From contig JBIOXB010000203.1 of NCBI GenBank assembly GCA_044869275.1, positions 1 through 38,497 of the forward strand: a DNA stretch of 38,497 nt. Direction: 5' to 3'. The translations under genes and the position numbers were made by a program. The notes under the pieces are model-generated. The model searched no databases, was not told the DNA's origin, and was given only the letters and a program-made list of their open reading frames with translations. Source of the DNA: a bacterium (GTDB taxonomy: Bacteria; Zhuqueibacterota; Zhuqueibacteria; Zhuqueibacterales; Zhuqueibacteraceae). This document shows positions 1-38,497 of this stretch, in pieces; positions within the stretch are counted from its first letter, which is position 1; the number at the start of each line of letters is the position of its first letter.

Positions 1-507
1 CATTGAAACTCAACATTTCCAGCGAAAACAGTTTTTTGGCCAAGATGAGAAGTACCCCAAAGCACGAAGTGCATTGAAACAGCTGGAGCCCATGTCGTCA
101 CCGGTTCTGCGAGGAGCAGGATGAGAAGTACCCCAAAGCACGAAGTGCATTGAAACAGTTCCACGGGGAGCTCAGCTGGCATGAATTGGATGAGAAGTAC
201 CCCAAAGCACGAAGTGCATTGAAACATGTTTATCACCTCCTTTCGGTTGGTTATAGGGGATGAGAAGTACCCCAAAGCACGAAGTGCATTGAAACCCCCA
301 ACGGCGCTGAACTTCAAAATCTGGCATGTACGATGAGAAGTACCCCAAAGCACGAAGTGCATTGAAACGCACGCCATTGAGCTCATGCAGCATATTCTGC
401 GATGAGAAGTACCCCAAAGCACGAAGTGCATTGAAACACGGCAACGAACTGTGGCGATACCTCCTGGTACGATGAGAAGTACCCCAAAGCACGAAGTGCA
501 TTGAAAC
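1..507 (+). CRISPR. CRISPR array, trailer end (continues left of the window); repeat GATGAGAAGTACCCCAAAGCACGAAGTGCATTGAAAC
   Basis: Partial repeat at 1-9 and seven identical 37-bp repeats at 44-80, 120-156, 189-225, 259-295, 332-368, 401-437, 471-507. Seven unique spacers of 32-39 bp. The GCAC-GAA-GTGC hairpin and 3' ATTGAAAC are typical of Cas6-processed type I/III repeats, which suggests + orientation. Confidence 0.98.
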
Positions 508-511
508 GATG

Positions 512-988
512 TTTGTCCGTGGTCAGTTGTTCGTTGTCAATTTGGTTGTGACCCTTCAAAGGTGTGAGTTCACCCAGACCACGAACGACGGACAACTGAC
601 CAACAACCACTGACTACCGAAGGGGAAAGAAAATGGGGAAAACAAATTGTGCGCGCGGCAGACAGTGTTGGAGCGAATATTGCTGAAGGAGTGGGGAGAG
701 GAAGCTTCCAAGATAATCGTCGTTTTGTGAGAATCGCGAGGGGTTCTTTGTATGAAACCAAGCACTTTCTGCGTCGTGTTTACAAGCGGCAGCTTTTGAC
801 ACGCGAGCAAGTAAATAGCCTCAAGCCAATTGTTGATGAGTTGGCACCCAGCTTAAACGCCTATTTGCGTTCCATTGGCGACGTCCCAGAGAAGAAAACG
901 AGCAATGGAAATAAATCAAATCAGAACTGAATCATGGTCTTCCATTTCCCAGACCACGACCCACGGACAACTGACCACTGACCAACCA
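512..988 (+). mobile_element. Heptamer-repeat-flanked four-helix-bundle cassette inside the CRISPR trailer
   Basis: 30-bp direct repeats at 573-602 and 948-977 (2 mismatches) flank the gene. An inverted arm at ~514-536 (TGTCCGTGGTCAGTTGTTCGTTG) is complementary to both copies. Confidence 0.6.
633..930 (+). pseudogene. Four helix bundle protein (23S rRNA-IVP/Avd-like family), N-terminal part deleted and frameshifted
   Basis: GKQIVRAADSVGANIAEGVGRGSFQDNRRFVRIARGSLYET matches the family signature (QxxRAxxSxxxNIAEG...ARGSxxE). The purine-rich RBS and ATG at 633 (ATG GGG AAA) are out of frame with the body, and the usual first helix is absent. GTG at 649 could give a 93-aa truncated product. Confidence 0.8.
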
Positions 989-1010
989 AAGTACCCCAAA
1001 GCACGAAGTG
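989..1010 (+). CRISPR. Truncated terminal CRISPR repeat
   Basis: AAGTACCCCAAAGCACGAAGTG is an exact match to repeat positions 7-28, 481 bp after the last full repeat. Confidence 0.9.
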
Positions 1011-1031
1011 GGTTTAGAGATCAGCTCCCAG

Positions 1032-1088
1032 CCGTGTAATGGCGGGAGAAAGCTTTCGTGGGGGATTACACGACCGTGTAATGGCGGG
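1032..1088. repeat. REP-like repeat (CCGTGTAATGGCGGG twice, with inverted ATTACACG between)
   Basis: Direct copies at 1032-1046 and 1074-1088; 1065-1072 is complementary to 1033-1040. Confidence 0.6.
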
Positions 1089-1089
1089 C

Positions 1090-1365
1090 TGTGTATTCCG
1101 GCCCAAACCTGCCACCCGTTCCGGTGAAAACTGCCACCGATTCCGGACGAAAACTGCCACCCATTCCGGCTGAAACCTGCCACATGACCCCTTCCTTGTT
1201 TTGATTTCACGCTTTCATCTGATGATGGTGAACATTTAACTTCTTCCCTTTTGTCCATGGAATAACAGCGCAGGGAGGAAGTGCAATGCCCATGAGGAAA
1301 ATTGCGATAGAGAGTACGCGAAATCCTTCGCCTCAAAGAACAATGCGATCTCACGCAACGTGCGC
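1090..1365 (+). mobile_element. istA: IS21-family left end with frameshifted istA 5' remnant
   Basis: Starts TG and has four ~22-bp subterminal repeats (TTCCGGnnnAAAmCTGCCAC, ~1095-1183). GGAGG RBS and ATG at 1286 give MPMRKIA, then in a shifted frame VREILRLKEQCDLTQRA, like the IstA N-terminal HTH (MRKIREVLRL). No istB or right end seen. Confidence 0.8.
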
Positions 1366-1655
1366 GGCCGAGTACGATCGCGATCGTAATTCGGTTGCGC
1401 CCTATGGTGGTTACCCACCCCTCGCGTATTCCTCGGCCGGTTACCTCGCCAGGCATGCCGGCTTCCGCTTCCCCGAGGCTTTTTGGTTTTGTTCCCTATG
1501 GGTATGACGCATCAGGTCATGTTCGAAAGGGCAAACTCATCAACTCGTAATTCATTTGCTTCACATCATTTTTTTTCTAAATTCAAGCGTGGTTCTTCAG
1601 TCCCGTAAACTTTGGGAGTTTGGCACAGTGGTTGTCTATTCGATCGAGGCCGAAA

Positions 1656-1901
1656 ATGGGCTTAACAATTCCTGATGAAATTATTCACTCAACGCGAATG
1701 TCCATCCCCGAGTTGAAACAAGAAATCGCCGTCATGCTTTTTGAGAAACAGAAGCTTTCGATGGAGCAGGCTAGTAAATTGGCAGAAATGAGCATACCCC
1801 AATTTCAACACCTGCTTGCGAGCCGACAAGTCCCTATCCACTATGGCGTTGAAGATTTTGAACAAGATTTGGAAACATTAAGGGAAATGAAGAGGCTGTG
1901 A
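1656..1901 (+). CDS. UPF0175 family protein (predicted antitoxin)
   Basis: 81 aa; ELKQEIAVMLFEKQKLSMEQASKLAEMS...FQHLLASRQVPIHY...FEQDL fits the UPF0175 pattern. GAGG RBS before ATG 1656; overlaps the next gene at GTGA. Confidence 0.85.
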   Translation: MGLTIPDEIIHSTRMSIPELKQEIAVMLFEKQKLSMEQASKLAEMSIPQFQHLLASRQVPIHYGVEDFEQDLETLREMKRL

Positions 1902-2118
1902 TAGTTGTGAGTAATACCTCGCCGGTCGTGAATCTCGCCGCTATCGGTCAGTTGCCCTTGTTATCAGCCCTCTATCAAAGTATTATTGTTCTCATCGAGG
2001 CAAAACATAAGGAATGGTCGACCACGTAAAACCGTTGCTGGATGATTTAAGGATTCGGGCCGGTTTTTGGATTGATAATAGATTGTATACCAGGATACTT
2101 CAAACTGTTGCAGAATAA
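1898..2118 (+). pseudogene. DUF3368 (PIN-like) protein, internally deleted and frameshifted
   Basis: N-terminal MIVVSNTSPVVNLAAIGQLPLLSALYQSIIV is joined directly to C-terminal LIEAKHK, then after a frameshift MVDHVKPLLDDLRIRAGFWIDNRLYTRILQTVAE*. The central region is missing. Confidence 0.8.
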
Positions 2119-2314
2119 GAGATCACGGTCAGTCATTCCAGTTTCAAATCTAAATTGTACTGCCAACCTCAGCCTACAGGGATTGCTGCGGCAGCACCAC
2201 GAAATTCCTTTGTTCTAGATTAAAGCTGCTCATCAGTTTGCAGAAAAAATCCAGAGCTTTCAACCTGAGATATCGAAGTTAAATTCTGAGCTTAAGAGAC
2301 TAATCGCATAACGA

Positions 2315-2569
2315 ATGAATTTTATAACCCTCATCGGCTTGGTTGCGGCAACTTTAACCACGGCTTCCTTCATACCGCAAGTCATCAAAAGCTGGAAAAA
2401 CAAATCTGCAAAAGATCTGTCTCTGGGCATGTTTGTGCTCTTCTGCAGCGGCGTGTTGCTATGGCTCGTTTATGGCATTTTGAACAAAGATGCCCCGATC
2501 ATTTTGAGCAACACCGTCACCCTCGTTTTATCACTGACCATCATCATTCTGAAAATAAGGTATGGCTGA
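2315..2569 (+). CDS. SemiSWEET sugar transporter (PQ-loop)
   Basis: 84 aa, three hydrophobic helices; TTASFIPQVIKSWK...DLS...WLVYG...N motifs. Confidence 0.93.
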   Translation: MNFITLIGLVAATLTTASFIPQVIKSWKNKSAKDLSLGMFVLFCSGVLLWLVYGILNKDAPIILSNTVTLVLSLTIIILKIRYG

Positions 2570-3263
2570 GATCTCAACAGTTTCCTCCACGAACCTCCCG
2601 ACCAACTCTGTCCAAGCCGTTCTTTTCGATCTCGATGGCGTGATCATCGACTCGGAACCTCTGCACGTCAAAGCCCTGCAAGCAACTTGTCAATATTTCG
2701 GTTTCACCCTGCGCGAGCAGGATATCGTCAATTTCAAAGGATGGACCGAAGCCAAAGTTGCCAGCCATTTTATTCAAGGTCATGCCACGGCAAGCAGCCC
2801 CTTCAACGCTTTCATCGCGCACAAAAGCCAAATCTATTCCCGGCTGATTCGTGACGAGCTGACGCTGATCGAGGGCGTGGTTGATTTTATGCAATTCTGT
2901 CGCGCTAAGAAATTACGCCTTGCCCTCACCACCTCTGCTCTCGCGGAAAACACCGCAAGCGTGCTCAAAAAATTTCAGCTCGCGGGATTCTTCGAGGCCA
3001 TCGTTACCGGCCAGGACGTGGCGAACAGTAAGCCGCATCCCGAGCCTTATCTCAAAACGGCCCAGAAGCTTCAAATTCACCCGCATCATTGTCTCGTGAT
3101 CGAAGACTCAATCCACGGCGTGCGCTCCGGGAAATCGGCCGGTTGCCGTGTGGCCGGCATTACCACTTCCTTTGCGCGGCGTGATCTCGAAGCCGCCGGC
3201 GCCGACCTCGTCATCGACACATTTGCAGAAGCTCGGAACCGGCTGTTCAAAACCCTCGATTAG
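2562..3263 (+). CDS. HAD family phosphatase (beta-phosphoglucomutase-like)
   Basis: DLDGVIIDSE motif I, TS motif II, KPHPEPY and IEDS motifs; overlaps SemiSWEET. Confidence 0.92.
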   Translation: MAEISTVSSTNLPTNSVQAVLFDLDGVIIDSEPLHVKALQATCQYFGFTLREQDIVNFKGWTEAKVASHFIQGHATASSPFNAFIAHKSQIYSRLIRDELTLIEGVVDFMQFCRAKKLRLALTTSALAENTASVLKKFQLAGFFEAIVTGQDVANSKPHPEPYLKTAQKLQIHPHHCLVIEDSIHGVRSGKSAGCRVAGITTSFARRDLEAAGADLVIDTFAEARNRLFKTLD

Positions 3264-3301
3264 CCGGGTGGTGATACTCCCGCCGGGATAAACCGATCTA
3301 A

Positions 3302-3432
3302 CGGGTCGCTGAAAAACATTTTTTGATGTCATGCCCGCGAAGGCGGGCATCCAGAAAATGCAAGGAAGTCATGGATTCCCGCTTTCGCGGGAATGACAAT
3401 TTTGGGTGATTTGTGAGTTTTTCAGCAACCTG
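3302..3432. mobile_element. MITE family A copy 1 with internal REP-like palindrome
   Basis: Ends CGGGTCGCTGAAAAA and TTTTTCAGCAACCTG, flanked by CTAA/CCAA. Core is GTCATGCCCGCGAAGGCGGGCATCCA...TGGATTCCCGCTTTCGCGGGAATGAC. Homologous to 8787-8925 and 28976-29106. Confidence 0.8.
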
Positions 3433-3532
3433 CCAAACGTACTCTTGCCTGCAACAGTTCTGACTTTTCTTCGAATAACACCCAGCACCAAGTCACAATC
3501 CCTGCCAACTCACAAAAAAAGGAGCATCGCCC

Positions 3533-4438
3533 ATGGCCTTGAAGCGAATGTTTGTGTTGGGATCGAAGATCTTCGCCCTGACGATCATCATGTTTTTGTG
3601 TTTTGCCGTTGCGGCGGGGGTCGTGAAACCGCCGGCTGGCTCAGAACAAACTACCTCAGAACAAAGTAGCACCGCGCTGCTTTTGTTGCTCATCTGTTTC
3701 TTGACTACAAGCGTGCTTTCTTATATCATTCTTCGTTCTCGTTGGGCGGGCTGGAAATTGATGGCAACGGTCTTTGTCATATTTTATGGCGTCATGACCG
3801 TCATGACGCAGATCGAGTCGGCGGTATTCATCACGCGACTGCCGGCCGGCATGGTGCCGCGCCTTTTTTTGATGGGAGTGATCATTGCCGCGCCCTTCTC
3901 CGTGTTGGCCGTGCTCATCCTCGGCAAACGCAAACCAACAGCCATACCGGAGGAATCAGACCAGAGATTTTTGATGCCCTTCAATGCATGGGCGTGGAAG
4001 CTGGCCATGCTTGCAGCCGCCTACGTAGTTTTGTATTTCACTTTTGGTTATTTCGTTGCCTGGCAAAATCCAGCGGTGCGCGAATATTACGGCGGCACGG
4101 ATTTCGGCAACTTCTTCGCGCAAATGGGCGCGATGCTGCGCGAACAACCCTGGCTTCTGCCTTTACAACTTTTGCGCGGCTTCATGTGGATTGGATTCGC
4201 GTTGCCGGTGATTCGTATGATGAGGGGGGAAAGGTGGGAAATCGCCTTGGCGGTCGGATTATTGTTCGCGGTGATGAACGCACAACTCTTATTGCCGAAT
4301 CCCTACATGCCCGAATCGGTGCGGATCTCGCATCTGCTCGAAACAGCCCCCTCGAATTTCATCTTTGGAGGGCTGGTGGGATGGTTTCTCTATCCCTCCG
4401 CACGCGATTCGGTTGCCGTGGCCACGTCGCGGGCATAA
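3533..4438 (+). CDS. Hypothetical multi-pass membrane protein
   Basis: 301 aa with about eight hydrophobic segments; AAGGAG RBS; family not recognised. Confidence 0.8.
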   Translation: MALKRMFVLGSKIFALTIIMFLCFAVAAGVVKPPAGSEQTTSEQSSTALLLLLICFLTTSVLSYIILRSRWAGWKLMATVFVIFYGVMTVMTQIESAVFITRLPAGMVPRLFLMGVIIAAPFSVLAVLILGKRKPTAIPEESDQRFLMPFNAWAWKLAMLAAAYVVLYFTFGYFVAWQNPAVREYYGGTDFGNFFAQMGAMLREQPWLLPLQLLRGFMWIGFALPVIRMMRGERWEIALAVGLLFAVMNAQLLLPNPYMPESVRISHLLETAPSNFIFGGLVGWFLYPSARDSVAVATSRA

Positions 4439-4464
4439 GGTGAAGTTGCCGGTTTTCGTTTGCC

Positions 4465-5877
4465 TCACGAAAGCATTTTCATGCTATCCGGATCCCACAT
4501 GACCACGCGCTTTTCGATATAGCTATTGTTAGTGAGCAACGCCGGCGCCGCAGCGCGGAAGCCGTACATCGGATCTTCAGTGACCGGCTTGCCCCCACGA
4601 ATGGCATTGAAAAAATTGTAAAAGTGGTCGAGACGATCGTCGTATCCCTCGGGCGCTTTGTATTCGCTTGAGCCCTCGAGGCGGGGCCGGCCGGAGTTCT
4701 TCGCCCGTTCCGCGCGGTATTGTTCCGCAAATTGTTTTTGCGCTGCGCTTGCAAATGTGCGCACGGAATTGTAGCCTTCCAACACGTCTTTCTCACTCTC
4801 TTGATAAATGCCGCGATGCGCCACCTTGACGCCGTCCCCGGCAATGGTCATCGTGCCTTCACTGCCGATAAATCGAATGCCCTCGCCGCTGTCGCTACCG
4901 TCGATGAAATTGGTTGACAACGAAATGGTGAAGGCGGAATGGTTTTCCGTTTTTGGATAATTGTACAAACCTTGAATCACATCGGGCGCATCGCGGCCAT
5001 CTTTCCAATAACGCAGACCGCCGGTGGACATGATCTGCGTGGGCCCTTGCGATCCCAACACGTGATGAATACCGGAAAACAGATGCACGAACAGATCTCC
5101 CGGAATGCCGGTGCCGTAATCATAGTAATTGCGCCATCTAAAAAAGCGCACGGCATCGAAGGGACGTTTGGGCGCCTCGCCGATAAAGCGGTCCCAATCC
5201 AACGTCTGCGGTGAAGCATCCGGAGGAATCGAGTATTGCCACGCGCCAATCGCCGAATTGCGTTTCCAACTGGCTTCCACCATATTGAGCTCGCCGATCG
5301 CGCCGGCATTGTACAGCTCCTTGGCTTTGTCATAAATAAGCGAGCTGACAAACTGGCTCCCCACTTGCAAAACCTTTTTGCTCTTGCGCTGCGCCTCGAT
5401 CACGCGTGCGCCGTCTTCCAGCTTTTGCACCATCGGCTTTTCGCAATAAACGTGCTTGCCCGCTTCCATGGCCTCGATGGAGATTTTCGCATGCCAATGA
5501 TCCGGCGTGGAGACAATCACGGCGTCGATATCAGGACGATTGAGAATCTCGCGATAATCGCGCGTGGTGAAAACCTCTTTGCCAAAAATTTCATTGGCGC
5601 GCACGCGCCGGCCATCATATAAATCAGCCGCAGCCGCCAGCTCGATACCCGGCACCTGCAACGCCGTCTCGGTGTCGATAAAACCGATGATGCCCATGCC
5701 GATGGTGGCGAGGCGAATTTTGTCGCTGGGGGCAATGGCCTCGTTATCGAAATCACGCGAGGGAATCTCTTTGACATTAGCTGAAAATATGGCCGGTAGC
5801 GCACCGGCGGCAAACGCCGAAGTCGCAGCAGCGTGCTTCAGGAAATCTCGACGGGAATAGCTTTGATTGGAATGCAT
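4465..5877 (-). CDS. Tat-exported Gfo/Idh/MocA oxidoreductase
   Basis: SRRDFLK twin-arginine signal; GMGIIG Rossmann motif; STPDHWH, YCEKP, WRNYYDYGTG and DLFVH motifs. Confidence 0.93.
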   Translation of the reverse strand: MHSNQSYSRRDFLKHAAATSAFAAGALPAIFSANVKEIPSRDFDNEAIAPSDKIRLATIGMGIIGFIDTETALQVPGIELAAAADLYDGRRVRANEIFGKEVFTTRDYREILNRPDIDAVIVSTPDHWHAKISIEAMEAGKHVYCEKPMVQKLEDGARVIEAQRKSKKVLQVGSQFVSSLIYDKAKELYNAGAIGELNMVEASWKRNSAIGAWQYSIPPDASPQTLDWDRFIGEAPKRPFDAVRFFRWRNYYDYGTGIPGDLFVHLFSGIHHVLGSQGPTQIMSTGGLRYWKDGRDAPDVIQGLYNYPKTENHSAFTISLSTNFIDGSDSGEGIRFIGSEGTMTIAGDGVKVAHRGIYQESEKDVLEGYNSVRTFASAAQKQFAEQYRAERAKNSGRPRLEGSSEYKAPEGYDDRLDHFYNFFNAIRGGKPVTEDPMYGFRAAAPALLTNNSYIEKRVVMWDPDSMKMLS

Positions 5878-5940
5878 GGCCTCTCCTCATCGTTTTCTTT
5901 GAGTTTGCAAATGCGCCGTTCTCCCAGCACTGGGGAAGAT

Positions 5941-6060
5941 TCAGACAGTGTGAAAACTTGGAAATGCCGCACCCTGCGCTTGTCGAAGGGTGCTAAGTTC
6001 AAAAATCCGGCTTCGACAAGCTCAGCCGGCGTTAAAACCAAGCGTTTTCACACAGTCTGA
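5941..6060. mobile_element. MITE family B with REP-like core
   Basis: 17-bp inverted ends TCAGACAGTGTGAAAAC / GTTTTCACACAGTCTGA (1 mismatch); core CTGCGCTTGTCGAAG...CTTCGACAAGCTCAG; second copy at 19884-19977. Confidence 0.8.
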
Positions 6061-6128
6061 TTTCTACGAACAGACCTGCCAAGACAGTGCCGGGCTTTGG
6101 CGGGAAGCTTGAATTGATCAAGCTCATC

Positions 6129-7328
6129 TTATTTTATCACATTTGTAATCTCGCCGGTTCTTTTATGCTTGAGAATGTACTTCGTCACGCCGTCCGGCAT
6201 GCGCTCGCGTTTGATTAGAATCTGGCCTTCAAACTCCTGTGCCGGCGCTTTAATTTTTTCAACTTGTGTTGCGCCGCGCCATACGCCCAGCTCCACCGGC
6301 TCCCATAGCTTGGTGCGCGCCGACTGATAACACGCGTCCAGGATGGCGTTGACGACATAGCCATCGTAAAATGTTTCCCTCGGCGCACTACCGCCGTCCC
6401 ATGCTTCAAACATATCCGCAAACATGTGCACATAGCCAAGCTCATTGATCTCGTCGCCAACGGGAAAGAGCCAGCCGCTTTCGCGCTCGGATTTTTCCGC
6501 AACGTAGCCGCCGCTTTCGCCGCTGGTGAACATTTCAAAGCCGGTGCGGAGAAAATGATTGAGCCAGAGCGTGCCCTGTGTGCCCGAAACTTCGTCGCGT
6601 AAATCCATGCCGCCGCGAAAGGCCCAGCTCACTTCGAATTGGCCTACTGCACCGGTGGCGAATTTGATCAAGCCGATGCCGTGATCTTCCGCTGCAATGG
6701 GATGCACGAGCGTGTCCGTCCAGCACATGGCCTCCACCGGTCTGATCTCTTTGCCGACATAATTGCGGAGAATCTCAACACAATGACAGGCAAGGTCGAT
6801 CAGCGCGCCGCCCCCGGCTTCCTTGGCATCCCAGAACCAGGCGCTGTGCGGGCCAGGATGCGACTCGCGCGAGCGCGCCCACAGAATTTGACCGAGCGCG
6901 CCCTTCTGGATGGCGTCGAGAGATTTGAGCATTTTGGGCGTGTAAACCAAGTCTTCGAGATAGCCGTGAAAGACGCCGGCTTTCTCCACGAGGTCGAGCA
7001 TGCGTCTCGCTTCCTCGGCGTTACGGCCGAGCGGTTTGGTGCACAAAATGGCTTTGCCGGCTTTGGCAGCCAAGCCCACGGCTTCTTCGTGCAAATGATT
7101 GGGCAAGCCGATGACGACGCAATCGGTTTCAGGATCGTTGATGGCTTTCGCAAGATCAATGGTGGGCTTGGGAATTTTCCATTCGCCGGCGAACCTCTGC
7201 GCACGCTCGGCGTTACGAGAATAAACCACGTGCACGCGATCGCGCTTGCGTTGGCTGTGCAGCGTCATCGTGTAAAACCTCCCGATCAAGCCCGTGCCCA
7301 ACATGGTAATCTTGTGGGACTTTTCCAT
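6129..7328 (-). CDS. Gfo/Idh/MocA oxidoreductase (no signal peptide)
   Basis: [29 protein letters not shown]. Start placed at ATG 7328 (MEKSHK) behind AAGGAG. Confidence 0.92.
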
Positions 7329-7438
7329 CTCATTCTCCTTAGTGAAAAGGGCAACACGAATAAGCCACAATAAAATAGATAACACGATTTGGCAATTATG
7401 CAAATTCTTTATTCCAAAGAAATTCTTCCGCGCTGCAC

Positions 7439-7467
7439 TTGACGAAGTCAAAGGATTTGGTTACCAT
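7439..7467 (+). promoter_or_regulatory. Candidate sigma70 promoter for the TIM-barrel gene
   Basis: TTGACG-17 nt-TACCAT in the divergent intergenic region. Confidence 0.45.
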
Positions 7468-7508
7468 TTCGGCGGTGGGTTAATGGAATTTTCGATTGGA
7501 AGTAGAAT

Positions 7509-7564
7509 AATTGACAATTGATAATTGTCAATTGATAATTGTGAATTGTCAATTGATAATTCAT
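7509..7564. repeat. Heptamer tandem repeat (AATTGnn x8)
   Basis: aattgac aattgat aattgtc aattgat aattgtg aattgtc aattgat aattcat; partly self-complementary. Confidence 0.9.
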
Positions 7565-7611
7565 GAAGCTACAATTGTTGAAGGTATCTTATTCCCGAGG
7601 AGGTCGCAGTC

Positions 7612-8607
7612 ATGATCAATCGACGCAACTTCTTGAAGCAATCTGTGCGGCTCGCCGGCAGCGTGGGGTTGGCCGGTTTTGCCGGCCAGGTGTTATGGAG
7701 CTGCTCCGGCTCGGAAGCCGAGAAAAATGCCGGGGCAGGCGGCAGCAGCGCGGCTTCGCCCTTGTTCAAGCTTTCACTGGCGGAGTGGTCGTTGCACAAG
7801 ACGATTTTCGCCGGCCAGATGGACCATCGCGATTTTGCCAAGGCCGCCAAGAACGATTACGGCATCGAGGCGGTTGAGTTCGTCAATCAATTCTTCATGG
7901 ACAAAGCCAAAAACATAGAGTACCTAAACGAGGTTAAGGCGCGCGCCGAGGCGGAAGGCGTGCGCATCCTGCTCATCATGTGTGACGGTGAAGGGCATTT
8001 GGGCGATCCCGATCCGCAAAAGCGCACGCAGGCGGTGGAAAATCATTACAAGTGGGTCGACGCCGCGAAACATTTCGGCTGCCATTCCATTCGCGTCAAT
8101 GCGGCCAGTGAAGGCAGTTTCGAGGAGCAGCAAAAGCTCGCCGCCGATGGCTTGCGCCGCCTGACCGAGTACGGCGCGCAAAATGAAATGAACGTCATCG
8201 TCGAAAATCACGGCGGGATTTCGAGCAACGGCGAGTGGCTGGCGGGCGTGATGAAAATGGTCGATCACCCGCGCTGCGGCACCTTGCCGGACTTCGGGAA
8301 TTTCTGTGTGAGATTCGAGGGCAAAGCCTGGGAAACGCCCTGCGCGGAAATGTACGATCGCTACAAAGGCGTGCAGGAGTTGATGCCCTATGCCAAAGCC
8401 GTCAGCGCGAAATCGCACGAATTTGACGAGAACGGCAACGAGACGCAAACCGATTACAGCCGGATGATGAAGATCGTCGTGGACGCGGGCTATCATGGCC
8501 ACCTCGGCATCGAATACGAAGGTGACAAACTGAGCGAGCCGGATGGGATTCGCGCCACGAAGAACCTGTTGCTGAGGGTTCGCGAAGCCATGGCGAAGGC
8601 GGCGTGA
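7612..8607 (+). CDS. Tat (lipo)protein, sugar phosphate isomerase/epimerase TIM barrel (AP endonuclease 2 fold)
   Basis: NRRNFLK signal with [29 protein letters not shown] and GIEYEG metal-site motifs; GGAGG RBS. Confidence 0.92.
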
Positions 8608-8622
8608 CGCGATCAAGTCGAT

Positions 8623-8731
8623 CTAGGACACTGTTACCATAGTTTTTTGGTCATGGTGAGCGGAGTCGAACCATACCACCCTTCGACTTCGCTCCGGGTG
8701 ACCTTCAAGAATTAAGGTTACAATGCACTAG
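8623..8731. mobile_element. Probable MITE (CTAG-bounded) with REP-like core
   Basis: CTAG at both ends; imperfect inverted ends GACACTGTTACC / GGTTACAATGCA; core GGTCATGGTGAGCGGAGTCGAA...TTCGACTTCGCTCCGGGTGACC. Confidence 0.55.
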
Positions 8732-8786
8732 GACAGCCAACCCGTGGCTTTTCTCATGATGCCGGTAAAGCGGTTGGCTGTTCTAG

Positions 8787-8925
8787 CAGGATGCTGAAAA
8801 ACTCTTTTAATTCTCTTGCCCCCGAAAGCGGGTATCCAGAAAAGCCAACAAATTCATTGATTCCTCCCGCAGCGGCGGGACGGGAATGACGAATCAGAGC
8901 AACTCGAGGCTTTTTCAGCATCCTG
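8787..8925. mobile_element. MITE family A copy 2
   Basis: Perfect 15-bp TIR CAGGATGCTGAAAAA / TTTTTCAGCATCCTG with CTAG on both sides. Confidence 0.88.
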
Positions 8926-8979
8926 CTAGAAATTCCTCTCTCATAAAGAGACGGCGGAGAACCTCATCAGATCAGCGCC

Positions 8980-10164
8980 ATGACCAGAACTGTTCGCTTC
9001 ATCGCAGGCATTATTCTCCTCCTCGGCATGGAAGTGTTGCGCGTGTATTTCATCATGCCATTTCCAGGAAGCCAGCGTTCTGAAACGCTCGCTCTGGCAT
9101 ATTTCATCCACAACAACATCGGGTATTTTCGAATCATTGGCCTGCTGCTCGTCGCGTTCCCCGTCTTTCATTCCTTCCGTTTTGGCGGCCAGAAAGCAAA
9201 ATGGAGCATGGCCGCGGCCCTGGGCGCTTGTGCGCTTGTTTTTTACCTCTTCAATTTCCGCTTCCTGGCGGACAAAATGTTCTATCAACCGCAGCACAAG
9301 GTTTTTGCCGATACCCTATCCAACAAAATTCTTGAAAAGAATCTGGTCCTGGGCGTGCATCTCAACGGAGAAGCGAAAGCATATCCCCTCGAAATCATCG
9401 GTTATCACCACCAGGTCCGGGATACCATTGGCAATACTCCGGTGATGATCACCTACTGCACCGTTTGCCGGACGGGACGTGCTTTCAGTCCGGTGCTTGA
9501 TCATAAGCCCCAGGATTTTAGACTGGTCGGCATGGACCACTTCAACGCGATGTTCGAGGATGCCGCCACCAAGACTTGGTGGCGGCAGGTGAATGGCGAA
9601 GCTATTGCCGGCCCATTAACCGGGAGAACGCTGGCAGAAGTTCCTTCCGAACAAATGCGCCTTGGAGCGTGGATCAACCAGCACCCGAGAACGCTCATTA
9701 TGCAAGCGGATAGCGTGTTTGAAGAAGAATATGAACATTTGGCAAATTACGACGAAGGCAAAAGCAACAGCGCTTTGACGCGCGCCGATTCGCTTTCGTG
9801 GCAGGATAAATCCTGGATTGTCGGGGTGCAACTGGGCGGAGCCGCCCGCGCGTACGATTGGAATGACTTGATCGCGAGCCGGTGCATCAATGATACGCTG
9901 GCCGGAACTGCTTTGGTGGTGTCCATTGAAAGCGATAGTGCCTCTTTTCATGTTTGGCGGCGTGATTCGCTCAGCTTTAGCTTCGACGCTTCCATTTCTT
10001 TGCTCAAGGATGAACAAACGCGATCTGTGTGGAATTGGCGAGGCGAATGTATCGAAGGAGCTTTGCAGGGACGCAGGTTGCAGGTGCTGCAATCCTACCA
10101 GGAGTTCTGGCATTCGTGGCGAACCTTTCGACCGCAGACGACACAATATCGCGTCTCAAATTAG
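8980..10164 (+). CDS. DUF3179 domain protein with N-terminal membrane region
   Basis: AKAYP...HHQVRD...ITYCTVCRTG...D..TKTWWRQVNGEAIAGPL.G; C-terminal FWHSWRTFRPQT; three N-terminal hydrophobic helices. Confidence 0.85.
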   Translation: MTRTVRFIAGIILLLGMEVLRVYFIMPFPGSQRSETLALAYFIHNNIGYFRIIGLLLVAFPVFHSFRFGGQKAKWSMAAALGACALVFYLFNFRFLADKMFYQPQHKVFADTLSNKILEKNLVLGVHLNGEAKAYPLEIIGYHHQVRDTIGNTPVMITYCTVCRTGRAFSPVLDHKPQDFRLVGMDHFNAMFEDAATKTWWRQVNGEAIAGPLTGRTLAEVPSEQMRLGAWINQHPRTLIMQADSVFEEEYEHLANYDEGKSNSALTRADSLSWQDKSWIVGVQLGGAARAYDWNDLIASRCINDTLAGTALVVSIESDSASFHVWRRDSLSFSFDASISLLKDEQTRSVWNWRGECIEGALQGRRLQVLQSYQEFWHSWRTFRPQTTQYRVSN

Positions 10165-10233
10165 GTTACACAGCGTACACTTACGGCCGCACAGATTAGT
10201 GAACCGCGAGCTTTTTCTCCAGACGAAAACGAA

Positions 10234-13200
10234 TCACGGTCTGTTCTCGTCCTTCGCAGATGATCGTCTATTATCCTGGCTGGACTTGTCCGGATACGCC
10301 GGGGCTTGGGGAACCGGCCGGGGATCTCGACGGATCAGGTCCTGAAGGTGCTGCACGGCAGCCGTAAGCTGGGCATCTTCACCGTTGAACGTGGCGTGCG
10401 GTAGATTGTCCACCATGAGGTCCGGGTCCACCCCGTGTCCTTCGATTAGCCACTTGCCTTCGGGACCATATACGCCAGTTTCCGCGGCGGTGACGATGCC
10501 ATCATCCACAAGTCGATTGCTTCTGCTGAGCCAGATTTGGCCGCCCCACGTGCGCGTGCCGATGACTTTGCCCAAGCCCAAACGCCGGAACCCTTCGGCA
10601 AAAGCCTCACCATCGGAGGCGGTCCACTCATCCACGAGCACAACCATGTGACCTCGGAACGCGTACTGCATATTCCAATAAGGATTTCCCACGCGTCGTT
10701 GCCAATACATCCAGGCTTTGCGCAAAAGTTTTTCCAGGAGCCAGCTTTCGATATTGCCGCCGTAATTGTGGCGCACGTCCATAATGAGCCCTCTGCGATT
10801 GAAAACAGGATAAAATTCGCGATACCATTCGGCGATATTTTCTGAGCTCATAGCGCGCAGATGCACATAACCGAGGTCGCCACGGCCGAGCTGCTCCACC
10901 ATTAAACGACGTGTATATTCCCATTCGGCATAGCGCAGATCCTCGTCCCGGTTATTTGAGAGGGGATAAACGATAACATCCCGCGTGCCGTTGCCTTCAA
11001 CCGGCTTCACAGTCAAGCGCACCTGCTTGCCCGATTGTTTGCGTAACAAGGCGCGCGGCTCAATGACTGAAAGCGTCGGCACGCCGTTGATCGTGAGGAT
11101 AATGTCGCCTTCCCTTACTTCCACGCCGGGTTGCGCCAGCGGGGAAAGCTCGTGGGGAAGATCGGGATCGGATCGATAAACGTGCTCCACGCGATAACCG
11201 CCGGCCGCCTCCTCTCGCGTGAGCCAAGCGCCCAAACTCGCAGGCTCGATGTTTTGTGGTACTTCGCGGTGATCGCCGCCACGCACGAATATATGCAGAG
11301 TGGATAATTCACTTGCCATCTGCGCCTGCACATCCGCCAATTCCCCGCGGCTGCGCACGCGCTCAACCAGCGGGAGATATTTCTCGAGCATTCCTTTCCA
11401 ATCGGCGCCGTGCATGCCGCGATCATAAAAATAGTCGCGCTCCAACCGCCATGATTCCACGAAAACTTGGCGCCAATCCTCCTTCGGATCAAGTGAAAAT
11501 CCCCAGCTCGAAAGATCGACTTTGGTTTCGTCCAGCTTCGCCGGTGTATTCGAGGAAGTCTCAATCACGTAAAAGTTGCCGTTCTTGCGAACGACCAGCT
11601 TTTTTCCATGCAGGGCGACCTCGTAGCTGCAAATCTCGTCCACAAGCGTTTTCAATTTGGGAGATTCATTGCTAATGTCGAGCGTCATCAGCGCGGCTTT
11701 GCGGGGCAACGAAGTTTCGCGTTCGATCACAAAGAGCCGCTTATCCCTGGCCACCAAATCGGAGTAGTTTCCCGCAGGTACGGGGACTTCGTAGAGTCGG
11801 CGTTCGATTCCCGCAAGCTCGATGGTCACTTCCGGAATGGGCTCTTTGTTTTTGTCGGTCGCCTCCTTGGCGGGCTTGTCCTTGGCCTTGTCATTACCGG
11901 CCGTACTCGCCTCAACAGATTCCTTTTCAGGTTCTTTCGGTTGCAGCTCATTGGCCGGTTGAAAAGGAAAACGCAATCCCGGCCGCAAAGCGAGGGCAAA
12001 GATTTTCTCTTTCTGGTCGAGAAAGGGCTCGGGCTGCCACGCACCCCAGGGATTTCCAACCAGCGAGTTCAAATGGCGATCGGAGAGGAAATAAATCCAT
12101 GCGCCGTCCGGACTCCAGGTGGCGCTAGAGCTGTTAAAGCGGTCGGTCGTTATCGCCGCGGTTTTGTCCTCACGCAGATCATAAAGGAAGAGTTGCATGA
12201 AACTGTTTTCGGCGCGCTTGCCATAGACGAACCAGCGACTGTCTGGCGACCACGCCGGCGAATCGAATCCCCATTGCGATGAAAAGGCAATTTTTTTCGA
12301 TTGTTTGGTTTCAATTTCGGTGAGCCAGAGCTCTTGATCTTGATTCCAGTGCGCCAGCCATTTTCCATCGGGTGAGGGCAAGCCATCGAAGCGCAGGACT
12401 TTGGAATCGTCGGTCACTTGTTTCGGCGCGGCGATCCCGTCTGCTGCAAGTTGCCACCATTCCACTTCACCACTTTCGTCGGAGAGCACGACCAGCGATT
12501 TTCCCTCCGGCAGAAAGTGTGCGGAGCGGTAACGCACACCGTGCTTGCGAGTGGCCTCGACCCATCGCCCCTGCTTGGCCGGAGCGACGAAAACTTTGCC
12601 GCGCGCCGTGAGCACGAGGCGATCCCCTTCCGGGGAAACATGCCACGAACTCAAGTATTCCATCGGCCTTTCCACCCACCGCTCGCGCATTTGATCGAAA
12701 TCCGAATGCAGGGTGACCGGAATCACGCGGTCCTCCTCCGCGGCAATGTCATACACGCACAAATCAGCGCCAAGTTGATACACGATACGGCCGTTGTGAA
12801 GCGCGGAGGATTTCACCTCCCATCCCACATGGCGCGTGTGTTGTTTCAGTTCGCGGCCCTCTTCCGTCATCGACCAAATGTTCATCGTACCGTCGCGATC
12901 GCTCTCAAAATAAACGCGCTGATGCCACCACATCGGTCTGCGGCTTGTGCCCGCATAATCGGCAGTGAGCGGCTCGGCTTCGCCGTTCGCTTTCGTGAAC
13001 TTCCAGAGGTTTTGTGCCGTGCCGCCGCGATAACGCTTGGTCTGGCTGCCTTGGTCTGCGAAGCGGGTGAAGAACAAGGTCCGGCCCGCAGGCTCATAGA
13101 CGCCCTCGGCGGCCTGCGCCAGTGGAATGAGCGAGCGGCCTCCGATGCGAGGGTCAAGAGCGACCAGTTGGGTGTTGGGCAGAGTTGAATATTGTTCGGT

Positions 13201-13524
13201 CGCATACAGAATCTTTGCGTCTGGCGTCCATCCCACCACACGCGCGCCTCCCTCATAGGTGAGGCGTTTGGGAAGGCCCCCCGCGGCAGGCATCACGTAG
13301 ACCTCCATTGGGCCTTCATAAGTCGCGGAGAACGCGAGCATGGCGCCGTCAGGTGAGAAAGCGGGATATGATTCCTCACCCGGATGCGTGGTAAGGCGAA
13401 TCCCCGCACCACCCTGAAGGTTCACGCACCAAAGATCACCTTCGCCGGCAAAAACAACTGTTTCATTATGAATAGCCGGGAAGCGATAGTATCCGAGCCG
13501 TTTTCCGTCATCATCATTCACCAC
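10234..13524 (-). CDS. Tricorn-type S41 protease
   Basis: 1096 aa; PD40-like propeller repeats, PDZ region, DVRHNYGG, catalytic ASDGE, GTRTWGG, IEGHGVDPD. No obvious signal peptide. Confidence 0.95.
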   Translation of the reverse strand: MVNDDDGKRLGYYRFPAIHNETVVFAGEGDLWCVNLQGGAGIRLTTHPGEESYPAFSPDGAMLAFSATYEGPMEVYVMPAAGGLPKRLTYEGGARVVGWTPDAKILYATEQYSTLPNTQLVALDPRIGGRSLIPLAQAAEGVYEPAGRTLFFTRFADQGSQTKRYRGGTAQNLWKFTKANGEAEPLTADYAGTSRRPMWWHQRVYFESDRDGTMNIWSMTEEGRELKQHTRHVGWEVKSSALHNGRIVYQLGADLCVYDIAAEEDRVIPVTLHSDFDQMRERWVERPMEYLSSWHVSPEGDRLVLTARGKVFVAPAKQGRWVEATRKHGVRYRSAHFLPEGKSLVVLSDESGEVEWWQLAADGIAAPKQVTDDSKVLRFDGLPSPDGKWLAHWNQDQELWLTEIETKQSKKIAFSSQWGFDSPAWSPDSRWFVYGKRAENSFMQLFLYDLREDKTAAITTDRFNSSSATWSPDGAWIYFLSDRHLNSLVGNPWGAWQPEPFLDQKEKIFALALRPGLRFPFQPANELQPKEPEKESVEASTAGNDKAKDKPAKEATDKNKEPIPEVTIELAGIERRLYEVPVPAGNYSDLVARDKRLFVIERETSLPRKAALMTLDISNESPKLKTLVDEICSYEVALHGKKLVVRKNGNFYVIETSSNTPAKLDETKVDLSSWGFSLDPKEDWRQVFVESWRLERDYFYDRGMHGADWKGMLEKYLPLVERVRSRGELADVQAQMASELSTLHIFVRGGDHREVPQNIEPASLGAWLTREEAAGGYRVEHVYRSDPDLPHELSPLAQPGVEVREGDIILTINGVPTLSVIEPRALLRKQSGKQVRLTVKPVEGNGTRDVIVYPLSNNRDEDLRYAEWEYTRRLMVEQLGRGDLGYVHLRAMSSENIAEWYREFYPVFNRRGLIMDVRHNYGGNIESWLLEKLLRKAWMYWQRRVGNPYWNMQYAFRGHMVVLVDEWTASDGEAFAEGFRRLGLGKVIGTRTWGGQIWLSRSNRLVDDGIVTAAETGVYGPEGKWLIEGHGVDPDLMVDNLPHATFNGEDAQLTAAVQHLQDLIRRDPRPVPQAPAYPDKSSQDNRRSSAKDENRP

Positions 13525-13666
13525 GGACCCCTCCTCTTTTTCTCAAGAAAGATATTCTGCGTGGGCCAACCTTGCGGCCATTGCAATTAAACCAGACCTC
13601 TCAGGCTTCATCATGCCTCTGCACAAATTCAAATGAATGGCATGTTTTCATGAATATCATGAGTCA

Positions 13667-15928
13667 TTATCTCGCCTGTGGCAACGCGAACGCGACATAG
13701 GCGTCGCCGGGTTTCGTGCCCATCTTGCCCCCGCCGCAGGCGATGACGACATACTGGCTGCCTTGATACTCATACGTGCTGGGCGTGGCGTAGCCGCCTG
13801 CGGGCAGCTTGGCCTCCCACAAGACTTTGCCGCTGTCTTTGTCGAAAGCGCGGAGTTTTTCATCTTTCGCCGCGCCGATGAAGATCAAGCCGCTGGCGGT
13901 TATTACCGGGCCACCGTAGTTTTCCGTGCCCGTGGGCGGAAGGCCTCTTTGCGTCAATGCTTCAAACTCGCCCAGTGGAACTTGCCAAACGATTTCGCCT
14001 TTGTTCAAATCAATCGCATTCAACGTGCCCCAGGGCGGGCGAATCGCGGGGTAGCCTTCGTGATCCAAAAAGCGATGGTAACCGGTGGAAACGAACGGAA
14101 CAATCGGCGCTCCCGCGGACGCGGATCGACGGCTGTGCGGGTCCAGCGGTTTGGCATTTTTGTCTTCAAAGAGAAACGCCAGCAAGTATTGTTTTTCTTC
14201 CGCCGAGAGAAAATCGTTCGAAGGCATCGAGCCTTTGCCTTTGACGATCAGTTGCAGCACTTCCGCCTTTGATTTGCGACGCTGTAGGTTGGTCAGCGCC
14301 GGATAGATTTTTTGCTGATCGCCCTCGCGCTGGCCGCCGTGGCAGCTCGCGCAATTCAAAGCATACACAACTTTGCCTCGGTCATAGGGGTTTTCAGATT
14401 GCGCCAACTCGATGTCGATCATGGTGAGAATCCACGGCATTTCATTCGAGTTCACGTAGAGCATGCCGGTGTTGGGATCAAAACCCGCGCCGCCCCATTC
14501 TGCACCGCCGTCGAAGCCGGGGAAGATCATCGAGCCTTGCTTGCTCGGTGGCACGAATTGTCCAGCGCTGCGCACTTCGCGCAAGCGCGCAAGTGCGGCT
14601 GCCCGCGCTTCCGGCGTAGTGCTGGTAACGTCTTCTTCCGTGAAAACTTGTCGCGCGAATGGCGACGGTTTGAGCGGCAAGGGTTGTGTCGGCCACGTCT
14701 CTTCACCCTCCAAATTGGAGGCAGGGTATGGCCTCTCTTCAATCGGAAAAAGCGGCTCGCCGGTTTCGCGATCGAAGACGAAGACAAAACCGGATTTTGT
14801 GACCTGGGCGACGGCCTCGATGCTTTTGCCCTCGCGAACAATTGTCACCAAATTCGGCGGCGCCGGCAAATCGCGATCCCACAAATCATGATGCACGGTT
14901 TGATAATGCCACACGCGTTCGCCGGTTTCGGCTTTCAACGCAAGCAAGGAATTGGCAAAGAGGTTTTGGCCTTTGCGATTGCCGCCGTAGAAATCATACG
15001 CCGCAGAACCGGTGGGAATGAAGACGAGTCCGCGCTGGTGATCGACGCTCATGCCGGCCCAGCAATTCGCGCCGCCGGCTCGCTTCCAAGCGTCCTCAGG
15101 CCAGGTGTCATAGCCGAACTCGCCCGGATGCGGAATCGCATGAAAAATCCATCTTACCGCACCGGTGCGAGCATCGAACGCGCGAATGTGCCCGGGTGCT
15201 GAAATCGGGCCTTCGGAAACGCGCGTGCCGAGAATGAGAAGATCTTTGTAGATCACGCCCGGTGTCGTTGCACTCACAAGAAGATCCCAATCGCCCTCAC
15301 TGCTCAACTCACGATCGAGATTTTTATCCAGGCGCACTTTGCCGCTGTCGCCAAAACTCGTGACGAGCTTGCCGGTGCGCGCATCGACCGCGAACAAATA
15401 AACGCCGGCGGTAAAGAGAATGCGCTGGTCTTTGCCCGCTTCATCCTGCCAATACGTGACGCCGCGATGGCGGCCTTGGGTGTTCACCTCCTCAGGACGA
15501 TCGGCAAAGGGATCGAACTTCCAAATCTCCTCGCCCGTGCCGGCATGGAGCGCGAAAATTTTCGTGCGCGGCGAGCTGCCATACAACACGCCGTTCACGA
15601 TGAGGGGATTGCATTGCATTTCGCCATGCTCGCCTTCGGGAAGGTCGCCGGTGCGATACCTCCATGCGACTTGCAATTGCGCGACATTGTCTTTGGCGAT
15701 TTGGCGGAGCGGGGAATAATGGCTGCTGCTGCGATCGCCGAGATAGACTCGCCATTCTTTCTTGGCAGCGGCACCATTCAGCCACTCCTCGGATTTCTGG
15801 CAGGCCCCGATCAGGTTGAAGAACAACAATGCCCGGAAGCAGGCGAGCACTCGAGGAAACAAACTGGCGCTAAAAGTCTTCGTGAAGCGAGAGCGTTCAG
15901 GATGAAGCATCGTTTGCCGTTTCACCAT
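13667..15928 (-). CDS. PQQ-dependent glucose/quinate-type dehydrogenase with inserted cytochrome c domain
   Basis: PQQ propeller repeats, GGANCWAGM, YQTVHHDLWDRDLPAPP, PGFDGGAEWGG, heme motif CASCH, ATPSTY. The true start may be slightly downstream. Confidence 0.93.
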   Translation of the reverse strand: MVKRQTMLHPERSRFTKTFSASLFPRVLACFRALLFFNLIGACQKSEEWLNGAAAKKEWRVYLGDRSSSHYSPLRQIAKDNVAQLQVAWRYRTGDLPEGEHGEMQCNPLIVNGVLYGSSPRTKIFALHAGTGEEIWKFDPFADRPEEVNTQGRHRGVTYWQDEAGKDQRILFTAGVYLFAVDARTGKLVTSFGDSGKVRLDKNLDRELSSEGDWDLLVSATTPGVIYKDLLILGTRVSEGPISAPGHIRAFDARTGAVRWIFHAIPHPGEFGYDTWPEDAWKRAGGANCWAGMSVDHQRGLVFIPTGSAAYDFYGGNRKGQNLFANSLLALKAETGERVWHYQTVHHDLWDRDLPAPPNLVTIVREGKSIEAVAQVTKSGFVFVFDRETGEPLFPIEERPYPASNLEGEETWPTQPLPLKPSPFARQVFTEEDVTSTTPEARAAALARLREVRSAGQFVPPSKQGSMIFPGFDGGAEWGGAGFDPNTGMLYVNSNEMPWILTMIDIELAQSENPYDRGKVVYALNCASCHGGQREGDQQKIYPALTNLQRRKSKAEVLQLIVKGKGSMPSNDFLSAEEKQYLLAFLFEDKNAKPLDPHSRRSASAGAPIVPFVSTGYHRFLDHEGYPAIRPPWGTLNAIDLNKGEIVWQVPLGEFEALTQRGLPPTGTENYGGPVITASGLIFIGAAKDEKLRAFDKDSGKVLWEAKLPAGGYATPSTYEYQGSQYVVIACGGGKMGTKPGDAYVAFALPQAR

Positions 15929-15947
15929 GTTTTCCTTCCCTGATTAG

Positions 15948-16091
15948 CTTGACAATGTTAAGTCAAATTCGCGCCCTCTCAATTTGTCATGCTGTAAGCA
16001 TCTTCCCTAGGTTTGTGTGCAAGCCTCGTGGGAAGATTCCTACAGAATGACAAAAACTAGGGGCTTTTTTAGCCAACTTAAAATTGTCAAG
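15948..16091. mobile_element. MITE family C copy 1
   Basis: TIR CTTGACAATGTTAAGT / ACTTAAAATTGTCAAG with TTAG duplicated on both sides; internal TGTCAT...ATGACA palindrome; inverted homolog at 35664-35817. Confidence 0.85.
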
Positions 16092-16186
16092 TTAGAGGCT
16101 GCCAAAGAATTCACCAGGCTGTCATAGCGCAAACGGGTATTCACGCGCAGAATAAAATTCCAAAAAACTTTAGGCACCGGTTTTTC

Positions 16187-18355
16187 TCATCGCAACAATA
16201 CACTGCCTCCCATATACCAATTCCGGCCGGCTGCCGGTTCAAAGAATCGGTCACCCGCGGCATTCGGAACAATCGAGCTATTGTAGCGTTCGTCGAAGAC
16301 GTTATTGATACCTGCAAAGAACTCGATTCGGAGTTTGCTGAATTGATGCTGCCACCCCAGGCGCAAATCAACGGTGCGGTAGGCGTCGTTGATAAAATCA
16401 CCTAAAGGTTTGTTAACGGACGGAGCAGGGCCGTTGAAATCATTGGTATAGAACTGATCCACCCATTGCAGGTTGATTTCGGCAAAAACGCCTTGGTTAT
16501 GCTCGTAAGCCAGGCTCGCGAAAAAACGATGGGACGGAATCCCGGGAATCTGATTGCCGGCCAATTGCGCCAGCGTCACACTATCCGTCTCAACCACAAA
16601 ATCCTGAAACGCAAAATCCATATATGCATACGCCGCCTCCGCACGCCAACCGCGGGCAGGCGACCACTGCACACCGATTTCCAGACCGTTGTTTTGCGCC
16701 TGGCCCGCATTGCGATAAAAAACCTCCTCGCTTTCGCGTCCGGCGATTTGATATGGAATCAACATATCTTTGACACGGAACAGATAGAACGAAGCTTCAT
16801 ATTGACAATGAACACTCGGCCAAGTGCCTCTAACACCAAGCTCGTAACTCAAAAGCCTCTCCGGTTGCAGCGTTGGATGCAGGCCGCCTTCTTGAGTCGG
16901 TTGGTTGCCCAGTTCCGTCGTGGTCGGCGTTTGAAAGGCCGTCGCTATGTTGCCATAAAGCGAAAGCAACGGGTTGGCGCGATAAGTCAGACCGAACATG
17001 GGGCTGAATTTTTCCATGCGTCTCGTGCCGGAATCATCAACGCCATCGGTAAGAAAATGATCAACGACCTCGAACTCGTACCGGTCGAAGCGCTCACCCA
17101 CTGTGAGCGCCCAGTTTTGATGTGGCGCGAACTCAAGCTCGGCAAATGCGCCGATCCCCTTGACCCTTTCCTTTTGGTCCAACAAGCGCGCGCCGTAACG
17201 CACCAAACCAAGAATATCGCTGCTTTTTGCTGTCTCGACCTGGTCTTGCGGAATGCCGACGTTTTCGAATTCCACTCGCGTATCATACTGCCGTTCATAG
17301 TCGACGCCGGTATTTCCACGTAGAAACGCACTGCCGAATTGCCACCGTTTGCCATACACCGCACGAAGGCCGCCGGAAGTCCGGTCCAACTCAATGATGC
17401 GTCCGGGAATGGGATTGCTCAAGTCGCGAGACAGGCCATAGCCGGTGGCTTCAAAATAAGAGGTTTCACCATTATGCTTAAAAGTTATGCCGCCCTGGCC
17501 CTGGCTTGTGCTTTTGCCGGCGCCTTGTTGCTGAATGAAAAATCGAGTTTGCGCCGGCGAGCTCCCGGCCTCGGTTTTGGACAATGAGCTCGGATTCAAC
17601 AGGTACGGCGCATCAAAATAGTTGAAGACTGCGCTCAACTTGAGATGCTGCGATAGCTCACGATGCGCCACCGCATTGAGGGCATTAAACCGGGCGGCGG
17701 AATGCTCGCGAAAACCGTCGAGTTGCAGACGGCTCACATTCAGGAGATAGGTTTGTCGCGCGATTTGTCCGGATACTTTTGCCTGCCATTTTTGCAAGCC
17801 AGATGAACCAGCGACAAATTGCGGTTGAACTTGAATCGGCGCATCGAATTCATTTTCGGTGCGAATGTTGATGAGGCCTCCCGCGGCATTGCCATACAAC
17901 GACGAGCTGGGGCCGCGCAGAATCTCAATCTTGTCCACCGAGCCGAGATCGAGATTGTTCAATTGCGACTGGCCGTCGGGCAGAGTAAGGGGAATGCCGT
18001 CCAAGATGATTTTGATGCCGCGCACGCCGAACGGCGCGCGACTGCCGAGGCCGCGAATGCTGAGGCGATCACCTTGCGACAGGTTAAAACGGTTATTCAC
18101 CACGACACCCGGCACGGCGCGCAAGGCTTCGTCGAGCGAAAGCCCAACCTCGGCGCGCTGGATTTCTTTCCGGGCGATCACGCTGAGGGCGTACGGCACC
18201 CGGTCAATCGAGCGCTCGGCACGAGTGGCCGTAACCACAATGGGTGCAAGCTGGTATCGAGTGGTGTCCGATTCCTGTGAGTTCCTTTCCGCTTCCTGTG
18301 CAGACGCTGGCGTGACAATACTGATGATGAAGGTCAGCAAAGAATTTTTGGACAT
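16187..18355 (-). CDS. pqqU: TonB-dependent receptor, PqqU/YncD-like (predicted PQQ importer)
   Basis: Plug VPGVVVNNRFNLSQGDRLSIRGLGSRAPFGVRGIKIILDGIPLTLPDGQSQ...LRGPSSSLYGNAAGG and C-terminal RFFEPAAGRN resemble E. coli YncD/PqqU as recalled. Flanked by PQQ-type enzymes. TonB receptor call is firm; the subfamily is less so. Confidence 0.8.
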   Translation of the reverse strand: MSKNSLLTFIISIVTPASAQEAERNSQESDTTRYQLAPIVVTATRAERSIDRVPYALSVIARKEIQRAEVGLSLDEALRAVPGVVVNNRFNLSQGDRLSIRGLGSRAPFGVRGIKIILDGIPLTLPDGQSQLNNLDLGSVDKIEILRGPSSSLYGNAAGGLINIRTENEFDAPIQVQPQFVAGSSGLQKWQAKVSGQIARQTYLLNVSRLQLDGFREHSAARFNALNAVAHRELSQHLKLSAVFNYFDAPYLLNPSSLSKTEAGSSPAQTRFFIQQQGAGKSTSQGQGGITFKHNGETSYFEATGYGLSRDLSNPIPGRIIELDRTSGGLRAVYGKRWQFGSAFLRGNTGVDYERQYDTRVEFENVGIPQDQVETAKSSDILGLVRYGARLLDQKERVKGIGAFAELEFAPHQNWALTVGERFDRYEFEVVDHFLTDGVDDSGTRRMEKFSPMFGLTYRANPLLSLYGNIATAFQTPTTTELGNQPTQEGGLHPTLQPERLLSYELGVRGTWPSVHCQYEASFYLFRVKDMLIPYQIAGRESEEVFYRNAGQAQNNGLEIGVQWSPARGWRAEAAYAYMDFAFQDFVVETDSVTLAQLAGNQIPGIPSHRFFASLAYEHNQGVFAEINLQWVDQFYTNDFNGPAPSVNKPLGDFINDAYRTVDLRLGWQHQFSKLRIEFFAGINNVFDERYNSSIVPNAAGDRFFEPAAGRNWYMGGSVLLR

Positions 18356-18459
18356 ATTCTATTGAAACCGCATTTCGTCAACCGTCTGCAAAAGGAAACT
18401 AAAGCTGGTTAAGCGATTAGCCTATCAAACATAGAATAAAATTGCAAAAGTTTTTGTCT

Positions 18460-18521
18460 CCAACGGATGGAAAAACGACCAACGGAAAACAAAATCCGTT
18501 GGTCGTTTTGTGATCCGTTGG
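18460..18521. terminator. Long intergenic hairpin
   Basis: CCAACGGAT..AAAACGACCAACGGA, loop, TCCGTTGGTCGTTTT..ATCCGTTGG; about 24 paired bases. Terminator role is inferred. Confidence 0.55.
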
Positions 18522-18622
18522 GCAATTTTTTTAGTCTAAAGCTGCCCGCAGGGCTTCGAGTTTCAGCCCGACTCTTGGGGATGAAAACCCGGTATAGGGC
18601 TTTAGCGCTCTTTGTTGTCCAG

Positions 18623-19801
18623 CTATTTTTGCCGAGAATAATCGATACGATAAATGCAATTGGCAAAATCATCCGAAACCAATAGCGAGCCATCAGGCAA
18701 TGCTTGCACATCCACCGGACGGCCCCAATACTTGTCCTGTTGCAGCCAGCCCGTGGCGAAGTGCTCATAGCTCACGGCGCGATTATCTTTGAGCTTGACG
18801 ACGGAGACGCGATAGCCGTTTGGGACAGAACGATTCCACGAGCCGTGCTCGGCAAAGAAGATTTGGTGATGATACTCCTGGGGAAATGATGCGCCAGTAT
18901 AAAACCGCATGCCCAACGGCGCCACGTGCGCCGGCAGCTCGATGGCGGCGGGCTGGAATTGCTCCTCGTCTCCGGCGATTTTGTAGGTGGTGTCGATCAC
19001 CGCCTTGCCGAAGCGATATGGAAACCCGAAATGCAGCCCGAGTCGTGGCGCGTGATTGAGTTCTTCGGGCGGCAGATCATCGCCCATCTCGTCCCGGCCA
19101 TTGTCCGTAAACCACAATTCTTTCGTAACGGGATGCCAGTCGAATCCGACCGTATTGCGGATGCCTTTGGCATAGATTTCCAATCCGGAACCATCGGGAT
19201 TCAGGCGCGTAATGGCTGCGAATATTTCTTCTTTACGTTCACAGGTGTTACAGGGAGCGCCGACGGGAACATAGAGCTTGCCGTCCGGGCCAAAACGGAT
19301 GAATTTCCAGCCGTGCCAAGTCTCGGAAGGATAGCGATCATAGACGACCCGCGGCTGAGGCGGCGCGTCGAGGTGATCCTCGATGTTTTCAAATTTGATG
19401 ACTCGGCTGATCTCGGCGACGTAGAGATCGCCCTGATGAAAGGCCACGCCATTCGGCATATTCAAATCCCGAGCCAGCGTGATCACCTCATCAGCGCTAA
19501 AGTCGTTGTTCTTATCGATCACCGCATAAACCTTGCCCGGCGCCTTCCCGCTCTGCTCGAAAGTGCCGACGAACAGTGTACCTTTGGCGCCGAGAGCCAT
19601 TGCACGCGCGCCCTCAACATTCTCCGCGTACATCATGATTTGAAATCCCGGCGGCAGCTTGATTCTGTTGAGATAATCCTTGGGGTTGACTTTCATGGGA
19701 TTGCTGACGGCGACGGTCTGCTGGGCTTGCGCTTGGCGTTCGGCGGGAGCAAAAAGGAGCGCAAAGACGATAGCAAGAATAGCAGAACATTTCTTTCGCA
19801 T
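18623..19801 (-). CDS. PQQ-dependent sugar/sorbosone dehydrogenase family (six-bladed propeller), secreted
   Basis: Signal peptide MRKKCSAILAIVFALLFA; HGWKFIRFGPDGKLYVPVGAPCNTC, GIRNTVGFDW, TDNGRD, HGSWNRS, GRPVDV. The ORF-track extension to 19978 runs through a MITE. Confidence 0.92.
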   Translation of the reverse strand: MRKKCSAILAIVFALLFAPAERQAQAQQTVAVSNPMKVNPKDYLNRIKLPPGFQIMMYAENVEGARAMALGAKGTLFVGTFEQSGKAPGKVYAVIDKNNDFSADEVITLARDLNMPNGVAFHQGDLYVAEISRVIKFENIEDHLDAPPQPRVVYDRYPSETWHGWKFIRFGPDGKLYVPVGAPCNTCERKEEIFAAITRLNPDGSGLEIYAKGIRNTVGFDWHPVTKELWFTDNGRDEMGDDLPPEELNHAPRLGLHFGFPYRFGKAVIDTTYKIAGDEEQFQPAAIELPAHVAPLGMRFYTGASFPQEYHHQIFFAEHGSWNRSVPNGYRVSVVKLKDNRAVSYEHFATGWLQQDKYWGRPVDVQALPDGSLLVSDDFANCIYRIDYSRQK

Positions 19802-19883
19802 GATGGGGTTGCCTTTGGTTAATCTTGACGTTTTTGTTTGGAAGGTCGGCTCCGCGGTTGCTGTCATTCTGAAAGAATCAAAT

Positions 19884-19977
19884 TGTGTGAAAACTTGGTA
19901 GGACCGCACTCTGAGCTTGTCGAAGGGTGCTAAGTTCAAAAATCCGGCTTCGACAAGCTCAGCCGGCGTTGAAACCA
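19884..19977. mobile_element. MITE family B copy 2 (truncated)
   Basis: Highly similar to the interior of 5941-6060; right TIR lost. Confidence 0.8.
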
Positions 19978-20057
19978 TGGCATGCTCTACGTACCAGCTC
20001 TTCGCCCGCCGTCATTTTGTTTTTGCCTGGGCAATACTCTTTAAAGCCTAACTTTTT

Positions 20058-20108
20058 ATGACGCAGAGCGTCATCTCATGCGTTCCACCGCAGAGCGGTG
20101 GAACGAGA
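20058..20108. repeat. REP-like double hairpin downstream of the aldo/keto reductase
   Basis: ATGACGC-AGA-GCGTCAT and CGTTCCACCGC-AGA-GCGGTGGAACG share a GCAGAGC loop. Confidence 0.75.
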
Positions 20109-20130
20109 GCTTTCACTAGAACGAGAGACT

Positions 20131-21105
20131 TCATTGCGACCATTTTGTCGGCTTGCGGTCCCAGCGATGCTTCTTCAACTCTCGCACCAGCGCGGGCGAA
20201 AGCGGCCCGGCAGCGCTGGCGGCGAGGTTGGCTTCCACGTGCTTGATTTTGCGCATGCCCGGAATAATCGTGCTCACCGCCGGCTCTGCCAAAATGAAAC
20301 GCAGCGCCATTTCGGGCATCGTCATGCCGGCAGGAATGAGGGGCCTCAGTGCCTCAGCGCGATCCACACTCGGATGGAGGTTTTCCGGAACAAAATAGAT
20401 ATTACGCCAATCGCCTTCAGGCCAGCGGCTGTTCTTGGTCAGTGTTCCGGTCAATGTTCCCTCGTCAAACGGCACGCGCGCAATGATCGCCACGTCATGC
20501 TTACGGCACGCGGGAAAAAGCTCGTCCTGAGGATTTTGATCAAAGATGTTATAAATGACTTGCACCGCATCGACGACGCCACTCTCCACGGTCTTGACGC
20601 CATTCCACGGCTCCCAGCGATTGAGGCTGACGCCAATGGCGTGGATCAACCCCTGCCGTTTAAGCTCCGTCAATTTATGAATCCAGCGATCATCCGCAAG
20701 CCAGAGGTCTTCCCACGTGTGAAATTGCATCAAATCAAAAGAACCCAGCCCGGCATTTTTCAAACTGCTTTCAACATATTGCTGAATGTGATCCGGCGGA
20801 TAGCAATCATCGAGTGAATACTCGCGCCGGCTCGGCCATTTGAGATTCTTCGGCGGAATCTTGGTGGCGGTGTACAGTTTACGGCCGGAATTGGCGCGTA
20901 CCAGGCTGCCCAACAGGCCTTCACTTCTGCCGGCACCATAGGCCCAAGCCGTGTCGAAAAAATTGCAACCCAGCTCCACGGCTCGCTGCAACCCCTGCAT
21001 CGACTCTTCATCATCTGATCCGGTCCATCCGCCCATCCCCCACATGCCGTAGCCGATCTCGCTGATTTGCCATCCTGTGCGGCCGAAAGCCCGGTATTTC
21101 ATCAT
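20131..21105 (-). CDS. Aldo/keto reductase
   Basis: SEIGYGMW, FFDTAWAYG.G.SE, ATK, DLMQFH, QVIYN, IPGMR; AAGGAG RBS before ATG 21105. Confidence 0.94.
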   Translation of the reverse strand: MMKYRAFGRTGWQISEIGYGMWGMGGWTGSDDEESMQGLQRAVELGCNFFDTAWAYGAGRSEGLLGSLVRANSGRKLYTATKIPPKNLKWPSRREYSLDDCYPPDHIQQYVESSLKNAGLGSFDLMQFHTWEDLWLADDRWIHKLTELKRQGLIHAIGVSLNRWEPWNGVKTVESGVVDAVQVIYNIFDQNPQDELFPACRKHDVAIIARVPFDEGTLTGTLTKNSRWPEGDWRNIYFVPENLHPSVDRAEALRPLIPAGMTMPEMALRFILAEPAVSTIIPGMRKIKHVEANLAASAAGPLSPALVRELKKHRWDRKPTKWSQ

Positions 21106-21121
21106 CGTTCTCCTTATCAAT

Positions 21122-21190
21122 TGATTTATGATTCGCGATTGTCAATTTACAGAGGAATTATCAAGATCTGAAATCGCAAATCGTCAATCA
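21122..21190. repeat. Degenerate heptamer inverted-repeat hairpin
   Basis: TGATTTATGATTCGCGATTG is imperfectly complementary to AAATCGCAAATCGTCAATCA. Confidence 0.6.
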
Positions 21191-21232
21191 TTTCAAGCCT
21201 CCTCATTTTCATAGAAATTTTGACTCTACCGT

Positions 21233-21838
21233 TTAGAGCACACCAAACGCATGCAATTCCTGCAGTAGTTGCGGAGCGCTTTGAAAATGAACTGTGTGTA
21301 GGCCCAAATGCCTGGCCGTGGCAATATTATCCGCCCAGTCATCGATATAGACCGCCCTGCTTGCTTCGATCTTATATCTCCCCAACAAAATATGAAAGAG
21401 CGCGGGATCCGGCTTGGCGACCTTCTCTTCGCCCGAGACCACGATGCCGTCGAATTCGTGTAAAAAGCCGAAGCGTTTTTTTGCGGTCGGAAAGGTCTCT
21501 GCGTACCAATTGGTCAGAGCATAAGCCGGCCGGCCCGTGGCTTTGATCTGTCGAAAGATTTCGACGCTCTCCCAATGCGGCTCGCCGAGCATTTCTTCCC
21601 AGCGTTGATGATAGGCTTCGATGGAGGCGCGATGCTGCGGGTACTGTTTTATCAAAATGGCCACGCCTTCATGAAAAGGCCGGCCAGCATCTTGCTGTGC
21701 GTTCCATGCGGGCGTGCAAATGTGCGACAGAAAGTGCTCGATCTCAGCCTCGCTGCTCATGAGCTTACGGTAGAGATAGCGCGGGTTCCAGTCGATCAAA
21801 ACGCCGCCGAGGTCGAAGATGACGGTTTGGATATGCAC
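21233..21838 (-). CDS. HAD family phosphatase (YihX-like)
   Basis: DLGGVLIDW, LTNW, KPD and IDD motifs. Confidence 0.92.
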   Translation of the reverse strand: MHIQTVIFDLGGVLIDWNPRYLYRKLMSSEAEIEHFLSHICTPAWNAQQDAGRPFHEGVAILIKQYPQHRASIEAYHQRWEEMLGEPHWESVEIFRQIKATGRPAYALTNWYAETFPTAKKRFGFLHEFDGIVVSGEEKVAKPDPALFHILLGRYKIEASRAVYIDDWADNIATARHLGLHTVHFQSAPQLLQELHAFGVL

Positions 21839-21874
21839 GTGGTTGGATTTCCTTTAATGGTCTGAACGCCAAAA

Positions 21875-22154
21875 TTAAAGCGAGGCAAGGGCAATGAAAA
21901 TCTGCTCATCTTCGGTTTCGGCGATTTCGTAAATAGCACAAATGTTGGGATGGTCGAGTGCCGAGGCTACTTGGGCTTCGTGGATAAAACGCTCTTGGGC
22001 CTCTTCGTCGCGGCTCAGTTCCGCAGCGTGGAATTTGAGTGCGTCCCGCCACTGCGGGATTGAGCTTGGTGTCTTCGGCTTTGTACACCACACCCATACC
22101 GCCACCGCCGAGTTTTTCGATGATTCTGTAGTGGGAGATGATTTGGCCGGTCAT
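21875..22154 (-). pseudogene. Ser/Thr kinase N-lobe remnant
   Basis: [31 protein letters not shown], then a frameshift, then ALKF...[23 protein letters not shown], then a stop. Paralog of the kinase starting at 31522. Confidence 0.9.
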
Positions 22155-22271
22155 TTCGTCTTCGACCATTTAGCCTTTCTATCTACACTTTGGCAAGAGT
22201 GCCATGGCAGTTCTGCATTGAATGTAGTTGAAATGCCACCAAAATCAAGTGCAGAAGTGTTGAGAAAGCCC

Positions 22272-22300
22272 TTGATTGCTTGGTATGAAATCCCTATTTT
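22272..22300 (+). promoter_or_regulatory. Candidate sigma70 promoter for hicBA
   Basis: TTGATT-17 nt-TATTTT, about 35 bp upstream of the hicB ATG. Confidence 0.3.
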
Positions 22301-22334
22301 ACATGCGATAAGTTTTCAAAATTGGAGACAAGCT

Positions 22335-22622
22335 ATGAGAATAGATCTTCATATAGACTATTTTGAAGAAGACGGCACCATCGTCGCCCTGTGTCCTGAG
22401 TTACAGATTTCCAGTTTTGGCGATACATTGGATGAAGCTGAAAAGAGCATTAAGGAAGCAATGGAGCTCTTCTTTGAAGGTTGCGAAACGCTTGGCACAC
22501 TCAACGAGGTGTTGGAAGAATCCGGATTCAGAAAAGTCGGAGATAAATGGGTTCAGCGTCAACCGATTAAGACGATGAGAACAACCTTGCAACGCTCCGT
22601 CGGAGCAGCCTTTTATGCCTAA
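22335..22622 (+). CDS. hicB: HicB family antitoxin (short)
   Basis: EEDGTIVALCPELQISSFGDTLDEAEKSIKEAMELF is a HicB N-domain pattern; GGAG RBS before ATG 22335. Confidence 0.88.
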   Translation: MRIDLHIDYFEEDGTIVALCPELQISSFGDTLDEAEKSIKEAMELFFEGCETLGTLNEVLEESGFRKVGDKWVQRQPIKTMRTTLQRSVGAAFYA

Positions 22623-22848
22623 GCTCGTACCAATTCACTATGAAAAGTTAATCAAAGTGTTTGAGCTTGAGGGTTTTCAAGTTGCACGAAAAAGAGGCGA
22701 CCATATTATGATGACGAAACCTGGGATCAGACGGCCAGTGGTCATTAAAACCAGCCCGAGAGAAGTACCCGTTACTCACATCAAAACCAACCTCACCTCC
22801 GCTGAAATCTCTCGCGAAAGATACTTTGAGTTGCTGGACAAGATTTGA
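22615..22848 (+). CDS. hicA: HicA family toxin
   Basis: 77 aa, basic; LIKVFELEGFQVARKRGDHIMMTKPG carries the conserved G-x-H; overlaps hicB. Confidence 0.88.
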   Translation: MPKLVPIHYEKLIKVFELEGFQVARKRGDHIMMTKPGIRRPVVIKTSPREVPVTHIKTNLTSAEISRERYFELLDKI

Positions 22849-23003
22849 TCATCGCCATGCTTTTTTCTCATTTGCACTCTCTGAACCCACTTCTAGTTCA
22901 ATCAATCTTCAAAATCTGCGGATGAATCTGGTCTTGCGACTCTTTCGAATGGGAGAATCCAGGACGATCTTCGAGATTTTCCGAGAATTTTGCGCTTTTT
23001 AAA

Positions 23004-24710
23004 TCATAAATTACCACGGTTCATCTCTTTCACAACATAATCGCACGCTCTCGCCGTCAGCGCCATGTAGGTAATCGACGGATTCTGGCAGGCGGAAGAA
23101 GCCATGGCCGCGCCGTCGGTGACAAAAAGATTTGGCACGTCGTGCGTCTGGCCATAGCCGTTGAGCACCGAGGTTTTGGGATCACGGCCCATGCGCGCGG
23201 TACCCATTTCGTGAATGCACAGCCCGGGAGGAGCGTCGGTATTATTGAAGATCTCAACCTTTTTGACGCCTGCGGCTTCCAGCATTTCAGCGGCGCAGCC
23301 CGCGATATCGCCACGCATTTTTTTCTCGTTCTCGCCCCACGTGCAATGAATCTTGAGCTGCGGAATCCCCCACTGGTCTGTTCTTGATCGATCCAGCTCG
23401 ACGTAATTTTCATAACGCGGCAGGCACTCGCCAAAGCCGGAAAACCGCATGCGCCAGGGCCCCGGCTCACGCAGTGCGTGCTTGAATTCAGCACCCAAGC
23501 CCGGTGTGCTTGCGCCGCGCTCCCACCCCGTGCGCAGCGCGCCGCCTTGATAAGCGTAACCGCGAACAAAATCCGGATGCCGATCCTTCACATTGCGAAA
23601 GCGTGCGATGTAGATGCCGTTGGGACGGTAGCCGTGATAGTATTCTTGCTCGAAACCCGGCATCTCACCGTAAGCGCCGACTTGGTAGGTGTGATCCATG
23701 AGATAATGACCCAGTGCGCCGCTGGAATTGGCCAGGCCGTTTGAGAAGCGCGGCGTGGAGGAATTCAGCAGAACTTGCGTCGATCCCAAAGTCGAGGCGC
23801 ACAGAAAAATGACGCGGCCATAAAATTCCAGAGCTTTATTGGTCTCGGCATCGATGACGCGCACACCCACGGCCTTGTCCTTTTTTTCATCAAAGATCAC
23901 GCTGTGCACGATGCTGTTGGCGCGAATGGTGAGCTTGCCGGTCGCTTGCGCCGCCGGCAGCGTGGCACTGAGGCTGCAGAAGTAAGAGCCGGTCGAGCAG
24001 CCGCGCTCGCACGGACCGCAAAAATGGCACTCGGCGCGGCCGTTGTGCTCGCGGGTCAATACCGCCACCCTGCCGATGGTCATGATGCGATCGGGGAAAT
24101 TCTTGTCGAGGTGCTCTTTCACCGCGCGCTCGGCGCAGTTCATTTCCATCGGCGGCAAAAATTTTCCGTCTGGCAATTGCGGAATGCGCTCGGTCTGTCC
24201 GCTGATGCCGACGAAAGTCTCCACATAATCGTACCACGGCGCAATGTCTTGATAGCGAATCGGCCAGTCCACGCCGAAGCCGTCGCGTGCATTGGCTTCG
24301 AAATCGAGATCGCTCCAGCGGTAGCATTGCCGGCCCCACATCAGGGAGCGCCCGCCGAGATGATACCCGCGAATCCAGGAAAATGGCTTGTCCGCATCGT
24401 GTGAGTATGGATTCAGTTTGTCGTTAACAAAGAATTGACGCGTGGCTTCGCCAAAGGCATAGCACTGGCTTTGCACCGAATAATCGGCTTCGTAAAGGTT
24501 GCGGTCGCCGTGGCCGCGAAAATGAAACTCCCATGGCGGTGTGTGCTCGGTGGTATAATCCTTTGCGTGCTCGAGATAACGCCCGCGCTCGAGCACCAGC
24601 GTCTGGAGTCCGCGCTCGGTGAGCTCCTTCGCAGCCCAGCCGCCGGTGATGCCCGAGCCGACGACGATGGCATCGTAGGATTGTGTCTTGGCTTGAGGGG
24701 TTGATTTCAT
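23004..24710 (-). CDS. GMC oxidoreductase (glycoside 3-dehydrogenase-like flavoprotein subunit)
   Basis: VGSGITGGWAAKELTE, GGRSLMWGRQ, CHFCGPCERGC Fe-S motif, HEMGTARMG, QNPSITYMALTARA. Confidence 0.94.
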   Translation of the reverse strand: MKSTPQAKTQSYDAIVVGSGITGGWAAKELTERGLQTLVLERGRYLEHAKDYTTEHTPPWEFHFRGHGDRNLYEADYSVQSQCYAFGEATRQFFVNDKLNPYSHDADKPFSWIRGYHLGGRSLMWGRQCYRWSDLDFEANARDGFGVDWPIRYQDIAPWYDYVETFVGISGQTERIPQLPDGKFLPPMEMNCAERAVKEHLDKNFPDRIMTIGRVAVLTREHNGRAECHFCGPCERGCSTGSYFCSLSATLPAAQATGKLTIRANSIVHSVIFDEKKDKAVGVRVIDAETNKALEFYGRVIFLCASTLGSTQVLLNSSTPRFSNGLANSSGALGHYLMDHTYQVGAYGEMPGFEQEYYHGYRPNGIYIARFRNVKDRHPDFVRGYAYQGGALRTGWERGASTPGLGAEFKHALREPGPWRMRFSGFGECLPRYENYVELDRSRTDQWGIPQLKIHCTWGENEKKMRGDIAGCAAEMLEAAGVKKVEIFNNTDAPPGLCIHEMGTARMGRDPKTSVLNGYGQTHDVPNLFVTDGAAMASSACQNPSITYMALTARACDYVVKEMNRGNL

Positions 24711-24843
24711 TCTTGTTTCACCTGTGAAGTTGGGAATTTATCACACAGAGCATCGCAAAGAAATGCTCTGCTTAAGCTTGGCGCACCTGTCCTGCACTAA
24801 CAGGATTGCACTTTTTCTTTTTGGCGCCGCCCGCAGGAGTTTC

Positions 24844-25410
24844 TCACGCCCAGGGCCGGCCAATTTGACTGAAAGGAATACAGCCGTCAAAATAACCCGG
24901 CGTAGGATCATAATGCAGCTCTTGCGTTATGCCCACTTCCGAAGTGTAATATCCGGCGAGTGTCATCCCTTTCAGCATTCCGAAGAATGGCGCTTCTTTC
25001 ACGCCGGCATCTCTGGCTGCAATAGCTTCGAGGTCCATTTTCGCGAGCAGCTCGGTTTTCTCTTCTGCGGAGGCCTCCGGAAAGCGTTTGCGGCATTGTT
25101 TCTGGCAGCGCTCCTCCAACTCCGTGAAGCCGGCCATGAAGCGGTCGCGATCTTCAGGCTTGAACCATTCCGCCAGCAGCAGGTCAATGAATTGATTGAC
25201 CTGCACCGCCTGCGCTCCGGGCGTGTCCGTCGCGGGAATGATCATGTCGGCGATGATCGTGACGATTTTGTCCTGTTCCGCGTTCAGTGCTTGTGGCGCC
25301 CACGGATTCCTGGGTTGATAACCGCTCAGCACGGCGTGGAGAACCGGCACGGAGACGGCACCACCCAGGAGCAAGGCGACGCGCTGCAATGCTTCTCTTC
25401 TGTTCATCAC
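24844..25410 (-). CDS. Gluconate 2-dehydrogenase subunit 3 family (Tat small subunit)
   Basis: NRREALQ twin-arginine signal; IIPATDTPGA; FFGMLKGMTLAGYYTSEVG. Confidence 0.93.
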   Translation of the reverse strand: MMNRREALQRVALLLGGAVSVPVLHAVLSGYQPRNPWAPQALNAEQDKIVTIIADMIIPATDTPGAQAVQVNQFIDLLLAEWFKPEDRDRFMAGFTELEERCQKQCRKRFPEASAEEKTELLAKMDLEAIAARDAGVKEAPFFGMLKGMTLAGYYTSEVGITQELHYDPTPGYFDGCIPFSQIGRPWA

Positions 25411-25471
25411 ATCCTCTTTTCCTCAAGGTAAAAACGGAAATAGTGAATTGATCGTCATGAAAAATCATTCA

Positions 25472-25500
25472 CCACGCTAATCAAAAAACCACGCGGAAAA
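25472..25500. repeat. Inverted-repeat arm downstream of the GxxExxY gene
   Basis: CCACGCTAATCAAAAAACCACGCGGAAAA matches the reverse complement of 26396-26424 at 25 of 29 positions. Confidence 0.8.
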
Positions 25501-25546
25501 TCTCTTGGGATAATTCAAGTGCCTTTGATATCCGCCCGCAATCCAA

Positions 25547-26349
25547 TCAACTCTTGGGAGCTCGAACTCCACTTATATCCACTTTTGATTTTCCAAAGTT
25601 GACAATCACACGATGCCCAGACTCAAAGCTTTCAAGTAACTTTGCATATTGGCAATATCAATTTGATCAATGCCTTGTCGTAAAGCTGTGATAACCAAAA
25701 GAATTCTGTCATCTACGATTAGGTGACGTAACCGATACGTACGAATTGTCCTGGCGGCGAATTTAACTGGAACAATGACATTCTTCAAAAAGGAGACTTT
25801 GAGGTAGTCCAATTCAGCCTCCACGATCTTTTGCCAAACCAGTTTGCCATAACCCAGTTTGTGTAAAATGGCAACGTCTTTGATCGTTTGCGTTATCTGA
25901 TCCAGAATGTGCTGATCGGCCTTGGTGATTCGATCTTTGATAAACTCATGATTCTCGATAAAGCCCGGGTCTCTTTCAGTAAAAACGTATCGCTTAATAT
26001 CAAGTTTTGGGAGGCCAAAATTCACCATCAAGCCGAGATCTTTTTGCCACAGTTTGAGCTCAGAGAAAAGCTGCACATAGTGAGCTTGCAAGAACTGGCA
26101 GCAGACACATTTGAGCGAAAGGATAATTTTGTCAAAGAGCAAAAAATCATTGATAAAATCTCGAATGACTCTCCCTCTATGCATCAGAGAACATCTCTCT
26201 TTCGATATGAACGGCATACTGTGGCGAGCAAAAGACAAGATCAAGCCCTGATGGTAAGTTTCCTCGTCGAAGCCTACTCCAATCTCTTTTCGCACCTCGA
26301 AAATGCAGGCACGAATTTGGTAAGTTAAATCTTCATGTAAAAGTCGCAT
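25547..26349 (-). pseudogene. Tandem two-domain GxxExxY protein with a C-terminal frameshift
   Basis: LLHEDLTYQIRACIFEVRKEIGVGFDEETY...GLMVNFG, then a degenerate second domain. The frame stops at 25606, but VIVNFGKSKVDI continues in a shifted frame to a stop at 25547. It may still make a near-complete protein. Confidence 0.8.
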
Positions 26350-26395
26350 AGCCCCACCCAATTCATCTAAATTCTTCCCCGAATAATATTGCCAT

Positions 26396-26424
26396 TTATC
26401 CGCGTGGTTTTTTAATCCGCGTGG
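26396..26424. repeat. Inverted-repeat arm upstream of the GxxExxY gene
   Basis: TTATCCGCGTGGTTTTTTAATCCGCGTGG; pairs with 25472-25500. Confidence 0.8.
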
Positions 26425-26518
26425 AATTGCTTCATTTCAGGTTCTGCGGTGAGTTATTTCCGTGAAGCGCCTACCCCGCGTGTTTCATGAACTGTAACGC
26501 CTCGGGCCAGCGCAGAGA

Positions 26519-26561
26519 AATGTTTCGTAGTCGCACACGACCGGCGCGACTACGAAACATT
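26519..26561 (-). terminator. Hairpin after the nucleoside permease
   Basis: Perfect 16-bp stem AATGTTTCGTAGTCGC / GCGACTACGAAACATT immediately after the stop codon. Confidence 0.7.
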
Positions 26562-26564
26562 CAA

Positions 26565-27776
26565 TCAAGCCGACTTCTTAGCGGGCTCGTCCTTAAACGA
26601 CAAAGCGAAAAACAATGCGATCGCCGCCGCAAAGGCGCACGGTACCAACCAAATGCCGGTCCAATCTTTCACTCCGTCTTTGGTAAAGGCATCGACGATA
26701 TTGCCGGAAAGAATCGAACCCAGGCCGATGCCGACGCCATAAGTGATCAAGGCGATAAATCCTTGCGCGCTGGCGCGGACGTCTTTGGGCGCCTTTTGGT
26801 CGACGTAGATTTGGCCGGTGACGAAGAAGAAATCATAGCAGACGCCGTGCAGCAGAATGCCGGCATAAAGCATCCAAGCCCAGGCGCCGAGATCGCCGTT
26901 GGCGAAAAAGGCGTAACGCACGACCCAGGCCAGCATGCCGACCAGCAGCATTTTCTTCACGCCCAAACGCACGAAGAACCACGGCATGAGCACCATAAAA
27001 ATCACTTCCGACATTTGCCCCATGCTCTGTTTGGCCGCCACGCCGGTCATGCCGAGCTCGTTGAGAAACAGGTTGGTAAAATTATAGTAGAAGGCAAGGG
27101 GGATGGAGATCAGCAAAGAGCACAGCACAAAGATGAGGAAGTTTCGTTCTTTGAGCAGGCGCAGCGCTTTGAGGCCGAGCACTTCGCCGATGGTCACGCC
27201 CTTGCCGACGTTCTGCGGCGGCGTATTCGGCAGCGTGAAAGAATACAATCCCATCACGATCGAAGCAAAGGCCGCCATTTTCATCGGCACTGAGCTCTTT
27301 TCAACATCAGGAATATAGTCGGAAAGTACGAACGTGATCACCAGGCCGGCAACAATCCAACCGATGGTTCCCCACACCCGCACTTTCGGAAATTGCTTGT
27401 CCGGGCTCTTCATTTGATTGAATGAAACCGCATTGACCAAGGCGAGCGTCGGCATGTACGAGAGATTGTACAGCAATAAGCTGCCGATCAACGTGCCCAC
27501 GGCCGTGAGGTCGGAGGCAAAGTACATGAGGAAGCCGCCAAGCAAATGCAGAACGCCCATGACTTTTTGCGAGGAAAAATACCGGTCGGCAATCATACCC
27601 ACAAAAAAAGGCGAGACGATCGCCGCGATGTTGTTCATGAGGTAAGTGTAGCCGATCTGGCTGCCGCTGAACCCGATGCTCCCCAAGTGCGTGCCCAACG
27701 TGACGAACCAGGCGCCCCAAACAAAAAACTGCAGGAACATCATCACACTTAGCTGCGCGTAGGTTTTGGTGCTCAT
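26565..27776 (-). CDS. NupG-like MFS permease (nucleoside:H+ symporter family)
   Basis: LSVMMFLQFFVWGAWFVTLG, RVWGTIGWI, GQMSEV, LHGVCYDFFFVTGQIY; GGAGG RBS before ATG 27776. Confidence 0.93.
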   Translation of the reverse strand: MSTKTYAQLSVMMFLQFFVWGAWFVTLGTHLGSIGFSGSQIGYTYLMNNIAAIVSPFFVGMIADRYFSSQKVMGVLHLLGGFLMYFASDLTAVGTLIGSLLLYNLSYMPTLALVNAVSFNQMKSPDKQFPKVRVWGTIGWIVAGLVITFVLSDYIPDVEKSSVPMKMAAFASIVMGLYSFTLPNTPPQNVGKGVTIGEVLGLKALRLLKERNFLIFVLCSLLISIPLAFYYNFTNLFLNELGMTGVAAKQSMGQMSEVIFMVLMPWFFVRLGVKKMLLVGMLAWVVRYAFFANGDLGAWAWMLYAGILLHGVCYDFFFVTGQIYVDQKAPKDVRASAQGFIALITYGVGIGLGSILSGNIVDAFTKDGVKDWTGIWLVPCAFAAAIALFFALSFKDEPAKKSA

Positions 27777-27828
27777 CCTTCCTCCTCTCTGCAAATTGGT
27801 TTGTGAGTTTGAACAACAGCGCTTCAAA

Positions 27829-27937
27829 TTGTTGGATTGTTGGATTGTTGGATTGGTGGATTGGTGGATTGATGGTGGCCAACAATCCAATAATCCAACA
27901 CTCCAGTACTCCATCAATCCATCAATCCAATGATCCA
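27829..27937. repeat. Octamer tandem repeats arranged as a large hairpin
   Basis: About six (TTGkTGGA) units, a GGCC centre, then about seven (CAATCCAw)-like units; overlaps the DUF1080 stop codon. Confidence 0.92.
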
Positions 27938-28734
27938 CTCATTGGGCGAATCTCCACTTTGCGAAACTCGATCGGATGGCTCTCGGCCTGTAAAGCGATG
28001 AAACCTTCACGGAGCCTCTTCTCATTACCGGCGAGGATGAGCTTCTGTGCCTCCGCATCGCTCTCGTCGAGTTGCGGCTGCTCGTATTCCAGCACGATCT
28101 CGCCATTGACGATGTGCTTGATGGTCGAGTCGCCGTGCACCTCCATCACCATCGTCACCCACTGGTCGCCGTGATAGGTTTTGGAACGGGAGTCGGTGCA
28201 ATGGCGGGTGATCAGTTCTCCGCCCATCACCACGTTCGTGCCCGGCGTGCAGAGATTGCCGGTGTGGCGTTCATCTTTGCCGTTACCGCCGAGGAACTGC
28301 GCCTCAATGGAAACCGGAAAACTCTGATTTTTGCCCATGCTCTCGGGCGCTTGGCAGTGCAACATCGTCCCGCTATTGCGCCACGCCCAATCCGGGCCAC
28401 CCAGAGCCTGTTCTCCCACGAAGCGATACTCCACGCGCAGGATATAGTGTGAAAATTTGTCCTTATAAAAAAGGTGGCCGAATTTTCCGTCAAATTTGTC
28501 GTACTGATCGTAAGACACCTTCAGGATGCCATTCTCCACGCGGAAGGTGTTGCCATAGTTGTCATTCAGCTCATGTCCGGCGATCTTCACGTGCCACCCC
28601 TCCAGGTTCTTGCCATTGAAGAGGCTGATCCAGCGATCGTGCTCACTCTCGGTGCAAGCCGCGCTCGCCAGGAAGCAACTGAGCGCAAATAGCACACCAT
28701 GCCTGCGGTACCTGGTTAACTGAAAATGTCTCAT
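27922..28734 (-). CDS. DUF1080 (3-keto-disaccharide hydrolase/lyase) protein, exported
   Basis: WISLFNGKNLEGW, NSG.M.H, SIEAQFLG, GFIALQAESHPIEFRKVE; signal peptide with possible lipobox Cys (SAAC). Confidence 0.92.
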   Translation of the reverse strand: MRHFQLTRYRRHGVLFALSCFLASAACTESEHDRWISLFNGKNLEGWHVKIAGHELNDNYGNTFRVENGILKVSYDQYDKFDGKFGHLFYKDKFSHYILRVEYRFVGEQALGGPDWAWRNSGTMLHCQAPESMGKNQSFPVSIEAQFLGGNGKDERHTGNLCTPGTNVVMGGELITRHCTDSRSKTYHGDQWVTMVMEVHGDSTIKHIVNGEIVLEYEQPQLDESDAEAQKLILAGNEKRLREGFIALQAESHPIEFRKVEIRPMSGSLD

Positions 28735-28769
28735 ACGAAATGTCCCTGGGTTTGCGAGTTCGAGGCGCA

Positions 28770-28922
28770 TTAAAACTGCGGCGTCTTGCCGAAAAAGAAC
28801 TGCAACGGAATGTGGCAGCGGGTCGCCTCGACCGTTCGATCCCAGTCGCCGTCGACGCGCAATACCATGCTGCCGTCTTGCAGAGGATAGACCACGCGAA
28901 TAATCTGTGTTTCAGCCATCAT
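28770..28922 (-). pseudogene. 50-codon ORF, probable N/C-terminal fusion remnant of an alpha/beta-hydrolase esterase
   Basis: Translated by hand: MMAETQIIRVVYPLQDGSMVLRVDGDWDRTVEATRCHIPLQFFFGKTPQF*. The two halves resemble, from memory, the start and end of a longer esterase family. Confidence 0.45.
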
Positions 28923-28975
28923 GCACAATTAAGTTTGGAAATGGGCTAAAATCATGGGAGCATGTTGCTGCCTAA

Positions 28976-29106
28976 CAGGATGCTGAAAAACTCTTTTTAC
29001 TGTCATACCCGCGAAAGCGGGTATCCAGAAAATCCAACAAAATCATGGATTCCCGCTTTCGCGGGAATGACGAATCAGAGAAATTCGAGACTTCTTCAGC
29101 ATCCTG
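28976..29106. mobile_element. MITE family A copy 3
   Basis: CAGGATGCTGAAAAA / TCTTCAGCATCCTG with CTAA duplicated on both sides; intact REP-like core. Confidence 0.88.
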
Positions 29107-29244
29107 CTAAAAACCTGCAAGTGCAAATCGGACTTCACGCCCTGCGGCTCACGTGATACGCAAAACTTCCGAGCCGCGGCCCTGCTGGATGAGCGGCACG
29201 TAGGTTTCAAGTTCTTTTTGAATCGCAGGGTCAGTGAGAGCGAT

Positions 29245-31522
29245 TCATTTTTCCAACCCCAGCTTTTTTAACAGCCCTGAAATCGCGGCTCCGAGTGCAG
29301 GGAGTCAAAAATCGGATCGAAGATGAGATGTGGATAAGAAAGTGAATGCTCCTCGTAGGCCTGCTCCAGCCAGGTTAACGCCTCATCGGTCTCTCCCAGG
29401 CCCGTATAGATACAAGCTATGTCCACGGATGCATCGATCCCTCGCTTCTGTTGTTGTCGCAATTTGTCCAGCATCGCCAGCGACTTATTCCGGTTGCCCG
29501 ATAAGGCATAAGCGTATCCGAGAGGTCCCAAAGGAGCGTTCCACACTGTTGAGGCCACGACTTCAGTCTCCAACACTTTGATGGCTTTCTCATACTCTCT
29601 CTTGAGCAAATATACCTCTCCAAGCAGGAGATAAGTAACACCGGAGTTCGGATCAAACGTCAGCGCCTTCTGGCAATGTTCTATGGCCTCGTGGTACTGG
29701 TGGTTTCGTTTATAAGCCCAGGCAATCCAAATATTCGCAACTTCCGAAAATGGATCCAGCTCTTGGGCACGTTTCATCTCGGCCAAGCCTGTTTCCGTTC
29801 TTCCCGTCCGGCACAGGAACAAACCGTACTCGCGGTGCGCTTCTCTGTTGCTGGGGTTTAGTTCAATCGCTCGTCGAAATGCTTCATCCGCTCCCTTCCA
29901 ATTCCAATCGTACATCTCTCGGATTACGCCCAACGTGGTGTGCGCTTCTGCAATCGTGTTATCCAATTCCAAAGCCTTCGTCGCCGCCTGCCTTGCTTTT
30001 GATTCAGTCCTCCTCTTGCCCCAGGTGGGAACCTCTGATAATAAGTATGGCACCACCAATTCGGCATAAGCCGGTGCGAAGTTCGGGTCTTTCGCAATCG
30101 CTTGCTCGAAATATGCCACGGCCTGTTGCAGACTCTCGGAAGTTTCTTGCTCACGGAATTTTCTGCCCAACAAATAAAACTCGTAGACTTCGGGGTCCAC
30201 TTCCTGGGTTTGTTTCAAACGCGCCCGCTCAATGGGTGTGAGTTGGACTTTGATCTCTGGTCCCGTTCGAAACTCTCAGACCAGAGGCGCTTCTCCGTCT
30301 CCGCTACGATTAAGCGCACCGAGATACTTACCCGATTGCCGGAAGACTGCACCGACCCTTCCACCACCGCGTCGACGTTCAATTCCCGGCCAATAGCCGG
30401 CAGCGGTTTCGTACCGCCTTTGTACTGCATCACCGAGGTGCGCGAGATCACACGCAGAGCCTCAATTTGCCCGAGGTCTGAGATTAAGGCCTCGGTCATG
30501 CCGTCGGCAAAATATTCCTGATTGGGATCACCGGAGAGGTTTGCCAGAGGTAGCACCGCAATCGCATCGATGGTCTCGCTGCGCTCATAGAAAAAATAAA
30601 TTTTGCCAACAACAAGTAGAATGAGAAAACTGGCTATGCTGCCATATAGAAGAACACGCTTGCGATTCGGCCTCCTTGTTTTGGTGGTTCCAACCGGCCG
30701 GGACTCAGAAGCCCTTGAAATATGTTTTAAATCCGCCAGTATCTCCTCAACGTGTTGATACCGCTCCGCGCGATCTTTCGCCAAGGCTTTCGTTACAATT
30801 CCCTGCAATTCCATGGGCGTGTCCTGACGCGTCGGGATCAACGGTTTCGGCTCTTCATTCAAAATGGAATACACCACCGCCTGCTCATATTCGCCTTTGA
30901 AAGGCAACTGCCCCGAGATCATCTCGTAGAGCACAACCCCAAGCGCCCAGATGTCCGTGCGGTGATCCACTTCTGTTCCCCGCGTTTGCTCCGGCGACAT
31001 ATACGCCACGGTGCCGACGGTCATCCCGGCTTTGGTGAGCTGTGTTCGTCCCACTAGCTTGGCCAGGCCGAAATCAACAATCTTAACCTCGCCGCGATTC
31101 GTGATCATGAGGTTGGCCGGTTTGATGTCACGATGGGTGATACCGGCCTCATGTGCCCGCGCCAAGCCCTGGGCAGTTTGCATGGCGATATCGATTGCAC
31201 TGGCCACTGACAACTGACCACTGGCCACTTTCTTCTTTAGCGTCTCGCCTTCATAGTAAGCCAGGCAAATGAAAATCCGCCCATCTTCGTTCTCGTCAAT
31301 CTCGTGAATAGCGCAAATATTGGGATGATCCAGCGCCGAAGCGGCCTGCGCCTCGTGGACAAAGCGTTCTTTGGCTTCCTCATCGCGGGTTAAGTCCAGT
31401 GGCAAAAACTTAAGGGCGACGAGGCGCTTGAGTTTGGTATCCTCGGCTTTGTAGACGACACCCATACCGCCGCCACCAAGCTTTTCGATGATTTTGTAGT
31501 GAGAAATGATTTTCCCTATCAA
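29245..31522 (-). pseudogene. Ser/Thr kinase + TolB-N-like + TPR protein, split by a deletion/frameshift (ORFs 30215-31522 and 29268-30218)
   Basis: The kinase domain is intact (GGGGMG, ALK, HRDIKPAN, DFG, YMSPEQ, DIWALG), followed by a TM helix and IAVLPLANLSGDPNQEYFADG. The frame shifts near 30255 (ERDQR to EIKVQLTP). A second shift near 29275 cuts off LLKKLGLEK*. Confidence 0.88.
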
Positions 31523-31585
31523 TTCATCCGCCTATCTAAGAATAGAGTTTAAGCCAAGTCGATAAGACTTCTAATGGATTCCATA

Positions 31586-32761
31586 TCACGCCGCTTTCCT
31601 CGCCAGCGCCACGTCCATCCACACCGCCAAAATTAAAACAATCCCTCGTGTGATGAACTTCATTTCCGGCGAGACCGCGAGCAAAGTCATGCCATTGAGC
31701 ATGCTGGTCATGATTAAAGCGCCGAAGAGAACACCGAGCACGGTGCCGCGTCCACCTCTCAAGCTCGTGCCGCCGATGACGCAGGCCGCGATGGCGTCGA
31801 GCTCCATCAAATCGCCGACCGTGGTGGTGGAGGCGCCGGCGTAGGCGGTTTGCATGAAGCCCGTCAACGCCACAATGGCTCCCAATAACGCGTAGGCGCC
31901 AATGATGACCTTTTGCACGGGGATGCCGGATAATACTGCCGCTTCTTCATTGTCGCCAATGGCATAGAGATAACGGCCAAAGGGCGTATGTTGTGTGACC
32001 ATATAAACCAGAAATGCCAAGGCGCTCAAGATCACCACCGCCAGAGGAATGCCACGAAATTGATTCATGAGCATGACGGCGAGCAGAAGAACCTGCAAGC
32101 TGATGAACAGCTTGAGGAAAGTCAATTCACCCGCTTCAATCTCGAAACCATGCGCTCGGCGTTGCCGGCGTGAGCTGAGCTTGGTCAAAACCAGAGCTGC
32201 GCCCACGAGCAAGACGAGCAGATAGCCGCTCCACGGAGGGAAATAATAGGTCGTGAGCAGAGCATAAAGATTGGCGGCGTTGCCTTGCGTCACCGGTACC
32301 GTCGCATTCTGAATCACGAGCCAGAACGCACCTTTGAAAACCAGCAGCCCTCCCAGAGTGATAATGAAGGCTGGAATCCGCTGCGCGACAATTACCTTAC
32401 CCATCAAAGCCCAGACGAGAATACCGAGCACGAAGGCAACCGCCATGGCAAAAGCAGACGGCCAGTTCTGATGAAACACCAACACGCTCGCGATGCCGCC
32501 GAGGAGCCCAACGCCGCTTCCCACGGAAAGATCAATCATGCCGGGAAGCAGCACCAACAACATGCCGAGCGCGAGCGTGGCGGTGACGGCCAGCTCAATC
32601 GAAAGCAAAGAGAGATTGCGCGGCCCGAGAAACTTGTCCGAGGCCGCTGCAAAGAAAGCCCAGATCAACAGCAGCGCGATGCCAATGGAAAAGTCGCGAA
32701 TGGAGATTTTGGTGTTGATAGCTTTCTCCTCGATGGTGGCTTCCGATTGCTGATTACGCAT
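31586..32761 (-). CDS. xylH: Sugar ABC transporter permease (XylH-like)
   Basis: IDLSVGS, IPAFIITLGG, TPFGRYLYAIGDNEEAAVLSGI, ELDAIAACVIGGTSLRGG. Confidence 0.9.
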   Translation of the reverse strand: MRNQQSEATIEEKAINTKISIRDFSIGIALLLIWAFFAAASDKFLGPRNLSLLSIELAVTATLALGMLLVLLPGMIDLSVGSGVGLLGGIASVLVFHQNWPSAFAMAVAFVLGILVWALMGKVIVAQRIPAFIITLGGLLVFKGAFWLVIQNATVPVTQGNAANLYALLTTYYFPPWSGYLLVLLVGAALVLTKLSSRRQRRAHGFEIEAGELTFLKLFISLQVLLLAVMLMNQFRGIPLAVVILSALAFLVYMVTQHTPFGRYLYAIGDNEEAAVLSGIPVQKVIIGAYALLGAIVALTGFMQTAYAGASTTTVGDLMELDAIAACVIGGTSLRGGRGTVLGVLFGALIMTSMLNGMTLLAVSPEMKFITRGIVLILAVWMDVALARKAA

Positions 32762-32808
32762 GACGCATTACGGATTAACCATGTAATGCGTAATACGTAA
32801 TACGTAAT
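32753..32808. repeat. Heptamer inverted tandem repeat between xylG and xylH
   Basis: attacgc atgacgc attacgg ... gtaatgc gtaatac gtaatac gtaat; overlaps the predicted permease start. Confidence 0.8.
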
Positions 32809-32824
32809 TGATGCGCAATGACAT

Positions 32825-34357
32825 TTAATGATATTTCATAGCCGCCGCCAGTATGGCTTCCTGGCTCGCTTCGTCCCGCGCAAACGTGCCGCCGATTCTG
32901 CCGTTGCTCAGAATGATAATGCGGTCGCTCATGCCCATCAGCTCCGTCAGCTCGCTCGAAACCAATACCACGGCTTTGCCTTGCTCCGTCAGCTTGTTGA
33001 TGATCTCATAAACTTCGATCTTGGCGCCGACGTCTATGCCACGGGTCGGCTCGTCGAGAAAAACCACACCGGGTTGCGTCATGAGCGCCTTGCCCAATAC
33101 CACCTTCTGTTGATTGCCGCCCGACAGGCTTTCCACGAGCGTTTCCTGTCCCGGCGCCTTGATTCCCAAGGCGTCAAAAAAAGTTTGATTGCCTTTGAAC
33201 TCGCGATGGCGGTCGATCAGGCCGTGGCGAGAAAACTGCTCCAGGGAAGCGAGAGAAAGATTGAATCCGATCGGCTTTTTCACCAGCAGGCCATAGCGCT
33301 TGCGGTCTTCGCTCACCAAAACCAAGCCGTGGTGAATGGCCTCCGTGGGCGAACGGCTAAAATGCTCCCGGCCCTTGATGAACACTTTGCCGGAGAGGCG
33401 TTTTCCATAAACACCGAAAATGTGCAGCAACAATTCCGTGCGGCCCGCGCCCATGAGCCCGCCGAATCCCAAAACTTCGCCGCCGCGCAGCTCGAAGCTG
33501 ATTTGATCGAGCACGGGTTTGTGCTTGCCGCTCTGGCCGACGCTCAGATTTTCCACTTTGAGCAGCGTTGCGCCCGGCCGGGATTGCCGCCGCGGAAACA
33601 GATCTTTGATCTCGCGGCCAACCATGTGGCGAATGACTTCGCTCTTGTTGGTGCGATCACGCGCCAGGGTGATGATGGATTCGCCGTCGCGCAGGACGGT
33701 GATGCGATCCGCGATCGCAAAAACTTCATCGAGCTTGTGCGAGATGTAAACGCAGGTGAGGCCCTGGTCTCTCAGGCTCCGGACAATACGCAAGAGAATC
33801 TCGACTTCGGTTTCCGTCAGCGCCGCGGTGGGCTCATCAAGCAAGAGTATTTTCGAGTTTTTGGAAAGCGCTTTGAGAATTTCGACGAGTTGTTGCTGGC
33901 CGATGCCCAAATCCGCGACTCGGGCGGCCGGGTCGAGGTGGAGGCCATATCGCGACATCAGCTTCCGCGTGTCGGCATAAAGCCGGTTCCAATCAATCCA
34001 AAATCCTTTGGTGGGCTCCGCGCCGAGGAAGATATTCTCCGCCACCGTCATTTCGCGGATGAGCGCCAGCTCTTGATAGATCACGGCGATGCCGGCCTTT
34101 TCCGCCGCCGCAAGGTCCTGAAATCCGGCCGGGCGGCCCTGCAGCTGCACCGCGCCCTCATAGCTGCCAACCGGATGAATGCCGCAAAGAACTTTGATCA
34201 ACGTCGACTTGCCCGCGCCATTTTCACCGCAAAGCGCATGCACCTCGCCTTCATTCAAATCGAAGGAAACATTGTGCAATGCGACCACGCCGGGGAAACG
34301 CTTGGTGAGCCGGTCGACGTGCAGAATCTTGGGTTGAGGATTTGCAAGTGCGGGCAT
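32825..34357 (-). CDS. xylG: Sugar ABC transporter ATPase, double domain (XylG-like)
   Basis: GENGAGKST, LLLDEPT, ISHKL, LSGGNQQK, DEPTRGIDVGAK; start set at ATG 34357 behind GAGG. Confidence 0.92.
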   Translation of the reverse strand: MPALANPQPKILHVDRLTKRFPGVVALHNVSFDLNEGEVHALCGENGAGKSTLIKVLCGIHPVGSYEGAVQLQGRPAGFQDLAAAEKAGIAVIYQELALIREMTVAENIFLGAEPTKGFWIDWNRLYADTRKLMSRYGLHLDPAARVADLGIGQQQLVEILKALSKNSKILLLDEPTAALTETEVEILLRIVRSLRDQGLTCVYISHKLDEVFAIADRITVLRDGESIITLARDRTNKSEVIRHMVGREIKDLFPRRQSRPGATLLKVENLSVGQSGKHKPVLDQISFELRGGEVLGFGGLMGAGRTELLLHIFGVYGKRLSGKVFIKGREHFSRSPTEAIHHGLVLVSEDRKRYGLLVKKPIGFNLSLASLEQFSRHGLIDRHREFKGNQTFFDALGIKAPGQETLVESLSGGNQQKVVLGKALMTQPGVVFLDEPTRGIDVGAKIEVYEIINKLTEQGKAVVLVSSELTELMGMSDRIIILSNGRIGGTFARDEASQEAILAAAMKYH

Positions 34358-34476
34358 GGCCTCGTGTCTTTCAAAAGCATTTCCCAACAGCTAGCATCCG
34401 AATTTTGCAACGAAAAGAGGATTGCAACGAAAAAGCCCGTAAAATTGCGATTTTCGCAGACACTCCTTTTGGCTAT

Positions 34477-34557
34477 TACTACAACGTTAAGTTCTCGTGT
34501 CTGCACAAAAAACAGCACTGTCATCCCTGGTGGTGCCAATGACTTAACGTTGTAGTA
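34477..34557. mobile_element. 81-bp MITE (family D)
   Basis: Perfect 16-bp TIR TACTACAACGTTAAGT / ACTTAACGTTGTAGTA with CTAT duplicated at 34473-34476 and 34558-34561. Confidence 0.85.
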
Positions 34558-35637
34558 CTATTCACTTGCCGGCTTTTCCGCTGCGGCAGCGCCGCGATAG
34601 ATTTCTGCCTCGGAATAAAAGCCCTCAGCGATCACCGTCTCTTGCAAGTTGTCTTTGGTCAAGGTGATGACCTCGAGCAGCACCGAGGGCACTTCCACTT
34701 GTCCATTGTCGCTGCCGTGCTTGGTGATGATCGGCATTCTCTTTGCAAGCTTGACGGCCAGTTCCGCCGCCGCCGTGGCGATGCGATGAATCGGCAGGTA
34801 AATCGTCATCGCTTGGGTTCCCGCGACCAGGCGTTGGCAGGCGACGAGTTCCGCATCCTGTCCTGTCACTAAAATTTTTCCGGCCAGGCCTTCTTCCTGC
34901 AGCGCCTGAATGGCGCCGCCGGCGGTGCCGTCATTCGAGGCCAGGATGGCATCGAAGCGCGGCCCGTGTTGCGTGATGGCTGCGCTCGTGATCTTCTTGG
35001 CGCTTTCCGGCTTCCAATTTTCTGCCCAGTCTTCGTGAATAATTTCGATGTCGCCGCGCTCGAGGTACGTTTTCAGAATATGGTCCTGGCCTTCTTTGTA
35101 GAGGAAAGAACAGGGATCGGTTTTGGCGCCAAGGATGCGGACCACGCGCGCGGGGCGGCCAGGGGGAAGATGGTCGACCACATACTGCGCCTGCAATTCG
35201 CCCACACGTACATTGTCAAAAGCGATGTACAGGTCAAGGTCACAATCATTGATGATGCGATCATAGGCAAGCACCGGCACGCCGGCTTCATGCGCCAGAC
35301 GAACTGCTTTCGCCATGGCCTGCCCGTTGTGCGGTACAATCACCAGTGCCTGTACATTGTTGCTGAGCAATCCTTGTACATCGTGCATCTGACGTGTGTC
35401 GTCGCTGTTCGCCGATTGCACAAGCACTTTTGCTCCCAAGGCTTCTGCGGCCGCCACGAACAGATCGCGATCTCGCTGCCAGCGCGACTCCTTCAAAGTG
35501 TCCATGGAGAGTCCGATTAAAATTTTCCCACCGCTGGATTCCGCATCATGAGACAGGCGATCGCCCCGGGGACGAATCAGACCGGGCAACAGGCTCAGCA
35601 TAAACGTCCCGAGGACGAGTGCAAGGCGCAGCTTCAT
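34558..35637 (-). CDS. Sugar ABC substrate-binding protein (XylF-like), paralog 2
   Basis: IGLSMDTLKESRWQRDRD, AYDRII, ASNDGTAGG, TGQDAEL; N-terminal hydrophobic segment; start set at ATG 35637. Confidence 0.9.
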   Translation of the reverse strand: MKLRLALVLGTFMLSLLPGLIRPRGDRLSHDAESSGGKILIGLSMDTLKESRWQRDRDLFVAAAEALGAKVLVQSANSDDTRQMHDVQGLLSNNVQALVIVPHNGQAMAKAVRLAHEAGVPVLAYDRIINDCDLDLYIAFDNVRVGELQAQYVVDHLPPGRPARVVRILGAKTDPCSFLYKEGQDHILKTYLERGDIEIIHEDWAENWKPESAKKITSAAITQHGPRFDAILASNDGTAGGAIQALQEEGLAGKILVTGQDAELVACQRLVAGTQAMTIYLPIHRIATAAAELAVKLAKRMPIITKHGSDNGQVEVPSVLLEVITLTKDNLQETVIAEGFYSEAEIYRGAAAAEKPASE

Positions 35638-35663
35638 TTGGTATTTTTTTGCCAAAAAACTGA

Positions 35664-35817
35664 CTTGACACTGTTAAGTTGGCTAAAAAAGCCCATAGTC
35701 TTTGTCATCCCGAAGCCTCGGGATCTTCCCATGAGGCTTGCACACAAAGCTAGGGAAGATCCCGAGGCTTCGGGATGACAAATTGAGAGGGCGCGATTTT
35801 AACTTAACATTGTCAAG
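35664..35817. mobile_element. MITE family C copy 2 (inverted)
   Basis: TIR CTTGACACTGTTAAGTT / AACTTAACATTGTCAAG; core TGTCATCCCGAAGCCTCGGGATCTTCCC...GGGAAGATCCCGAGGCTTCGGGATGACA. Confidence 0.85.
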
Positions 35818-35938
35818 TTAACTGTCCGAAGGAGAATTGCTCGACATGAAGTCCGGCGTGAATGTCGCGTGCCGTGGTCATGCGACTTTCATGTCGCGCA
35901 GGTGCGAAACTCAATAACCGGCTAGCGGTTTTGTATTG

Positions 35939-37009
35939 CTATTCGTTGCTAGGGGGAGCGTTGCGGTACATTTCTTCGCGAGAGTGAAAGCCGTCGGCGA
36001 TCACGGTCCCCTCCAAGTTGTCTTTGGTTACAGTGACCACCTCGAGCAGAACCGAGGGCACGTCAGACTTGCCGTTGTAGGTTTGCTTCCGCGCAATCAC
36101 GGGCCTGCGTTGGCCCATTCTGACGGCCAGTGCTGCCCCGGCTCGTGCCAACCTGTGGATCGGCTTGTAAATCGTCATGGCTTGCGTTCCGGCAGCGAGG
36201 CGCTGGCACGCCACCAAATCCGCATCCTGTCCCGTGACCATAATTTTTCCCGCCAGCCCTTCTTCCAGCAGCGCTTGAATCGCGCCGCCGGCGGTGCCGT
36301 CGTTCGAGGCCAGGATGGCATCAAAGCCGGAGCCATGTTGCGTGAGGGCCGCGTTGGTGATTTTTTTGGCGCTCTCCGGCTTCCAGTTTTCCGCCCAGTC
36401 TTCGTGGATGATTTCAATCTCACCGCGCTCAAGATGAGGTGCGAGAACTTTGTCCTGTCCTTGCTTGAACAGATAAGCGCTGTGGTCCGTCTTGGCGCCG
36501 AAGATGCGCACCAGGCGGGCTTTGCGGCCTTTGGGGAGATGCTCGACGAGATATTGCGCTTGCATCTCACCGATGCGCTCATTGTCGAAAGCGAGGTAGA
36601 CATCGAGATCGCAATCGGTGATGAGGCGTTCGTAGGCGATCACCGGGACGCCGGCTTCGTGCGCGAGATGCACTGCTTTCGCCATGGCCTGGCCGTTGTG
36701 GGGGATGATGACGAGCACGTCGACGTCGTTGCTGAGCAAGGCCTGGACATCCTGCATTTGGCGCGCGTCATCGCTATTGGCCGATTGCACGAGCACTTGC
36801 GCGCCCAGAGATTCCGCGGTCGCGACAAAAAGGTCGCGATCTTTTTGCCAGCGCGCTTCCTTCAAAGTATCCATGGAAAGTCCGATGACGAGGCGGCGGT
36901 CGGTCTCCGCCTCGACGTTGGCCGGGGAACGCTTTCCCGTCGACAAGGTCAGGCCGATCAAAAGGCTCAGGAGGAGAGACAAGGTCACCAGAGCGATTTT
37001 GGGCTTCAT
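35939..37009 (-). CDS. Sugar ABC substrate-binding protein (XylF-like), paralog 1
   Basis: IGLSMDTLKEARWQKDRD, ASNDGTAGG, TGQDADL, TIYKP. Confidence 0.9.
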   Translation of the reverse strand: MKPKIALVTLSLLLSLLIGLTLSTGKRSPANVEAETDRRLVIGLSMDTLKEARWQKDRDLFVATAESLGAQVLVQSANSDDARQMQDVQALLSNDVDVLVIIPHNGQAMAKAVHLAHEAGVPVIAYERLITDCDLDVYLAFDNERIGEMQAQYLVEHLPKGRKARLVRIFGAKTDHSAYLFKQGQDKVLAPHLERGEIEIIHEDWAENWKPESAKKITNAALTQHGSGFDAILASNDGTAGGAIQALLEEGLAGKIMVTGQDADLVACQRLAAGTQAMTIYKPIHRLARAGAALAVRMGQRRPVIARKQTYNGKSDVPSVLLEVVTVTKDNLEGTVIADGFHSREEMYRNAPPSNE

Positions 37010-37156
37010 AGCATGTTAGTACCTAAACAGCCAGATTCTTGTAAAAAAAGCAAAGAAATTCCAGGCTATGACAAAGTCGCAAAGGATCGCCAAGCACAGC
37101 TCTGCGCAATCTCCGCGTAATCTTTGCGTGAGGCGATCCGTCGGGAATCATGCTGT

Positions 37157-38158
37157 CTAATTTATGGCAGCCCAGGAATTTTCCCTCGCGCTCTCATACA
37201 ACGCCTCGATCACTTTCATATTTGCCAGCGAATCCTCCAGCGGGATTGGCGCCGCCGTATCATTGATGATCGCCGCGCTGAACGCCCCGCCCTGCCTGGT
37301 AAATTGATTGCAAACTTCGAGGGAAATCTCTTCGGTCGCGCCGTTGCGCTGCAGAAAAATTCTTGCCGGTTGATCCAAAGGCGGATTCAAAGGAAGCTCG
37401 ACGTCAATTTTGCCCTCCGTGCCGAAAATCGTCACGCTTTGGTGGCGCACCAATTGCATCGAGCAGGTAAAGGTCGCGGTTTGATTCCCGAAGTCAAGAA
37501 TGCCGGAGATCATGCGATCAATATTGAAGGCCGGATCAATGTCCATGTGCATGCACACCCGCTTCGGCTCGGTGCCAAAGATGAAGCGAGACATGGAGGC
37601 GGAATAGCAACCGACATCGTACAACGTGCCGCCGCCCGTGTCAGGTTTATTGCGAACGTTCTGGGCATCCTGGTTGAAAAAAGAGAAGCACGAGTGCATC
37701 GTGCACACACGCCCGATTTTGTCGCTGTGCGCCAGCTCGCGCGCCATCTGCCATTGCGGATGCTGGCGATACATGAACGCCTCCATCACCTTGAGGCGCG
37801 GATGAGCCTGTGCGACGCGCAACAGTTGCTGCAATTCGCCCACGCCGGTCGCCATCGGTTTTTCGACGAGCACATGCTTGCCGGCTTGCACGGCTTTGAT
37901 CGACCACGGCACGTGCAAGTGATTCGGCAAGGGATTGTAGATGGCCTCGATTTCCGGATCGTTGAGCAGCTCTTCATAAGAACCATAAACCTTCGGCATG
38001 CCAAATTGCGTGGCCACTTTCTTTGCCGACTCAAAATTCCGTGAGGCAATGGCGACGAGGTCGCAGTTCTGGCCTTGTTGCATCGCCGGGATGACTTTCT
38101 GTGTTGCGATTCTGGCTGTGCTCAAAATGCCCCAACGGATTTTACGCATATGATTCAC
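37157..38158 (-). CDS. Gfo/Idh/MocA oxidoreductase (aldose dehydrogenase-like)
   Basis: WGILSTARIA, YNPLPNHLH, VEKPM, MEAFMYR, GGGTLYDVGCY. Confidence 0.92.
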   Translation of the reverse strand: MNHMRKIRWGILSTARIATQKVIPAMQQGQNCDLVAIASRNFESAKKVATQFGMPKVYGSYEELLNDPEIEAIYNPLPNHLHVPWSIKAVQAGKHVLVEKPMATGVGELQQLLRVAQAHPRLKVMEAFMYRQHPQWQMARELAHSDKIGRVCTMHSCFSFFNQDAQNVRNKPDTGGGTLYDVGCYSASMSRFIFGTEPKRVCMHMDIDPAFNIDRMISGILDFGNQTATFTCSMQLVRHQSVTIFGTEGKIDVELPLNPPLDQPARIFLQRNGATEEISLEVCNQFTRQGGAFSAAIINDTAAPIPLEDSLANMKVIEALYESARENSWAAIN

Positions 38159-38496
38159 TTGTCGCTTTCAGATGGTCGCACCGGCGGCGCTACACCTTTA
38201 TTGTTCCATTTCCACACGACAAACTTGAGCGCGGTCTCGCCCGTATTCTTGATGCCATGCATATCCCAAGGGGCCGCATACAAAATGTCACCGGTTTGTG
38301 CCTCGAAGCTCTTGCCGTTTAAATGCCAGGTTCCTTGACCCGCGAGCACCATCAGGAACTCCTCTTCGGCATGCTGATGCGGCGGATGAATTTCCTGACC
38401 CGGCTTGATCACCGCAACCCCGGTTAGGGCGTCCTGCGTACCGTACGTTTCGCCTTGATAATAAGTGTAAAACGTGCCCCACGCCGTATTCTCCGC
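38155..38496 (-). CDS. Cupin domain protein (5' end beyond the window)
   Basis: HPPHQHAEEE and PWDMHG cupin motifs; the frame is open to the window edge. Confidence 0.88.
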   Translation of the reverse strand, partial: AENTAWGTFYTYYQGETYGTQDALTGVAVIKPGQEIHPPHQHAEEEFLMVLAGQGTWHLNGKSFEAQTGDILYAAPWDMHGIKNTGETALKFVVWKWNNKGVAPPVRPSESDK

Positions 38497-38497
38497 G

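Follow-up and report, generated by a model that had tools for sequence, protein, structure and literature searches.

A four-helix-bundle gene cassette in the last spacer slot of a CRISPR array, and its counterparts at array ends of related genomes

The stretch of DNA analysed here (the window, 38,497 nt) begins with a CRISPR array whose last full repeat (471–507) is separated by 481 bp (508–988) from a 22-nt core of the same repeat (989–1010). This confirms the sequence-only reading, which had placed 481 bp instead of a ~34-bp spacer in the last spacer slot. In order, the insert consists of a left arm, a short loop, an inner right arm, a four-helix-bundle pseudogene and an outer right arm. The arrangement of a cassette at an array end is real, recurs in other genomes and is apparently unpublished; no description of such cassettes in CRISPR arrays was found in the literature searched, subscription papers and supplements aside. 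We tentatively favour, with a probability of roughly 45%, capture of the cassette as a giant spacer by the array's own Cas1-Cas2 and reverse transcriptase (RT), after which it was locked in place and amplified via repeat slippage.

The array part in the window (1–507; all features described are on the plus strand) comprises a 9-nt repeat end at the contig edge and 7 exact 37-nt repeats at 44–507, with spacers of 32–39 nt. The last intact repeat carries a 4-bp hairpin with a 3-nt loop, followed by an 8-nt handle; as in type III systems generally, this is the putative Cas6 site. Contig C203 of genome G000 starts with the window, and the leader and 15 further repeats of the array lie at the end of contig C154 of that genome, so that the window holds the trailer end. 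From the repeat split between them, we infer that C154 and C203 adjoin. Upstream of the leader, C154 carries cas10, csx19, RAMP genes, cas6, a stand-alone RT gene, cas1 and cas2. The window array thus belongs to a type III-D-like locus with an RT in its adaptation module, where the profile matches of csx19, cas6 and the RT score below curated cut-offs. The RT is a separate 306-aa ORF and is group II-like. A self-targeting search with the 22 array spacers gave no long match elsewhere in the genome. No promoter or intrinsic terminator pattern was detected by a scan of window positions 1–1400, and Rfam gave three matches to 1–1600, all far below gathering scores.

Two ORFs without NCBIfam matches lie between cas6 and RT-cas1-cas2 in this locus (L001:9546–11903, on G000:C154). 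Homologues of both, in conserved order, are present in G003, G006, G007, G009, G012 and G019, and the second also has a homologue in G021; the two may be conserved members of the RT adaptation module. The same locus contains two paralogous TIGR03986 RAMP genes (L001:521–2929 and 3951–6452), about 41% identical. Each encodes a cold-shock-like domain at the N-terminus, and a SAVED-domain gene comes next.

The left arm (511–538) starts 3 nt past the repeat end and is built of imperfect 7-nt units. It is complementary to the inner right arm (573–612), the two enclosing a loop (539–572), and it closes a long stem with the outer right arm (948–986), which extends over the site where the next repeat would begin. 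The right arms are direct repeats of each other: the 30-bp copies reported earlier (573–602 and 948–977) match at 28/30 positions, and the identity is 86% over 37 nt. That the inverted left arm can pair with either right copy was also borne out, with duplex energies of −39.2 and −34.1 kcal/mol, neither of which was equalled by any of 500 shuffles (0/500 each; means −16.5 and −18.3). The small hairpin (508–612) folds at −39.2 kcal/mol, and the outer stem (515–533/964–982) has a computed pair probability of about 0.85. The whole 560-nt region is not unusually stable (folding z −0.61), a global z-score being uninformative here. The terminal repeat core at 989–1010 is an exact match to repeat positions 7–28, with a chance expectation in the genome of 7e-7. 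It is without 6 nt at its 5′ side and 9 nt at its 3′ side, so that neither the final base of the Cas6-type hairpin nor the 8-nt handle is left. A separate multi-copy palindromic element outside the cassette (1010–1088), with matches on 7 other contigs, truncates it one base short of the hairpin end.

The bases GATG at 508–511, which are also the first bases of the repeat, had suggested that the cassette split a repeat. They are present, but overlap the arm start and have no counterpart elsewhere: other cases begin with GGAG, CGAG, GAAG, TGAG, TTGG or GCAA past an intact repeat end. The split-repeat model was rejected.

Further downstream, four spaced direct repeats of 22–23 nt and then a short broken ORF (1095–1199 and 1286–1507) resemble an IS21-family end and a transposase remnant. 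Similar ends are found past terminal repeats in G001, G014, G015, G016 and G004. A small gene pair at 1620–2100, with a 93-aa ORF and a broken partner, resembles a UPF0175/PIN-type antitoxin-toxin pair.

The gene within the insert retains 96 codons (640–930). Its ORF scores 76.2 bits against TIGR02436 (cut-off 24; profile positions 29–108 of 109) and 76.9 bits against PF05635 (cut-off 33.8), far above both cut-offs, so the earlier four-helix-bundle assignment stands; the protein also has weak matches to the solved structures 2gsc and 2rld. The NCBIfam and Pfam libraries contain models for Avd, the accessory protein of diversity-generating retroelements (DGRs). Of the two models proposed earlier for comparison, the 23S rRNA intervening-sequence protein model TIGR02436 matched, while no Avd-named model was among the NCBIfam and Pfam matches to E 0.1. 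The gene is incomplete, with profile positions 1–28 absent. An RBS-like purine run (620–625) and the probable original ATG (633) are preserved within 620–635, but the ATG is now out of frame and opens a 17-aa frame only. By comparison with the N-terminus of the intact G116 homologue (69–73% identical), about 36 codons near the gene start were probably lost through deletion at a 9-nt microhomology (640–648). The window copy is a dead pseudogene and, with gene and terminal repeat both broken, is probably inert.

Cassettes of this design are common outside arrays. We inspected 8 distinct close homologues from outside the genome (7 genomic and 1 viral, 40–73% identity), and all were free-standing, arm-flanked cassettes between genes with no CRISPR repeats nearby, often with a small empty hairpin ahead of the gene. 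The window protein matched two loci in the viral collection, one being a free-standing cassette and the other spurious; the G012 protein had no match there. G000 itself has 10 TIGR02436 matches, most of them between heptamer arms. Of 896 long ORF ends sampled in the genome, 45 (about 5%) are followed by arm hairpins, and at least four gaps of its cas operon contain arms or gene remnants. The cassette class is therefore abundant and the local background high, and the unit does belong to a widespread class of small cassettes, as first proposed. Similar genes and arms without an array, which might have indicated an array grown up beside the gene, do exist in relatives, but they leave the downstream repeat copy unexplained. 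In two other genomes (L138, G016:C308; L140, G002:C12), an armed four-helix-bundle cassette exactly fills the gap between the RT gene and cas1.

To survey the genomes of the phylum, which the labels of related proteins indicate to be KSB1, we read 51 array ends followed by 100 nt of sequence or more, drawn from part of the arrays in 40 matching genomes. The first 19 loci were picked by likeness to the window repeat and the others by generic patterns. Six arrays ending less than 100 nt from a sequence edge and 4 non-array loci were dropped before this count, and G007:C143 and G004:C54 were left out of it, as the search pattern that led to them included the start of the arm. Heptamer periodicity (P ≥ 13, a threshold chosen after the known cases had been seen) was detected directly past the last or second-last repeat at 12 of the 51 ends, compared with 14 of 1199 inner spacers; one of those 14 is in fact a cassette unit. 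The positive ends comprise six arm types and five repeat sequences. A single arm type accounts for seven of them, which may all derive from one event. Counted per arm type (6/45), the p value is 4e-4 against the spacer rate and 0.024 against the 5% gene-end rate, both optimistic owing to kinship. All 12 positives have repeats of 36–37 nt, and none of the 17 arrays with 30–32-nt repeats is positive. This last result is weakened by G062, whose 30-nt-repeat array has, close to its end, three long units with heptamers that escape the test. No mid-array cassette was present among about 1386 units.

In a second phylum (one class, Chloroflexota), 0 of 27 array ends passed the same test. One case was recognised by eye (G193), consisting of a hairpin, a repeat and a four-helix-bundle remnant, and arm pieces were likewise seen by eye at the array ends of G404 and G375. 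A metagenome scan with a 21-nt repeat core yielded 2 loci, one ending inside the array and the other with a normal end.

The relatives show the arrangement in several states. In G009 a 132-repeat array is followed by a repeat, a hairpin, a repeat of the array's own type without 3 nt, arms and an intact gene. In G012 the hairpins are separated by five shortened repeats, with an intact gene and a partial repeat after them, while in G007:C143 an intact gene lies between two mini-repeats that keep hairpin and handle. In G019:C3a six units of 141–149 nt, each a repeat-like sequence plus a hairpin, precede an intact gene with different arms; the handles of these repeat copies are degraded. The hairpin of G021 lies between two repeats of unrelated sequence. 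An empty-allele comparison, suggested at the outset, was provided by the syntenic arrays of G013 and G004, the former with a normal last spacer and the latter with two hairpin units before the aligned terminal repeat. In the same locus as the array, RTs 61–76% identical to that of G000 are encoded in G003:C17, G006, G009, G019, G021 and G007:C143. G004 and G015 are cassette-positive although no RT of the G000 clade was found in them, and G013 has an RT of this clade with a normal array end.

The cassette proteins of the window, G019 and G012 are 32–34% identical to each other, whereas the nearest repeat-free relatives are 69% (window protein) and 63% (G012 protein) identical. This difference indicates that at least three cassettes were recruited separately. 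In 167 genomes the G012 protein had 7 matches. Three of these, at 83–100% identity, sit behind repeat ends, and all 3 members of this clade have intact ORFs; the other four (54–64%) are not behind repeats, two of them lying between an RT gene and cas1.

The main argument for capture comes from the junctions. The hairpin unit begins 0–3 nt past a repeat end, and the repeat copy that follows sets in with about repeat position 1–8. This near-zero spacer residue recurs in five unrelated arm types (window, G009/G007/G012, G019, G021 and G193). A repeat-duplicating integration yields such hairpin-as-spacer junctions directly, which points to Cas1-Cas2 as the enzyme with that specificity, so the junctions suggest that the window cassette was integrated by Cas1-Cas2. 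Consistent with this are the enrichment at array ends over inner spacers, the confinement of the positives to arrays with 36–37-nt repeats, the low identity among the three cassette proteins, the RT in the same locus of six relatives, the fact that an RT gene and cas1 flank two of the four nearest homologues of the G012 gene that lack repeats, and the G013/G004 pair.

The key steps would be as follows. The insert would be the decayed copy of a cassette resembling an intervening sequence, with heptamer arms and a four-helix-bundle gene, whose integration duplicated the repeat. Most likely the array's Cas1-Cas2 carried this out on cassette RNA or cDNA, with the aid of the locus RT. Source cassettes are abundant in transcribed intergenic gaps, those of the cas operon included, and the computed fold of the cassette RNA would bring both its ends together in a long stem, from which a nuclease such as RNase III may release it, by analogy with 23S rRNA intervening sequences (IVS). 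One RNA end would then be joined at the repeat's 5′ edge, or a few bases inside it, and the RNA copied; judging by the junctions, the product would be a repeat, the cassette and a slightly 5′-eroded repeat. Single-stranded RNA with a tail can be integrated by RT-Cas1 first and copied into cDNA afterwards, according to 10.1101/2023.09.01.555893, which mentions RNase III as one way in which suitable RNA ends arise; the spacers dealt with in its accessible part are near 30–35 nt, short compared with 481 bp. The unit is found only at the trailer, and its persistence there would reflect slower deletion, the spacers behind the cassette having been lost. Misalignment between repeats or between right arms would then amplify the unit or delete its gene, recombination between the two right arms giving an empty hairpin, and could produce the tandem units of repeat and empty hairpin seen in relatives. 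The trailer position and the tandem units fit the account of PMC11472070, as far as its text was accessible, that last spacers are deleted less often and that duplications arise via repeat misalignment. In G000, gene and terminal repeat would since have been broken, leaving a copy that is probably inert.

Several observations stand against capture. New spacers enter arrays at the leader, yet no cassette was found in mid-array. The frequency of arms past long ORF ends sets a high local background, against which the enrichment reaches only p 0.024. Four arrays of the phylum have arms or a gene remnant beyond their degenerate terminal repeat, and the gene-bearing units of G009:C34 and G019:C3a have no repeat after them. 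The distribution of the clade RT over G004, G015 and G013 does not follow that of the cassettes. In G193 the left repeat is eroded and the right is not, and the test was negative throughout the second phylum.

Much of this evidence favours the possible, if somewhat doubtful, alternative that the cassette came by its own insertion route, as in intergenic gaps, with Cas1 and the RT uninvolved. Array ends would then be neutral transcribed ground, and the repeat-bounded look would come from one later tandem duplication of terminal repeat plus hairpin, and slippage. The arm hairpins at ORF ends and in cas operon gaps and the repeat-free state of all 8 inspected homologues agree with such a route, as do arms directly behind terminal repeats in G007:C45, G014:C88, G009:C54, G019:C3a and G375 and the gene-bearing units lacking a following repeat in G009 and G019. 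The window array end has also gathered two other repeated elements, and the reported behaviour of last spacers and repeat misalignment (PMC11472070, in its accessible text) suits this alternative too. However, it requires that arm ends joined by chance within about 8 nt of the repeat's 5′ edge in five arm types, leaving no spacer residue, and it does not account for the absence of positives among the 17 short-repeat arrays, some of which are in genomes of the same family.

An unlikely, more far-reaching form of capture is that the cassettes move via RNA using host RTs, with some lineages residing in RT-bearing type III arrays. This would include Cas6 release at flanking repeats or mini-repeats, copying by the RT, installation of gene-sized spacers by Cas1-Cas2 and perhaps a cassette protein acting as an Avd-like RT helper.

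It is improbable that the hairpin serves the host, which would retain it as a functional pre-crRNA 3′ end (a terminator, nuclease site or stability element) or as a processing site uncoupling the array from the downstream adaptation genes, the gene being dispensable. Arms do remain where the gene is gone or broken (window, G003, G004 and G021), and in G009, G019:C3a, G021 and G007:C143 the cassette separates the array from RT-cas1-cas2. Moreover, in 23 downstream or interspersed repeat copies, which are not independent, the 4-bp stem keeps 81/92 pairs, against 220/414 positions for the 5′ 18 nt. But a deletion at a GC microhomology shared by arm and repeat can explain the conserved stem, 39 of the 51 array ends have no cassette, the window's own downstream hairpin is broken and no intrinsic terminator pattern was found in window positions 1–1400.

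We consider it quite improbable that the unit is an active, array-specialised selfish element, in which Cas6 cuts the flanking repeats or mini-repeats to give a unit-length RNA, the cassette protein helps the RT in the manner of Avd in DGRs, and the copy is inserted again by Cas1-Cas2. The 83–100% clade (3/3 members behind repeat ends, with intact ORFs), the gene between two mini-repeats that keep hairpin and handle in G007:C143, and the six tandem units plus intact gene of G019:C3a would suit such an element. The tandem units are, however, explained by slippage, the handles in G019 are degraded, no Avd-named model was among the matches, and G000 has no dispersed near-identical repeat-bounded copies.

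The one further copy in G000 is a partial one on contig C94, 93% identical over 334 nt and with its own repeat core, present in sequencing runs X1 and X2. We rejected C94 as an independent, permuted insertion: the region is 83% identical over 837 nt to the cas locus contig C154 and is a deleted paralogue of that locus, which has lost the stretch from cas6 to the array except for 12 nt of repeat end. At G000:C94:33107–34250 (L002), the start of a four-helix-bundle gene, these 12 nt and the 3′ half of the window gene are fused into a single 75-codon frame. From the 93% identity, the arrangement is older than about 7% divergence. Contigs of run X1, which may be the source sample of the assembly, match 478–864 and 930–1039 with no differences, in agreement with intact junctions at 507/508 and 988/989, although the contig over 478–864 has 30 nt left of 507/508, one short of the bridging threshold. 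Misassembly or chance juxtaposition, to be considered in a metagenome-type assembly with the array at a contig edge, is largely refuted by these exact contigs, the C94 paralogue and recurrence in other genomes, and is very improbable.

Among known systems, the cassette resembles ORF-bearing 23S rRNA IVS, which are excised from precursor RNA by RNase III. In the window insert too, the ends are computed to pair into a long stem. The accessible text on the Coxiella burnetii IVS (PMC4990558) describes an element of the same family (PF05635), with a decaying ORF, of similar size (428 nt vs 481 nt) and likewise embedded in a structured non-coding precursor RNA. The window cassette is nevertheless not a 23S IVS, since its flanks are CRISPR repeats and its host RNA is the pre-crRNA, not rRNA; it also differs in its heptamer-run arms and, as a class, in tandem amplification together with repeats. 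The free-standing cassettes share its gene-plus-arms design but, unlike it, do not sit between two CRISPR repeats. Intergenic repeats of the heptamer TAACTGA have been described (PMC4679880; see also PMC4692102), and the main text of PMC4679880 does not contain 'helix bundle', 'intervening' or 'CRISPR'.

As a spacer, the insert has a repeat on each side (full on the left, a 22-nt core on the right), but at 481 bp compared with 32–39 nt for the 22 spacers it is about 13 times too long. The Marinomonas mediterranea RT-Cas1 type III system (10.1101/2023.09.01.555893, accessible part) resembles the window locus in having a group II-like RT by cas1/cas2, and its RNA-derived spacers are, like the cassette, repeat-bounded. 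It differs in that the RT of G000 is a separate ORF and that the insert is self-derived, structured, gene-bearing and confined to the trailer. Avd has a related four-helix-bundle fold and occurs near an RT, as does the window protein, which lacks an Avd-named match. A general repeat listing gave no template/variable repeat pair in window positions 1–3000, and no adjacent DGR RT was identified. The cassette has terminal inverted repeats (24 nt, 88%) like those of an IS or MITE, but with one partial copy, in a deleted paralogue, and no transposase inside, it is not an IS or MITE in the usual sense.

These junctions bear on how four-helix-bundle/IVS cassettes and heptamer-repeat hairpins spread. 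They are informative because the integrase, repeat bounds and processing enzyme of the site are known, which makes the question open to direct experiment. If RT/Cas1 made the inserts, spacer length would vary much more than is assumed, a point of importance for RNA recording tools. Movement via host RTs, were it true, would mean that a selfish element uses the CRISPR adaptation machinery for its replication, and that RT/Cas1 is able to write structured RNAs of 100–600 nt into an array. Even on the ordinary reading, array ends repeatedly contain gene-sized or hairpin spacers with eroded repeats, a structure that standard array callers would clip.

Some array features were observed besides these. 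A few normal-length inner spacers of L098 (G009:C34) and L187 (G165:C15) are heptamer runs like cassette arms, and were possibly acquired from such arms. The array end of L142 (G062:C100) has three near-identical units of 113–129 nt with eroded repeats, and at that of L101 (G016:C59) a REP-like hairpin stands in place of the 5′ part of the terminal repeat. G016 also contains many dispersed mini-arrays with a 30-nt repeat, e.g. L203 (C300:1500–4500), L205 and L206. Their spacers come from a small recurring set, partly palindromic, which is found in the last units of the C222 array (L196) as well; this looks like repeat-plus-hairpin-spacer units spreading through one genome.
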